Of a stretch of DNA of 64,000 nucleotides, positions 1 through 64,000 are shown one piece after another. The DNA comes from Nitrospiraceae bacterium. GTDB lineage: Bacteria; Nitrospirota; Nitrospiria; Nitrospirales; Nitrospiraceae. The stretch's first letter is position 1. Each line of letters begins with the position of its first letter. A model generated the notes under the pieces. It did no database searches and had not been told where the DNA came from. It worked only from the letters and a program-made list of their open reading frames with translations. A program made the position numbers and the translations under genes. The stretch spans positions 154,885 through 218,884 of the forward strand of contig JBFWWG010000007.1 in NCBI GenBank assembly GCA_050246315.1. The letters are read 5' to 3'.

Positions 1-225
1 AAGAGCGTGAGGATGCCAAAGAGACATGTCGGGATTGTCCAACCGGCCACCCAGGCCCCGCCCGTCAGGACCGCCGCTCCGGCCACAAACGGCATCCCCT
101 CCCGGACGATTGGTATTCCGACCGCGCGATCAGCCATACTGCGCCTGCTAGTCCGTTAAATGCCCTTATTGGACTCTCGAAACCACAGAACCCTACCCTA
201 TCGCAGATGGAATCGAAATAGGCCT

Positions 226-410
226 CAGGACGTTCAAAAAGGCCGACATTCTCACCCCCCCAACCCCGGTGCGCCGGGACGCACCTTCTCTGGGGCAAAG
301 CCACAGTGACTGAAGGGGCGAGGCGTACTCTGTCCTGTACGCTGAGCCCCTAAGCGACACGATAACCCGCCAGGCGGGTACCCCGGCTGGCGGACATTTT
401 GAACATCCTG

Positions 411-413
<3 letters not shown>
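226..413. repeat. MITE-like dispersed element with terminal inverted repeats, abutting the ilvC stop
   Basis: CAGGACGTTCAAAAAGGCCG (226-245) vs reverse complement of 391-410 CAGGATGTTCAAAATGTCCG (17/20); related copies at ~17322, ~37402 and ~50321. Confidence 0.7.
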
Positions 414-2029
<1,616 letters not shown>

Positions 2030-2036
2030 ATTCTAT

Positions 2037-2120
2037 AGTGCTGAGTGCTAAGTGCTCAGTCCCGACTCCTGAGTCTGAGGATCGTTGCGCCTCAGCACCG
2101 AGCACTCATCGCTCAGCACT
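2037..2120. repeat. Heptamer tandem repeats (AGTGCTN) arranged as an inverted pair
   Basis: AGTGCTG-AGTGCTA-AGTGCTC on the left; TCAGCAC-CGAGCAC-TCATCGC-TCAGCACT on the right. Confidence 0.7.
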
Positions 2121-2124
2121 TCCT

Positions 2125-3900
2125 TTACGCGGTCAGCACCGTATCCTTGTCTTCCGGCAGAGCCTTCCCCGCCGCTTCCTGCTTCTGCTTGAGCTCGGGC
2201 GAATCGCTCAAGAGCATTTCGTGGTTGCATCCGCCCGCGGGAATCATCGGGTAACAATTCTCGAACGGATAGGTCGGCACGTCCAGGATCACCGGCTTAT
2301 CAATGTCGATCGCCTCGCGGATCGCCCCGTCCAACTCGGAGACCTTCGCGGCCCGAAGCCCCACGGCCCCATAGGCTTCAGCCAACTTCACGAAGTCCGG
2401 CGAAGTGCCGAGATCACTACAGGCATACCGCCCTTCGTAGAAGAGGTCCTGCCACTGCCGGACCATCCCATGAAATCCATTGTTGATGACGACGATCTTG
2501 ACCGGCAGCTTATGCGCTACCGCCGTGGCCAACTCTTGGGTATTCATCTGGACACTGCCGTCTCCGGCCACGCAGAGCACCAGCCGGTCTCGAAAGGCCG
2601 CTTGCGCGCCCATCGCCGCCGGGAATCCGAAACCCATCGTACCCAAGCCACCGGAGGTCAGCCACCGATTGGGGTTCGCCAACTTGAAGTATTGGGCGGT
2701 CCACATCTGATGTTGCCCTACGTCCGTCGAGACGATCGGATCTCGATCCTTGGTCAGCTCATAGAGCCGCTTGATCACATGCTGCGGCTTGATCTTCCCG
2801 TTTTGGTCCTGCTCATAGGTCAAGGGATGCGCCTGCTGCCATTCCTTGATCTGATCCCACCAGGGCTTGCGCAGGTCCTTTTGCTCGCCGTTGACCGTCG
2901 CCCGAAGGATCTGATTGAGTTCCTGCAGCACGCGCTTACAGTCGCCCACGATCGGAATATCGACGTGAATGTTCTTGCGAATCGAGGTCGGATCGATATC
3001 GATATGAATGATCTTGGCGAAGGGACAGAATTCCGACACCTTGCCCGTGACCCGATCGTCAAACCGAGCGCCCACGGCGATGACGAGATCGGAATAGTGC
3101 ATGGCCATGTTGGCCCAGTAGGTGCCATGCATGCCCAACATGCCCATCGAAAGAGGATGCTCTCCCGGAAACACGCCGAGCCCCATCAAGGTCATATCGA
3201 CCGGAATCTGCGTCAGCTCCGCCAGTTCGAGCAACTCTTTGGAGGCTCCCGAATAGGTTGCGCCGCCGCCGACGTACAGAACCGGCTTTTTGGCCTTCAT
3301 GATAGCGTCGGCTGCCTGCTTGATCTGCCACTTGTTGCCGTCATAGGTCGGGTTATAACCGCGGATCGCCACGGACGACGGGTAGTGGAATTCGGCCTTG
3401 TTCATGGACACGTCTTTGGGAATGTCCACGAGCACAGGGCCTGGCCTACCGGTCGTGGCAATATAAAACGCTTCCTTAATCGTCACGGCCAAATCGTTCA
3501 CGTCCTTCACGAGAAAATTGTACTTGGTACAGGGCCGGCTGAGCCCCACATTGTCGGCTTCTTGGAAGGCATCGTTACCGATCAAACTGGTCGGCACCTG
3601 CCCACTGAAACAAACCAAGGGCACCGAATCCATGTAGGCATCCGCCAGGGCCGTGATCACGTTCGTCATGCCTGGCCCGGATGTCACGAGCGCCACGCCT
3701 GCCCGCCCGGTCGCCTTGGCATAGCCCTCGGCCATGTGTCCAGCTCCCTGCTCGTGCCGAGTCAAGATGACCTCAACGTCCTTCTGCTGGTGCAGCATGT
3801 CGAAAATCTTCAGTACGACGCCGCCGGGAAGGGCAAAGATGGTCTTCACCCCCTCGCGCTTGAGTGATTCGATGAAAATCTCCGCTCCTGTGAGCTTCAT
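2125..3900 (-). CDS. ilvB: Acetolactate synthase large subunit, biosynthetic
   Basis: RHEQGAGHMAEGYA, TSGPG, DVGQHQMW, GDGS TPP-binding motif. Confidence 0.97.
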   Translation of the reverse strand: MKLTGAEIFIESLKREGVKTIFALPGGVVLKIFDMLHQQKDVEVILTRHEQGAGHMAEGYAKATGRAGVALVTSGPGMTNVITALADAYMDSVPLVCFSGQVPTSLIGNDAFQEADNVGLSRPCTKYNFLVKDVNDLAVTIKEAFYIATTGRPGPVLVDIPKDVSMNKAEFHYPSSVAIRGYNPTYDGNKWQIKQAADAIMKAKKPVLYVGGGATYSGASKELLELAELTQIPVDMTLMGLGVFPGEHPLSMGMLGMHGTYWANMAMHYSDLVIAVGARFDDRVTGKVSEFCPFAKIIHIDIDPTSIRKNIHVDIPIVGDCKRVLQELNQILRATVNGEQKDLRKPWWDQIKEWQQAHPLTYEQDQNGKIKPQHVIKRLYELTKDRDPIVSTDVGQHQMWTAQYFKLANPNRWLTSGGLGTMGFGFPAAMGAQAAFRDRLVLCVAGDGSVQMNTQELATAVAHKLPVKIVVINNGFHGMVRQWQDLFYEGRYACSDLGTSPDFVKLAEAYGAVGLRAAKVSELDGAIREAIDIDKPVILDVPTYPFENCYPMIPAGGCNHEMLLSDSPELKQKQEAAGKALPEDKDTVLTA

Positions 3901-4012
3901 GTATAAATCCTCCCCCTCAAGTGAAACAGCCGGGATAGAGCTTCACGGCTCTCCCACAAGTGAGTGACAGACTGTCGAATTCTTATTGGAAAATAGGAGT
4001 TTAAGGGGTGGG

Positions 4013-4042
4013 ATCTTATCACTCGTTCAGGACCCTGGTCAA
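4013..4042 (-). promoter_or_regulatory. Putative sigma70 promoter of ilvBNC
   Basis: TTGACC-N18-TAAGAT with TG extension on the minus strand. Confidence 0.45.
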
Positions 4043-4116
4043 TACCAGGACCTTCGCCCTCCCCTGAGCCGACTTCCTTCCTCCCGGTACAGCGTCATGG
4101 TACAGTGCATTCCGCC

Positions 4117-4440
4117 ATGGCCTCCGAAAAGAAAGAACTGCTGATCTTCAGCCGCACGGGATGTCACCTCTGCGACGTGGTGGAAAAGATGGCTCGTCGT
4201 TTACAGAATGACCTTCACCTGGAGATCTCCAAGCGCAATGTCGAGGAAGATGCCGCCCTCCTTCGGCGCTATGGCGACCGGATTCCGGTGGTGGTGCTGG
4301 ATCGGGTTGAAGTTTGTAGTGGACCGATCACTCAACCGGCGCTGCGAGCAGCCATCGCGCAGGCCGGGAAGAAGGCGCGTTGGAGAAAGCCTATAAGCCG
4401 GATTCTGTCCCGCCTGAGTGAAGCACTCAGCCGGGGATGA
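4117..4440 (+). CDS. Glutaredoxin-like (DUF836-type) protein
   Basis: FSRTGCHLCD CxxC motif and YGDRIPVV cis-Pro motif; C-terminus runs antisense into rnpB. Confidence 0.8.
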   Translation: MASEKKELLIFSRTGCHLCDVVEKMARRLQNDLHLEISKRNVEEDAALLRRYGDRIPVVVLDRVEVCSGPITQPALRAAIAQAGKKARWRKPISRILSRLSEALSRG

Positions 4441-4786
4441 TCATTTCTCTGGGATGCGGGTTGCCCCGCACCTCAAGCGACCTACCCGAGGACCTCGGCC
4501 GGGCCAGCCTTGCGGCACTCAAGGTGCCTCGTCCCCCTATTTGGCCTTGCTCCGGGCGACGCTTACCGTGCCGTTGATGTCGCCACCAACGCGGTGAGCT
4601 CTTACCTCACCGTTTCACCCTTACCTGATCTGTACGAACGATCGCACAGCCATCGGCGGTTTGATTTCTGTGGCGCCGGTGTCGGATCGCTCCGCCTGGG
4701 TGTTACCCAGCGCCCTGCCCCTGGAGTCCGGACTTTCCTCCGGTGAGCTTGCGCTCCCCAGCGATCACCCGGCTTTCTTCAACGCG
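4376..4786 (-). ncRNA. rnpB: RNase P RNA (bacterial type A)
   Basis: Minus strand has GAGGAAAGTCCGGACTCC near the 5' end and CAGAATCCGGCTTATAGGC near the 3' end; P1 pairing CGCGTTGAAGAAAGCC/GGCTTTCTCCAACGCG. Confidence 0.95.
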
Positions 4787-4792
4787 TGGCAT

Positions 4793-4822
4793 AGTATACG
4801 AGTGATGAAGGAGACGCTGCAA
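4793..4822 (-). promoter_or_regulatory. Putative sigma70 promoter of rnpB
   Basis: TTGCAG-N18-TATACT ending ~7 nt before the rnpB 5' end. Confidence 0.55.
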
Positions 4823-4853
4823 ACAACGGCGGCCCGAGACCGCCGGCGTCTAT

Positions 4854-7800
4854 TTAGAATCGCGGCAACTTGAAAAATGACGCTTCGGCCTTATTCTGGA
4901 TCTCGTTCAGCTCCTCCTCTGGAAGCCTCGCCAAGACCGGTGCCAGTCGTTTGAGTTCTTCGACCGTCATGGTGCAGGCCTCACATCGCCCCATATAGAC
5001 CGTACCATCATCGCTGGCCGAGAGGATCCATTTGCCGTCGGGACTGAACTCCACGGAGTTTACCCCTTCACTGTGCCGACGCAACACAGCAAGCTGTTTG
5101 GTTGTCGTCGCATCCCAGACACGAAGCGTGTTATCCACACCACCCGTCACTACCCAGTTGCCATCCCTACTGAATGAGGCGGCGGCCAACCCGGCGCTAT
5201 GGCCTCCACCAAGTACCTTCGACGGACCAGCCCGTTCCAATGGCCAAATCCTTGCCGTCTTATCGGCGCTCGCTGTCAACAACCATTTACTGTCAGGGCT
5301 GAACTCGAGAGATTTGATCTGGCCGTTATGCCCCTGAAGGTCCCTTATGCGAACACGCAGGTTGGTCCTTTCAAAGAGCTCCACGTTTTTGTTTTTTTCA
5401 TTGAGCGCGGCGATCCACTTTCCATCCGGGCTGATCGCAGCCAGCCAGCGTCCAGATTCCTCCTCAGACGCAAGCCGGGGTTGAAGAGGACCCTCGACCC
5501 TCAAGGTTTTCGTCTCCCAGATAGAAATCTGTCCGCTTCGGCTGACGGTGACGAGCTCGTCACTTCCTGAACTGAACGCCGCCGTCAGCATGGAGGTGAG
5601 CCACCCTGGAGTGATCGTTCGATTCGATGTGACGTCCCACAGAATGGGTTTCGTCCTCGGATCGAGGCCCCCGTCAGCCCCGACACCAAGAAGATATTTT
5701 CCATCTCTGCTCCACGACAAAGACCACAATTGGTCCCTATCGACACCATGCAGCTCCCGTGATTCGGCCGCTTTTTCATCGCCGACATTCGTCAATCCAA
5801 CCATGACGGCTCTCCCCTGTTCCTCACCAACGGCCACGCGCGTTCCATGGGGATCGAATCTAGCGTGAAGCGCCCATCGCTCTGAAGCCTCAAGCAGGCT
5901 GGGCGCACGGAAATGCCAAATACGCACCATCCCATCCGCTCCAGCGCTCACGACATGCCGTCCGTCCGGACTGAATACGGCATGAGTGACTGCGTCTTGA
6001 TGCCCGCGCAACACGGCAATCGAGGTCCCAGATCTGGTCGACCAGATCCGTGCCGTATTGTCGTTACTCGCCGTCACGAGCCATTTTCCGTCAGTCGAGG
6101 CATTGGCATCGTTTACCCAATCATCATGTGCCCGCCGCTGTTTCGGATTCATGGTGGCATCTACCCATAGTTGGGTAACCTTTCCCGAGACCGTAATCAG
6201 CGGGCGGCTCTCGCCTGAATCGGGAGCAAACTTGGCAGCAATGACAGGATGCTTGTGCTTGAGAGGCCACCTGTTCGGCACAGGCTTCGCGAGTTGTCGG
6301 CGCTCTAAATCCAACTGCCACACAATGGCCTGGCTATCGTCCCCTGCCGTCACCAATAAGCCCGCATCTGCCCGATGAAATTCGATATCACGGATGGAGT
6401 AGTATCGTTCATGCGTAATTGGCGAATCGTTTCCCTTTGGGCTTTCTCTGGCAATCCAAACACCGGGATGACCCAGCTTCCAGATATTCACGGTCCCGAT
6501 GGCATCACCGCTCGCCAAGTACGTACTATCGTGTGAGAATGCCAGCGCGGTCACCGTCACAGGTTTCGTCACTTTGTGCGTGTAGGCATCCGGTTTCGAG
6601 GACGGGTCGCTTAGGTCCCACACCAAGACTTCTCCGTCGTAGCAGCCGATGGCGACGTACTTATCATCCGGACTGACCCCAATCGTATAGACTCGGTTGT
6701 GTTCGCCCTCGCAAGTCATCAGACGGACGGATGGATCGTCGATCCGCTGGACTTGTGCTTGACCATCTTCCGTCTGTGTGACGAGAGTCCTATTCTTCTC
6801 GATCAACCAGGCGCGCTGGATTGCTTCCTTTCTTTGGATAGGCACCCGTCGTGGGCTATAGGTACTGGAATCGTAAACTGCGAGGTTTTTCCCGCTCGCG
6901 ATCAGCAGAAGGGTTCCATCAGAACTGTAGCGCACATCCGCAATCGGCTCCCCAATCTGGAGAATTCTTTCCGTGTGGGCGGTTTCAAGCATCGCGACTG
7001 ACTGCCGTAGCGCATTCACGCCAAGCTCATTGCTGGGATCAACCGCCAACGCCGCCATGGCAAGATGAGCACTCCGGGCTGGATCCTGATCAATTGCCTG
7101 AATGGCTTCGGATGCGAGGGCACGCGATTGCGCCATACTGGTTCGACTGTTCGAGAAGACTATCCACGCAATTCCCGCTACTCCCACGATTCCAATCAGG
7201 AGACCGAATATTCCCAACTGTCGACGAACTCGGCGCGCTCTGTGCCGTTCCTCACCCGCCTTGCTGATGACCGGCACGAGTCGATCATGGATCAGTTCGA
7301 TCCGGGCCGTATCGGAATGTTGCACCACCCGGAGGAGTCGATGGGTATCTGTCAGAACCTTGATCTGACGCTCAGTCAGAAGCCCGTTTTGCAAGGCTCC
7401 CTCCACTGGATAGTCGCCTCGAAAACGATCGCCTTGGATCAGATTGTCCTCGATAAAGGTCGCCACATCCGGCGGGCCATTGATCGCGGGATCATTCAAC
7501 GCCGTTTGATAAAACGTCTCCAGGATGTCCTGTCCGACCGTTTCCACCAACTCACGATCGATTTTAGAATCCGGAGCACGGCGACGGTTGAGTTCGGAGC
7601 AACACAGGCTCAGCAGCACGGGCTCGATGGTCAGGTTCTCCGTGCCGCGAGCACAGAAGTCGTCATCCTGCCTCCCGACCAAGTCCACGATGCGCGCGGC
7701 CACTCCCGCTTCCAACACTACCGCCCCAGCACGTTCCACAGCCTGTATCGCCGTGCCAGGCGTCATGGCCTGGAGGTGAAGACAGTGGCGGAGAAGGGAC

Positions 7801-8513
7801 GGCACCTGATGCTCCCAATCCTTCATCTGCGGCAGAAAATCCTCTCGGAAGGACAGGATGACCCGATAGCGATGCGACATGAGATCGAGCAAGCCGCGCT
7901 TGGTGCCGTCCGACTCGTCGAGCGACTTCGGGATGGTGTTTGCCACCAGGTCCGCAAGATCTTGGAAGGTCTCCTGTGTGCGACCCGGACCGCCGGCCCC
8001 CTTCGAGAACAATTCCTCGAATTGATCGAACACGAAGACAGGGCTCATGAGGAAATTGTCTGCTCCCCAAAACTCCAAATCACGTCGATGGAGGTATTCC
8101 CAGAGTGTTTCATCCATGGGCATTGGCGGAAACTCTGCTCCCGCCCTTTCCAGCTCGGCTTGCAGAATCGCCTTGACCTGGTTGAGCACCGGCTCCGCTC
8201 CCGTGCTCAACAACGTCAATCGGACGTAGATGGGCAAGAAGCGTTCACTGCGAGGCAAGACAAGTTCCCTCCGTAGCAGGGGAAACAATCCGGCCTTGAG
8301 CAGTGAGGTCTTTCCCAGCCCGGATTTGCCATAGAGAACCGTCAGCGGTGATTGACACACCAACCGCAGAAGCGTGGCGGATTCCTCCTGGCGTCCACAA
8401 AAGTATTCTTGAGATGTTTCGTCGTAGGCTGCCAAGCCAGGCCACGGCTGTTGCGGATTCAGCATCGAGGCAGCCGGTAAGGTCTCGATGGGAGGGCTGC
8501 ATTGAACGCTCAC
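4854..8513 (-). CDS. STAND-class (nSTAND1-like) NTPase with transmembrane helix and C-terminal WD40 repeats
   Basis: PWPGLAAY pre-NTPase motif, Walker A GKSGLGKTS, Walker B FVFDQFEELF, ELIHDRL; TM LGIFGLLIGIVGVAGIAWIVF; many GH...FSPDG...W repeats; GTG 8513 overlaps the upstream TGA, with AAGGAGG RBS. Confidence 0.9.
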   Translation of the reverse strand: MSVQCSPPIETLPAASMLNPQQPWPGLAAYDETSQEYFCGRQEESATLLRLVCQSPLTVLYGKSGLGKTSLLKAGLFPLLRRELVLPRSERFLPIYVRLTLLSTGAEPVLNQVKAILQAELERAGAEFPPMPMDETLWEYLHRRDLEFWGADNFLMSPVFVFDQFEELFSKGAGGPGRTQETFQDLADLVANTIPKSLDESDGTKRGLLDLMSHRYRVILSFREDFLPQMKDWEHQVPSLLRHCLHLQAMTPGTAIQAVERAGAVVLEAGVAARIVDLVGRQDDDFCARGTENLTIEPVLLSLCCSELNRRRAPDSKIDRELVETVGQDILETFYQTALNDPAINGPPDVATFIEDNLIQGDRFRGDYPVEGALQNGLLTERQIKVLTDTHRLLRVVQHSDTARIELIHDRLVPVISKAGEERHRARRVRRQLGIFGLLIGIVGVAGIAWIVFSNSRTSMAQSRALASEAIQAIDQDPARSAHLAMAALAVDPSNELGVNALRQSVAMLETAHTERILQIGEPIADVRYSSDGTLLLIASGKNLAVYDSSTYSPRRVPIQRKEAIQRAWLIEKNRTLVTQTEDGQAQVQRIDDPSVRLMTCEGEHNRVYTIGVSPDDKYVAIGCYDGEVLVWDLSDPSSKPDAYTHKVTKPVTVTALAFSHDSTYLASGDAIGTVNIWKLGHPGVWIARESPKGNDSPITHERYYSIRDIEFHRADAGLLVTAGDDSQAIVWQLDLERRQLAKPVPNRWPLKHKHPVIAAKFAPDSGESRPLITVSGKVTQLWVDATMNPKQRRAHDDWVNDANASTDGKWLVTASNDNTARIWSTRSGTSIAVLRGHQDAVTHAVFSPDGRHVVSAGADGMVRIWHFRAPSLLEASERWALHARFDPHGTRVAVGEEQGRAVMVGLTNVGDEKAAESRELHGVDRDQLWSLSWSRDGKYLLGVGADGGLDPRTKPILWDVTSNRTITPGWLTSMLTAAFSSGSDELVTVSRSGQISIWETKTLRVEGPLQPRLASEEESGRWLAAISPDGKWIAALNEKNKNVELFERTNLRVRIRDLQGHNGQIKSLEFSPDSKWLLTASADKTARIWPLERAGPSKVLGGGHSAGLAAASFSRDGNWVVTGGVDNTLRVWDATTTKQLAVLRRHSEGVNSVEFSPDGKWILSASDDGTVYMGRCEACTMTVEELKRLAPVLARLPEEELNEIQNKAEASFFKLPRF

Positions 8514-9910
8514 AGCATCGCCTCCTTCCGACGAGCCGCTCGGATGAGTATCTGCAACCGTGCGATCGTACGAGCATCGGGTTGGCCGTCCGGAGCGTGC
8601 CCGAAATCCAGGCGTTCCTTCCACACACGGACGGGCCAGTCAGGCGCCTGGCTGACACAGTAGCGCTCAGGGCTGTACTCCTGATCCACAATCATCGGCA
8701 CAACGAATTCTCGGTTCATATCCTTGAACCGCTCGTTCGCCCTACGCCATTCCCTGAATACAAACGCCTCCTCTCGGTTTCCTGCGGAGGATGAGAGCAA
8801 TGGCATGAAATAGCGACAACCTTGGATTCCATCCAAGATACGTTGCTGGTAGTCTTGCGCCGGCTCGATGCTATCTCGGTCGAACCACACCTCTTCCTTC
8901 GACACGCCCAACTTCTGCAACGCGTTGACGACCGCTTCTGCTCGCGGCAGATCGGTTCGACGAGAGTAGCTGACGAAGAACATGGTACGTGGCGGAGGAC
9001 CATTCCTCTCGGATGCTCCAGAAGCCGCGGGTGACGCCCCGTGTTCCGCTCTCCACCGCTGGTTCAATTCCTCCACAAAGGCGCCCGGCTCCATTTGAGA
9101 TAGCACCTCGGTATCTCGGCTATAGCTCGCCAAGAACAGCGTCAGGCTCTCTCCGGGCTGCAACTGCTCGATCAGCCACTCCCGCTTGCTCCGCTCCCGC
9201 GACAGACGGTCTTTGTTGGTAATGCGGAGGAAGAAGCGACTCAGCCAATCCGGGAAGCGACAGCCAACAAACAGAAGATTGCGAGCCTGGAGTTCACCCA
9301 AGAAGGCCATAGGCACATTGCTGCCGCGGGCGATCATATTGTGGGCGTACTCGAGAACATCCTCTTCATGAATCGCGAACACAGGCAGACGTTGGCATTT
9401 TCCGAAGAGGTAGAGGAGGTAGGTCTCGCCTACACGCGTCTGCCAATCAGAGGGAAGGTCATTCACCCCGCTACGCACTCCAAGATTGGGGGAATGGATA
9501 ATCTCCTGAACAGAACAACGCTTTCTTAAACAGCGGGCCAGCATGCCGTCGGGCGTGGCGGTCACCAGTAAGCGAAAACTGGAAATTTCAGCGAGTTGTT
9601 GAATGGGCTTGGGGATCGATGCCTCGTCTCGAGTCAGCTCATCGACGACCTCATTGACCATTTCGTATAGCTCCTGTAGCCGGATCTGTGGGTCCCGAAT
9701 GAGGTGATTCACCAAACCACTGAGCCCCAGCCCTGCACGGCAGAGCGCCGCGCCATTTTCGACCCCACATCTGCTGCCTACCATCTCAGCAAACCTGGCC
9801 TGCAAGTCGCCTCCCGTAATCGGGTCAATCAGCAACTGCGATCCGAGGACTGGAACGACCACACCGTCATTGATTTGACCGAGCAATCGTTTCCACTTTA
9901 GGTCATCCAT
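8510..9910 (-). CDS. SIR2-like (degenerate) N-terminal domain + C-terminal TIR domain protein
   Basis: TIR: FFVSYSR...VWFDRDSI...FMPLLS...FVFREW; N-terminus VVPVLG / LLVTATPD / LYLFGK / LLFVGCRFPDW aligns by eye with SIR2_2 motifs. Confidence 0.8.
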   Translation of the reverse strand: MDDLKWKRLLGQINDGVVVPVLGSQLLIDPITGGDLQARFAEMVGSRCGVENGAALCRAGLGLSGLVNHLIRDPQIRLQELYEMVNEVVDELTRDEASIPKPIQQLAEISSFRLLVTATPDGMLARCLRKRCSVQEIIHSPNLGVRSGVNDLPSDWQTRVGETYLLYLFGKCQRLPVFAIHEEDVLEYAHNMIARGSNVPMAFLGELQARNLLFVGCRFPDWLSRFFLRITNKDRLSRERSKREWLIEQLQPGESLTLFLASYSRDTEVLSQMEPGAFVEELNQRWRAEHGASPAASGASERNGPPPRTMFFVSYSRRTDLPRAEAVVNALQKLGVSKEEVWFDRDSIEPAQDYQQRILDGIQGCRYFMPLLSSSAGNREEAFVFREWRRANERFKDMNREFVVPMIVDQEYSPERYCVSQAPDWPVRVWKERLDFGHAPDGQPDARTIARLQILIRAARRKEAML

Positions 9911-10743
9911 GGCACGCCCCTTCAACTCAGTCCAGCCCTCAGTGGCCCGTCATCCTTCCAGTATTGAACCTGACGTTTACCGCGTCGCCGATCTTCTCGA
10001 ACCGAAGACTGGCGGTACCCAGAGGTTCTGCGCCAGCCCCGGACAAGAGGGTGCATCGCGACTGCTGATCATGTCTTCTCGAGCATTCTCCAACTCACTT
10101 CCACCTTCTGTCTCAATAGCTGTCGATGAGATAGCCTTCTTTAAGCTGAGCGACGGTAGCTCTATCTGCCGATGAGCTTGCCTCTCTCTCCTCCCGTCAG
10201 GGTTGCCACCAGTCTTGGAAAGGTAACGTAAGGTTGGCACGGACTCACGATGGAGATACGGAGCCCGGAGCCACATGCCGTCGAGAATCATCTCCGTCAT
10301 ACAAGCACCTGATGGGGACAGGAATCGGTCAAATGGCGTTTGATCTTCCATGAATAAAATGACGGCCTACGAGCAGATGAAGTACGCAGCGGGACTCGGA
10401 TGCGGTCACAGGAACAGTGAGCCAAAGAGGCAAAGGGCTTGCCGCTCACTTCCAACGGGAGGACCCTACGCTTTTCGCGGAGATGGCACAATCCTCCCGG
10501 CGCGGGAGAGTGGTGATGTATCTGATTAGATACGTTCTTGATCGGAAACGATACAGAGGCCGGTGCACTGCGGGAAATGACTCTCGGGATCAATCGGGGA
10601 CAATGCGTGAAGGCGTACAGCTTACGTGACCCTCTTACCGTGGCGTAGGTAAAAGCTCAGGTCGAACGGTCGCGAACCGCCGGGATCGAGCCATTGAGCA
10701 GCTCGATGGTTGGGTGGACTGAAGGTGATCTTGCGGAAAAGAA

Positions 10744-11619
10744 TTACCGGTGGACGATCGGCGGCAGCTCCGCGCCTGCACGACAACCCTGGGCTGGGCA
10801 CAAGGGCAACGCTTCGGGCAGCCATTCTTGCAACTGTTTGATGCGGGTTTCGTGAGCGGGGTGGGTGGACAAGTATTCCGATGGCGCCTCACCCGAAAGC
10901 TGCGCCATACGTTCCCAGACTCGCACGGCTTCGCGGGGATCGTAGCCGGCCTGCGCGGCGAGCAGCATGCCGATATAGTCCGCTTCGGATTCATGCTTGC
11001 GGCTGAACGGCAACAGGACACCGAGCTTTGTCCCGGCCCCCAACGCCGCCATAGCGCCCGTTCCGAGAATCGGATCGACTCCGAACACCGCCAGTCCGAC
11101 ATTCGCGACCGTCAGCGCCCCCTGCGCCACCACATTTTGGCTCATTCGCTCGCCGCCGTGCCGGGCCAGGGCATGCACCACTTCATGCCCCATCACGGCG
11201 GCCAGTCCAGCCTCATTCTTCGACACGGTGAAGATCCCCGTATAGACGGCAATCTTTCCCCCGGGTAAGGCGAATGCATTCAAGGTTTGATCATCCTTAA
11301 TGACGCTGACCTCCCACTGAAACTGATCGGCCAAGTCCGCATACTTGGATTTCTTGGCCGCTTCGATCACGCGGTCCGCGACCCGCCTGACCGGCTCGAC
11401 CTCACGAGGATCGGTTGCCATCTTCACCTCGGGATCTTGGAGTACCTGCTGATAGGCTTTCTCGCCCAACTGCATTTCCTGACCGGAGGACACCATCATG
11501 AGCTGCCAGCGATCGGTGTACGGATTCGTCACGCAGCCGGCCTCCCCCACCCAGATGACCAGTAACAGCGCTGCCAACCCAGTCATTCCGCAGCGAGCCT
11601 GTGTGGGATCATCCTTCAT
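10744..11619 (-). CDS. M48 family zinc metallopeptidase, probable lipoprotein
   Basis: NAFALPGG, GHEVVH (HExxH), HESEAD, YLSTHP; EAGC lipobox-like. Confidence 0.92.
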   Translation of the reverse strand: MKDDPTQARCGMTGLAALLLVIWVGEAGCVTNPYTDRWQLMMVSSGQEMQLGEKAYQQVLQDPEVKMATDPREVEPVRRVADRVIEAAKKSKYADLADQFQWEVSVIKDDQTLNAFALPGGKIAVYTGIFTVSKNEAGLAAVMGHEVVHALARHGGERMSQNVVAQGALTVANVGLAVFGVDPILGTGAMAALGAGTKLGVLLPFSRKHESEADYIGMLLAAQAGYDPREAVRVWERMAQLSGEAPSEYLSTHPAHETRIKQLQEWLPEALPLCPAQGCRAGAELPPIVHR

Positions 11620-11663
11620 CTGCCGTCACCTCGCTCCCGGTACAATGCGCCGACGCCTGTCGA

Positions 11664-11692
11664 TTGACCCTTGTCTGGGCCTTTGATAGAGT
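11664..11692 (+). promoter_or_regulatory. Putative sigma70 promoter of rnhC
   Basis: TTGACC-N17-TAGAGT, ~50 nt before ATG 11745. Confidence 0.5.
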
Positions 11693-11744
11693 ACGCAACC
11701 GTCACGCGCCCTGCAAGCAGGCCCACCAAGCGGACCTCCCTCTC

Positions 11745-12431
11745 ATGCTCGGGTTTCAATCGATCCCTCGCATCGGTATCGACGAATCGGGGAAAGGCGA
11801 CTATTTCGGCCCTCTGGTGATCGCCTCCGCCTTCGTGTCGCCGGATCGGGAACCCGATCTGAAACTGCTCCAGGTGAGAGACAGCAAGCGGATCTCCGAC
11901 GGCCGCATCTTGGAGATGGCCGGCGATATCCGTGTGATCTGCCCCCATCGCATCGTCTCCATTGGACCGGAGCGGTACAACACTCTCTATGCCAAGATCA
12001 AGAACCTCAACCGCCTGCTGGCTTGGGGCCATGCCAGAGCCTTGGAGAACCTCCTCGAACAGGTTCCCTGCGAACTGGCGATCGCGGATCAATTCGGAGA
12101 TGAACGGTACGTCCAACGGGCGCTCATGGAGCAGGGAAAGACCGTCCGGCTGGTGCAACAACCCAAAGCCGAGGCCGATCTGGCAGTGGCCGCCGCGTCA
12201 ATCTTGGCGCGGGCTGAGTTTCTCACCAGATTACGCCGCCTGTCGGAGGAGGTCGGCGCCACCCTTCCGAAAGGGGCGTCGAATGCGGTGGAGCTGGCGG
12301 CGAAGATGATCGTTAAGAAGCACGGCGAAGCGGGGCTGGGCCGGGTGGCCAAACTTCATTTCCGAACGACTCAGACAATCCTCCGCGATTTCCCGCAGAG
12401 TCACAAGGACTCGCCGGCTTCGTCGTCGTGA
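11745..12431 (+). CDS. rnhC: Ribonuclease HIII
   Basis: IGIDESGKGDYFGPLV, VRDSK, DQF, KAE, VAAASILAR, LPKGA, AKLHF. Confidence 0.9.
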   Translation: MLGFQSIPRIGIDESGKGDYFGPLVIASAFVSPDREPDLKLLQVRDSKRISDGRILEMAGDIRVICPHRIVSIGPERYNTLYAKIKNLNRLLAWGHARALENLLEQVPCELAIADQFGDERYVQRALMEQGKTVRLVQQPKAEADLAVAAASILARAEFLTRLRRLSEEVGATLPKGASNAVELAAKMIVKKHGEAGLGRVAKLHFRTTQTILRDFPQSHKDSPASSS

Positions 12432-13177
12432 TCGTGAGGAGAGCCAGCCGTCGCTGGAGCCTCCACGGGCAGCTCGCCTTCCCAATAGAGGATCCGATGG
12501 CAATAGTCACAGACCTGCAACTCGTCTGAACGCTTGACCTCTGCGATCAATTGCGGCGGGAGTTGCAATCGGCAGCCCTGGCATGTTCCGTCCCGGACAG
12601 CCGCAAGCGCATGGTCCTTCCGTTGCGCCTTGAGCTTTTCGTATCGATCGAGCAGATCGCGCGGTACCGCCGTCGCCGCTTGGCGCTGCTGCTGATCCAA
12701 CTCGACTAATTCCTTGCTCAAGCCGGCATCCGATTCAGCCAAAAGTCGTTGCTCGCGTTCGTACGCCGCCTCCGCCTCCCGCACCCTGGCCTGCGCCGCG
12801 GCCATCTCGTGCTGAAGTCGTTCGATCGATTCCATCAGGCCCAGGATCTTTTCTTCGACCTCACCCTTCTTCTTGTTCGCCATCTCGATCTCGAACAGAT
12901 GGGCCTGATATTCCTTGTTCGTCTTGATCTCGGCGGTCCGGGCTTTCATCTTCTCGATGTGTGATTCCTGTGTATCCAATTCCCGCTCACAGGTTCGACG
13001 CTCTTTTGTCAGGGTCTCGACCGAGTCGGCGGTCTGCTTCGTAGCCTCCGCGGCCGAGCGCAAGGGGGCGTGGGCGGCGGCGAGACGATCAGGAATCAAG
13101 CGGCGCTGGTGCTTGATCTCCGCAATCCGGAGGTCGATGGCCTGCAGTTCGATCAGACGAGGGAGATGAGAGTTCAA
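12401..13177 (-). CDS. Coiled-coil protein with C4-type zinc ribbon (DUF164-like)
   Basis: LIELQAID start, long coiled coil, CQGC...CDYCHRILY; TTG start with AGGAGA RBS. Confidence 0.88.
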   Translation of the reverse strand: MNSHLPRLIELQAIDLRIAEIKHQRRLIPDRLAAAHAPLRSAAEATKQTADSVETLTKERRTCERELDTQESHIEKMKARTAEIKTNKEYQAHLFEIEMANKKKGEVEEKILGLMESIERLQHEMAAAQARVREAEAAYEREQRLLAESDAGLSKELVELDQQQRQAATAVPRDLLDRYEKLKAQRKDHALAAVRDGTCQGCRLQLPPQLIAEVKRSDELQVCDYCHRILYWEGELPVEAPATAGSPHDHDDEAGESL

Positions 13178-13236
13178 CGGTCTCCTGCGGAAATCGTTAC
13201 GGCATCCGGCCGACGCCCCTTCGGCCTCGGCTCCGG

Positions 13237-13313
13237 TGGTGGGCCCACTAGGACTTGAACCTAGGACCAACTGATTATGAGTCAGCCGCTCTAACCACCT
13301 GAGCTATGGGCCC
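13237..13313 (-). tRNA. tRNA-Ile2 (CAT anticodon, lysidine type)
   Basis: GGGCCCATAGCTCAGGTGGTTAGAGCGGCTGACT-CAT-AATCAG...GTTCAAGT...GGGCCCACCA; paired 1:72; downstream of rpoD like E. coli ileX. Confidence 0.9.
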
Positions 13314-13344
13314 AGTCTGTTGCATCGCCGGACACAACCGTAGT

Positions 13345-15147
13345 TTACAGGCTTTCGACGAAGCTGCGCAATTTTTTACTGCGACTGGGGTGCCGCAGCT
13401 TGCGCAACGCCTTGGCCTCGATTTGTCTGATGCGCTCGCGAGTCACCTCGAAATCCTGCCCGACCTCTTCCAAGGTATGGTCGGTCGCTTCGCCGATACC
13501 GAACCGCTTGCGCAGGACTTTCTCTTCACGCGGCGTCAACGTTTCCAGCGCGCTGTTGATCTGCCGCTGCAAATCGTAGCGGATGGCCGCCTCCAGCGGG
13601 GAGACGGCCTTCTTGTCCTCGATAAAATCGCCCAGATGGCTGTCCTCTTCTTCTCCGATGGGCGTTTCCAGCGAAATGGGCTCGCGCGCGATTTTGAGGA
13701 TCTTGCGCACCTTGTCCAACGGCATATCCATGCGCTCGGCGATTTCCTCGGGCATCGGCTCGCGTCCCAGCTTCTGGACCAAATGCCGCGAGGTGCGGAT
13801 GAGCTTGTTGATCGTTTCGATCATGTGCACGGGAATGCGGATCGTGCGCGCCTGGTCCGCAATCGCTCGGGTGATGGCCTGTCGAATCCACCAGGTGGCA
13901 TAGGTGCTGAACTTGTAGCCGCGCCGATACTCGAACTTGTCTACGGCCTTCATGAGGCCGATGTTGCCCTCCTGGATGAGATCCAAGAACTGAAGCCCTC
14001 GGTTGGTATATTTTTTAGCGATACTGACGACCAGCCGCAGGTTCGCCTCGACCAATTCCGCCTTGCCTCGCTTGACCTTCTCGTCAGCCTGGTCTAAATG
14101 CTTGACGGCGTCCTTGATTTCTTCCGCGGACACCAAGGCTTCCTCGGTTTCAATTTGGCGGATCCGCGCCTTGGCCGCTTGAAACACCTTCTTGATATCG
14201 AGGAGGGTCTCTTCAGAGATCCCGGTCTTCCGTTTGACTGCAAGGAAGTCCTGCCGCGTCCGCCCGAGCCGCCGAAGGGCTTCCTGACCCGCCTCCCCGC
14301 TGATGCCAGTCCGCCGCTGGCAATGTCCAATTTCCCGCTCGGCCGCCCGGATCTGATGAGCGACATCCCGCACACGCTGGACCATCCGGTCTTTTAGGAC
14401 CGCATGCAGGTTGACCGCCTCGATCTTTTCGACCAACTGCCCGCGTACGGTTTCGATATGTTTTTTGACCTTTTTCTGCTCCGATTGGTCACTCGCGATT
14501 TGCTTGACCTTGGCACACAGGCCCCGATAGGCCGTCGAGACCTTCCGAACCTCATTAAGAGCCTCCAGGGTCCGCACGCGCAACTCGGTGTCGTCGCGCT
14601 CGCCTCCCTCTTCTTCCTCCTCGAACTCTTCCTCGGAGATCGGAACGATCTCCCGCACCTTGACCTTGTCCAGCTTCAATTGCTCACGGAGGGCCAGGAT
14701 ATATTCGATCGTCATCGGAAGGCCGTAGACGATCGAGGCAATCTCCATCTTGCCCTCTTCGATGCGTTTGGCGATCTCAATTTCGCCTTCGCGGCTGAGG
14801 AGAGCCACACTCCCCATTTCCTTGAGATACAGGCGGACCGGGTCGTCCGTGCGGCTGAGCGCGCCCGGGGTCAGGTCGATTTCCCGTTCGTTTTCTTCGC
14901 CCGCCTCGCCTTCGTCTTCTTCCTCTGCTTCGCGGGATTCGGCCGCCTTCGGCTGGCGCTGAGCCTCCGCCGATTCCACGATATCGATATCCATCTCGCC
15001 GAACATGGTCACCAGCGTATTGAGCTGATCCGGCGACACGACATCGGGGGGCAAGGTGCTGTTCAGCTCCTCGTAGGTGAGGAAGCCCTTCTCCTTCCCG
15101 ATCGAGATCAGCTTCTTGACTTCATTCATGAATTCCTGTTTCGGCAT
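13345..15147 (-). CDS. rpoD: Primary sigma factor sigma70
   Basis: Region 1.1, [53 protein letters not shown]. Confidence 0.98.
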
Positions 15148-15282
15148 ACCCACTCCTCAACGTCCGATCGCCTGTTCACGACCCCGCACTATTCACGATG
15201 ACCTCGACTGCAACCGCCGTACGACCCGATACCGCCCAAGAGCAGCCGGTGATACGTCACGAACTCTTGCGAAGCGTGCGGG

Positions 15283-17091
15283 CTAGCGATACGCGGCCTT
15301 TTGTATCCGCAACTCGTTCACTCGCTCGTTCAACGTCCGCACCTCCTCCGTCCTGCCGGCTTGGCTCGCCTCCTTGAGTTGCGCGACCAGTTCCGCGAGC
15401 AGCCGCTCGTGGCGCCTCCGATCCAACGTCGCGAGACAGCCCCGCATGGACGCCGGCGCATCCTCGTCATGGCGTTCCTGCACCGACAACTCCGCCGTCA
15501 GCACGCGCGCCGACTCATTCGTGAGCAGTTCGTCCAGCAACGGCCGGAGCAGCAGGCGTCCGTCCGCTCCACGGTGCCGGAGCGCCGCCTCGACGATCGA
15601 GCGCGCGGCCGGGTCGACAAACGAATCGGATCGCAAGCCGGTAAGATCCTTCGCTGAACAGTGGCCGTGCAGGAGCAGGTGGACGAATTCCCGCTCTTCC
15701 GGGTTGATCGTCGCGTTCGGCTTGGGCGCAGCCGCACCGGATGAGGAGGCACGGTTCCCTCTGGCGCCTTTCTGGATGGACACATAGCGTTCGGCAAGCC
15801 GCTGCTCGCTGATCCCCAGTCGTTCCGCCGCCTGCCTCAGCCGCTCGGCCTTCTCGACGGGATGACTGATTTTTTGAATGATCTCCACCACGGCGTCCGA
15901 CGCTCGCACCTTTTCTTCGATCCGGCCGGAGGCCGCTTGTCGCAGGCTCTGATCAAGCGCGAAATCCCAGAGACTGGGCGATCGCTCGAGCAAGCGAGCG
16001 AAACCTTCCGGTCCATGAGATCGCACAAACGTATCGGGATCATGTCCGTCAGGCAGACTGACCACGTTGACCGCCAACCCGGTGTCCACAAACAGGTTTA
16101 ACGTACGCAAAGCCGCGCGCACACCGGCTGCATCCGGGTCGAACAACAGGACCACCCGGTTTGCGTAGCGACGCACCGTGCGCACATGCTCGGGGGTCAA
16201 CGCCGTCCCCAATGTCGCCACCGCCGTCCGGATACCGGCCTGGTGGAGCGCGATCACGTCGAAGTACCCTTCGACGATAATCAGGGTCCGTTCGCGGCTG
16301 GCCGCCTCATAGGCCACATCGAGCGCATAGAGGGTCTGGCCCTTCTTGAAAAGCGGCGTATCTCTGGAGTTGAGGTACTTGGGTTCGCCCGGCCCTACCA
16401 CCCTTCCGCCGAACCCGACCACTCGCCGGCGGAGGTCGGTGATCGGGAAAATTACACGGCCCCGAAACTGGTCGTAACAGCCGCCACCCGCAGCCGCGGT
16501 GCGCGTCCCGCTGTTGCGGGGAACCGCCAGACCGGCCTCGCAGATCTCCGCCTCGGAGAAGCCGTCCTTCATCAGGGAGCGAACCAACCGTTCCCAATCC
16601 GGCATGGCATAGCCGAGGCCGAACTGATCTGCAGCAGCCTGACCGATGCCACGAGTTTCCAAATAGTCGCGCCCCGGCTGACCGATGGCCGGCTCGCTCA
16701 AGGTACGCCGGAAATGCCCCGCGGCAGCCTGGTTGACCGACTCCAACCGCCTCCGTCGTTGTGCATCCTGGTCGGTTTCGGTCGCCGAGACCTCGGGGAC
16801 CTGTATCCCAACACGACGCCCGAGCTCTCGCATGGCCTCAGGAAAGGTGAGGCCGGACACCTTCATAAAAAAGGCGATGGCGTCACCGCTCTCCCCGCAT
16901 CCGAAGCAATGAAACAGTTGCTTCCCGGGGCTCACCGTGAAAGAGGGGGTGCGATCATCGTGGAAGGGACAACAGGCTTTGAAGTTCTGCCCCGTGCGCG
17001 TCAGGGTCATGTGACTCGACACCACGTCCATGATGTCGAGCCGTTCCTTAATCTGGGCCAGAATGGCGTCTGAAATCGGCCCTCGACTCAC
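15283..17091 (-). CDS. dnaG: DNA primase
   Basis: CPFH...HCFGC zinc finger, PKYLNS, VEGYFDV, FDPD Toprim; start approximate. Confidence 0.96.
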   Translation of the reverse strand: MSRGPISDAILAQIKERLDIMDVVSSHMTLTRTGQNFKACCPFHDDRTPSFTVSPGKQLFHCFGCGESGDAIAFFMKVSGLTFPEAMRELGRRVGIQVPEVSATETDQDAQRRRRLESVNQAAAGHFRRTLSEPAIGQPGRDYLETRGIGQAAADQFGLGYAMPDWERLVRSLMKDGFSEAEICEAGLAVPRNSGTRTAAAGGGCYDQFRGRVIFPITDLRRRVVGFGGRVVGPGEPKYLNSRDTPLFKKGQTLYALDVAYEAASRERTLIIVEGYFDVIALHQAGIRTAVATLGTALTPEHVRTVRRYANRVVLLFDPDAAGVRAALRTLNLFVDTGLAVNVVSLPDGHDPDTFVRSHGPEGFARLLERSPSLWDFALDQSLRQAASGRIEEKVRASDAVVEIIQKISHPVEKAERLRQAAERLGISEQRLAERYVSIQKGARGNRASSSGAAAPKPNATINPEEREFVHLLLHGHCSAKDLTGLRSDSFVDPAARSIVEAALRHRGADGRLLLRPLLDELLTNESARVLTAELSVQERHDEDAPASMRGCLATLDRRRHERLLAELVAQLKEASQAGRTEEVRTLNERVNELRIQKAAYR

Positions 17092-17190
17092 CGTGAGCGA
17101 ACCTTCCGAGCTGTGCAAGCCCGGAGCCAGCCAACAATCTTCAGCGGCTCACCCCGGTCCAAGTGAAAGAGAGGCAAGAATTGACCGTTC

Positions 17191-17220
17191 AGGCTAACAA
17201 ACGAGTGGGAGGACTGTCAA
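17191..17220 (-). promoter_or_regulatory. Putative sigma70 promoter of dnaG-rpoD
   Basis: TTGACA-N18-TAGCCT with TG extension. Confidence 0.5.
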
Positions 17221-17321
17221 TGAGAGGATGGTCTTGCTGGGGAGGGAGTGACGCATGATTCCCAACGACCAGCCAGCACGGCATACATCGAGAAGTTATC
17301 GCTCCTGATGCAGATGACGCT

Positions 17322-17404
17322 CTAGCGGGCGCCGAAAAATCTTTTCGACCCCTGAAATCGTCAGGGACATCCGCCGCTGGCGGTCTTTTTCACCATCCTG
17401 CTAG
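17322..17404. repeat. Short degenerate copy of the dispersed repeat, abutting the HIT stop
   Basis: CTGGCGGTCTTTTTCACCATCCTGCTAG resembles CTGGCGGACATTTTGAACATCCTGCTAG at 387-414. Confidence 0.55.
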
Positions 17405-17745
17405 CCCGGCGGCCAGGTCATGGCCCGTCCGCCGAGGATATGGAAGTGAAGATGAAACACGGTCTGGCCACCGTCTCGGCCGCTATTCGCCACGATGCGA
17501 TAGCCATGCTCCGATAAACCCTTTTGACGGGCTACCACGGCGCAAGTCAGCAACAGATGGCCTAGCAGGCTCTGGTTTTCGTCGCCACATTCACGGAGGG
17601 AACTGACATGCTTCCTGGGAATGATGAGGATATGCGTGGGAGCCTGAGGGTGGAGGTCCTCAAAGGCGACGCATTGTGGGTCCTGATGGACGATCTTGGA
17701 GGGAAGACTTCCCGCAGCAATCCGACAAAACAGACAGTCACTCAC
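17401..17745 (-). CDS. Histidine triad (HIT) nucleotide-binding protein
   Basis: DCLFCRI, HILIIP, GQTVFHLHFHILGGR; GTG overlaps the end of hisIE. Confidence 0.93.
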   Translation of the reverse strand: MSDCLFCRIAAGSLPSKIVHQDPQCVAFEDLHPQAPTHILIIPRKHVSSLRECGDENQSLLGHLLLTCAVVARQKGLSEHGYRIVANSGRDGGQTVFHLHFHILGGRAMTWPPG

Positions 17746-18424
17746 TCGTACCTCCTTCCCGAGGTGGAGTCGGACGAAGACCCGACTTGCCATGGCGGGC
17801 AGCCAGTTCCCGATAGACGTCGTGGATGGGGATCCCATTGGCCTCCAGCACGATCAGGGTGTGGAAGAGCAGATCGGCAACCTCGTAAACAATCTCCTCT
17901 CGCTTGGCGTTCTTGCCGGCCAGCAGGACCTCACCGGCCTCCTCGATCACCTTCTTGAGAAACCGATCCGGTCCCCCTTCCAGAAGCCTGGATACATAGG
18001 AGTCAGCGCGTGGATTCGCGCGCCGCTCTCGTACCGTCTCCGTAATCCGTTCCAAGATTCCGCCCAACGCGGCGGAGGTGTTCCGGTCCTGTCCCTGACT
18101 CCCCTCCAGTTCGGTGAAAAAGCAGCTCCGCTCGCCCGTGTGGCAGGTCGGACCGACCGGTTCGGCCTTCACGAGAATCGTATCCTGATCGCAATCGACG
18201 AAGAGATCCCTCACGATCAACCGATGGCCCGATGTTTCACCCTTTTCCCACAGCCGCTGCCGGGAGCGACTCCAGAAATGGACGGAGCGGGTGGACCTGG
18301 TCCGATCCAACGCCTCCCGGTTCATATAGCCCAGCATCAACACGGACCCGTCCCGCCAATCCTGAATGATGGCCGGGATGAGCCCGCGATCGTCGAACTG
18401 TAACTTTCGCTCGTCCTTCCCCAT
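17738..18424 (-). CDS. hisIE: Bifunctional phosphoribosyl-AMP cyclohydrolase / phosphoribosyl-ATP pyrophosphatase
   Basis: WSRSRQRLWEKGETSGH, DCDQD, CHTGERSCF, EEAGEV...EVADLLFH. Confidence 0.95.
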   Translation of the reverse strand: MGKDERKLQFDDRGLIPAIIQDWRDGSVLMLGYMNREALDRTRSTRSVHFWSRSRQRLWEKGETSGHRLIVRDLFVDCDQDTILVKAEPVGPTCHTGERSCFFTELEGSQGQDRNTSAALGGILERITETVRERRANPRADSYVSRLLEGGPDRFLKKVIEEAGEVLLAGKNAKREEIVYEVADLLFHTLIVLEANGIPIHDVYRELAARHGKSGLRPTPPREGGTSE

Positions 18425-18470
18425 CAGACTTCCGAACGCTCCGATTCCGACCCGTTCTCGCAACCGGTTA

Positions 18471-19265
18471 TCATAGACCTACCGGCTTGGCCTCTGCGAC
18501 CAGACGCACCGGCACCCCGCGCTCAGCCAAGTAGGCCTTGGCCTCTGGGATCGTATAGGTTCGATAGTGAAAAATGGAAGCCGCCAAAACCGCATCGGCC
18601 ATCCCATCGGTCAGGCCCTGGTAGAGATGCTCCAAGGTGCCGACCCCGCCGGACGCAATGACCGGAACCGAGACAGCCCGGGACACGGTCCGAGTCAAAT
18701 CAAGGTCATACCCAGCCTGAGTGCCGTCTCGATCCATACTCGTCAGCAGAATCTCACCGGCCCCGTAGCCCTCCATCCGCTTGGCCCACTCGACGACATC
18801 TAGACCGGTAGGACGGCGCCCCCCGTGGGTATAGACCTCCCACGAGTCCGGATTGCGGGAACCAGCACGTTTGGCATCGATCGCAACCACGATACATTGC
18901 GTGCCGAATCGGCCCGCCGCGGCCTGGACGAAATCCGGTGACGCAACGGCCGCGGTATTGATACTGACCTTGTCGGCTCCGGCCGTCAGCAACGCACGAA
19001 TGTCGTCCAGGCTGCGGATGCCTCCGCCGACCGTCAAGGGCATGAAGACCTGCTCGGCCGTGCTCGCCACCACATCCAAGATGATGGCGCGGGCCTCATG
19101 AGACGCGGTGATGTCCAGAAAGCACAGTTCGTCGGCACCTTCTCGATCGTAGAGCTTGGCGATCTCGACAGGGTCTCCCGCATCGCGCAGATTAACGAAG
19201 CTCACGCCCTTGACGACTCTGCCGCCCTTGACGTCCAAACAGGGAATGATGCGTTTGGTGAGCAT
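18471..19265 (-). CDS. hisF: Imidazole glycerol phosphate synthase cyclase subunit
   Basis: [33 protein letters not shown]. Confidence 0.97.
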
Positions 19266-19287
19266 GGGTAAGCGCCTGTGCAAGATC

Positions 19288-20010
19288 CTACGAACGCATC
19301 GCGCGGAGCGCCTCGGCAAAATCGAGTTTGCCGTCATAGAGCGCCTTGCCGACAATGGCCGCCTCGATCCGAGCACCGAGGGCTTGAACGGCCAAGAGAT
19401 CCTCTATGCGTGTGATGCCGCCCGATGCGATGACCGGACAGGGCGCATGACTCGCAACCTCTTTCAAGGCCTCGAGATTCGGACCTGCGAGCATGCCATC
19501 TCGTGCAATATCCGTATAAACCACGCCCGCCAGCTTCAGTCCTTCCAACCGCCGGACGAGATCAACCGCGGAAGTCTCAGAGACACTGGTCCATCCGTTC
19601 ACCGCCACCATGCCGTTGCGGGCATCCACCCCCACGAGGACCCGGCCAGGGAACTCACGAGCGGCCTCTTCGAGAAAAGACCGGTCCCTCAGCGCCGCGG
19701 TGCCGAGCACCACCCTCACCACTCCGATCTGGAAATAACGCCGCACAGTCTCGATCGAGCGAACGCCCCCGCCGACCTGCACGGAGAGCCCGACAGCCTT
19801 GACGATCCCTTCAATCTGCATGTCGTTACTCGGCTTCCCATCGACGGCCCCATTCAGATCGACCACGTGGAGCCGCGTCGCGCCCTTTTGTTGCCAGCCA
19901 CGCGCCACCGAAACGAGGTCATCGGAGTAAACGGTCTCCGCAGCCATGTCGCCCTGTCGCAACCTGACGCAACGGCCATCCTTGATGTCAATCGCGGGAA
20001 TCACCTGCAT
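19288..20010 (-). CDS. hisA: ProFAR isomerase
   Basis: [32 protein letters not shown]. Confidence 0.96.
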
Positions 20011-20031
20011 GGACCATCACTCCCGGTTCGC

Positions 20032-20790
20032 TTACTCATGCCCGCCGTATGGAAATTCCTTGAGCACCTTGTCCACTCCATAGGTCGCCAGCTCCTTCGC
20101 GGTCACAAACGCGCCTTTCCGTTCGATAAACCCCCACAGGTCTTCGTTCATCGGCCTCTGCTTTTCGAAATAATTGCCCACCCAGAGGGTCACGCCGTCT
20201 GAACCAACCAAGCGCAGCTCAAATCCCACCGCGGCCGGATCGGCGCCCAGCTTGCTACCGACTCGTTCGCGATACACCAACACCTTTCCGACTACGACGG
20301 CATCCACACCCAATTGCTTTGCGATTGTAGGCGCCAGAGACTGCGGTTGATCGTCCTTCGGTTGGGCTGCGCTCTCCTCCCATGCCCGTTCGCCCTCCTG
20401 AAGCGACCGAAGGGTCAACCCAGGCCGCTGGCTGAGGCGATCCCAAACCAATCGAGTGACAATTTCGCCGGCCGATGGTGGCACGACGGTGGTGGCCTGC
20501 TTGGTCGGCCGGGCATCGGACGGGATTCCAACCGTGATGTTGGACCGCCGAGCGCTGGTAGGGACCGAGAGTTCATTGATTCGATCATCCACGACCTGGG
20601 GAGTCTCCAATGTCTGGAACGGCAGTATCGCGACCGCCTTTATGTCATAGCGCTCGGCATGGGGTGAGGTTTCTGCTCTGACCTTGGTCGGTCCGCATCC
20701 ACTTGCGATCGAGACAAGTCCCCCAACGGCCACAGCAAGTGCGAGTCGAAATGTCCACGGGATGATGGCGCCGTCGAATTTCCGCCTCAT
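20032..20790 (-). CDS. Putative lipoprotein embedded in the his operon
   Basis: Signal peptide with IASGC lipobox; VAILPF and LGVDAVVVG motifs; ATGA overlap with hisH. Confidence 0.75.
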   Translation of the reverse strand: MRRKFDGAIIPWTFRLALAVAVGGLVSIASGCGPTKVRAETSPHAERYDIKAVAILPFQTLETPQVVDDRINELSVPTSARRSNITVGIPSDARPTKQATTVVPPSAGEIVTRLVWDRLSQRPGLTLRSLQEGERAWEESAAQPKDDQPQSLAPTIAKQLGVDAVVVGKVLVYRERVGSKLGADPAAVGFELRLVGSDGVTLWVGNYFEKQRPMNEDLWGFIERKGAFVTAKELATYGVDKVLKEFPYGGHE

Positions 20791-21431
20791 TGCCAGGCTC
20801 CGAAATTCTTCACAATCCGTAACCCCACCGACTGACTTTTCTCCGGATGGAACTGACAGGCGACAATATTGTCTCGCCAGATGCTTGACGCAAACGACAA
20901 CCCGTACGTGGTCGTAGTCGCGATCACCGATGGTTCGGCCGGGACGACGTAGTAGGAATGCACGAAGTATAGGCTGGCCTCGTTTGCGAGATCAGCAAAC
21001 GGAGGCGCTCGGCGTTCGATCGTGATCTGATTCCATCCCATGTGCGGCACTTTCAATGCGGCAACCCCGCCGCGCGGACTGCCGCATGACGACTCGGAGG
21101 TCCAGGGAAATCGGAGGACGCGGCCGGACAGAACATCCAATCCTTTGTGCACCCCGAACTCTTCGCTTTCCGAAAAGAGCACCTGGAATCCCAGACAAAT
21201 GCCGAGAAAGGGTTTGCCGCTTTGGATCGCGGCGCGGATCGGCTGGATCAACCCAAACTGCTCAAGATTGCTCATGCAGTCTGCGAAGGCGCCCACGCCC
21301 GGCAGCACGACATGGCTCGCGTCGCGAAGGACCTGAGGCGAGCGAGTGACCACCGCCGGACAGCCGACGGTCTCGAAGGCCTTCTGCACGCTGCGCAGAT
21401 TGCCCATTCCATAGTCGATGATGGCGATCAT
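20787..21431 (-). CDS. hisH: Imidazole glycerol phosphate synthase glutaminase subunit
   Basis: IIDYGMGNL, LPGVGAF, GICLG, QFHPEKS. Confidence 0.97.
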   Translation of the reverse strand: MIAIIDYGMGNLRSVQKAFETVGCPAVVTRSPQVLRDASHVVLPGVGAFADCMSNLEQFGLIQPIRAAIQSGKPFLGICLGFQVLFSESEEFGVHKGLDVLSGRVLRFPWTSESSCGSPRGGVAALKVPHMGWNQITIERRAPPFADLANEASLYFVHSYYVVPAEPSVIATTTTYGLSFASSIWRDNIVACQFHPEKSQSVGLRIVKNFGAWQ

Positions 21432-21497
21432 GGCCTGTTTTCACATCCAGTGAAAGGTCAACAATACCCCAACCAGAGGCGTCCTGCCACTGGCAAA

Positions 21498-22037
21498 CTT
21501 CCGCGACTCCCCGCCATGAAATGAAACAGGAAGGCCCGTGACCTGAGACCAATATCCCATGATAAGCAAGACCCTTTGAGATTCTCGGAACTGGCTGATC
21601 GAAGGACGCACCGGCCTCCCGAACCGTACGAGGAGCTCGCCACTCGCCGAAGCCCAGTGGCCTTCGGCGAGCACGGATGATTGCTCAGCCTCGTCATGAA
21701 AGATCTGAGGGCGCGTCTCTCTGAGCAGAGACAGGTATGCCCTTCGACTACTCTCAATGGACGATCAGCACTTTCCGACATTGTCGAGCAACTCGCGTCC
21801 GAATATCTCTCCGCCGCGCACACCCTTACGGATCAGATCGAAGAGAAATTACAGACCTTCTCCAGCTACCCGTTTCTGGGGAAACTGCCGTCCAATGCCA
21901 AGCTGGCGAGAATGGGTTACAGAGGGCTGGTTGTAGGGGACTATCTGGCTTTCTACAAAGTGCGCCGGAAGACGGTGTTGGTGTACCGCAACATCCACGG
22001 GGCACGAGACATTCTGCCGCTTCTCAACCAACTCTAG
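21498..22037 (+). pseudogene. Degraded Phd/YefM-like antitoxin + RelE/ParE-like toxin pair
   Basis: Toxin body ...YPFLGK...GYRGLVVGDYLAFYKV...IHGARD, with nearby ATG 21737 in another frame; upstream frame reads LRPISH...FSEL...YEELA...VMKDLRARL broken by stops. Confidence 0.65.
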
Positions 22038-22087
22038 CCAGCGTAGTCGGAAGCAAGACGAGAGGAAAGGATTATTTGAGGCCGGGG

Positions 22088-22270
22088 CTAGTTTCGTCCA
22101 GGAGTCAGAGTTGTGGGATCTAGTCTTGACTTTGCCGAATGAAAAGAAAACGCACCGAGAGCCTTTTCAGTCTTCCTAGCGCGGGCGACCTGTGCCCCGT
22201 ACTCACGTGCAGTCCATTTGAGCTTTCTCCAGTCGACTTCCTCGATATCCCCGGCAATCTCGAAATGCAC
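22088..22270 (-). pseudogene. Internally deleted remnant of a small conserved hypothetical gene
   Basis: MHFEIAGDIEEV joined directly to WRKLK; recalled family members have ~20 aa between these motifs. Confidence 0.4.
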
Positions 22271-22307
22271 AAGCCCATTTCAGGGTTCAGCGTTTGGCCA
22301 TCTCGGA

Positions 22308-22913
22308 CTACAGCATCCCCTTCGTCGAGAGCACTTTGCCGACCAGCCGTTCCTCCGGCATCGTCGCCTGATCCAGTGCCTTGGCCGTCGCCTTGAAAAT
22401 CGCCTCCATGATGTGGTGGGGATTGCGGCCGTACATGAGATTCACATGCAGGTTCAGCCCGCCGTGCGTGACGAAGGCCTGGAAGAAGTCTTCAAAGAGG
22501 CCCAGGTCGAACGACTTGATCTTCCGATCCGGCAGGCTCACATTGTAGACGAGATAGGGCCGGCCGCTGAGATCCACCGTCACCTGCGCCAAGGTTTCAT
22601 CGAGCGGCGCCGACGCAAACCCGAAGCGCTTGATTCCCGCCTTCTCCCCCAGGGCTTGGTGCAGAGCCTTTCCCATGACGATGCCGACGTCTTCGACGGT
22701 ATGGTGCTCGTCGATGTCGAGATCGCCCTTGGCCTGGACGGTGAGGTCGAAGAACCCATGTTTCGCCAGCAATTCGAGCATGTGATCGAAAAAGCGGATG
22801 CCCGTGTCGATCTTGCCCTCACCGGCGCCATCCAACGTCCATTCAACGCGAATGTCCGTCTCCTTCGTGGCACGATGAAGGGCGGCCTGCCGCGGCGCTC
22901 CGTTCTTCTTCAT
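22308..22913 (-). CDS. hisB: Imidazoleglycerol-phosphate dehydratase
   Basis: [38 protein letters not shown]. Confidence 0.97.
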
Positions 22914-24193
22914 GCGAACCTGCTTTCTGCCGACTTGGCGTGCGCGTCAAACCCTTCGATGTGGGCCAGCCTGACGAGAGGCTCCTTGACCTGTCGCAGC
23001 TCTTCTTTGGTGAAGGACACGATGTTGCTGATCTTCACATAGTCGTTCACCGAGAGGGCGGAAAAGAACCGGGCCGTCCCGCCAGTGGGCAACACATGGT
23101 TGGGCCCTGCAATATAGTCCGCCACAGACGGCGGCGTGTAGCGTCCCAAAAACAAGGCGCCGGCATGGCGGATGCGCTCCAGATAATCGAAGGGGCGCTC
23201 CGTCGCAACCGACAAGTGCTCCGCGGCGATTTCGTTGGCCACGTCGATGGCCTGTTCCATCGACTCGGTGACAAATGCCACGGCATGCCGGGTGATCGCC
23301 TTGCCGGCGATGGCGGTTCGCGACAACTGCTTCACCTGGGTCTGCACGGCTCGCGCCACATCCTCCGCTATCTTGCGGGACGGCGTCACCAGATAGACCT
23401 TGGCATGTTCGTCGTGCTCGGCTTCACAGAGCAGATCTGCCGCCACATAGGCGGGGTTGGCCGACTCATCGGCGAGCACCAACAGCTCGCTCGGACCCGC
23501 CATCATGTCGATGCCGACCACACCATACAAGAGCTTCTTCGCCGTGGCGACGTAGATATTCCCCGGTCCGACGATCTTGTCTACCTTGCCGATCGTCCTG
23601 GTGCCGTAGGCCATCGCAGCTACGGCCTGCACACCCCCGACCCGGTAGATCTCATCGACCCCGGCAATGTCCGCCGCCACCAACAGGTACGGGTTGATCC
23701 CTGCCTGCCCGGACGGTGTGCACATCGTCACCCGTCGCACTCCTGCGACCTTAGCGGGGATGGCGGCCATCAGCACCGTGGAGGGATAGACGGCCTTTCC
23801 GCCCGGCACGTAGAGCCCGACGGCATCCAAAGGCAGCACGGCCTGCCCCAATGTCGCCCCCTGTTCCTGATACATCCAGGTCTTGCTCCGTTGCCTCTCG
23901 TGAAACATCCCGATCCGTTGTGCGGCGAGCCGGAGCGCATCGCCGTCCTCCTTACGAATCTTGTAATAGGCCTCCTTGATTTCTGCCGGCGTGACGCGCA
24001 TTAAATCCGGCTTGAGGCTCACCCGGTCGAATTTTTTTGCATAGCGCAAGACCGCTCGGTCGCCACCTCGCTCGACCGCCTTGAGGATCGTCCGCACGGC
24101 CGGTTCTACCGCCCCTGTGTCCTGCCGCCCTCGCTGCACGACCTTCTGGAGCGCGGCCTTGAAGCCGCGGTCGGAATAGGCCATCACCTTCAT
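22910..24193 (-). CDS. hisD: Histidinol dehydrogenase
   Basis: [32 protein letters not shown]. Confidence 0.97.
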
Positions 24194-24918
24194 GCAAGAC
24201 TCCGATCTCGGCCGGCAAGAGCTCCGCGCTTCGCCGATCTAGGCCGTTTCCCGCTGTGGGCAACAGCGGCCGCTTTGCCATCTCCGGGCCGATTCCTCCG
24301 CAACGCCTCAAGCAACGCCGTCACAGCCTGGTGCTTCAGCTTCAAACTGGCCCGATTGACGATGAGGCGTGCGGTCGAGCGGGCAATCACGTCGATTTCC
24401 ACCAAATTGTGCGCTTTCAGCGTATTGCCCGTTTCCACCAGATCCACGATACGATCGGCCAGACCCAATACGGGGGCCAGTTCAATCGATCCGTACAGCT
24501 TGATGATTTCGACCGGAATCCCCTTCTGGTTGAAGTACCGCTCCGTAATCGTGGGATATTTCGTGGCGACCCGGACCTTGGACGATAAGCGGCTCCGCGA
24601 CTCCCGACCCCGTAGAGCCGCCACGGAGAGCCGGCATGCACCAATTTTCAGATCGACTGGTTCATACACGTCCGGGTTCTGCTCCAACAGCACGTCCTTG
24701 CCGACGACGCCGATGTCCGCCGCCCCATGCTCGACATAGGCCGGCACATCGCTCGGTCTGACGATCAAATACGTGATGCCCCGATCCGCATAGGTGAACA
24801 CCAGCTTGCGGCTGTTCTCGGTCAGGTCCTTTGTGGGATACCCGGCCTCGACGAACAGCGGCAAAGTTTGCCCCAGCAGCTTTCCTTTGGATAAGGCAAT
24901 GGTCAACATGTCGTTCAT
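24190..24918 (-). CDS. hisG: ATP phosphoribosyltransferase, short form
   Basis: IALSKG, VATKYP, GSIELAP, DLVETGNTL; no C-terminal regulatory domain. Confidence 0.95.
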   Translation of the reverse strand: MNDMLTIALSKGKLLGQTLPLFVEAGYPTKDLTENSRKLVFTYADRGITYLIVRPSDVPAYVEHGAADIGVVGKDVLLEQNPDVYEPVDLKIGACRLSVAALRGRESRSRLSSKVRVATKYPTITERYFNQKGIPVEIIKLYGSIELAPVLGLADRIVDLVETGNTLKAHNLVEIDVIARSTARLIVNRASLKLKHQAVTALLEALRRNRPGDGKAAAVAHSGKRPRSAKRGALAGRDRSLA

Positions 24919-24929
24919 ACGCCGGTTCG

Positions 24930-26204
24930 CTACGTGATCTTTGCGCTCGGAGCGCTCTTCTGCCGCTGGATGATGCCGCCGAGCGCGCCGAGCTTCTCTT
25001 CGAGCCGTTCGTACCCTCGGTCCAGGTGATAAATGCGGGACACCTCGGTCATCCCGTCCGCGGCCAGGCCAGCCAGGACCAAGCCGGCGCTCGCGCGAAG
25101 ATCTGATGCCATCACCGGCGCGCCGGTCAATCCCTTGCAGCCGGTCACGACGGCATGGTTGCCCTCGATCCTGATGTCGGCGCCCATCCGTTGTAATTCC
25201 TGGATGTGCATGTACCGCCCTTCAAAAATCGTTTCCGTCACCACGCTGGTCCCGCTCGAGATCGCCAGCAACGCCACCATCTGCGCCTGCATGTCGGTCG
25301 GAAAGGCCGGATAGGCCCCGGTTTTGATATCCGTGGCGACCGACCGTTGATCGCACCTGACGCGGAGCGTTTCTTTTCCTTCCTCGACCGTCACCCCGCA
25401 GGCCCGGAGCTTGAGCGTCAGGGCTTCCAAATGGTCAGGACGGCAGGACTCCACGCAGACATCCCCTCGCGTCATGGCACCCGCCACCAGATAGGTTCCG
25501 GTCTCGATCCGGTCGGGAATGACTTCATGGTCCGCCCCATGGAGCTGCGCGACCCCCTCGACCGTGATGACGTCGGTCCCGGCCCCTTCAATACGGGCTC
25601 CGCGTTTGACGAGGAAGCTCGCCAGATCGGTGACCTCCGGCTCCTTGGCCGCGTTTTCGATCACGGTCACGCCATTCGCCAGGCAAGCCGCCATCATGAG
25701 ATTCTCGGTACCCGTGACGGTCGAGACATCGCAATAGATGCGGGCTCCCGTGAGGCGCGATGCCCTGGCTCGGATGTAGCCATGATCGATCGAGACCTCG
25801 GCCCCGAGCTTGGTCAATCCGGCAAGGTGGAAATTGACCGGTCGAGAGCCGATCGCGCAACCGCCCGGCAGCGACACAGTCGCTTCGCCCCATCGCGCGA
25901 CCAAGGGGCCAAGGACCAAGATCGACGCGCGCATGGTCCGAACCAGATCATACGGAGCTTCGCTCGATCGGAGATGATCGCACTTGGCGACAACCCGATC
26001 TCCCTCCGTTGTGATCGAACAACCCAGCATGTTCAATAGCTTGATCATCGTCACCACGTCCACAACCTGGGGCACATTGGACAGTTCACACTCTCCCGCA
26101 CCCAGGATGGTTGAGGCCAGGATCGGCAAAGCTGCATTCTTGGCTCCGCTGGCCTTAATGGTGCCGCGCAACCTGGCTCCTCCGCTGATGACGAGACGGT
26201 CCAT
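24930..26204 (-). CDS. murA: UDP-N-acetylglucosamine 1-carboxyvinyltransferase
   Basis: [37 protein letters not shown]. Confidence 0.97.
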
Positions 26205-26290
26205 GCCTAGATGTATCTATCGTTGATGGTTTTTAGCATGAGATGATTGACTTTGCTTTTTATCGGCGTGGATTGGCCGCCATTCTACGA

Positions 26291-27187
26291 TCAGGAATGT
26301 CGTTCCGCCCACACGATCCGTTCGATCCCCTGCTGATCTCGGATGGTGCGAATGTTCCGATATTCGCACTGCGCCCTCACCAGATCGACACAGGTCGGTG
26401 CCGCCCCCGCTCCCACCTCCATAGCCAAGATCCCTCCGGGAGCCAGGTATCGGACAGCCTGCGATACCAGTCGCCGATGGATTGCCAATCCGTCCGGGCC
26501 ACCCGCCAGTGCCAGGCGAGGTTCGAACAGCCCCACTTCGGGCTGGAGTCTAGCTAATTCGTCCTCTGGAATATAGGGGGGATTGGAGAGGATGGCCGTC
26601 AATCGCCCTTGCATCGAACAGGCCCCCAGAGGGGCCAATAGATCCCCTTCAAGCAGCCTCACACGGTCAGCAACCCCATGCCGCACCAAGTTTTTGCGGG
26701 CTACTTGGAGCGCAGCCGACGAACAATCGATCCCGTAAATGTTCGCCTGCGGCAAGGCCAAGGCGAGGCTCACCGCGATACAGCCGGAGCCGGTTCCCAC
26801 ATCTGCGATCAGGAGATTGGTCATCGTCGCCATCCAGCGCACGCCTTCCTCCACCAGCAATTCCGTTTCTGGGCGAGGGATCAAGACGGCCGGCGTGACG
26901 GTGAAGGCACGGCCGCAAAACTCTTGGCTGCCCAGCAGATACTGAAGCGGCTCCCGTGCAGCCCGCCGGCGCAGCAGAGCTTCCGCCCGCTCACGCTGAA
27001 CGGCCGGGACCGCCTGGTCTCTGTCGAATTGGAGCCGGAGGTGATTCCGCTCCAGCGCCGCTTCGAGGATCCAGATCGCCTCCCGTTCCGCGGACTCGAT
27101 GCCGGCCTGCTGGAGCTGTTTGATGCTCCGGCGCAGCAGTTCCTTGACGGTCATGCAGCCCGCTTCCGCTGCCAGCCATTCGGCCAT
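26291..27187 (-). CDS. prmC: Release factor glutamine methyltransferase
   Basis: EPLQY, LIPRPETE, DVGTGSG, SNPPY. Confidence 0.95.
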   Translation of the reverse strand: MAEWLAAEAGCMTVKELLRRSIKQLQQAGIESAEREAIWILEAALERNHLRLQFDRDQAVPAVQRERAEALLRRRAAREPLQYLLGSQEFCGRAFTVTPAVLIPRPETELLVEEGVRWMATMTNLLIADVGTGSGCIAVSLALALPQANIYGIDCSSAALQVARKNLVRHGVADRVRLLEGDLLAPLGACSMQGRLTAILSNPPYIPEDELARLQPEVGLFEPRLALAGGPDGLAIHRRLVSQAVRYLAPGGILAMEVGAGAAPTCVDLVRAQCEYRNIRTIRDQQGIERIVWAERHS

Positions 27188-27190
27188 CGG

Positions 27191-28333
27191 TCACGCCTCT
27201 TGCGGCGAGTTCGTTTGGGCCTGCGTCTGAGCCTGCGCCGAGCGAAGCCCTTCCACAATTTCGTCGAGGTCTCCCTCCAGCACCTGATCCAGACGATGGA
27301 GGGTTAGGCCGATTCGATGGTCGGTCACCCGATTTTGCGGAAAGTTATAGGTCCTGATCTTCTCGCTCCGGTCGCCACTCCCAACCTGAGACTTGCGATG
27401 CTGAGCAATCTCCGCCTCCTGCTTTTCCCGTTCAGCTTCAACGATACGGGCGCGCAGGGTTCGCATGGCCTTGTTGCGATTCTTGAGTTGGGAACGTTCG
27501 TCCTGACAACTCACCACGACTCCGGTGGGAATGTGCGTGATCCGCACCGCGGAATAGGTGGTATTGACGCTCTGACCGCCGGCACCGGACGAGCAGAAGG
27601 TGTCGATGCGAAGATCCTTCGGATCAATGCGCACCTCCACCTCATCGACCTCCGGCATCACCGCCACGGTGACAGCGGAGGTGTGGATGCGCCCACTGGC
27701 CTCCGTGACCGGCACGCGCTGCACCCGATGCACGCCGCTCTCATACTTCAGATGGCCGAATGCGCCCTTGCCCTCGACCAGCACGATGATTTCTTTATAG
27801 CCGCCGATCCCGGTCTGGGAGGCATCGACCAACTCGGTTCTCAGTCCCTTGCGCTCCGCATACTTCATATACATGCGGAGCAGATCGCCCGCGAACAGGG
27901 CGGCTTCCTCGCCTCCCGTGCCGGCACGTATCTCCAGGAAGACGCTTTTCTCGTCTCTCGGATCTTTGGGCACGAGCAACTCGAACGCGCGCTGTTCAAG
28001 TTCTCGGCGACGAGCTTCGAGCTGTTGCGCCTCTTCCCGGGCAAGACTGCGCAGGTCGGCATCGGCGGCCCCGTCGCCCAGCAACTGCAGGACCTCCTCC
28101 TGTTGGCGGAGGAGGTCCTGCCTGACATCAAACAGTTGCGCGAGCTCCTCGAGCTCTAGCCGTTCTTTGTTGAGCTTGCGAATGAGGGGCGGCTGAGTAA
28201 GGACGGCCTCGTCATGAAGTTGGCGGACCAATTCATCGTGGCGAGCCTTGGCCGTGTCCCACTTGGAGAGCAGAGCGGTTTCCTTGATATCCGACACTGG
28301 TCCGTTGGCCACGGGATGGCCTCTCGTTTCCAT
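27191..28333 (-). CDS. prfA: Peptide chain release factor 1
   Basis: [13 protein letters not shown] (PxT), GAGGQ, RTYNFPQ; start ATG 28333 or GTG 28312. Confidence 0.95.
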
Positions 28334-28373
28334 GTTGGCAGGTGACGTGAGACATGACGCACCGGCTGCGAAC

Positions 28374-28580
28374 TTATGTGGCTTTCTTGGCGTATTTCTT
28401 CTTGAACCGCTCGACCCGCCCTTCCGTATCAACGATCTTCTGCATGCCCGTGAAGAACGGATGGCAGCTCGAACAGATATCGACCTTCAGATCACCGACC
28501 GTCGTGCGTGTGCTGAACCGGGCACCGCAGGCGCAACTGATCCAGGCTGTCCGGTACCCGGGGTGAATGCTCTTCTTCAT
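28374..28580 (-). CDS. rpmE: 50S ribosomal protein L31 (Cys-containing type)
   Basis: [23 protein letters not shown]. Confidence 0.96.
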
Positions 28581-28607
28581 GTATGTGTCCTCTCAAACTC
28601 CGCCCTG

Positions 28608-29855
28608 TTAGCGATTCATCGACAGCAAAAACTCTTGATTCCCCTTTGTTCCCTGCATCTTGTCCATCAAAAACTCCATCGCCTCGACTGTCCCCAGTGG
28701 ACTCAGCACCTTCCGCAGGATCCACATCTTGTTGAGGCGATCCTTCTCCACGAGCAGTTCTTCTTTTCGCGTGCCGGACTGGGCAATGTCAATAGCCGGG
28801 AAGATCCGCTTGTCCGCCAATCGGCGATCGAGATGAACTTCCATGTTGCCGGTCCCCTTGAACTCCTCGAAAATCACGTCGTCCATGCGGCTTCCCGTAT
28901 CGACCAGCGCAGTGGCCATGATCGTCAGACTCCCACCGTTCTCAATGTTGCGGGCGGCGCCGAAGAATCGCTTCGGGCGCTGCAATGCGTTGGAATCCAA
29001 CCCGCCGGACAGAACCTTGCCGCTCGGCGGCGCGATCGTATTATAGGCCCGCGCCAGACGAGTGACGCTATCCAGGAGAACGACCACGTCCCGCTTGTGC
29101 TCGACGAGCCGCTTGGCCTTTTCCAGGACCATTTCCGCAACCTGGGCATGCCGCTGCGCCGGTTCGTCGAACGTCGAACTGATCACCTCCGCGCGGACCT
29201 GCCGCTGCCAATCGGTGACCTCCTCCGGACGTTCGTCGATCAGCAACACGATCAAAACGACTTCCGGATGGTTCTTGATGATTGCCCTCGCAATCGCCTG
29301 CAAGAGCATGGTCTTGCCGGTCCGCGGAGCGGCCACGATCAATCCGCGTTGTCCCTTGCCGATCGGTGTGGTCAGGTCCATGACCCGCGTGCAATACTCC
29401 TCCGGATCGTATTCGAGCTTGATCCGTTCTTCGGGATAGAGCGGCGTGAGGTTGTCGAACAGGATCTTATCCCGCGCCACTTCTGGGTCCTCGAAATTGA
29501 CCTTCTCCACCTTCAAGAGCGCGAAATACCGTTCGCTCTCTTTGGGCGGCCGAATCTGGCCCGACACAATGTCACCTGTCCGAAGGTTGAACCGCCGAAT
29601 CTGGGAGGGAGAGATATAAATATCATCAGGTCCTGGCAGATAATTTGAATCGGGGGCCCTCAAGAAACCGAATCCATCCGGAAGGGTTTCCAACACGCCC
29701 TCCCCAAATACCACGCCGTTCTTCTCGGTTTGAGCCTGCAGGATGGCAAAGATCAGCTCCTGCTTGCGCAAGTTGGCCGCATTCTCGATTTTCAGGTCGC
29801 GGGCCACTTCGTTCAGATCGGCGATCGACTTTTGCTTCAATTCAGCCAAATGCAT
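28608..29855 (-). CDS. rho: Transcription termination factor Rho
   Basis: [27 protein letters not shown]. Confidence 0.98.
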
Positions 29856-30299
29856 ACATTCCCCCTTGGCAGGTCACACTACCCCGCTCGTGCTGCTGCA
29901 CGTAATAGGACGTGGATAATATGAAAAGGTAACAACAATAACGACTGATCTCACACGACCGGATTGCTATCGGTATTGTCCAACAAACACTCAATACAAT
30001 TGACAATTTCAGAAGTTTAGGTGGTTCGCCTCGGCTAGAGTTTGAGTTTATGTATGGCCTGGCTAGGGTTGAGAGGTATTTGATTGGGAATTGAATAACA
30101 AGCGGCCGGTTGCCTGCACAAGCCCATGACACTTACAGTCGTTTGCTCACTGAGGGCAGTCGCGGATGGCACTGCACGAACCCTCATACCTCAGGAGCCT
30201 TCCGGCTTCCCCGAATTGCTGATCGCGAAATCGACTCCGAAGAGTTGGCTTAAGTAAGACGGTTGGGGTAATCAGTGTCCGGTAAGTACGATCAGTTTC

Positions 30300-30328
30300 A
30301 TGCTAACGCTGAGATACTGCAATGTCAA
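30300..30328 (-). promoter_or_regulatory. Putative sigma70 promoter of rho, implying a ~440-nt leader
   Basis: TTGACA-N17-TAGCAT on the minus strand. Confidence 0.55.
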
Positions 30329-30467
30329 GTAGCGGACCGAAAAAACTGTCCGCAGGGTGTCGCCTCGCTGGAATATTCTGAAATAGGGACATACCGATTT
30401 CCCGCTTGTGAGACCTGTTGCACCACATTCAGGGCTTGTGCTAAACAGCCCTTGCAGCAAGAATCCT

Positions 30468-30881
30468 ATGGATGACGCGCCTCTCAGTCCGCCGGAACGA
30501 ACCTTCTCTGTTGAGGAAGCCAACGTTCTCATCCCTCACCTGAGGACGCTATTCTTGCGCATCAAGACGGCCCGCTCGGTTCTGATCAGGATCGGGGGGG
30601 AGATCCGGAAGGCCGCTGCAAAGATGGATATCGGAGGTGGGAGTCCGTATGGAAGCCTCTACCTCCAAACATTGGAGGACGTCTCAAGCAGCATCCAGGC
30701 ACTCCAGGAAACCGGAGTGCTGATTAAGGACCTGGATAGTGGGTTGTGTGATTTCCCGCATAGTTCGGATGGCCGGATCGTTTACCTCTGCTGGCAGATG
30801 GGGGAGGAGGAAATAAGCTGGTGGCATGAAGTCGCCAGCGGTTTTCAAGGTCGCCAGCCTCTGGAATCGCTGGCCACATAA
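30468..30881 (+). CDS. DUF2203-like protein
   Basis: FSVEEAN, KDLDSGLCDFP, VYLCWQMGE...WWH...GFQGR. Confidence 0.85.
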   Translation: MDDAPLSPPERTFSVEEANVLIPHLRTLFLRIKTARSVLIRIGGEIRKAAAKMDIGGGSPYGSLYLQTLEDVSSSIQALQETGVLIKDLDSGLCDFPHSSDGRIVYLCWQMGEEEISWWHEVASGFQGRQPLESLAT

Positions 30882-30958
30882 AGACTTGGCTGCTTTTTGC
30901 ATCGGCCCCCCCATACCTCCAGCAAAACAATCATGAAATAGAACGATTCGCATACACG

Positions 30959-31246
30959 ATGAAATTTGTCATTCTTGGTTTTGACGGTCCCGATGGGGAG
31001 GCTGGAAGGAAAATCCATCGGCCGACGCACCTCGCAAGGTTGGAGCCGCTCGACGCACAAGGGCGGGTCGTGCTCGCTGGACCCTTTACGGACAAGGCAG
31101 GAAGCCTGATCATTATCGAAGCTGAATCTCTCGAGGAAGCTGAAGCGTTCGCGCAGAGCGACCCCTATGTCCAATTTGGGATCTTCGAACGAGTGGAAAT
31201 CCACCCTTTTATGCAGGTTTTCCCGAAAGCAGCCCTTCCAAAGTAA
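30959..31246 (+). CDS. YciI family protein
   Basis: R..HLARL, LAGP, GSLII, DPY. Confidence 0.88.
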   Translation: MKFVILGFDGPDGEAGRKIHRPTHLARLEPLDAQGRVVLAGPFTDKAGSLIIIEAESLEEAEAFAQSDPYVQFGIFERVEIHPFMQVFPKAALPK

Positions 31247-31441
31247 CTCAATAAACTTGTTTGCGCTTCTGACCCATCAGACAGATGAGCCGCCCTCGCT
31301 CTGCCGCGTATTCGATCGACTCTCGCCGCTGTAGGACCGCACATCTCCGCTGGAGATACCCTCCTTCCGCCTGCGGCGGTTTGCCCGAAGCAGGGGTGGG
31401 CGGTAAGCTTTCAGGACAGCCTCCTTACCAACGATTGCCTC

Positions 31442-32692
31442 ATGCAGATTCAATTCCTGCCCTTCGCCCTACTCTTGACGATCGTTTTCACAATATCCCG
31501 CTTAGCCCTCGCGGATGATCCTCGAACCGTTATTAGTGAGGCGGTCTATGTCATGGCAGACCGAGATACGCTCGTGTCGGCAAGAGAAGCCGCATTGCTC
31601 CGTGCCAAACAGAAGGCCATCGAGCAGGCTGGAGTGTACTTGGAGAGCTGGTTCACCGACGTATCACATGAGACGGCAACCGAAGCTCACCATACCAGTT
31701 CATTGGTGATCCGTACGATTGCTGCCGCCGTCACCGAGACGGAAATCCTCGACCAGGAAAGTTCTATCACCGAGGGTCGGCCGTCGTTTTATGTCAAGAT
31801 CCGAGCCGTCGTGGATCGCGTGCATCTGGCCGACGCTGTCCGGCGTCTCCAACTCGAGGACCGCTTCGCCAGCCATCTGCAGCAACTCAAGAGCGAAAAT
31901 TCCACCCTGAAAGCCGAGCTCTCGAAGCTGACTCATGAACTGGAGGCCTATCGCGACAATCGGAGCCCAGTCCGGATCGAAACGCCTGATGAATTAGTCC
32001 AGCGGGCCTTCAAGACTTCTCGCCTATCCGAGAAGGTTCTCTTGGCGACCCAAGCCATCCAACTGAACCCGCAACTCGCGGATCCCTACGTCGTACGAGG
32101 TCAGACGTACTTGAAGGCAGCCACCGAAACGAAGGTTCGCATGGGCCCCGGCGCAGACTTCGACCTTTTCATTCGATTGGCTTCCGAGGACTTTTCCCGT
32201 GCTCTATCCATCGACTCCCACCAGACATGGGCCTATCTGGGCCGCGCGGATCTGCATAGCCTACAAGGAAACTCCACCGAAGCCCTGAAGGATTATCGGC
32301 AACTTCTGGATATTGACCCTCTGTGTGACCTGGCCCGGCAGCGAATGACCGTGCTTGCGATCCAGACTGCCAAGAAGCAGATTCGCGCGCGCGACTGGCA
32401 GGACGCTTCCATGACCCTGGACAGCCTGTTGGGCAGTGATCCGTCTTCGTCATGGGTTTCCTATCAGGCGGAAGCCTACCTCCTTCGTAGCAGAGTCCGC
32501 AGAGCCCTTGGCCGTCGGGAGGATGCGCTCGAAGATCTCAACACACTGTTGACAGCCCTTCCCCATCACGCAGAAGGCTTGCGTCATCGCGGGCAATTGC
32601 ACGAAGCTCTGGGCATGACCTCTGAGGCAATCTCGGACTTGCAGCATGCCTGCACCCTGGGCCTGAAAGCCGCTTGTCCGTCGTCATCCTAG
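31442..32692 (+). CDS. Exported coiled-coil / TPR-repeat protein
   Basis: Signal peptide, AKQKAIEQAG, coiled coil, several TPR-like AY..RG/RA units. Confidence 0.75.
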   Translation: MQIQFLPFALLLTIVFTISRLALADDPRTVISEAVYVMADRDTLVSAREAALLRAKQKAIEQAGVYLESWFTDVSHETATEAHHTSSLVIRTIAAAVTETEILDQESSITEGRPSFYVKIRAVVDRVHLADAVRRLQLEDRFASHLQQLKSENSTLKAELSKLTHELEAYRDNRSPVRIETPDELVQRAFKTSRLSEKVLLATQAIQLNPQLADPYVVRGQTYLKAATETKVRMGPGADFDLFIRLASEDFSRALSIDSHQTWAYLGRADLHSLQGNSTEALKDYRQLLDIDPLCDLARQRMTVLAIQTAKKQIRARDWQDASMTLDSLLGSDPSSSWVSYQAEAYLLRSRVRRALGRREDALEDLNTLLTALPHHAEGLRHRGQLHEALGMTSEAISDLQHACTLGLKAACPSSS

Positions 32693-32707
32693 TCCCTGAC
32701 TCGCGCG

Positions 32708-32737
32708 TTGACACCGTTCAGAATCGCTCGTTATAGT
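32708..32737 (+). promoter_or_regulatory. Near-consensus sigma70 promoter of the oxidoreductase operon
   Basis: TTGACA-N18-TATAGT, ~200 nt before ATG 32943. Confidence 0.65.
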
Positions 32738-32942
32738 ACGCGGTTAGGTCCCTTGATCGGTCCAAAATATCGAGAGTGCACGCTTAGCCCGAAAGGCCTA
32801 ATCGTGCATCGAACGAGGGTCCGAAATTTCGCCACGGTGGGCCTTCTGTGAACTTGCACAACTCGCTGAGAAAGCATAAAGTGTGGGCCAGCTTCCGCCC
32901 GGTGTCCGTCATCTTATTTCTAACGTCGGAGCTCGATAAACG

Positions 32943-33578
32943 ATGAGTCAATATCGCGTGCTACCAGGTCCAGAGCATTTTTTGCCTCCCGCCGCCGCGT
33001 CAATGGGAATCGTGCTCCCAAATCCAGGAGAAGGCCACATTAACGGAGAGATCGTTCCTGAAGAAAAGGCCATGGAAGAGGCGGCGCGGCAATTTCTCAT
33101 GGCTCGCGTTCCGACGATCTTCCCAGGTCCGTTGGTGTTGTGGGCTTGGAACGAAAAAGCGGCGAAGAAAGCGGCGGCCGTTCGACATCTGTACGAAACC
33201 ATCAAGGAGTGTGTCACTCCTGAACAAAAGGCGATGCTCATTCCCATGCCGGACTATCGCCCCAAGTACCCCAAAATCAATCCCGAAGTCGAGATCAACC
33301 CGAACCACCCGAATCTGACAATCTGGCACAACAAGATCGATGCCTGCATGTTCGTAGGCGTGCATTGCCATCAGGCGAACTTGTCGCTCAAAATCATCCG
33401 CGGCGGCACATCCTGCTATACGATCGCCATGTGTGCCCAAGCTGGTCACGAGGATGCGATGCTCTCGTTCCGCGATGCGTCGGTCGAAAAAATTCATCGC
33501 CTCGCGGAGTGGGTCAAGAGGTTGAAAGGCTCGGTCACGGTGCGGAAAGCGGCCGGGCGTAGTTCGGCATCAAATTAA
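32943..33578 (+). CDS. Five-subunit 2-oxoacid:ferredoxin oxidoreductase, delta subunit
   Basis: YRVLPGPE, PTIFPGP, EINPNHPN, VGVHCH; first gene of the D-A-B-G-E cluster. Confidence 0.8.
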   Translation: MSQYRVLPGPEHFLPPAAASMGIVLPNPGEGHINGEIVPEEKAMEEAARQFLMARVPTIFPGPLVLWAWNEKAAKKAAAVRHLYETIKECVTPEQKAMLIPMPDYRPKYPKINPEVEINPNHPNLTIWHNKIDACMFVGVHCHQANLSLKIIRGGTSCYTIAMCAQAGHEDAMLSFRDASVEKIHRLAEWVKRLKGSVTVRKAAGRSSASN

Positions 33579-33635
33579 ACCCATCGACCTAATTCCGGAA
33601 GGCCGAATGGGCTGACTGATAAGGAGGCTCGATCC

Positions 33636-34847
33636 ATGGCTGACGTCAAATCCCTGATCGGGACACAAAATAAAAAGGGCCAAACCTACATGGACCCGTG
33701 GAAGATGATGTACGAGGCGCCTCGTACCCCATCGTTTTACACGGGCAGCGAGGTGATCAAGGAGGCCATTCGTCGCGCCAGTTGCGACGTGATGATCGCC
33801 TATCCCATCACGCCGCAGTCGGAAGCGGCCGCCCTGATCGGGGAATTGTTCGCTGAGGGCTATATCGGCGATTACTTCCGCGGCGAGAGCGAATTTGCCG
33901 TCATGTCGCAATGTGCCGGCGCCGCCTTCGGCGGAGCCCGGGTCTTCACGACCACGGCCGGCCCCGGTACCATGCGCGCGATGGAAAACTTCCCCATGTG
34001 GGCCGGAGCGCGGCTGCCGATCCAGATGATCGTCACCTGTCGAGGCATTAACTCCCCCTTGTCGATCCAGCCCGACACGCTTGAGATTTCTTATCTGCTC
34101 AACACCGGCATGCTCGTCTGGCATGCCGAGACCGCGCAGGACTTCTTCGATTGGATCTTAAAAGGATACATGGTCTCCGAAGAGCCGGACGTGCATCTGC
34201 CACTGGCACTCTGCTGCGACGGCTTCTTCGTCACACATACAAAGGACGTGGTGCAACTGACTCCGGCCGATATGTGTTTGCCTCCCTATGATCCCTATCG
34301 CTCACCGGTCCCCTGCATGGACATGGAGTGTCCACCGGTTCGGATGATGCGCGATCCCTTCATAATGAAAAGTAATTACATCAGCTACGCCACCCATGCC
34401 AGTTGGCAGCAAGAAGTTTGGGCGGCCGTGGAGCGGTCGCGCAAGCACACGAGCCACTGGATCGACGGCCTCATCGACGCCGAGAACACCGATGCCGACG
34501 TGATGATCGTGGCCTCCGGCACGGCGGTCTCTCAGGGACGCGAAGCGATCCGCTTACTGGAGGACGAAGGTGTCCGTTGCGGCCTCATCAAGGTCAAGTC
34601 CTTACGCCCCTGGCCCGGCGAGGAAATCCGCAAAGCCACCCAGCACGCGAAGCATATTTTCGTGCCCGAGTTTAACGTGACCGGTTGGCTGGCAAAAGAG
34701 ATTCGGGCAACGATTCCGAACAGCGACCGCGTCCATGCCGGTCCGCACGTCTGCGGCGGAATGACCATGCCACCGGAGATCATCGTGTCGGAAATCAAGA
34801 CCGCGCTCGGGATGAAGACTTTCTCCCTCGCCGGACGCGGCAGTTGA
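33636..34847 (+). CDS. 2-oxoacid:ferredoxin oxidoreductase alpha subunit
   Basis: AYPITPQSE, ESE, TTTAGPG, DGF..TH. Confidence 0.92.
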   Translation: MADVKSLIGTQNKKGQTYMDPWKMMYEAPRTPSFYTGSEVIKEAIRRASCDVMIAYPITPQSEAAALIGELFAEGYIGDYFRGESEFAVMSQCAGAAFGGARVFTTTAGPGTMRAMENFPMWAGARLPIQMIVTCRGINSPLSIQPDTLEISYLLNTGMLVWHAETAQDFFDWILKGYMVSEEPDVHLPLALCCDGFFVTHTKDVVQLTPADMCLPPYDPYRSPVPCMDMECPPVRMMRDPFIMKSNYISYATHASWQQEVWAAVERSRKHTSHWIDGLIDAENTDADVMIVASGTAVSQGREAIRLLEDEGVRCGLIKVKSLRPWPGEEIRKATQHAKHIFVPEFNVTGWLAKEIRATIPNSDRVHAGPHVCGGMTMPPEIIVSEIKTALGMKTFSLAGRGS

Positions 34848-34929
34848 GACGCAGAACGGTCGGAGGTTCACAAGAATTAGCCAACAGAGGTCGCCATATC
34901 GATAGACTGACGCCGTAGAGGAGGCCCCA

Positions 34930-35835
34930 ATGAGCAAAGAGCGGATTAAGATCGCACCCGAACTCTTCGATATCATGCCCCCGGAGTATAAGGATCTCGT
35001 CCAGCGATCCACCTATGGAAAAGACGACCGCGGGTGGAAGGACATCGGCAATTCAAAGGAGCTGATCGAGCAACATTCCTTGTGCGCCGGCTGTCCGGAA
35101 TCCATGGCCTTCCGATATATTCTCGCCTCTTTGCCGGCTCCTGAGGATACGGTCATGGTCGGGTCCACCGGTTGTACGAGCCTCGTGTTCCCCATGGTGG
35201 CCGTCCACAACATCCATTCGTTGTTCGGCAACCAAAACGCGGTCGCTTCCGGCTTGAAGCGAGCGCTCACGGTCCGCTTTCCGGGCAAGATCAAGGATGT
35301 GGTGGTGCTGGCCGGCGACGGCGCCACAGTCGATATCGGACTGGACATGACGCTGCAGGCATGGTTCCGCCAAGAAAAGTTCACTACGATCTGCTTTGAC
35401 AACGAGTTATACGCCAACACCGGCGGCCAGGAGAGCGGGCTGATGCAGAAGGGGTTTGTTGCCAAGATGGCGCCGGTGGGCAAGCTGTTCGACAAAGTCC
35501 GGCTGCCGGAAATCGCCCGCGAATCGGGCTGCCATTACGTGGTGAATTGCACCGTGAGCAAACCTTCCGTCGTCGAGAAAGTCGTCCGCAACGCGGTCAT
35601 GATCGCCAGAGAAATCGGACCGACCTATCTGCAACTCTATACGCCCTGCATTCTGGAGATCGGCAAGAACAGCATGGAAGGGCTCCAGGAAATGCGGGAT
35701 TCGGAGAAGCCGACCGAGCGCTTTGCCTACAAGGAATACATCAGCGAACCGGCCAAGCAGCTTCTGGCCGAAATGGCCGCCAAGGACAAGGAAAAGAAAG
35801 CCGCCGCGAAGCAATTGGCCGGGCAACAGGCCTAA
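34930..35835 (+). CDS. 2-oxoacid:ferredoxin oxidoreductase beta (TPP-binding) subunit
   Basis: LCAGC, TGC, GDGATVDIG, DNELYANTGGQ, TPC. Confidence 0.92.
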   Translation: MSKERIKIAPELFDIMPPEYKDLVQRSTYGKDDRGWKDIGNSKELIEQHSLCAGCPESMAFRYILASLPAPEDTVMVGSTGCTSLVFPMVAVHNIHSLFGNQNAVASGLKRALTVRFPGKIKDVVVLAGDGATVDIGLDMTLQAWFRQEKFTTICFDNELYANTGGQESGLMQKGFVAKMAPVGKLFDKVRLPEIARESGCHYVVNCTVSKPSVVEKVVRNAVMIAREIGPTYLQLYTPCILEIGKNSMEGLQEMRDSEKPTERFAYKEYISEPAKQLLAEMAAKDKEKKAAAKQLAGQQA

Positions 35836-35857
35836 GCCGCCTACAAGAGGATCGACC

Positions 35858-36565
35858 ATGATTAAGAAAAGACTGAATATCCGAATGTCTGGTTTGGGCG
35901 GGCAAGGCGCCGTCACGGCCGCGCACGTCATGGCGATGGCGGCCAACCGGGACGGAAAATTTTCGATCTCCAATCCGTTCTTCGGCGCGGAGAAGCGAAT
36001 GGCGCCGGCGGAAAGTTATTGCCGCATCGGCATCGAGCGGATTTTCGACCGTGGCGAGTTGGTCTTCCCCGATGTCATCGAGGTGTTTCATCCTCAGGTC
36101 ATTACGATGGGGAAGAGCTATACCATGCCCTTCTATTCAGGTATCAAGGAAGGTGGCGTGGTGATCATCAATTCCGATATCCCTCTGTTGTCCGAGGAGG
36201 ACATGGACCGGCTCAAGGATTTGAATGTTGCCACTCTGTATATCCCCGGCACTCAAATCGCGTTGGAAATCGCCGGCACGGAGCTCTCCACAAACATGAC
36301 CATGATCGGCTCGGTGGCCGGGATCACTCAGTGCGTGACGATGGAAGCGCTCGACGGGGCGCTCCAGGAACGGTTCGGCAAGAAATTCGTCGCCTCGGGT
36401 GGAACGGCCTCCTTGGACGAAGCCATCAAGAAGAAATTCGCAAAGAAAGAAATGCTGCTCCAGAAGAATCTGGCCACCGTTCGGCGGGCCTATGAACTCG
36501 GAGCGGAGTGGGCCGAGAAAAACAAGGTGGAACTGCGGGTCGGAAATCCGGCGGTCGCGGCGTAA
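35858..36565 (+). CDS. 2-oxoacid:ferredoxin oxidoreductase gamma subunit
   Basis: GLGGQGAVT, FGAEKRMAP, NMTMIG. Confidence 0.92.
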   Translation: MIKKRLNIRMSGLGGQGAVTAAHVMAMAANRDGKFSISNPFFGAEKRMAPAESYCRIGIERIFDRGELVFPDVIEVFHPQVITMGKSYTMPFYSGIKEGGVVIINSDIPLLSEEDMDRLKDLNVATLYIPGTQIALEIAGTELSTNMTMIGSVAGITQCVTMEALDGALQERFGKKFVASGGTASLDEAIKKKFAKKEMLLQKNLATVRRAYELGAEWAEKNKVELRVGNPAVAA

Positions 36566-36587
36566 TCGAGAGAAGGATACAGAACGC

Positions 36588-36866
36588 ATGTATAACGTGG
36601 CACAAGTAATCGACGAAAAATGCACGGCCAAGAAGGGGTGCCGGCTGTGCATCATGTATTGCCCGGAGGCCAACTGTTTGGATCTCAACGTCGGTAAAAT
36701 GGTCGCAGAGGTCACCATCGAGCGGTGCAAAGGCTGCGAGCTGTGTGTGGTGGTCTGTAACGCAGCCAAGCACGAGGCAATCGAGATGGTGGCGGTGAGC
36801 GCCGACGGCACGCTGTTGTCCAAGAAGGGGGAATCCGCCGCCTTGGGTCAAGCCTACCAAGGGTGA
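36588..36866 (+). CDS. Ferredoxin-like epsilon subunit (4Fe-4S)
   Basis: C....GCRLCIMYCP and CKGCELCVVVC motifs. Confidence 0.9.
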   Translation: MYNVAQVIDEKCTAKKGCRLCIMYCPEANCLDLNVGKMVAEVTIERCKGCELCVVVCNAAKHEAIEMVAVSADGTLLSKKGESAALGQAYQG

Positions 36867-36889
36867 GCCGTTCGTCGCGGTAGCTCGAG

Positions 36890-36925
36890 AAACCCCATGG
36901 CGTTCGTGCCGTGGGGTTTTTTTAT
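36890..36925 (+). terminator. Intrinsic terminator after the oxidoreductase operon
   Basis: AAACCCCATGGC-gttcgt-GCCGTGGGGTTT stem-loop running into a T tract. Confidence 0.85.
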
Positions 36926-36954
36926 TCGATCCGATCATGCAGGAGTACAAGACG

Positions 36955-37224
36955 ATGGACCGGGAAGATAATACCGTCACCGCGTTACTCATGGACATCG
37001 CCGGGTTGCTCAGGGAGTTTCCCCAGGCGCTGGAGCAGCGGGCAGCCGAGATCCAGGTCACCGGCAAGGATCCGGAGCTGGCCAGCAAATTGATCAAGGG
37101 CGCGGATGCCATGCGGGACAGCGGGAATATTTACCTGTCCTGGGCCAAGCACTATGCCGATCTCTCCGAGGGAAACTCCGACGCCTCGACGGACGAGGAC
37201 GAGTCGGAGGATTTCGACGTGTAG
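36955..37224 (+). CDS. Small hypothetical helical protein with acidic tail
   Basis: AGGAG RBS, coding-like codon usage, DEDESEDFDV end. Confidence 0.7.
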   Translation: MDREDNTVTALLMDIAGLLREFPQALEQRAAEIQVTGKDPELASKLIKGADAMRDSGNIYLSWAKHYADLSEGNSDASTDEDESEDFDV

Positions 37225-37320
37225 CCTGACCGAGCGAGGCGGTATTCCCTTCCCGTGATTTTGTGCTACAATCGCCCCCTGCCCGAACCATCGAGGTCAG
37301 TTTCAACACGAAGATCATGT

Positions 37321-37396
37321 TCCCCGGTAGCTCAGTTGGTAGAGCGATCGGCTGTTAACCGATTGGTCGCAGGTTCGAGTCCTGCCCGGGGAGCCA
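37321..37396 (+). tRNA. tRNA-Asn (GTT)
   Basis: TCCCCGGTAGCTCAGTTGGTAGAGC...CT-GTT-AA...GGTTCGAGTCC...CCGGGGAGCCA. Confidence 0.97.
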
Positions 37397-37401
37397 TCTA
37401 C

Positions 37402-37780
37402 CAGGCTGTTGGAAAGTCTCTCGAGTACGCGTGAAAGCCGGTACACCGAGGGATCACAGACGATCTCAGAACCCCGTGCAGGATGGTCATTAAGGCCGTC
37501 CTTCTTACCCGCGCACCCCGGCGTACTTGTCTCACCGGCCTCCCTCCCATTGCTCCGCAGTCGATCGTCCGAGACGCGCCTCGCCGCGGGCCGCCCGCAG
37601 CGATCGAGAAGGCAGAAGTACATATCGCGCTTCGTGCGAACCGTTCGCCCTCCAGATGGGTCTTGACGAACGGAGAAACCTCTTCAGTGTTGAGCCTCTT
37701 CGCATCAGACTCATGCCCTCATGAACATACCGCAATGGGTGTCTCAATAAAGCTGGTGGACTTTTTCAACTACCTGCTAG
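37402..37780. repeat. Long copy of the dispersed MITE-like element directly after tRNA-Asn
   Basis: CAGGCTGTTGGAAAGTC ... GACTTTTTCAACTACCTG-CTAG ends; internal 46-bp block shared with ~50378-50423. Confidence 0.65.
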
Positions 37781-37834
37781 ATCCTGGGCTCTCGGGGCGC
37801 CCAAGCACCTGCCATCGGTGTTTCGAGACGTACC

Positions 37835-40354
37835 TTAATGCTTCCACAAGATATGCGATTCTTCGATTGGGACAAGGCCTTCCACATGATAGGGAACGAG
37901 GCGCGGTGTGAAGTGATACGAAGGGCGGGTGGCTGGACAGTCGGCGGCATAGAAGTATCCGTTGATTGATCCGGGAATTGCCTCCCGCATCGACATGACG
38001 ATTCTCGTTGGAAGATCGCGGTCCGTTAACGGATCGGCGTAGAGTTCCACTCGGATGGAGTCTGGATCCAAATCCCCCAAAAACACTTGGGCCATGAAGT
38101 GCCATTGTTGGCCCGCCTGCGTAGACCGAACCTCGCCGAACCGGACCGTATGCCAGTGCCGGACGAGGCCGTCGTGCCAGGCTTCCAATTCGGCCGCGAG
38201 CTTCGCGGCGTTGGCACTGCGACGCGTCACCGCCTCGGCCGCCGGAAGGTACACCATCTCCACATATTCCCGCAGCATTCGGTTGCTGCTGAATTTCGGT
38301 GTCAGAGAGGACATGGCCGTTCGGATGCGCTTCAGCCAGGCTCGGGGAAATCCTGCCGTATCGCGCTCGTAGAACTCCGGTGCGACCTGCTGCTCCAGAA
38401 TTTCATACAACTGCGTCGCCTCGGCGACATCCCAAGCAGGCTCTCCATGTTCCCGACCGTCACCGAGCGCCCAGCCCACGGCCGGCCTGTAGGCTTCTTC
38501 CCACCATCCGTCCAATTCCGAGAGATTCAACCCGCCGTTCACCAGCACCTTCATCCCGCTGGTCCCGCAGGCCTCCCACGGGCGGCGCGGCATGTTTAGC
38601 CAGACATCGATCCCGGCAATGAGAACCTGAGCCAGCGCCATGTCATAGTCTTCCAGGAACACCACACGATCCCAGACGTCGGGGCGCGCGGCATAGTGCG
38701 TCAGCTCGTGAACCAGCCGTTTGCCCTCGTTGTCCTCGGGATGAGCCTTCCCCGCGACAATCAGTTGGATCGGCCGCTTCTGGTCGCGGAGCAGCCGCGC
38801 CAGACGTTCCGCATCACGGAGAAGCAAGGTGGGCCGCTTGTACTCGACAAACCGCCTGGCGAATCCCAGCGTCAGGATATTGGGGTCGAGCACATGTTCC
38901 GCACGCTCGATTAACGAGGGTGCCGCTCCTCGCACGCGCATCTGACGCATCAGTCGTCGCCGCGCATAGTGAATGAGGGCTTGCCGCTGGGAGACGCGAA
39001 GGTTCCACAACTCCTGTTCGTCAATCCCTTCGATGGCCGAGCAGATCGTCTCAAGCTTTCCTAGCCAGCGTTCTTTCCCGCAGCGTTTCGTCCAGAGCGC
39101 ATCGGCTTCCGGTGAGTCCCATGAGGGAACATGAACGCCATTCGTCACATATCCGACCGGAACGTCTTTCTGCGGCCAATCCGGATAGAGAGGTTGAAAA
39201 ATGTGACGGCTGACCTCGCCATGCAATTGGCTGACGCCATTGACCATCCCGCTTCCTCTCATCGCCAGGTAGGCCACGTTGAACGGTTCGTCGGCATCGT
39301 CCGGATTCCTTCGCCCCAGAGCCAAGAGATCGTGAAAGGATGTGCACCCTCCGCCCGCGAGCAGGGACGCATACGGCTTCAGCAATTCCGGACTGAACCG
39401 ATCAAACGCCGCCTCGACAGGCGTGTGGGTCGTAAACACGTTCCCCGCCCTGGTCGCTCTGAGCGCCACCGGAAACGGCTGGCCCTCCCGCCGCATGAAG
39501 CTCGCCGCTCTGGCGAGTACGGCAAACGCGGCATGACCTTCGTTGAGATGACAGATCTCGACGTTGAGATCCAGAGCCTCAAGAGCGCGCCATCCGCCGA
39601 TGCCCAGGATGATTTCCTGAATCAATCGGGCTCGCGCATCGGCGGGATAGAGATGAGCCGTCGCTCCACGATCGGGCGGACTGTTCAGCGGGTCATTGCT
39701 ATCCAGCAGATAGAGAGAGACTTTTCCGACACGAGCCTGCCAAACCCTGATCAGGAGTGATCGCCCAGGCAATTCCAACGGGATGCGGAGCCATCCTCCA
39801 TCACGGTTCAGGGCCGGGACGATGGGCAGGCTCATCGGATCGTTGTAGGGGTACGCCTCGACCTGACTCCCTTCGCTATCGAAGATTTGACGAAAATAGC
39901 CCTGCTGGTAGAGTAGCCCCACTCCCACCAGGGGGACATTCAGATCGCTGGCGGTCTTTAAATAGTCGCCCGCGAGAATGCCGAGGCCGCCGGAGTAGAT
40001 CGGCAAGGCCTCACCGAGGCCGAACTCCATACTGAAGTAGGCGATCCGCTTCAGGCCTCTGGCTCCGTACTCGCGTCCATACCATCCCGGATCGTCCAGA
40101 TAGTTCCGACGCTGTCTCAGCCAGCCCTGCAATTGCTCGCAGAAACCCACATCCTGCGCTGCCTCATCGAGTCGCGCGCGCGCCACACTTTGAAGGATGT
40201 AATATGGATTGCCGGTACGCTCCCAGGCCTCGGAGTCCAGGACTTCCCAGAGCCGATCGGTGGCATGGCTCCATGTCCAACGGAGGTCCAGGGCAAGATC
40301 GTCCAATCCCTGGAGTGCTTCCGGAAGCGATCGATTAAAGAGATACCCTTCCAC
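37835..40354 (-). CDS. glgP: Alpha-glucan (glycogen/maltodextrin) phosphorylase
   Basis: YFSMEFGL, YSGGLG, HLNEGH, FARRF..YKR, EACGTSGMK PLP-lysine motif. Confidence 0.93.
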   Translation of the reverse strand: MEGYLFNRSLPEALQGLDDLALDLRWTWSHATDRLWEVLDSEAWERTGNPYYILQSVARARLDEAAQDVGFCEQLQGWLRQRRNYLDDPGWYGREYGARGLKRIAYFSMEFGLGEALPIYSGGLGILAGDYLKTASDLNVPLVGVGLLYQQGYFRQIFDSEGSQVEAYPYNDPMSLPIVPALNRDGGWLRIPLELPGRSLLIRVWQARVGKVSLYLLDSNDPLNSPPDRGATAHLYPADARARLIQEIILGIGGWRALEALDLNVEICHLNEGHAAFAVLARAASFMRREGQPFPVALRATRAGNVFTTHTPVEAAFDRFSPELLKPYASLLAGGGCTSFHDLLALGRRNPDDADEPFNVAYLAMRGSGMVNGVSQLHGEVSRHIFQPLYPDWPQKDVPVGYVTNGVHVPSWDSPEADALWTKRCGKERWLGKLETICSAIEGIDEQELWNLRVSQRQALIHYARRRLMRQMRVRGAAPSLIERAEHVLDPNILTLGFARRFVEYKRPTLLLRDAERLARLLRDQKRPIQLIVAGKAHPEDNEGKRLVHELTHYAARPDVWDRVVFLEDYDMALAQVLIAGIDVWLNMPRRPWEACGTSGMKVLVNGGLNLSELDGWWEEAYRPAVGWALGDGREHGEPAWDVAEATQLYEILEQQVAPEFYERDTAGFPRAWLKRIRTAMSSLTPKFSSNRMLREYVEMVYLPAAEAVTRRSANAAKLAAELEAWHDGLVRHWHTVRFGEVRSTQAGQQWHFMAQVFLGDLDPDSIRVELYADPLTDRDLPTRIVMSMREAIPGSINGYFYAADCPATRPSYHFTPRLVPYHVEGLVPIEESHILWKH

Positions 40355-40543
40355 TGATCACCCTGACAGCACGGTCGTGTAGGTAATCGCCGACTGTGAA
40401 CCGACGCGGGCAAGCCTTGGGGTCCACTCGTTCCCCACCGATGGCTCTGGCACAAGCTCGTGCTGGATGCCGTCCGGCTCACCCTCTCACATGCCGCGCG
40501 GGGTCCGCAAGTCTGACCGAAGACGGGTGGGAGCACGGCAATC

Positions 40544-41740
40544 TTAAAAGGTGACGCGCGGGGATCGACGCCTCCCATCAAGACTCTGTGGGGTGATTCC
40601 GGCGACCTTCGAACCGGGAACGGTTCCTTCGCTGACCAATCCAGTCGGACGGTTGCGTAGCACCGCCGACGTGAATCGTCTCTCGCCGTTTCGGACATAC
40701 TGGATCTGCACCCGCTGACCGACATGGACGCTCCGCATGAGATCCACAAATGCCTGCATGGTGGACATTGGCTTGTCCTGGATCGACACAATGATATCTC
40801 CTCCGAGGACCCACCCGCTTCCCTCGACGGTGACCATCAACGATCCTGACCGGAGTCCGGACGATTCAGCGGTGCTCCCTTTGTCGATATCCTCGACCAG
40901 GAGTCCTGCCGTGAGCGGCAGGGCAAACAGCCCGATGATGTCTTCGGTGAGAAACCGTCCCGTGACGCCGAGCCACGGCCGTTCGATCATCCCCTTCTCC
41001 CGAAATTCCTTCAGGACATCCATGACCACGTTGATCGGAATCGCAAACCCGATGTTTTGGGCGCCTGGAACCGATGCCGTGATCATCCCGATGACGTGAC
41101 CGTTTGAGTCAACCAAGGGACCGCCGCTGTTGCCCGGATTGATCGGAGCCGTGGTCTGGATCAACCGGCTCGACTCGACGCCTCCCATCCCGCTCGGTAG
41201 CCCCAAGCCGCTGATCATCCCGTTCGTCAAGGTCAGCCCCAGACCCAACGGACTCCCCACCACCAAGACGTCCTGTCCCACACGGAGCCGATCTGAGTTC
41301 CCATATCTCACCGGAACCCATTTCACGCCGTGCGACACGGCGCCTCCTGAAAGCCGAAGAATGGCGATGTCATAAACCGGATCGAGCGCCAGAACATCCG
41401 CTGTCATGCGCTGACCGTCGAAGAGCACAGCGATAATGCTCTCTGCCCCCTCGACCACATGCGCATTCGTCAATACCGTTCCGTCCTTGTCCACGATAAA
41501 TCCCGTTCCCATCCCGATGAGCGACGGCATCATCAGGGGATGGGGCGGCACATGAACGACCGACAGTGACACCGTCCCGGGGGCCACCCGCTCGTAGAGG
41601 CGAATCCTATGCTCGTCTTGCAGCGCTTCCTGCTCGATCGAGGCATCGACACTCTGCGCCTGAAAGAGACACCACGCGACAATCAGAGCAGGACCACACA
41701 GAACCACGAACACAGGCGTCAGTGGACGTCCCACTTTCAT
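40544..41740 (-). CDS. HtrA/DegP-like S1C serine protease with one PDZ domain
   Basis: TNAHV, DIA, INPGNSGGPL triad, PWLGV PDZ; N-terminal signal/TM. Confidence 0.9.
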   Translation of the reverse strand: MKVGRPLTPVFVVLCGPALIVAWCLFQAQSVDASIEQEALQDEHRIRLYERVAPGTVSLSVVHVPPHPLMMPSLIGMGTGFIVDKDGTVLTNAHVVEGAESIIAVLFDGQRMTADVLALDPVYDIAILRLSGGAVSHGVKWVPVRYGNSDRLRVGQDVLVVGSPLGLGLTLTNGMISGLGLPSGMGGVESSRLIQTTAPINPGNSGGPLVDSNGHVIGMITASVPGAQNIGFAIPINVVMDVLKEFREKGMIERPWLGVTGRFLTEDIIGLFALPLTAGLLVEDIDKGSTAESSGLRSGSLMVTVEGSGWVLGGDIIVSIQDKPMSTMQAFVDLMRSVHVGQRVQIQYVRNGERRFTSAVLRNRPTGLVSEGTVPGSKVAGITPQSLDGRRRSPRVTF

Positions 41741-41999
41741 GACCAGCCTCCGGCGATGAGGGTCGGCCGGGTCTTACCGATGTCCCTGAAAGGCCACAGC
41801 CAAGTCGCGGTAGAAGATCAACACCATTCGCCAGCTTCCTTCTCCGGCCACTCGGAAACTCCACGTGCCGGAGAGAATGCGCTTCGTCTCCTCGCTGACT
41901 GCGACCGCGGAGAATTATTGACCAGCAACGGCAGCTTCTCCTCCGATCCTGTTGCTCCAAGAGCACCCATGGGAGCCGGTATTGAATGATGGATGCGAA

Positions 42000-42401
42000 T
42001 CAGGCCGACTTGGCATAGACTTGCCCCACAACGGCCTGAACCGTATCCAGAAGGTAGCTTGCGTCATAAGGCTTCTGAATGTACGCGCAGCCCACCCCTT
42101 GTCCGATCGGTCCCAGCATGCTTGGCGATTCTCCCGTCACCAGGACGACGGGCGTCTCCGGCCACACCTGCCGACTCAACCGCATGAGTTCCAATCCATT
42201 AATACGGCCCGGCATCCGATAGTCCGTGATGATGACATCGTAATGTTGCTGCACCAGTTCATGCAGCGCCTCCACTCCGTTGCTCGCTTCACGGACCTCA
42301 TAGCCAGCCCGGATCAGGAGCTGGGCTAGCAGATCCCTGGCACAGACGTCATCTTCGACCACCAACACCTGCCTCCCGCATCGTTCCATAGGAACCTCCA
42401 C
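42000..42401 (-). CDS. Single-domain response regulator
   Basis: VLVVEDD, ITDYRMP, VTG, QKP. Confidence 0.85.
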   Translation of the reverse strand: MEVPMERCGRQVLVVEDDVCARDLLAQLLIRAGYEVREASNGVEALHELVQQHYDVIITDYRMPGRINGLELMRLSRQVWPETPVVLVTGESPSMLGPIGQGVGCAYIQKPYDASYLLDTVQAVVGQVYAKSA

Positions 42402-42417
42402 CTGTTGCAGCCTGCGT

Positions 42418-42810
42418 TCACCTCTGCACGTTTTCCTGGATGGTCCTGCTCCTGCCTACATGGCCTCGCCGAGAAGGTCGGCTTCGTACTTGCGGCGGGC
42501 GTTGCCCTCGATTGTGCCGCGACAACAGCAAGATGACCGTCTCATGGCGCGGGGTTCGTTGCCGAGGTTGTGCCCGCTGGGGAAGCGCCCGATTGGCGCA
42601 GATCACCGGATCATCGATGCAGCCGCAGTTCACGCATCGTGAGCCGGTCGGCGCCTCGCCATGACGGCCACCACCATCGACCCGTTCAATGACGAGGAAC
42701 CCTCCGCACCGCCCGCATGCGGGCCTCTCATCCCGATGAACGGCCCTCCTACCCGTCGGCCGATCAGGCTCGGTGCACGACCGGGCTGCCATGCGCAGCC
42801 CATACTTCAT
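42418..42810 (-). CDS. Small CxxC...CxxC zinc-ribbon-like protein
   Basis: CGRCGGFLV...RCVNCGCIDDPVI..NR; paralog at 61341; start uncertain. Confidence 0.6.
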   Translation of the reverse strand: MKYGLRMAARSCTEPDRPTGRRAVHRDERPACGRCGGFLVIERVDGGGRHGEAPTGSRCVNCGCIDDPVICANRALPQRAQPRQRTPRHETVILLLSRHNRGQRPPQVRSRPSRRGHVGRSRTIQENVQR

Positions 42811-43063
42811 GCTCGCACCAGACTCTCTCATCTCTCACCATGAAGTCGTTAGATTGGCCAGACATGGACAAACACGGGTATCATGACTCTGTGGCCTCCA
42901 TGTCACCACACACGCACAGCCGGCGCTATCGGGAATAGCGCCATTTATTGCGTCAGATGGATGGAACCGCCGATGTCGTGGTTTGTTCGACAAGTGTCGG
43001 CTGGCCACCGGACGGATTTGCTTTGGAACGGCAACCGCCGGAAGAACGGGACGGTGGTGACGC

Positions 43064-43699
43064 TCACTCGGCCAGGCAATGCACGATGGCATACCGCGTA
43101 AGGTCGGCGGTGGTCTTGAGCTTCAATTTCTCCAAAATACGAGATCGGTAGGTACTGATGGTTTTCACGCTTAAGCAGAGTTCTTCGGCGATATCGGTGA
43201 CGGTCTTGCCGCGGGCAATCAAGTTGAGCACTTGGAACTCGCGGTCGGAGAGCTTATGGTGAGGAGGGCGATCCTCATCACCGTCCTGGATCTGTGCCGC
43301 AAGCAATTCCGCAATCGAGGGGCGGATATACCGTCCTCCACCGAGAATCCTTCTGACCGCCTGGACCAGTTCATCGGGGACGCTTTCCTTGGTCAGATAG
43401 CCGGCCGCTCCGGCCCGCAGGACCCGCAGAGCGAATTGATCCTCCGGATGCATGCTGAGCACCAGCACGGGCGTGGTCGGACACAATTCCTTCAATTCAT
43501 GCAGGGCATCCAGACCGCTTCTCCCGGGCATCGTTAAGTCAAGTACCACCATATCCCAGGTGTGTCGCGAAGCTAATTGAAGCAGTTCAGGGGCGCTACT
43601 GGCCTCTTCGATGACTGCCCGAGGAACCTCGTCGGCCAGAATCTGCATCACCCCGCGGCGGACTAGAGGATGGTCATCGGCGATCAGGATCCGAATCAT
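43064..43699 (-). CDS. NarL/LuxR-family response regulator
   Basis: ILIADDH, LDLTMPG, LSDREFQVL...LSVKTISTYR; ATGA overlap with the kinase. Confidence 0.93.
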   Translation of the reverse strand: MIRILIADDHPLVRRGVMQILADEVPRAVIEEASSAPELLQLASRHTWDMVVLDLTMPGRSGLDALHELKELCPTTPVLVLSMHPEDQFALRVLRAGAAGYLTKESVPDELVQAVRRILGGGRYIRPSIAELLAAQIQDGDEDRPPHHKLSDREFQVLNLIARGKTVTDIAEELCLSVKTISTYRSRILEKLKLKTTADLTRYAIVHCLAE

Positions 43700-46257
43700 C
43701 TCTCTCCTGATGCGAGCGGCATACGCACCGTTACGATGGTGCCCTTCCCCGGCTCTCCCCATATGGAGAGGTCGCCGCCCCATTGCGCGGCACGTTCCCT
43801 CATGCCCAACAAGCCGAGGGATTGTCGGTTGGCCATTTCGTCGTCGGTAATACCTCGGCCGTTGTCGCTCACCTTCAAGATCAACGTCTTCATCGTCACC
43901 GTCAGGACGACCCGCACACTGGTGGCATGGGCATGGCGCGCGACATTGGTCAACAGTTCTTGGAAAATGCGAAAGACGGCCGTGGCCTGGTCCGGCCCGA
44001 TCGGAATCGGCACGGGCGGCATGGTCAGGTCACAGCGGGTCCCCGTTCGCTTCTCAAAGTCCCTTGCTTGCCAATCGAGAGCCGCCGTCAGTCCCAGTTC
44101 GTCCAGTACACCCGGGCGCAAGGACGTGGCGATCTCACGAACCGATTCGATGGTCCCATCGAGCTGCCCCAGCATATCCTGGACGCGCGTCGTCAACTTC
44201 GCTTTGTCGAGGAGCGCATCGGGGCCAGCCAGCCGTCTGGCAATCCACGAAACATCCAGCTTGAGACTGGTCAGAGCCTGGCCCAACTCGTCATGGATCT
44301 CCCTGGCGATTCGAGCGCGCTCATCTTCCCGCACCGTCTCCAGACGCGTCGCCAGGGCGCGGAGCTGATCGCGGGACTGCTTGACCCGCGCTTCTGCCTG
44401 TTTTCGCTCCGTAATATCCAAGGAGTACGCGATCATACCGGTGACCACGCCCTTCTCGTCTTTCATCACAGACAGCGCCAAATGGATGAAAAACACTTCC
44501 CCCGATCGCTTCTTGGCGCGTACTTCTGTTTCATGTACGCCCTTCTGCAGAAGCGGTTCGATGACCTCATGTTGCAGCACATTCTGATCCGCCTCAAGGT
44601 AGAGAAAGGCCATGCCCCTGCCGACGGCTTCCTCTGCGGAATACCCGAACAACCGCTCCGCGCCCTTGTTCCAACTTTCCACGACCCCGTTCACGTCCAT
44701 CGACACCACAGCATCATGGATCTGATCCATCATCTGGGCTTGTCTCAGCAGTTGGCCTTCCGCTCGTTTTTTTTCGGTGACGTCGATCATCAGGCCGAAG
44801 AGTCCGTTGATGGCGCCATGATGATCGCGCAAGGGCGCGGTCGACAAACTGATGATCAGGCGCCCCCCCGCTTTGTTCTGTCGGACCACTTCCAGATCGG
44901 TAAACGCATCGTTCTGCAACACCCGTTCGCGCAGCGCCCGATGCTCATCCCGTTTCTCGGACGGGACGATGGGCAGCGGATTCCCAATGACTTCCGCCTC
45001 CGTCCATCCGAAAATTCGTTGCGCCGCAGGATTCCAGAGGCGGCAGATGCCATCGAGATCCACAATCACGATCCCGATGGGGGCGGCCTCAATGAGCGCC
45101 GTCAAGCGGTCATAGGTTTCTTGAAACCTCGCCTCCGCCTCCTTCTGTTCCGTGACATCGGTCCAGAGTCCCACGATCTCCTTGGCCGTCCCGTCAGGAT
45201 GCCGGACAAGGACGGCTCGATCCATAAACCATCGGTAGGACCCCTCGGCAACCTGCCAGCGATACGTGGTCGTGAGTGCGCCCGTGTGAACGACCCGTCC
45301 GAATTCATCCATGGTTCGCTCGCGATCCTCAGGATGAAGTCGCATGGCCCAGAACTGCTTGTTCTGAACGAATGTGGTGTTGGGGAAGCCGCTCATCTGT
45401 TCAACGTTGTCGCTCACCCAAAATGCCCCATAATCCTCAGCCGCCTTGGCTGAATAGGTCACGATCGGTAAGGCGCGCAGGATGAAGTCCTGCTTGGCCA
45501 GCGTCGATTGCAAGGCTTCTTCTGTACTGCGCCGTCCGGCCAACAGCCTCCTATGGACGAGGCCGATTCCGACTGCATATGCCAAGCTGAGAGCGCATCC
45601 CGTCCCGATCAACGCAATCGTCCAGGTCTGTAAGGCGCGAGCATGGACCGATTGGCGGGAGAGTTGTTCGTGTTCCTCACCCTTGATTTCATTGACGATC
45701 GTCCATATTTCGTCCGTTCCCTCGCTGCCCTTGCCGGTGCGAAGCAGGTTCGTGGCCGCCTCAAACCCTTGGGAGCGCCGAAGGTCGATCGTCTTGTCGG
45801 CAAACGCCATCCGTGCCTGAAGCAGATCCGCGAGCCTGTCGAGCCGGCCAAGCAGACGAGGGTCACCGTGCATGAGCGCTTTCGCACGATTCACGTTTGA
45901 CTCGACATGCTCCACGGCCGTCAGATAGGGCTTCAGGAATGTGTCATCTCCCGTGATGATGAATCCGCGCTGGCCGGTCTCGATACTCTCCGTCAAGGTC
46001 ATCAATCGCTCCACCGACTGCCCGATCGCCAGTGTCCGGATCATTCGGTCGGTGCTGGTTTCGAATGAGATCAGACTCCGGACAGTCAGCACTCCCAGGC
46101 CAAGGAACATGGCGCAAACCGCGCCAACCACGATCATGATCTGCCCTTCGGAGTGTTGAGTAGTCCTCCGCGTCGGCGCGACGCTTACTCCTGTGACCTT
46201 AATCTCTCCCATCGATCCACATCTCGACGTGGCCGTTCGATCGCCGGTCGTCTTCAT
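43696..46257 (-). CDS. Membrane sensor kinase: CHASE3, three PAS domains, HisKA_3/HATPase
   Basis: ETGQRGFIITG (CHASE3), PAS repeats, ERARIAREIHDELGQ, DNGRG; start uncertain. Confidence 0.9.
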   Translation of the reverse strand: MKTTGDRTATSRCGSMGEIKVTGVSVAPTRRTTQHSEGQIMIVVGAVCAMFLGLGVLTVRSLISFETSTDRMIRTLAIGQSVERLMTLTESIETGQRGFIITGDDTFLKPYLTAVEHVESNVNRAKALMHGDPRLLGRLDRLADLLQARMAFADKTIDLRRSQGFEAATNLLRTGKGSEGTDEIWTIVNEIKGEEHEQLSRQSVHARALQTWTIALIGTGCALSLAYAVGIGLVHRRLLAGRRSTEEALQSTLAKQDFILRALPIVTYSAKAAEDYGAFWVSDNVEQMSGFPNTTFVQNKQFWAMRLHPEDRERTMDEFGRVVHTGALTTTYRWQVAEGSYRWFMDRAVLVRHPDGTAKEIVGLWTDVTEQKEAEARFQETYDRLTALIEAAPIGIVIVDLDGICRLWNPAAQRIFGWTEAEVIGNPLPIVPSEKRDEHRALRERVLQNDAFTDLEVVRQNKAGGRLIISLSTAPLRDHHGAINGLFGLMIDVTEKKRAEGQLLRQAQMMDQIHDAVVSMDVNGVVESWNKGAERLFGYSAEEAVGRGMAFLYLEADQNVLQHEVIEPLLQKGVHETEVRAKKRSGEVFFIHLALSVMKDEKGVVTGMIAYSLDITERKQAEARVKQSRDQLRALATRLETVREDERARIAREIHDELGQALTSLKLDVSWIARRLAGPDALLDKAKLTTRVQDMLGQLDGTIESVREIATSLRPGVLDELGLTAALDWQARDFEKRTGTRCDLTMPPVPIPIGPDQATAVFRIFQELLTNVARHAHATSVRVVLTVTMKTLILKVSDNGRGITDDEMANRQSLGLLGMRERAAQWGGDLSIWGEPGKGTIVTVRMPLASGER

Positions 46258-46482
46258 GGACGGATCGACTGCCTCGCTTCTCCTGCGATTCGGAGGCGAT
46301 CCTGAGGCATCTGGAACGCGGGTTGGTGCCGCCGACGCCGCGACCCTTCGGCATCTTCGTGCAGGAGGAAGGAAGCAGGTGAGGAGACCGTGAGGAAGCG
46401 ACGTGAGGTTTCGCACGTCGCAATTCGAGCGTTGAAACAATCGAACAGAGCACGGAAGAGAATGGCCTGCAAGGCCGTCCTC

Positions 46483-47658
46483 CTAGTAGCTGGACGCGGC
46501 TGCCCGTCTCCATCGAGGCCTGACCGGTGTGGCGGTGTCGGTGAGAGGGAGACTCGTATGGATCTGCGGCGTCATGGTGGGCATAGGGCGTGCCCGCAAC
46601 GTGATCGCCGTACGATGAAGTTTCCCCTCCCGCAAATACTCGACCTCGACCTTGTCTCCTATCCGCAAGACTTTGACCGCACGGGCGAATTCTTCCGGCG
46701 ACCGCACGAGTTTGTTCTGGATAGATAGGACGATATCTCCGCCCAAGATCCAGGGTGTCCCCTCCACGACAATGTGCAGCGCACCACCCTGAAGCCCCGC
46801 CTCTGCCGCTGGGCTTCCTTCCTCCACCTGTTCGATCATCCAGCCCTTGGTCAGAGGGAGCGAGAAGAGCGTCAGCACCTGGTCGGTCGGGAAACTGCCG
46901 GTTACCCCAAGCCACGGTCGCGAGACGTGTCCATGAGTCTTGAGTTCGTCCAGGATGTCCTTGGCACGATTGATTGGGATGGCGAATCCGATATTCTGAG
47001 CGCCGGCTATGATGGCGGTCGTGATGCCGATCACCTCGCCATGGGAGTTCATCACCGGCCCTCCGCTGTTGCCGGGATTGATCGGCGCCGTGGTTTGGAT
47101 CATGCCGTCGTTCGTTCCCACTTTTTGTATCCCCGGGCTTCCCCATCCGCTGATGATGCCGCTCGTCAATGTGAACCCCAGACCGAAGGGACTGCCGACA
47201 ACGAGCACCTTCTGACCCACTTTGATGCCATCTGAATCCCCGAGGCGCACGGTGGCGAGCTGCCCCTTGACTGGGGCCAACTTCACCACCGCCACGTCGG
47301 TTTGTGGATCAATGCCGACAATCTCCGCGGCCACCTTCTGCCCGTCATAGAGCGTCGCGGTAATGGTCGTGGCTCCGGCGATCACGTGGGCGTTGGTCAA
47401 CACCGTCCCGTCTTCATCCAATATGAATCCTGCGCCGAATCCAACCGCAGAGGGCCCTGCGACGCCATTTGAACCTGCCGACGTCGTAAAGAGTGAAACA
47501 GTCGCAGGTGCGACCCGCTCGTACAGCCGAACGGTCTGATCCTCCTCAGATAAGACCGCCAGCGCTGAAGAGGGCTCGCTCAACATGATCAGGATCGCGT
47601 AGACGAGGACGCATCGTACCGCCCATCGCAGGCGGGTCGCCCCTATCATTCGTGTCAT
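46483..47658 (-). CDS. Second HtrA/DegP-like S1C protease with PDZ
   Basis: TNAHV, DVA, INPGNSGGP; GAGGAG RBS. Confidence 0.9.
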   Translation of the reverse strand: MTRMIGATRLRWAVRCVLVYAILIMLSEPSSALAVLSEEDQTVRLYERVAPATVSLFTTSAGSNGVAGPSAVGFGAGFILDEDGTVLTNAHVIAGATTITATLYDGQKVAAEIVGIDPQTDVAVVKLAPVKGQLATVRLGDSDGIKVGQKVLVVGSPFGLGFTLTSGIISGWGSPGIQKVGTNDGMIQTTAPINPGNSGGPVMNSHGEVIGITTAIIAGAQNIGFAIPINRAKDILDELKTHGHVSRPWLGVTGSFPTDQVLTLFSLPLTKGWMIEQVEEGSPAAEAGLQGGALHIVVEGTPWILGGDIVLSIQNKLVRSPEEFARAVKVLRIGDKVEVEYLREGKLHRTAITLRARPMPTMTPQIHTSLPLTDTATPVRPRWRRAAASSY

Positions 47659-47740
47659 CGGATTCTCTCCTCGCGCCGTCTCGCCAGCTCGACTCCGTCG
47701 GTCGGACGGCCGTCGCAAGACCTCGCTCGATTCGGACCGT

Positions 47741-48145
47741 TCATGCCGTACTGCCGACCGGCAGTGGTTCCTGTTGTCCGATGGTCGCTGCGGAATAGAC
47801 AATGTCCAGAAAGAGATGACGGCTCAACGGCTTGGTCAGCCAGGCATAGGCCCCCAACTCAACCGCGCGCCTGGAGAGATCCGTCCCGAGTCCTGAGACG
47901 ATAATGACGGGCCTGTGGTGGTCCTGCTCATGTGCATGGGCCATGACCTCAAGGCCATTGAGGCCCGGCATCTCAAAATCGGTGACCACCACGTCGAAGG
48001 GCTCGACCTGGAGCCGCTTCAATGCCTCTGTTCCGTCGCAGGCCTCGCTGACCACGTACCCCTCTCCGGTAAGAAAACACGCCATAAGCGTTCGGATTTC
48101 CTCGCTGTCGTCCACAACCAAAACGCGCCTAGCTCGGCTATCCAT
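47741..48145 (-). CDS. Single-domain response regulator
   Basis: VLVVDD, VTDFEMPGLNG, TKP. Confidence 0.87.
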   Translation of the reverse strand: MDSRARRVLVVDDSEEIRTLMACFLTGEGYVVSEACDGTEALKRLQVEPFDVVVTDFEMPGLNGLEVMAHAHEQDHHRPVIIVSGLGTDLSRRAVELGAYAWLTKPLSRHLFLDIVYSAATIGQQEPLPVGSTA

Positions 48146-48278
48146 AGCCGCCTCCTTCGAAAGGCGATTTAGTTTCCCCGTTCAACCGCCATGTCTGTAC
48201 TGCGATCGAATCTCCTGCCGCACAGAACTCGGTTCGTCGCGCCTTCACCGCCACGCGGGCCCCCATCGCCCGCCCCGG

Positions 48279-49193
48279 CTATGGTCCGGTTGAGGAGGGG
48301 TCCGCACGCAGCGGGATCTCCTGCGACAGTCGTCGGGTATCGACCGGACCGGGATCGACGAGGATGGGCACCTTGAGATCATCGGGCATCAGGACAAACT
48401 TGGCATTGCTGCTGTCGTACAGTTTGAATCGCAGATAATCCGGCGTCAGCGTCTTCGCAATCGTCTCCTGTGCTTTGGCCTGACCGTTCGCCCGAATCTT
48501 CAGTCCCTCTGCCTCCCCTTCCGATCGGATCCGAATGGCGTCGCCCTCTCCCCTTGCCCGGCGACGGGCGATTTCGGCATCCTTCTCGGCAATCACGAGT
48601 TCAAAGTCCTTCTGCTCCTTTTCCTGTTCCTTCGCCTGTTTCCGCTCCACCGCTTCCAGCACCAACTTGGCCAGTTCAATGTCGGCCAACGCCACGCTGG
48701 CCACCTCTAGGTGCCGCCCCTTGAGTTTTTCCACCACAACCGCTTGCACCTTGCTCGCAATCTCCGCACTCTGCTCGGGGACATGGACCATCGCATAGTT
48801 GGACACGACGCTGCGCACCGCCGCCAACAGTTCGGGCCGCACCACGCGTGGATAGAAATCCGTCCCAATTTCTTGAGCTAGGAAATAGACCTCCCCCGCA
48901 ATCGGACGCATGATGATGGCGGCTTTGAGCGTGACGAGCAGATCGTCGGAGCTCAGTGCATCCACCACTTCGCTATAGCTCTGCCACCGAACGTCATAGA
49001 CATACACATCGTTCCACGGTGCCCGCCAGTAGAGGCCGCTCTTTAGAGTTTCGGTCATCAGGCCTTCGGTAAGCGGGTACCAGCGGAGTCCCCGTTGTCC
49101 CGGTTGCACCGTCGTCGAACATCCGCACAGGATCAACAAGAGAATTCCGAAAAAACATGGCAGGCTCCAGCGGCGAGTCATGGTTTCCTCCAT
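48279..49193 (-). CDS. SPFH/prohibitin-family lipoprotein
   Basis: LCGC lipobox, VQPGQRG, AVRSVV, AVERKQ..EQ, AEGLKI. Confidence 0.88.
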   Translation of the reverse strand: MEETMTRRWSLPCFFGILLLILCGCSTTVQPGQRGLRWYPLTEGLMTETLKSGLYWRAPWNDVYVYDVRWQSYSEVVDALSSDDLLVTLKAAIIMRPIAGEVYFLAQEIGTDFYPRVVRPELLAAVRSVVSNYAMVHVPEQSAEIASKVQAVVVEKLKGRHLEVASVALADIELAKLVLEAVERKQAKEQEKEQKDFELVIAEKDAEIARRRARGEGDAIRIRSEGEAEGLKIRANGQAKAQETIAKTLTPDYLRFKLYDSSNAKFVLMPDDLKVPILVDPGPVDTRRLSQEIPLRADPSSTGP

Positions 49194-49522
49194 CCCTCGG
49201 CTAACTGTTGGTGCTCACCCGCCAAACGTTCCTGTTCTCTGGCCGCCTTACGATAGGACTCGGCCAACAGCTTGGTTCCCTGGACCCAGTCCGACGAAGG
49301 GCCGAACAGGTGTTCGTACTGTACAACCCGAAAGGTCATCTCCTCCGACACCTTCCACAACCTGGCCGCTTCCTCGTGATAGTAACGAGCGATCTTCTGA
49401 TGATCGAAAGACGGATCGCGAGACCTAAGGTCGAGTTCCTTCGCGGAAGAACCGCACCCACCGATCAGGCAGACCTGCGAGACAAGCAGGGCTCCCATCA
49501 GAATCGACGCGCATCGGCTCAT
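49178..49522 (-). CDS. Hypothetical lipoprotein
   Basis: Hydrophobic N-terminus with IGGC; overlaps the SPFH start. Confidence 0.7.
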   Translation of the reverse strand: MSRCASILMGALLVSQVCLIGGCGSSAKELDLRSRDPSFDHQKIARYYHEEAARLWKVSEEMTFRVVQYEHLFGPSSDWVQGTKLLAESYRKAAREQERLAGEHQQLAEGWRKP

Positions 49523-49540
49523 TGCGGAGTACTCAGCCCG

Positions 49541-49834
49541 TCAACACCCCAGCCTCCACGCCGCGGCGGGGCTCATCCGTATCCTGCGACCCTTAGCGTT
49601 CGGCTCCAGCCGCAGGATGTCGCAATCTCCCCTCGTCGGAATCACCGCAACGCGGCCTTCCTCACGGAGTCGGCGTAACGCGGCGAACAGGTCTCGCACC
49701 GGACGATTGGGCATCAACCCGACCAGCACGCTGAATGGCAATCGAGGACGGATCGTGAGCAACGCGAGCACCTGCCGCTCAAGGAACTGGACGAATGAAC
49801 CAGACCCTTCTCTAGAGACTCTTCCGACAGTCAT
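49541..49834 (-). CDS. Small winged-helix-like hypothetical protein
   Basis: LFAALRRLREEGRV pattern; RBS; downstream of a sigma54-like promoter. Confidence 0.5.
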   Translation of the reverse strand: MTVGRVSREGSGSFVQFLERQVLALLTIRPRLPFSVLVGLMPNRPVRDLFAALRRLREEGRVAVIPTRGDCDILRLEPNAKGRRIRMSPAAAWRLGC

Positions 49835-49923
49835 CTCCTGTCTCCCTCGTGGTTGCATCGAGAATGTGAATCGACCGCGGGCAAAATGGGCAATACGACT
49901 CACAAGCCGTCGGCCCTCAATGG

Positions 49924-49939
49924 TGCAATTGTCGCTCCA
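49924..49939 (-). promoter_or_regulatory. sigma54 -24/-12 promoter
   Basis: TGGAGCGACAATTGCA (GG-N10-GC). Confidence 0.6.
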
Positions 49940-50320
49940 TTGTGGTTCCGTGGCGTTACTCCACAAACCGAGGATGGCTTTTGAGAACTAACCCATGGTT
50001 GGCACAGCAAAAATCCCGCTGCGAAGAGGCGCAACCCGTTGTGCGGAGGCGGTGTATCTCAGCTCCACCAATTTGCTTCGCACGGTGCGCATGGTGCGGA
50101 TTTGATCGAAATGCAACCGCAGGTCGAATCACGATATCGGAACACGCTGATTGATACTCACATACGAATGTGGCCGGCCCTGTGTCTCCAGCGCACGCGG
50201 TTCCGGGTCGAGCAGTCAAGATCGGAGAGTTCGACGACCACTACCAGGTTGCTGAAACTCTTTTCGAGTACCGGCGAGCACTGAGACGACGAAGGATCAC
50301 GGACGATCTCTGCCCCCATG

Positions 50321-50580
50321 CAGGAGATTCAAGATCGCCGACATTCTCACCAGCCCAACCCGACGGATCTGTCGCATCCGCCCTCCCTCCGATTGCTCCG
50401 CAATCGATCGCCCGGGACGCACCTTTCCTCTCGGACAGACTCAGCGGGTGAGGAGGCAACGAGGTACAGATAAGGCTTCGCTTGACCCGCTGGCCTCTTT
50501 ATCGTCACATCGTCAGTACGCCGGCAGAGAAGCACCCTACGCGTGTTTCGCTTCACCTGGTTATCATAGACCGCTGGAGA
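50321..50580. repeat. Diverged copy of the dispersed MITE-like element
   Basis: CAGGAGATTCAAGATCGCCGACATTCTCACC resembles 226-256; interior resembles 37535-37650; right end approximate. Confidence 0.6.
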
Positions 50581-50932
50581 AACTCCTTGGATGGATCAAT
50601 GGGCATGATCGTACCTGTCCCAAGTCGAACAAGACCTGCAAACCGGCTTCGTCTCTCTGAATGTTTCGAGACGCGAAAACGGTATCGGCGGTCTGTCCTG
50701 ATCCGGCGTTGATTCGGTGAACAATCTGCCTGCGAGAAGAAGAACACGACGGTGACCGCAGATGAACCGACCAGAATTCGCCAGGTCGATTCAATCAAGA
50801 CAACCACGCGACGGCGCGATACAACTCGAGGACAACGAAGAAGGTCTTATCCCGGCAGTTCGAGTGATGGACCTGAGGACCGAGAGGAGAAGGCGCTGAG
50901 CCTGAGAGTCCAGGTGGCAGCCTGTGCGGAGA

Positions 50933-51073
50933 TCAGTGTGGAAGCGTACCGGTCGCCGTCATGACGGCGCCGGAATCCAGCACCCATATGTTAGTGACCC
51001 AGACAGCTATCGCAATGAGTGCCACCAGCATCCACAGGAATTCCTGATCTCCGAATTTTCTTAAAGATTTCAC
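50933..51073 (-). CDS. 46-aa single-pass membrane peptide (below the ORF-track cutoff)
   Basis: MKSLRKFGDQEFLWMLVALIAIAVWVTNIWVLDSGAVMTATGTLPH; GAGGAGGAAGG RBS; sigma54-like promoter upstream. Confidence 0.6.
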   Translation of the reverse strand: MKSLRKFGDQEFLWMLVALIAIAVWVTNIWVLDSGAVMTATGTLPH

Positions 51074-51127
51074 GATGCGATCCTTCCTCCTCTAGACCGA
51101 CCACCCTCAAGCCTGTCATTAACAACA

Positions 51128-51143
51128 AGCATCAGGCGTGCCT
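51128..51143 (-). promoter_or_regulatory. sigma54 -24/-12 promoter
   Basis: AGGCACGCCTGATGCT (GG-N10-GC). Confidence 0.6.
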
Positions 51144-51239
51144 TGCTCCAAGTGGCCGGAAAGACGAGGTTTGACGAATTCGACCCGTCAGCAATCGAGC
51201 GATTTCGCACGACTCGCACTGTGCGATTTGAACCTGTTA

Positions 51240-51611
51240 TCAGCGAGGTCCTGGCTTGCGAGTCGGCACCTTGCCGCGACCCCTATCCGAATCAGGTTGA
51301 AGGACGCCGCGTCCGGCCTCCGGTCCAAGCTTTCCCGAACCAGGGCCGATCGAAGGGCTCAATGGATTGAAGGCTGCACCGAGATCCGGACTGCGCGGTG
51401 GCACGCGGGACTCTCCGACATCGTCGTAGGGTTCGACCCGCAGCTTCGGTTCCTGTCGTGGCTCACAGCGGCTGTCCGCTGGCTGTTTGGCGTTGTCGTC
51501 GTCTCGGTCACAATCCATCCGCTCAGCCAGAACCGATTGTGGGAGAAACAGAGTCACTGCCGTCGCCAATATTCCGCCCGCGACTCCGGCCGTTCTTCTT
51601 CTGCGGTCCAC
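51240..51611 (-). CDS. Hypothetical exported, low-complexity protein
   Basis: RRRR + hydrophobic signal ending VLA; Pro/Gly-rich; follows the MFP gene. Confidence 0.55.
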   Translation of the reverse strand: MDRRRRTAGVAGGILATAVTLFLPQSVLAERMDCDRDDDNAKQPADSRCEPRQEPKLRVEPYDDVGESRVPPRSPDLGAAFNPLSPSIGPGSGKLGPEAGRGVLQPDSDRGRGKVPTRKPGPR

Positions 51612-51633
51612 CGGTTCCTCACATTCGCCGCAA

Positions 51634-52923
51634 TCACGACGCGTTGTCGTTGGTCCTCATCTTGGAAATCGGCAGATCGTCATCCTGCGCGTTGATAGGT
51701 TTCACCGGACGCCCCTGCTCCGCAACCGGATGCTCCGTGTCCCACACCAGATTCTTCAGAATGATTTCCTCGGCCATAACCTGTGCGGTCGAAAATTCAT
51801 CCTCGAACACGTTTGTCTCGTAATCTTGTCCCGACGCGGTTGCCAGAGAGGTCCAGGCCGACTTGCCGGGCTCCTTGATGTTGATGCTGGTGACGGTCGA
51901 AAGGCCGGGGCGGATCGGTTGATGACGCAGTTCATCCATGGGCAACCCGATCCGAACCGGCACCCGTTCGACAATGTGAATGAAATTGCCCGTTGAATTG
52001 TCGGGCGGGAGCAACGCGAACGCGCTACCGGTGCCGGGAACCAAGCCTTCGACCACGCCGTGAAACGTGTAACTCTTGCCGTAAAGATCCACCGATACGA
52101 GCGCGGATTGTCCCGGTTGCACGTGGCGCACCTCGGTCTCCCGCAAGTTGGCTTCGACCCAGAGGTGATCCAGCGGTACGAGGGTCATAAGCTGTGAGCC
52201 CGGCGTGACCCGGTCCCCCACCTGCGCCTTTCGTTTGGCGACGTAGCCGGACACAGGTGCGCGAATCTGTTGCCGGTTATATTCGAGATAGGCGTCGATA
52301 AACTGGCTCGCGGCGAGTTCGACGGCGGGATGCTCCACCACGCTGGTTCCGCCGACCTGGGCTGTCAGCGCGTCGTATTCCGCTTGCGTCTCGCGGACCT
52401 CCGACTCCAGCGCATGCATCTGATCCATGGCATTCTGCATAATCTGCAGCGAGACGGCCCCGCTGGGCGTCGCTTGCCGATATCGTGTCAAATCATGGCG
52501 GACCAAATCCAGACGGGCCGTCCGGGCCGCCAATTTCTCACCGGACTGCCGCCGTGTGGCGAAGAGCGCGGCGATCCGGCGGACGGTTTGACCTAATTCC
52601 CCCTTGGCTTTGCCCAGCGCCGCCCTTGCCAGGTGTTCCTGGAGACGAAGCACCACGTCGCCTTTATTCACGTACTGGGTTTCCTCCACAAGCACGTGAG
52701 TAATGATACCGGTTGCCTGGGCCTTGACGGGAACGAGGTTGCCGGTCACATAGGCGTTGTCGGTCCGCACCCAGAAACGATCGTACGACCACCAATAGAC
52801 GGTGTAGGCCAAGCCCGCCGCCAAAAAAAGTACCGCCATCAATAGGAGACGTCGGTTGCGTCTGGCACGGATGATTTGTCGGCGGAGTTTCGCGGATTCC
52901 GGCTGATTCTGCACGTCGGTCAT
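51634..52923 (-). CDS. EmrA/HlyD-family membrane fusion protein
   Basis: TDNAYVTG, IRAPVSG, WVEANLRET, GTGSAFALLPPDN.TGNF..IV.RVPVRI. Confidence 0.92.
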   Translation of the reverse strand: MTDVQNQPESAKLRRQIIRARRNRRLLLMAVLFLAAGLAYTVYWWSYDRFWVRTDNAYVTGNLVPVKAQATGIITHVLVEETQYVNKGDVVLRLQEHLARAALGKAKGELGQTVRRIAALFATRRQSGEKLAARTARLDLVRHDLTRYRQATPSGAVSLQIMQNAMDQMHALESEVRETQAEYDALTAQVGGTSVVEHPAVELAASQFIDAYLEYNRQQIRAPVSGYVAKRKAQVGDRVTPGSQLMTLVPLDHLWVEANLRETEVRHVQPGQSALVSVDLYGKSYTFHGVVEGLVPGTGSAFALLPPDNSTGNFIHIVERVPVRIGLPMDELRHQPIRPGLSTVTSINIKEPGKSAWTSLATASGQDYETNVFEDEFSTAQVMAEEIILKNLVWDTEHPVAEQGRPVKPINAQDDDLPISKMRTNDNAS

Positions 52924-52938
52924 GTGTAGCTTTCTTCC

Positions 52939-54444
52939 TTACAATTTCGGCTGGCGGGTGACATCCTCATTGAAGTAGCCTCCTCCCAACGACTCGATCA
53001 GGTCCACCATGGCGACCAACTGATCGCTTTCCAACGCCCGCAACGCATACTCCTGCTCCAATAGCGGAAACCGATGTTTCAAGACTTCTCGGTCGTCGTC
53101 CAGCCCGCTGGTGAGCCGCACCTTGGCCAAGTGGTAGTCGTCGTCCAACGAAGCCAGCAGACGATGATGCGACTCCAAGATCTCACGGGTGGTGTGCCAG
53201 GCGCTCAGACTGTCCGCCACTTCTCGCATGGCGTCCAGGAGCGTTTCGTTGTACAGCTCGACCGCGGCGTCGTATTCCGCCCGTTGGGCTTTGAGTTCGC
53301 CGCGCAATCGTCCGCCTTCGAACCAGGGCAGCCGCAGGCCCGGGGCGACGCCGTAGGAAAAGCTTTGCCCGGAAAACAGCAGCTTGCCGAGTTGATCTGC
53401 CCCTTTGGTCAGGACCAAGGCGTTAAATCCGACGAACGCCGTGAGATCGACACTGGGCAGAAACTGCGCCTTGGCGAACTTGATCCTTCGCGCTGCAGAG
53501 TCGGCTCGATAGAGCGCCGACGCCAGGTCCGGACGACGCGCGAGCAAACCGATGGGCAAATGATCAGGGAGCGGAATTTGCTGAGGAATCGTCACCGCGC
53601 GATTGGCGAACAGATGATGCGCGCCATCCGGTCCCTTGCCGCTCAACCGGGCCAGCAGATGGCGTTGCATGTCAAATTGGTCGCGGACTCCGGCTTCTCG
53701 TTTGTTGACCGTTTCCAGCTCCGCAATCGCCTGCTTGACCTTAAATCCATCGTCCAGTCCCAAGCGGAATCGGGTCTCGGCCAGACGGTGCAGATCCTTC
53801 CGAATATCGACCATCGTCTGCACCAACTCCAACTGCTGCTGGAGCGCCAGACCTCGGAAGTAGGCCCGGGCGACCCCCGCAGTCAGCCGCAATCGCACTT
53901 CCGCCAACTCCGCGTCCTCCGAAGCCGCCTGTCCCAAGGCGGCTTCAAGGAGGGCTCGGTTCTTTCCCCAGAAGTCGAATTCATAGCGAAAACTCAAGGG
54001 ATTGATGACGCCCAACAGGAACCGTGCACCGGCCACTTCATTGTTCAAGGCCGCGAACACTCCGTGTTGAGACAGCCGCTCATGCGTGAGGGAGGCGTCG
54101 GCATCGAGAAAGGGCATCAGCCTGGCCCCTTCCACACGGACCAGCGCCTGGGCCTCACGAAGCCTGGCGCCGGCTTTCTTGAGACTGGGATTCTCCTTGA
54201 GCGCCAGCTCCTCCAACCCATTCAGCTCCGGGCTGGAGAACCCCGTCCACCACTCATCATTGGGCCATTGTTCCCGCGAGGAAGCAAAACTGGCCACCTC
54301 GGCGACGGCATGATCCATGGTGGGCGTCTCCAGGATCTCCGCCCGCTCCTTTTCCTCCTGGTACCAGGCGCACCCGGCCACCATCAGCACAATGGTCAAC
54401 CCGGCCGTCGCTCCCAAGGTTCGCCACAAAGACTCTTGCCGCAT
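52939..54444 (-). CDS. NodT/OprM-family outer-membrane efflux lipoprotein
   Basis: VAGC lipobox, WW.GF, DFWGK, LLARRPDL, LGGG; TGATG overlap with the MFS gene. Confidence 0.9.
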   Translation of the reverse strand: MRQESLWRTLGATAGLTIVLMVAGCAWYQEEKERAEILETPTMDHAVAEVASFASSREQWPNDEWWTGFSSPELNGLEELALKENPSLKKAGARLREAQALVRVEGARLMPFLDADASLTHERLSQHGVFAALNNEVAGARFLLGVINPLSFRYEFDFWGKNRALLEAALGQAASEDAELAEVRLRLTAGVARAYFRGLALQQQLELVQTMVDIRKDLHRLAETRFRLGLDDGFKVKQAIAELETVNKREAGVRDQFDMQRHLLARLSGKGPDGAHHLFANRAVTIPQQIPLPDHLPIGLLARRPDLASALYRADSAARRIKFAKAQFLPSVDLTAFVGFNALVLTKGADQLGKLLFSGQSFSYGVAPGLRLPWFEGGRLRGELKAQRAEYDAAVELYNETLLDAMREVADSLSAWHTTREILESHHRLLASLDDDYHLAKVRLTSGLDDDREVLKHRFPLLEQEYALRALESDQLVAMVDLIESLGGGYFNEDVTRQPKL

Positions 54445-56096
54445 CACGGTTGCTCCGCCAATTCTTCCGCCTGCCATTCCCGCAAACCCTCCGACGACTC
54501 GTCGCTCGCGGCATGGTTCGATCGCGCCATCCAGACCAGCGCAGCCAAGGCTAGACAGAGGTAGCTGCCCACGACGAAGGCGTCGTTCAACGCCAAAATG
54601 CCGGCCTCCTGCTTGACCAACAGTTGCAGTTGTTTGTGTGCCATCTCGAAGTCAAAACCCCTCGTCTGTAGTTTGTCGATAAACTGCTGTACCGCATCGT
54701 AGGAAATCGAAACACGGCCGCCCGCATGGTCCGCGAGCTGCAATTGGTGCAACGGACCCCGCCGAAACAGGATGACGCCCTGCATCGTGATGCCGAACGC
54801 GCCCGCCGCGATGCGCAGCAGGTTGGCGGCTTCCGCGGCCCGCATCAGTCGCTCTCCCGCCAATCCGTGCAGCGTCAGCACGGTCAGCGGTGTGAAGAAC
54901 GAGCCCAGGAAGATCCCTTCGACGAGCATAGGCCAGAAAATTTGATCGAACGAGTGCGGATCGTCAAACAACCCGATCCAGTAGTAGGTGGCGGCAAACC
55001 CCAACAGGTTCAAGGAGGCGATCAGCCGCACGTCGACCCGCGCCGCGAGATGGTGCATGATGGCGATCATGGGCACGCCGAACGCGAACATCGGCAGGAA
55101 TACCAGGCCGGCCAGATAGGAGGAATAGCCCATCAGCAACTGGAGCTGGACGATGAACAGAGACAGCAGACCCTGGAGCGAGAAGAAGCCCAATGTGAGG
55201 CAGATCAAGCCGATCGCCACATTGCGCACGGCCAACAGCCGCAGATCGATGGCCGGATGATCTTCATCCAGCTCCCATATGATCCAGGTCGGCACCGCCA
55301 CGATGACCACCAGCAACACCAGGTCGAGAAACCCCGAATCGAACCAATCGAAATCGTTGCCCTGGTTGAGAATCGTCTGCGCGCCACCGATGATCACCGC
55401 GAGCAGTAGGAACCCCACGAAATCGAAATTGACGCGAGCGGGCATGAACCCACGACCGTACAGGAGCCCGCCGATCAGCCCTGCGACCAGCAGCCCGACC
55501 GGCACGTTCAAGAGGAACAGCGCACGCCAGCCCAGTTCGTCGGCAACCCATCCGCCGACCGGAAACCCAATGGTGAAGGGCAACAGGGTATAGAACCCCC
55601 AGATGCTCAAGACCAGCGCCTTTCGCCGGTTGGGATATTCCTTCAACAACATGGCCTGGCCGATCGGCAACGTGAGACCTCCGGCAAATCCGAGCAGCAC
55701 GCGCGCCGTGAGAAATTGAGGGATCGTGATACTGACCGCACAGAGCAGCGACGCCAGCGCATAGAGCACGAACGCGCCCACGAATACCCGATAATCACCG
55801 AATCGGCCCGCCAACCACCGTGACACCGGAAAGGCCAGTGCGAGCGCGATCATGAAATCGGTCTGTGCCCAGGTGCCGAAACTGGGAAGCACGCCTCCCA
55901 GGTCTCCCGCCACATGTGGGAGAAATGCGATATACGAGGCCGCATTGAACAGCACAATGGCATGCGCCGTTCCGAGCATGAGGTTGAACAGCGTCAATCG
56001 CCATCCGCGCAGTCGACGCGGAAAGGGTCTCGGACCATTCGTCCAGCGCTCGATCATGGGCTGCTCCCCGTGTTGAACCTCGTGGTGATGGTTCAT
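54444..56096 (-). CDS. EmrB/QacA (DHA2) MFS transporter
   Basis: Many TM helices, GTW...F, RVLLG, GWRALFLLNVPVG, GNDFDWF. Confidence 0.9.
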   Translation of the reverse strand: MNHHHEVQHGEQPMIERWTNGPRPFPRRLRGWRLTLFNLMLGTAHAIVLFNAASYIAFLPHVAGDLGGVLPSFGTWAQTDFMIALALAFPVSRWLAGRFGDYRVFVGAFVLYALASLLCAVSITIPQFLTARVLLGFAGGLTLPIGQAMLLKEYPNRRKALVLSIWGFYTLLPFTIGFPVGGWVADELGWRALFLLNVPVGLLVAGLIGGLLYGRGFMPARVNFDFVGFLLLAVIIGGAQTILNQGNDFDWFDSGFLDLVLLVVIVAVPTWIIWELDEDHPAIDLRLLAVRNVAIGLICLTLGFFSLQGLLSLFIVQLQLLMGYSSYLAGLVFLPMFAFGVPMIAIMHHLAARVDVRLIASLNLLGFAATYYWIGLFDDPHSFDQIFWPMLVEGIFLGSFFTPLTVLTLHGLAGERLMRAAEAANLLRIAAGAFGITMQGVILFRRGPLHQLQLADHAGGRVSISYDAVQQFIDKLQTRGFDFEMAHKQLQLLVKQEAGILALNDAFVVGSYLCLALAALVWMARSNHAASDESSEGLREWQAEELAEQP

Positions 56097-56144
56097 CGTC
56101 GTGTACCCGATCGCCTTGTCATCGGAAATGGAGATGGGATCTGC

Positions 56145-57038
56145 TTACTGAGTTATGGGATACCCGGCAGTCTCGGTCCGGCGGTCCCGCTCGATGGCAT
56201 AGGCCGGTGCGGGAGACCCGACCGGCAGGGTGACCGCACCGCCCTTCGCCGCGGCGGAATGGGTTCCGTAAATCGCCAGCCCGGTGAAGACCATGCCGCC
56301 GACGAGGTTGCCGAGCGTCACAGGAATCTGGTTCCACAGCCACCAGGTGGAGAGGTCGATATTGGCGCCCAGCAACATGCCGACGGGAATTAAGAACATG
56401 TTCACCACTGCGTGCTCGAATCCCTGGGAAAAGAACATCACCGTGGGCCCCCAAATGGCGAGCATTTTGCCGGAGAAGGAGGTCGACATGAAGGCGGCCA
56501 CGACCGCCAGACTCACCATCCAATTGCACAGCATTCCTTTGGTAAAGGCGGCGAAAAGGCCGGCCGAACCGTGTGAGACATAGTAGTTGGTCTTCGCTTC
56601 GGCAATCGCGATCAGCTTGGTCCCGACTGCGTTGATCTGCGCGTCTCCCGCGGTGGTCAACGCAATCGCGAACAATCCCGCGTACAACATGCTGCCCATG
56701 AGGTTGCCGAGGAAGACAAAGCCCCAGTTGGCCAGCACTTGCCGGAGGCCGGCGTTGTCCTTGCCGGCCGCTGCCGCGCATGGAAGCAGGGCGAAGCTTC
56801 CGGTGATGATCTCCGCACCGAGCAATATCGCCAGGGCGAGACCGAACGGGAAGAGGATGCTCCCGATGATCCAATACCCGGTTTCAACCGCCGCCGTCAC
56901 CGCCATGCTCGTCCCAATGCCCAGGTAGGCACCGGCCAACATGCCCCGGACTATCAAGTGCCGTGGCGGCACATTCAACTTGTAGACTCCGCCAGCCACC
57001 ATGCTCTCCACCACGCCCTGCGGTTTGACATAATCCAT
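56145..57038 (-). CDS. Formate/nitrite transporter (FNT) family channel
   Basis: RGMLAGAY, FPFGL, GNLMG, GMLCNWMV, GFEHAVVNM, TLGNLVGG; ATG 57038 with GGAAGGAG RBS. Confidence 0.92.
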   Translation of the reverse strand: MDYVKPQGVVESMVAGGVYKLNVPPRHLIVRGMLAGAYLGIGTSMAVTAAVETGYWIIGSILFPFGLALAILLGAEIITGSFALLPCAAAAGKDNAGLRQVLANWGFVFLGNLMGSMLYAGLFAIALTTAGDAQINAVGTKLIAIAEAKTNYYVSHGSAGLFAAFTKGMLCNWMVSLAVVAAFMSTSFSGKMLAIWGPTVMFFSQGFEHAVVNMFLIPVGMLLGANIDLSTWWLWNQIPVTLGNLVGGMVFTGLAIYGTHSAAAKGGAVTLPVGSPAPAYAIERDRRTETAGYPITQ

Positions 57039-57113
57039 AGCGTCTCCTTCCTGCCGACTTGATCCGTTTTTGTCATCCATTTTGTCAGACTCCATCCGAC
57101 AGAATGTCCTACC

Positions 57114-57129
57114 AGCAATGTCCATGCCC
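57114..57129 (-). promoter_or_regulatory. sigma54 -24/-12 promoter of the FNT-efflux operon
   Basis: GGGCATGGACATTGCT (GG-N10-GC, TTGC). Confidence 0.65.
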
Positions 57130-57472
57130 ACATCGAATCACGCAGCCGACTCCTTCTCGGTTGCAAGTCTTGCAAAAGAGACCGATTAGTCGAGACATCA
57201 CATCGGTCCCGTCCTTCATCCGGCAGGTACGTCGATCACGTGCTGACGGTTTCGAGTCGATGAGCGTTGAAAATGCGAGCGGGCTGTGCGATTTCGCTCA
57301 TTATTGCCTGGACGGCGGCTGCCTGAAAAAGCCGAACCGGCACAGACATGGCCGAGTGAGCATGAAGCGAAACGGCAGGGACCGTTTCAGGACACGATCT
57401 CACGTGAACAAGGAGGCAGCGGCAGGCAAAGAATGGCGGAGAACGGACCGGTGGAGTCGGTCAGACTGGTTG

Positions 57473-58861
57473 TTACTCTTCTTCGGTTCTCTTCAATCGG
57501 CGATCCAATGCAAATCTCGTCATGCCGAGATGCTTGGCCGCCGCGGTCTTGTTGTAATCGCTGAGGCGCAACACTTCCTGGATGATCGCGTGCTCAATGT
57601 CGGCTAACGAGTGTTTCCCGAGCTTCGTTTCCACTCGCAACAACTGCTCGTCACCCTGCACGACGGTCACGGCCGTCTGCCCCTCGCGACTCCGCAGTTC
57701 ACCGGGTAGATGGTCGGCCGTCAGCGTCTGGCCCTGGCAGAAGATCATGGCGCGCTCGATGATGTTCTCCAACTCACGAATGTTGCCGGGATAGGCATAC
57801 TGTTGAAGCATGGTGGCCGCTTCCGGATCGATGTCCAAGACGTCCTTACCGAACTCCTTGCCGTAGCGGAACAGGGCACGCCTGCATAGCGGGAGAATGT
57901 CCTCCACTCGTTTCCGAAGCGGCGGCAGCTCGAACATGACCACGTTCAAACGGAAGAACAGGTCTTCGCGAAAGAGTCCCGCTGCGACGGTCTTCTTAAG
58001 GTCTCGATTGGTCGCGGCGATCAGCCGAAAATCCACCCCGATATCGTCGGTGCCGCCCAGTCGCCTGAATGATCGCTCTTGAAGGACGCGGAGCAATTTG
58101 CCCTGCATCGCCAGATCGAGGTCCCCGATCTCGTCCAGGAACAGCGTGCCGCCCTCCGATTTCTCCAGCAGGCCGATTTTCCGTTGCGAGGCGCCGGTGA
58201 AGGCGCCCCGTTCAAACCCGAAGAGCTCGCTTTCAAACAGATCCTTGGGAATCGCCGTGCAGTTGACTCCGATGAACGGCCCCCTGGCACGCGCCCCGTT
58301 GTGGTGGAGGACCCGAGCGAGGAACTCTTTGCCCGTACCGGTTTCCCCCAACAACAAGACGGTCGACCGGGCATTCGACGCCACGTCCCGCACCTGCGCG
58401 AGCACCTGCTGCATGAGCGCACTGTTGGCTTCGAGGTTGGCTAGGGCATACTGGGTGTCCTGATGCCTCCCCTCCTCCTCCAGCCTGAGGCGGAGGGCGA
58501 GCAGATCAGTGGCCCGTGCCAGCACCGGTTCGATGCCGTCTAGGTCGACCGTCTTGATGAGAAAGTCGTAGGCACCCAGCTTCATGGCCTCCACCGCATC
58601 CTGGACCGTGCCGTACGCCGTCAGCATGATAATCAGCGCCTGGGGCGCGAGCGGGCGAACCTTCTTGAGCGTGTCCAGACCGCTGAGGCCCGGCATCTTG
58701 AGATCGAGTAGGATCATATCGGGAATTTCGTGTTCCACGGCGGCCAGCAAGGCATCGCCGGATTCGCACCCGACAACCCGATGGCGCTTCCGGGAGAGGC
58801 GTTTGACGATGGCCGACCGGATGGCCGGTTCGTCGTCCGTCACAAAGATGGTGATCTGCAT
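57473..58861 (-). CDS. NtrC-family sigma54 enhancer-binding response regulator
   Basis: REC (DDE, LDLKMP), GETGTGKE, GAFTGA, FLDEIG, YPGNIRELEN, Fis-type HTH. Confidence 0.95.
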   Translation of the reverse strand: MQITIFVTDDEPAIRSAIVKRLSRKRHRVVGCESGDALLAAVEHEIPDMILLDLKMPGLSGLDTLKKVRPLAPQALIIMLTAYGTVQDAVEAMKLGAYDFLIKTVDLDGIEPVLARATDLLALRLRLEEEGRHQDTQYALANLEANSALMQQVLAQVRDVASNARSTVLLLGETGTGKEFLARVLHHNGARARGPFIGVNCTAIPKDLFESELFGFERGAFTGASQRKIGLLEKSEGGTLFLDEIGDLDLAMQGKLLRVLQERSFRRLGGTDDIGVDFRLIAATNRDLKKTVAAGLFREDLFFRLNVVMFELPPLRKRVEDILPLCRRALFRYGKEFGKDVLDIDPEAATMLQQYAYPGNIRELENIIERAMIFCQGQTLTADHLPGELRSREGQTAVTVVQGDEQLLRVETKLGKHSLADIEHAIIQEVLRLSDYNKTAAAKHLGMTRFALDRRLKRTEEE

Positions 58862-58863
58862 AG

Positions 58864-60795
58864 CTAGCCCTCCATGACCGTGACGTCCTGGCGGACGGGC
58901 AGCCAGATTCTTGCGCTGGTGCCCTTTCCGACTTCGCTGGTGAGCTGGATATCGCCCCCGTGGGCTTCGATGATGTTTCGGCAAATGGCCAACCCAAGGC
59001 CGGTTCCGCGGTGCTTGCCTTTGGTGAAAAAAGGCTCGAACGCATGGGCCAGGTCCTCGCTGTGAATGCCGCAACCGGCATCGACGACCTTCACCACCAG
59101 ACCTGCTCCGCGGTCGCCCGGCATCGAGAACGCACCAAGGGTGATCCGGCCTCCTTCGGATGACGCTTCGACGGCGTTTTGGATCAGATTGAGCAGCACC
59201 TGTTTGAGTTGGTCGCGATCCGCGTGCAGCATGAGCAGGTTGGGCGGCACCTCCATCGACAAGACGATCCGCTTGGCCGATAGCGAGGATTCCAGTAACT
59301 GCACTGTTTCGCTCAGCAGATCCTCGACCGCAAAGGTGATCGGAGCCACCTCCCTGGGTCGCGCGTAGTCAATGATCTGATTCACAATGCGGTCGAGCCG
59401 CCGGGTTTCGCGCAAAATGATCGCCAATTCCGCGTGTCGGGGATCCGACGCAGGCGTATCGTCCATCAGTAAGGCGGTCGTCGAGCCGATCCCTACCAGC
59501 GGGTTTCGGATCTCATGCGCGATGCCCGCCGCCACCTGCCCCAATGTCGCCAGCCGCTCCGACCGGCTCAACCGCTCCTGCAACAGATCCAAGGCGGTGA
59601 TGTCGATGTTGAACCCTTGATACATGATGGTCTGTCCCGCAGCATCCTTGACGGGGATTCGGCGGCTGAGCACCTTGCGGACCGTCCCGTCACGCTGCTG
59701 GAACCGGAAGACCGTTTCGCACGACCGATCCTCCTCGACCGCCTGGGCGAATTCCGACAAAACGCGCTGACGATCGGCCGGATGGATGGATGCGCGGAAG
59801 GTCTCAGGGTCCATCTGATCGTTCGGATCGAGACCAGCCAGGATCTGGTTGTATCGGTTGCTGAAGGTCACGCTCATGCCTTTGGTGGTGAAGATGCCGA
59901 ACGGCGCATGATCGACAAGACTCCGGTATTTCGCTTCGGACGAGGACAGGTCCTGGTTGACGCCGCGCAGTTCCGATTCCGATTCCTCCAGTCTTGAGAG
60001 ATGTTCTTTGATCTGGACACTCATCGCGTGCATGACCTGGGTGAGGTGTCCGATTTCGTCTTGTCGCTCCAGGATGGGCACGGTAGGCACGGCCCCGGAT
60101 GGAGCCCCGCCGACGGCCCGCGCCAACCCGATCAGTGGTCCGGTAATGGAGCGGGCAACCAGGTGCAAGGCCAACACAGTCAAGCCGAGCGTCAAGGCTC
60201 CTCCCCATAACACCACGTACAGCAGCGACGTCCGATCCAGGCTGGCGCTCGACAGCTTGGTGTTCAGTAAATTCCGTTGGAGCGCGGTGAACCGCGCCAT
60301 GCCGTTCCGAATCCCCGCCATCAGCACTCGTCCTTGGCCTTCCTCGATGTAGTGCTCGGCCTCCGCCTGCTGTCCCTCTTTCAACTGCTGGATCAGTCCC
60401 TCCTTCTCCTGCACCATTTGCTCGACCAGCCGTTGGACCCCCGCAATCAATTCCCGCTGTGGCGGGTCCTCGCTGACAAGCCCCTCCAGCATGTTCCCCA
60501 GAACAAGAATGCCTTCACGGGCGGTCTGGTAGGGGCGAAGAAAACTGTCCTGGTTGGTCAGGGTATAGCCGCGGAACCCGGTCTCCAGGTCCACGGCGAG
60601 CCGCATGTATTCGGATGAGAGGGCCTGAGCCTGGTAAATACGCTGCAGATCATCCTCGTCCTGCGAAAACACCTCCACGCTCCGATAGGTTTGCAGACTC
60701 AACATCATGAGCGCCGCCAGTGGGATGACGGAGGCAAGGAGGAGCTTACGTTCGATCGGAAGGTTGCGAAACGGACGGGCGAGCTTATCTCGCAT
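58864..60795 (-). CDS. Sensor kinase: CHASE3-HAMP-PAS-HisKA-HATPase
   Basis: ETGFRGY, DEIGHL, AHEIRNPL, QVLLNLIQNA, GTGLGL; start uncertain. Confidence 0.92.
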   Translation of the reverse strand: MRDKLARPFRNLPIERKLLLASVIPLAALMMLSLQTYRSVEVFSQDEDDLQRIYQAQALSSEYMRLAVDLETGFRGYTLTNQDSFLRPYQTAREGILVLGNMLEGLVSEDPPQRELIAGVQRLVEQMVQEKEGLIQQLKEGQQAEAEHYIEEGQGRVLMAGIRNGMARFTALQRNLLNTKLSSASLDRTSLLYVVLWGGALTLGLTVLALHLVARSITGPLIGLARAVGGAPSGAVPTVPILERQDEIGHLTQVMHAMSVQIKEHLSRLEESESELRGVNQDLSSSEAKYRSLVDHAPFGIFTTKGMSVTFSNRYNQILAGLDPNDQMDPETFRASIHPADRQRVLSEFAQAVEEDRSCETVFRFQQRDGTVRKVLSRRIPVKDAAGQTIMYQGFNIDITALDLLQERLSRSERLATLGQVAAGIAHEIRNPLVGIGSTTALLMDDTPASDPRHAELAIILRETRRLDRIVNQIIDYARPREVAPITFAVEDLLSETVQLLESSLSAKRIVLSMEVPPNLLMLHADRDQLKQVLLNLIQNAVEASSEGGRITLGAFSMPGDRGAGLVVKVVDAGCGIHSEDLAHAFEPFFTKGKHRGTGLGLAICRNIIEAHGGDIQLTSEVGKGTSARIWLPVRQDVTVMEG

Positions 60796-61262
60796 GGGGT
60801 CTCCGCACGAACAAACCATCCTAAAGACGAGTTCCACCTATTGTCAAACGTCGCGTGGCAAGCACGGGTACCGGAGATCCGTTCCTTCAACGACCCCGGC
60901 CTGTCGGCGTCGATCCTCTGCTGATCGACATGATCCGGAAATCCTGTCTGAGCTGTTCTACGTGACAAGGCGCAGTGCATGACTCGGACAGCCTCTACCC
61001 GTACGAGATTCGGTTGTCGATCATTGTAAAGCGCAAGGGTCGTACCAGCCCCACAATTGCATCCCGCGTGGAATTCCGGGCGAAGTGCGAATCTCCGTTG
61101 GATGAAATGAGCTTATTCGCACAGGACAGAGCGTGCGAATTCGTGTCTTCCAGAACGTCAGGACCCAACTCCATCTCGCATCACGCTACGCGGGCAGACC
61201 AAAGAACTTACAGAGCCCAGCCCTACCGCCTCAGCGCAAGCGGAGAGAAGATGAACCGGCGC

Positions 61263-61278
61263 GGGACCGAATCTTGCG
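61263..61278 (+). promoter_or_regulatory. sigma54 -24/-12 promoter
   Basis: GGGACCGAATCTTGCG (GG-N10-GC, TTGC). Confidence 0.5.
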
Positions 61279-61340
61279 TGGGCTCGCGACTGCATCATGC
61301 TCCGTGATCTTGGTGAGTCCAACGAAAGGTGACTTCGTCC

Positions 61341-61679
61341 ATGGGGAACCGTTCCACGCAACCTCACCGGACTTCGGCCCGAGTGATCCATTCGGCGGAG
61401 CCGACAGCCTGCCGTCGGTGTGGCGGATTTCTCGTCGCCGATACTCTGTTCGACGATCTCGGGCCACATTGGGAACCGCCCCATGCATGTCAACGCTGTG
61501 TCAATTGCGGCTCGATCGATGATGCCGTGATCCTGGCCAACCGTCACCGGAACCACGACTCACCACCCGTCCGCCGGCGTTCCCAAGCGAGGATGCCGGC
61601 CACACCCATTTGGATCGCCTGCACGGACGGACGCCGGTCTGGCCCAAACCATCGGTCCGGCTCCACCGGCGCCGACTGA
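61341..61679 (+). CDS. Small CxxC...CxxC zinc-ribbon-like protein
   Basis: CRRCGGFLV...RCVNCGSIDDAVILANR; paralog of 42418-42810. Confidence 0.65.
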   Translation: MGNRSTQPHRTSARVIHSAEPTACRRCGGFLVADTLFDDLGPHWEPPHACQRCVNCGSIDDAVILANRHRNHDSPPVRRRSQARMPATPIWIACTDGRRSGPNHRSGSTGAD

Positions 61680-61700
61680 TCATCACAAGGAGGGGCTTGT

Positions 61701-62669
61701 ATGACGCGCGATCGCCAACATCGATGGGCCATTGTTCTCGCGGGGGGAGAAGGAGAGCGGCTGAAGCCCTATGTGCGGGAGTGCTATGGAACCGATCGAC
61801 CCAAACAATTTTGCTCGTTTGCCGGCCGCCACACCCTCGTCGAGGAAACGGTGCTTCGGGCAGAAACCATCCTCGATCCGGAGCAGATCCTGGTGGTCGG
61901 AACCGAGCACCATCTCCACTACCTGTTGGAGTGTCTCGGCCACAGGCCTCCGGGCACACTCCTCATCCAACCGGAAGGCCGCGGAACGGCTCTCGGGGTC
62001 CTGCTGCCCCTCCTTCACATCCTCCATCGAGATCCGGAGGCAACCGTCGTCCTACTCCCATCCGATCATTTCATCCGGCCGCACGATGGGCTGACAGAAG
62101 CGTTGGAGGACGCGGAGCTGTTTCTGGCATCGGATGCGAACGAACAGGTCATCCTCCTCGCAGCGGAACCCACGACCCCGGAGCCCGACTACGGATGGAT
62201 CAAGCGAGGCGTCAAACAGACGCGCGTGGGCCGCCAGGTGTTCGAAAGCGTGGTCGGTTTCATGGAAAAGCCCTCCCGCGAGCAGGCCTGTCGTTTGCTC
62301 GCGGACGGATGGCTCTGGAACACCGGCATGCTCGTCGGCCGGGCTGCGGTCCTGCTGCAGGTGATGTGCGCCGGACTCCCGGAATTGACCGCTTGCACGA
62401 TGCTGCTCCGCCGCTTTATCGGAACGGATTGGGAACATGCCATCACGGCGGAAATCTATCGGACCGTGCCGTCTTTAAACTTCTCCTCCGCCGTGCTCTC
62501 GCGACAGACCCATCGCCTGGCGCTGTTGCCCCTCACGCAGATTTCATGGTCCGACTGGGGGACCAAGGAGCGCATTCTCCAAACACTCTCTCAACATCCG
62601 GAGGTGCCACGACCGTACCGCGCTCCTTCGCTTGTGGCGGATCGGCACGAGGTCGCGGCGCGGTCATGA
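61701..62669 (+). CDS. Sugar-phosphate nucleotidyltransferase (mannose-1-phosphate guanylyltransferase-like)
   Basis: LAGGEGERL, RPKQF, QPEGRGTA, PSDH, DYGWI, FMEKP, WNTG, WSDWG; AAGGAGG RBS. Confidence 0.88.
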   Translation: MTRDRQHRWAIVLAGGEGERLKPYVRECYGTDRPKQFCSFAGRHTLVEETVLRAETILDPEQILVVGTEHHLHYLLECLGHRPPGTLLIQPEGRGTALGVLLPLLHILHRDPEATVVLLPSDHFIRPHDGLTEALEDAELFLASDANEQVILLAAEPTTPEPDYGWIKRGVKQTRVGRQVFESVVGFMEKPSREQACRLLADGWLWNTGMLVGRAAVLLQVMCAGLPELTACTMLLRRFIGTDWEHAITAEIYRTVPSLNFSSAVLSRQTHRLALLPLTQISWSDWGTKERILQTLSQHPEVPRPYRAPSLVADRHEVAARS

Positions 62670-62839
62670 TGGACGAGGTGAGGCATCGCCGTCCTGGGTA
62701 GCCCGCCTAATTCACGAGAATTCGTGACAAAACCGCGGAGATGCCACGCGATAGGCCCATTGTCCGTACGGCCCGTTGCCTCATGCAACCCGCAACGGGT
62801 CGTACGGCGGTTGCCGTAGAATTCATCGAAGAATACGGG

Positions 62840-63310
62840 CTAGACGATGAACCTGCGAAATCGATCTAGGCGGGCGGTCAATTCGCGGGGATTGAAGGGC
62901 TTGAGAATATAATCGTTGGCACCGGTGCGGAGCGCCTGCCGCACGTCCTACTCGGAGCCGTCCGCGATCAACATGATGACGGGACCTGCTCCTACCTCGG
63001 ATTCTTCCTGATATGGTTGAGGACATCCAGCCCATTGATAAAGGGCAAGTTGATGTCGAGCAGGATCAAATCGAGATGGTCGTGCATATCCACCAGTCCC
63101 TGCGCTTCCATCCCGTCTCTCGCATGCTGGACCACATAGCCGGCCCGCTCCAGCAAGAACTGGCAGAGGGCGAGCAGATAGGCATACTGGCCCTCGCTGA
63201 TCAAGGTGCGGCCGATCGACGAATTCTCTTCGGAAGTAGGCGCGGTGTGCAATGGGGCCGGCGAACGAGGTCAAGCCGAGCCCGAGAATGGCGGTGAAGA
63301 CTTCAGGCAG
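62840..63310 (-). pseudogene. Chimeric pseudogene: chromate transporter (ChrA-like) N-terminus joined to a receiver domain
   Basis: EVF...LGLTSFAGPIAH..YFRREFV / QYAYLLALCQFL, then ERAGY...LLDINLP...PVIML...NDYILKPF; frameshifts and two TAG stops. Confidence 0.7.
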
Positions 63311-63793
63311 AGGCCTGCGTTGGTCTCTCTCTATATCGACAGAGTCGCGGAGCGAGAAGCCATATCCAATCTGGCAACTCATGAGACCGTCGGCAGGCAT
63401 TCCTCCGGAACAACCGACCAGAGGTTGAGCAATTTTTCGGGTCCTCATCGGCATGCACTCACGCCTACGAGGCGATTCTTTGCGCGATATCGGCGGCATT
63501 GTGCCATAGGGGCTGGAAGAGCTGAAACCCCGCTCAGTCAGCCACGCTGGTATTTCTCAGGCAACGGCGGAGGAGGTCGGTGAAGTGATGATGAGGGGAA
63601 GCGATGTGCGACGCTCAGGTAAGCAGTGGGTCAAAGAAAAAAGCATACTCCACAGGGTGAATGTCCCCAGCTTCGGTTTAGGATGGCTCCCCGGCAGGAT
63701 GCTTCTGAGCTCTGGCGGTATGCTGTTTGAATCTGCACCGGGCTGAAGGATCACAATGCGTGGTCGAAGCTGGAGATGCGAGCTGTTAGCTAG

Positions 63794-63891
63794 GGAAGGT
63801 CTGAATAATTCCCAATTTCGATTGGTAGGTGTACAAAAGACGGGAAATCTGGCGGATCGCGGCCTAGGATTTTGAATTGATCAGACCTTCC
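63794..63891. mobile_element. 98-bp IS5-type MITE with CTAG target-site duplication
   Basis: CTAG|GGAAGGTCTGAATAATTC...GAATTGATCAGACCTTCC|CTAG; TIRs 16/18 identical and resemble the IS5 end GGAAGGTGCGAA. Confidence 0.85.
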
Positions 63892-64000
63892 CTAGGTCAA
63901 TCCTAGGCTGTGCCTTGCGCCGCCTACTGTAACGTGTCTTAATTACGGTGACTTATTATCGTCAGGGTGGTGGGGAACGGCCTCAGAAGGTACTCCCGAT

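Follow-up and report, generated by a model that had tools for sequence, protein, structure and literature searches.

Bacterial nSTAND1 proteins have been predicted to form NTP-dependent conflict systems with swappable effectors and sensors (Kaur et al., eLife 2021; PMC8195603). The supplementary tables of that study list the neighbourhoods 'TIR+DrHyd-> nSTAND1+TM+BetaPropeller' and 'TIR-> nSTAND1+TM+BetaPropeller', and its main text, in the parts drawn on here, treats fused effectors and not the split pair described below or its topology. Other described systems share some of these parts. Avs and bacterial NACHT proteins each consist of one soluble chain that includes a fused active effector, and they sense phage proteins in the cytoplasm. 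In Thoeris, the SIR2 and TIR folds lie on two proteins (ThsA, SIR2-SLOG; ThsB, TIR); the active effector is SIR2, and the product of the TIR protein is sensed through a SLOG or Macro domain. Here we analyze a gene pair in the window, the whole 64,000-nucleotide stretch of Nitrospiraceae DNA, for which an earlier note had proposed an immunity or conflict role. In this pair a SIR2-like and TIR protein (gene 1) is followed by a STAND-WD40 protein (gene 2).

Table 1. Features of the gene pair and its surroundings, in window coordinates
Feature	Positions	Strand	Details
Gene 1	8510-9910	minus	466 aa from ATG; stop codon 8510-8512; ORF and translation
SIR2-like (pseudo-sirtuin) domain	9041-9910	minus	gene 1 residues ~1-290; Foldseek, hhalign
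T119, canonical Asn position	9554-9556 (codon)	minus	SIR2-like domain of gene 1
F169, canonical His position	9404-9406 (codon)	minus	SIR2-like domain of gene 1
TIR domain and C-terminal helix	8513-8998	minus	gene 1 residues ~305-466; TIR_2 match
E387, putative catalytic Glu (FREW)	8750-8752 (codon)	minus	gene 1 TIR domain
Coupling signal	8510-8527	minus	AAGGAGG 8521-8527, 7-nt spacer, GTG start 8513-8511, TGA stop 8512-8510
Gene 2	4854-8513	minus	1219 aa from GTG; nSTAND1 ATPase, one TM helix, WD40 repeats
nSTAND1 NTPase module	7224-8447	minus	gene 2 residues ~23-430; Pfam PF20703
Walker A, GKSGLGKTS	8304-8330	minus	gene 2 nSTAND1, residues 62-70
Walker B, VFVFDQFEE	8013-8039	minus	gene 2 nSTAND1, residues 159-167
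Predicted transmembrane helix	7155-7217	minus	gene 2 residues 433-453, after RARRVRRQ; hydropathy
WD40 region	4986-6980	minus	gene 2 residues ~512-1176, 14 blades; then helical tail
Terminator-like GC-rich hairpin	4827-4845	minus	9 nt past gene 2 stop; in flank common to G002; pattern scan
Segment absent from G002	4857-10525		5.67 kb: gene 2, gene 1, 615 bp unconserved upstream

The gene pair lies on an accessory segment

Both overlapping minus-strand reading frames described in the earlier note are present, as is the AAGGAGG ribosome-binding site ahead of the gene 2 GTG (Table 1). The gene junction reads AAGGAGGCGATGCTGTGA, and the GTG start of gene 2 overlaps the TGA stop of gene 1 (GTGA). 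Terminator-like hairpins such as the one past gene 2 are not in excess in the region (5, compared with a mean of 4.8 in shuffled sequence; pattern scan).

The pair sits between housekeeping genes, as had been noted: one flank holds ilvC, ilvN, ilvB and a glutaredoxin-like gene, the other an M48 peptidase gene, RNase HII, tRNA-Met, rpoD and dnaG, and the RNase P RNA gene (rnpB) directly adjoins gene 2. Window positions 1-4856 and 10526-14000 are contiguous, with a clean junction and 92-94% identity, in the same-genus genome G002. At the same site, two further sister genomes (G001 and G003) have another insert, 2.67 kb long and with two REC-HDOD genes; the site is therefore variable rather than a defence hotspot. 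The absence of the segment from a sister genome, and of gene 1 from all relatives searched (0/60, including three of the same genus), supports the conclusion that the pair is accessory.

A recent insertion could also be inert cargo, a decaying remnant with no present function in this genome. The pair has no conserved promoter region or regulator, and the 615 bp upstream of gene 1 found no match in 80 related loci. We consider this reading very unlikely: both frames are intact across 1685 codons with all motif residues kept, the ribosome-binding site and the overlapping start and stop are likewise intact, and contigs from RNA libraries of three studies, which may include DNA, tile both genes at a depth of 2-11, one of them spanning the gene junction.

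Gene 1 and gene 2 form a conserved unit

A word-indexed search returned 460 homologues of gene 1 at E<=1e-3, and 405 clusters at 50% identity matched with E<=1e-30; the NTPase region of gene 2 had 1315 homologues at E<=1e-3. Homologues 45-57% identical occur in Betaproteobacteria, Acidobacteriota, Myxococcota, Nitrospira, and Gammaproteobacteria. Taking one genome per species and keeping the best 80 of 232 relatives, we found an nSTAND1 gene directly downstream on the same strand in 79/79 testable loci from several phyla; the contig of the 80th locus stops 2 bases past gene 1, leaving no room downstream. The pairing seen in the window thus holds wherever there is room for it among these loci. 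When the start codon nearest the gene 1 stop is chosen, which biases the spacing count, gene 2 overlaps the gene 1 stop in 34 of the 79 loci (by 4 nt in 28) and starts 0-10 nt past it in 35, giving an overlap or a gap of at most 10 nt in 69/79. Pairwise identities of gene 1 and of the gene 2 ATPase are correlated (r = 0.93, 2701 pairs; maximum of 500 label permutations, 0.17), in part because of shared ancestry. A natural fusion, P0359 (1006 aa), joins nSTAND1, SIR2-like and TIR domains in one chain. Together these results support that gene 1 and gene 2 are a fixed, tightly coupled unit.

Gene 1 combines a TIR domain with a degenerate SIR2 fold

The TIR domain of gene 1 matched Pfam TIR_2 over residues 311-414 with 53.9 bits (cut-off 28), and a profile search with it returned TIR-APAZ, AbTIR, SARM1, and Cat1 chains. 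E387 and its neighbour W388 are each kept in 74/74 homologues, and in the alignment to solved TIR-APAZ chains E387 falls on their Glu77. E77 is the catalytic residue of SPARTA. The claim that the domain retains the glutamate of the NADase site is thereby borne out.

The AF2 model of gene 1 (pLDDT 87.3) gave ThsA (E 4.7e-11), KomC, DSR2, and Avs5 as the best Foldseek matches, and 'SIR2-like' is correct as a description of the N-terminal fold. The Pfam SIR2_2 score is below threshold (21.8, cut-off 24.5); hhalign against nine canonical SIR2_2 proteins gave a probability of 83.5% (E 8e-6) and paired T.T.D of gene 1 with the canonical T.N.D, and FG with HG. Across 74 homologues the sirtuin Asn column holds Thr in 69, Ser in 3, and Met in 2, and the His column Phe in 72 and Leu in 2, so that none (0/74) has the catalytic Asn or His at the SIR2 positions. 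The same Thr and Phe replacements occur in P0359, and the second Gly of the GAG motif is also missing from gene 1. The SIR2-like domain was considered as a second NADase and rejected, both Asn and His being replaced family-wide.

The loss of these residues, together with the invariant TIR Glu, points to the TIR domain as the likely enzyme of gene 1. The SIR2 fold would then most likely serve to dock gene 1 on the ATPase, as an adaptor or regulatory domain.

The roles could be reversed, with the SIR2-like domain as the real effector, using a non-canonical site made of H181 and E183/D184/E187, and the TIR domain only as an oligomerisation scaffold. TIR domains can serve as scaffolds, and the same genome pairs an nSTAND1 gene with a catalytically canonical SIR2 gene. 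The FAIH-EDxLEYAHN block is also among the most conserved parts of gene 1 (H181 kept in 69/74 homologues; E183, D184, and E187 each in 74/74). However, the xED..Y motif within it is found in canonical SIR2_2 proteins as well, and for this reason we do not read the block as a new active site; the Asn, the His and the second Gly are all missing, and a scaffold has no need of the invariant TIR Glu-Trp pair. We therefore regard this reversal as improbable and retain the TIR domain as the likely enzyme.

Gene 2 carries a swappable sensor on a constant ATPase core

The nSTAND1 match of gene 2 (PF20703, 92.3 bits, cut-off 27.1) begins at residue 23 with PWPGL, which agrees with the earlier proposal that the protein has no N-terminal effector. 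The Walker motifs, previously described as intact, are so throughout the family: K68, D163, E166, and E167 are each kept in 74/74 homologues, in which GxxGxGKxS, DQFEE, and R223 are likewise invariant. These features support the reading of gene 2 as a STAND ATPase that is intact, lacks an effector and carries a variable module at its C terminus.

In the window this module matched Pfam WD40 with 230.7 bits, and the AF2 model of residues 481-1219 (pLDDT 78.9) has 56 beta-strands forming 14 four-stranded blades, the upper end of the 12-14 estimated before. These probably make up two 7-bladed propellers. Identity to most homologues is 21-24% in the WD40 region, compared with ~50-55% in the NTPase. 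Among 70 complete gene 2 homologues, 48 have a sensor in the same cluster as the WD40 region of the window, 17 have one of three short unknown types, and the rest have TPR (2), kinase plus multi-TM (1), trypsin (1), or truncated (1) forms; database relatives also bear FHA, pentapeptide, or FGE-sulfatase modules after the transmembrane helix. A swappable sensor thus sits on a constant nSTAND1 core.

A predicted transmembrane helix separates ATPase and sensor

The single transmembrane helix noted in gene 2 was recovered by hydropathy. Its best 19-mer, IFGLLIGIVGVAGIAWIVF (residues 435-453), has a Kyte-Doolittle value of 2.6; the 15 residues ahead of it hold six K/R, compared with two after it. 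At the matching place, 70/78 homologues have a 19-mer with a value of at least 1.6, and K/R are in excess on the N-terminal side in 63/78 and on the opposite side in 2/78. The helix is a family feature with a positive-inside bias, and it is central to gene 2 rather than a detail: hydropathy and the positive-inside rule together predict an extracytoplasmic sensor, in the periplasm or beyond, in contrast to the Avs and bacterial NACHT proteins on which the earlier note had modelled the pair. The ATPase is probably anchored in the membrane.

The helix might instead be non-spanning (a peripheral anchor, a hairpin, or the core of an oligomer), which would leave a cytoplasmic WD40 region to sense a phage protein in the manner of Avs or bacterial NACHT systems. 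FHA domains normally act in the cytoplasm, and some gene 2 relatives have an FHA or pentapeptide module C-terminal to the helix. The fused form P0359 has neither helix nor sensor, and known antiviral STANDs detect phage proteins intracellularly (PMC13581612, as far as covered here). This arrangement is nevertheless rather doubtful in view of the hydropathy of the 19-21-residue stretch and the strongly one-sided charge bias across the family; moreover, the position is labelled TM in 461 architecture strings from Kaur et al. We continue with the sensor outside the cytoplasm as the predicted topology.

Defence association and proposed function

In PADLOC no model matched gene 1 or gene 2 (best E 6e-4, plus generic repeats). 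The earlier note had likened the placement of the pair to that of accessory defence loci. The accessory part stands; the defence part gains little from the related loci, since their flanks are not enriched in known defence genes: 8 of 149 flank ORFs (the first of 307 non-redundant, from loci L002-L035) matched PADLOC at E<=1e-8, most of them generic (kinase, ankyrin, patatin, exonuclease). Recurrent flank clusters are mostly housekeeping genes, and some loci have conflict-type neighbours (TPR-S, CHAT, patatin, SLATT). Searches of 50,697 phage records and of IMG/VR did not recover the pair, and among 72,556 plasmid records it occurred on one 2.5-Mb replicon only.

These results raise the question of a non-antiviral module for transmembrane signalling or regulated cell death that would be set off from outside the cell, for example by envelope damage, competitors, contact with kin, or developmental signals, with the TIR domain making a nucleotide signal for targets encoded elsewhere. 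The predicted position of the sensor, the lack of phage or plasmid association and the receptor-kinase-like layout (one homologue inserts a Ser/Thr kinase) would fit such a role, as would the signalling genes at the matching chromosomal site of sister genomes and the biofilm- or floc-forming hosts, which include Nitrosomonas, Nitrospira, Accumulibacter, and Acidobacteria. On the other hand, conflict genes typically show a patchy spread, differences in presence among members of one genus and similarity across phyla; sensor swapping and rapid sensor divergence are also traits of such genes; a subset of loci has conflict-type neighbours; and no conserved third gene able to receive a signal was found around the related loci. 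On balance we think this role unlikely, if worth keeping in mind.

The reading that we moderately favour is a two-gene, horizontally mobile conflict module of the STAND/NLR type, with gene 2 as receptor and switch and gene 1 as an output acting in trans; the pair probably serves bacterial immunity or cell death. In our model, a cytoplasmic nSTAND1 ATPase would be joined by an N-in/C-out helix to an outward-facing 14-blade WD40 sensor. A ligand on the sensor, or disturbance of the envelope, would trigger nucleotide exchange on the ATPase and then oligomerisation. Gene 1 proteins would be gathered so that their TIR domains form composite active sites, and NAD+ may be cleaved or turned into a signal nucleotide, leading to growth arrest or cell death.

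Comparison with known systems

The pair shares with Avs/AVAST and bacterial NACHT proteins a STAND ATPase, a repeat sensor and an NAD+-directed output domain, and the SIR2 domain of Avs5 (SIR2-STAND) resembles the SIR2 fold of gene 1 (Foldseek; 9jap, 9nc9). It differs from them in its separate effector, its degenerate SIR2 and the transmembrane helix of the receptor, whose WD40 sensor is predicted to lie outside the cytoplasm; the PADLOC Avs and NACHT models did not match the pair. Like Thoeris, the locus brings SIR2 and TIR folds together in two genes, and the best structural match to gene 1 is ThsA. Unlike Thoeris, it has both folds in gene 1, a SIR2 without Asn and His, and a STAND ATPase as the partner; no SLOG domain was found in the pair, and the PADLOC match to ThsB reached only E 0.028. 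The TIR-APAZ protein of SPARTA has the closest solved TIR domain (E 1.8e-4 to 4e-4), with the Glu aligned. The SPARTA TIR is activated through oligomerisation of its partner complex. The pair has neither APAZ nor Argonaute, and this likeness is confined to the TIR domain.

The same genome encodes two fused TIR-nSTAND1-TM-FGE proteins and a catalytically canonical SIR2 gene (TSNYD, KMHG) that overlaps an nSTAND1-TM-FGE gene by 4 nt, an overlap like that of our pair. They have in common with the pair the ATPase family, a transmembrane helix after the ATPase and a TIR or SIR2 output, but they have an FGE/C-lectin sensor instead of WD40 and either an N-terminally fused TIR or a canonical SIR2, and their ATPases are distant from gene 2, at 23-41% identity in partial alignments. 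Some of these FGE-type loci adjoin a reverse transcriptase; STAND sensors diversified by DGRs are described by Dore et al. (PNAS 2024, PMC10907252). The 5.67-kb segment of the window contains no reverse transcriptase.

The closest likeness is to the neighbourhoods of Kaur et al.: gene 2 has the nSTAND1+TM+BetaPropeller architecture (304 occurrences in PMC8195603), with a TIR gene directly upstream on the same strand. The partner listed there is TIR+DrHyd or TIR, whereas the extra domain of gene 1 is N-terminal and has a SIR2 fold; DUF4062 (DrHyd-type) gave no Pfam match in gene 1 at E<=0.1. The string 'SIR2+TIR' does not occur in 12 of the supplementary files (file 1 included, the 13th excluded). 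Six accessions and six locus tags of the gene family are absent from the supplement as covered here, and the pair was not seen among the matches listed for nine genus or group names, compared by label. The earlier note had allowed that similar pairs might have been noted computationally, and this proved right in the supplement of that study. We regard the pair as a variant of this computationally predicted kind, and the supplement of Kaur et al. (2021), within the files covered, is its nearest record in print.

Gene 1 and gene 2 form a conserved, coupled pair

The earlier note had described, from the sequence of 4854..9910, a SIR2-like and TIR protein (gene 1) coupled to a membrane STAND-WD40 receptor (gene 2). 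Its sequence-level statements were all borne out, namely the two ORFs, the GTGA overlap with AAGGAGG, the domains and the motifs. Direct reading of the junction gave AAGGAGG-CGATGCT-GTGA, in which the GTG that starts gene 2 shares bases with the TGA that ends gene 1. Prokaryotic genomes, one for each species, were scanned by pattern and gave 232 gene 1 relatives, of which the best 80 loci were used for comparison. An nSTAND1 gene lies directly downstream of gene 1 on the same strand in 79 of these loci, and in the 80th the contig stops two bases past gene 1. Co-occurrence of the homologues as a pair, which the earlier note had named as a test, is therefore seen in 79/79 loci with downstream room. 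Taking the start codon closest to the gene 1 stop, the start of gene 2 overlaps this stop in 34/79 related loci (by 4 nt in 28), and a gap of 0-10 nt separates the two in 35/79.

Features in and around the gene pair (window positions)
Feature	Position	Strand	Remarks
Glutaredoxin-like ORF	4105-4440	plus	end overlaps the 3' part of rnpB by ~60 nt
RNase P RNA (rnpB), bacterial class A	4378-4780	minus	RF00010, 286 bits, full length
Gene 2	4854-8513	minus	ORF, 1219 aa
Gene 1	8510-9910	minus	ORF, 466 aa
ORF upstream of gene 1	9977-10351	minus	124 aa; weak cytochrome-c-like match, 30 bits over 24 residues

Between pairs of loci, identity in gene 1 correlated with identity in the ATPase portion of gene 2 (r = 0.93, 2701 pairs), the maximum of 500 label permutations being 0.17. 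As a comparison of sequences, this shows co-inheritance and similar evolutionary rates and is not proof of contact. Complex prediction for gene 1 with residues 1-450 of gene 2 (74-row alignments for both, run without controls) scored 0.26 against a mark of 0.32, a value that weighs neither way on binding. We did not find a conserved third gene, the largest flank clusters occurring in at most 9/79 loci, and a promoter scan returned sites no commoner than in shuffled sequence. Both genes are covered at low depth by contigs from the RNA libraries of three studies, and one contig (8467-8919) spans the gene junction. These contigs, whose gaps (8212-8445 in run X15, parts in other runs) are a basis for no conclusion, are compatible with transcription of both genes and do not prove it.

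The pair lies at a variable site beside rnpB

The same-genus genome G002 has the counterparts of window positions 1-4856 and 10526-14000 joined without a break, at 92-94% identity, which identifies 4857-10525 as a 5.67-kb segment present in the window's genome and missing from G002. Besides gene 2 and gene 1, this segment contains 615 bp of upstream DNA that is not conserved; a distance of 76 bp separates it from the RNase P RNA gene, and it carries no integrase or transposase. Gene 1 was absent from 60/60 relatives searched (3 belonging to the genus, 33 to the family and 24 to the order of the window's genome). At the same site (equivalent to window 4829-10744), the two other sister genomes, G001 (locus L101) and G003 (L103), have a different insert of 2.67 kb, with two tandem response-regulator-HDOD genes. 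Together with the empty site of G002, this insert indicates that the spot beside rnpB is variable within the genus.

The ORF upstream of gene 1 was considered as a gene and rejected, because it has no relative in the 80 related loci and the 615 bp of upstream DNA has no DNA match in them; the stretch probably belongs to the inserted segment as non-coding DNA, either leader or promoter. On the other side of the pair, the true end of the glutaredoxin-like ORF may be shorter, given its overlap with rnpB. RNA-library contigs at the RNase P RNA gene reach summed depths >100,000.

Gene 1 joins a degenerate sirtuin fold to a TIR domain

The TIR domain of gene 1 (Pfam TIR_2, PF13676, residues 311-414) scored 53.9 bits against a cut-off of 28. 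E387 and W388, its Glu-Trp pair, are each present in 74/74 homologues, and a profile search of PDB sequences aligned E387 to Glu77 of TIR-APAZ chains, which we take to be the catalytic residue of SPARTA. The TIR domain thus retains a putative catalytic Glu, in contrast to the SIR2-like domain.

The AlphaFold2 model of gene 1, built with 60 homologues, has two domains and a pLDDT of 87.3. Pfam SIR2_2 matched residues 149-248 at 21.8 bits, under the cut-off of 24.5, which some members of the family pass. A profile search with the SIR2-like domain alone found no solved structure for it among PDB sequences; the sole match, parvalbumin at E 0.31, was dismissed as chance. The SIR2 fold was therefore established with Foldseek and hhalign instead. 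Foldseek against the PDB ranked ThsA top (E 4.7e-11), then KomC/HAM-SIR2, DSR2 and Avs5 (SIR2-STAND), with target-normalised TM-scores of 0.65-0.69 for KomC, and this ranking assigns a defence-type SIR2 fold to the N-terminal 290 residues.

As canonical reference we aligned nine SIR2_2 proteins from the window's genome and its relatives, in which GAG, T-x-N-x-D and H-G are invariant (9/9). An hhalign comparison of these nine with 43 aligned sequences of the gene 1 domain (probability 83.5%, E 8e-6) placed the canonical Asn at T119 and the canonical His at F169; from the GAG motif, gene 1 retains the first Gly (G23) alone. Across 74 family members, the Asn position is occupied by Thr (69), Ser (3) or Met (2) and the His position by Phe (72) or Leu (2), with Asn and His each in 0/74. 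As both residues are missing, we conclude that the SIR2 domain of gene 1 is a conserved but catalytically degenerate sirtuin fold. Related designs that occur side by side in the window's genome suggest, as we infer, that this fold descends from a SIR2 effector acting in trans, which would later have gained the TIR domain and lost its own chemistry.

Gene 2 carries a constant ATPase and an exchanged sensor

Residues 23-282 of gene 2 matched Pfam nSTAND1 (PF20703) with 92.3 bits against a cut-off of 27.1, the homologues scoring 90-114 bits. Both Walker motifs are intact, A as GKSGLGKTS and B as DQFEE, and K68, D163, E166 and E167 are each found in 74/74 homologues. A mere 22 residues stand ahead of nSTAND1, with no fused effector, and TIR is not among the Pfam domains listed for the best 120 relatives of the gene 2 ATPase.

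Residues 433-453 form a strongly hydrophobic helix (best 19-mer 2.6), with six K/R in the preceding 15 residues and two after it. A 19-mer of at least 1.6 occurs at the equivalent place in 70/78 homologues, and the K/R content is higher on the N-terminal side in 63/78 and on the C-terminal side in 2/78. With a cytoplasmic ATPase and the positive-inside rule, the part of gene 2 past the helix is predicted to lie outside the cytoplasm.

This part scored 230.7 bits with Pfam WD40. In the AlphaFold2 model of residues 481-1219 (pLDDT 78.9), 56 strands make up 14 four-stranded blades, with a helical tail behind them. Identity across phyla stays at ~50% for gene 1 and the ATPase, whereas the window's WD40 region shares only 21-24% with most relatives. 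Out of 70 complete gene 2 homologues, 48 cluster with this WD40 region and 17 bear a short module of one of three unknown types; the remainder comprises two with TPR, one with a Ser/Thr kinase and several TM helices, one with a trypsin-like peptidase and one that is truncated. Further modules seen in relatives from the database are FHA, pentapeptide and FGE-sulfatase. Judged from these alignments and domain matches, the region behind the TM helix is an exchanged module on a constant gene 1/ATPase core.

Extent of the family and fused forms

An exhaustive search of 1.84 billion representative proteins yielded 405 clusters at 50% identity (E<=1e-30), nearly all of 450-480 aa and covered end to end. 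This abundant family is centred on nitrifiers, polyphosphate accumulators and soil Acidobacteria. A few database proteins have an additional N-terminal TIR, and the same search returned a natural fusion, P0359 (1006 aa), with the order nSTAND1, coiled-coil linker, SIR2-like and TIR. P0359 has the same Thr and Phe replacements and lacks both TM helix and sensor, and it may represent a version of the module that works without a sensor or is regulated in another way. It is the one real fusion obtained; a search for fused forms at lengths of 817-2330 aa gave one weak TIR-only match, with 16% of the query covered.

Beside the pair, Nitrosomonas and Nitrosospira loci repeatedly have genes for SLATT_1/DUF4231 two-TM effectors and for MAP3K_TRAF_bd/TPR-S proteins, and a patatin gene lies behind gene 2 in Nitrospira and Methylococcaceae loci (L033, L011, L013, L034, L037, L038 and L059 for these observations). 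In L016, from a delta-proteobacterial MAG, several nSTAND1/WD40-like ORF pieces (~9360-13000) follow gene 1 after a 581-nt gap, a fragmentation due either to decay of this copy or to faulty assembly.

Evidence for and against a role in defence

In favour of defence we counted the patchy distribution, the within-genus polymorphism and the cross-phylum similarity of the family, the constant core with its swapped, fast-diverging sensor, the presence of the TIR Glu, and TPR-S, CHAT, patatin or SLATT domains in neighbours at a subset of loci. Against it we counted that PADLOC matches (E<=1e-8) were found in 8/149 scanned flank ORFs (drawn from 307 non-redundant ones) and were mostly generic kinase, ankyrin or patatin, that housekeeping genes make up most of the recurrent neighbours, and that signalling genes occupy the insertion site in sister genomes. 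Weighing these points, we rate a conflict or immune module as likely and a specifically anti-phage role as no more than possible, and we lean towards reading the pair as a two-gene STAND-TIR conflict module.

The family was found in 0/50,697 phage records and in 1/72,556 plasmid records, the latter on a 2.5-Mb replicon; the 23 pattern matches in IMG/VR included 0 relatives. Neither gene had a significant match to the models of PADLOC-DB v2, among them those for Avs, bNACHT, Thoeris and DSR, or to NCBIfam. The best PADLOC matches were PDC-S66 (E 6e-4) and ThsB (E 0.028) for gene 1, and HEAT-ARM_XIII (repeats only), PDC-S68 (E 0.004) and AriA (E 0.047) for gene 2.

A possible outside-in receptor

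The earlier note had interpreted the pair as a split system in which the receptor recruits or activates the TIR effector in trans. This interpretation is partly supported and was amended in two respects: the SIR2 domain is catalytically dead, and a membrane-spanning receptor with its sensor outside is predicted. An outside-in receptor that merges Toll-like receptor and NLR logic, with a membrane STAND, a swappable ectodomain and a separate TIR enzyme, is a tentative proposal that we regard as possible rather than probable. In such a receptor, the ectodomain of two WD40 propellers would detect an extracytoplasmic event, such as a periplasmic phage component, an envelope breach or a foreign cell. 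ATP-driven STAND oligomerisation would carry the signal across the membrane, and the separate cytoplasmic TIR enzyme would be turned on via the dead-sirtuin adaptor domain.

To our knowledge, an outside-in innate-immune pathway has not yet been demonstrated for prokaryotic STANDs, and the experimentally studied prokaryotic STAND/NLR defences that we know of (Avs, bacterial NACHT and others) are all soluble, sense phage proteins inside the cell and have the effector in the same chain. For the nitrifiers, polyphosphate accumulators and soil Acidobacteria that hold most of the family, we are aware of little on phage defence. Should the topology be as predicted, the family would offer a tractable two-gene model for NLR-type switch signalling across a membrane, for recruitment of a TIR enzyme in trans, and for the role of a catalytically dead sirtuin domain.

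Comparison with known systems and related designs

The window's genome (G000) contains related designs, namely two TIR-nSTAND1-TM-FGE genes, one DUF4062-nSTAND1-FGE gene and one SIR2/nSTAND1-TM-FGE gene pair; a reverse transcriptase adjoins two of these nSTAND1 loci. In the gene pair (L104, contig C3 243000-251000, locus 1932-6287), a catalytically canonical SIR2_2 gene of 295 aa shares 4 nt with an nSTAND1-TM-FGE-sulfatase gene of 639 aa, after which comes a 360-aa reverse transcriptase, suggesting that the L104 sensor is DGR-diversified. The three other receptors (L105, L106 and L107 on contigs C4, C5 and C18) have 869 aa (TIR-nSTAND1-TM-FGE), 962 aa (TIR-nSTAND1-TM-FGE) and 905 aa (DUF4062-nSTAND1-FGE), and downstream of the 962-aa receptor lies a reverse transcriptase with an N-terminus nearly identical to that on C3. 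The genome has 8 TIR_2 matches in all. A DGR-diversified sensor, a reading applicable to these other nSTAND1 loci, was rejected for our pair, as the 5.67-kb segment has no reverse transcriptase.

The SIR2 Rossmann fold is common to gene 1 and the defence sirtuins (SIR2_2: ThsA, DSR1/2, SIR2-HerA, KomC and Avs5), but gene 1 has T119 and F169 in place of the catalytic Asn and His of the nine canonical SIR2_2 proteins aligned. A SIR2-TIR or TIR-SIR2 fusion as a named entity was not found in the literature searched. The EACC1 two-gene systems were set aside, since in the accessible part of their description EACC1 is a small TM protein with a caspase-protein partner, unlike the pair (Kaur 2020, PMC7159879). 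In a 2026 survey that covered 589 STAND clades (PMC13581612), association with defence was judged, as its accessible part describes, by fused effector domains or known defence neighbours. A clade such as this one, whose putative effector is a separate protein and whose flanks hold few known defence genes, would tend to be missed by such criteria; five family accessions and 'nSTAND1' were not found in the available, possibly incomplete, supplementary text of that survey.

The name nSTAND1 comes from Kaur, Iyer, Burroughs and Aravind (eLife 2021, PMC8195603), and the available parts of their paper describe nSTAND1 with fused N-terminal effector/adaptor domains and FGS or repeat sensors. Their usual tripartite layout has an N-terminal effector or effector-associated domain, which gene 2 lacks, and the C-terminal superstructure-forming repeat/sensor is present in gene 2 as the 14-blade WD40 region. 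The accessible Figure 2 source data (supplementary file 1) contain 'nSTAND1+TM' 461 times and 'nSTAND1+TM+BetaPropeller' 304 times, and no 'SIR2+TIR'; six family accessions and six locus tags were not found in this table, nor was the pair seen in those rows that were read for nine genus or group names. One neighbourhood from the same source, 'TIR+DrHyd-> nSTAND1+TM+BetaPropeller', matches the pair in the architecture of gene 2 and in the same-strand upstream TIR gene. The partner listed there, labelled TIR followed by DrHyd, may be the same protein as gene 1 under another label or a different one; gene 1 is SIR2-like followed by TIR and has no DUF4062 match in Pfam at E<=0.1. By its predicted domain make-up, the module is a variant of computationally predicted conflict systems.
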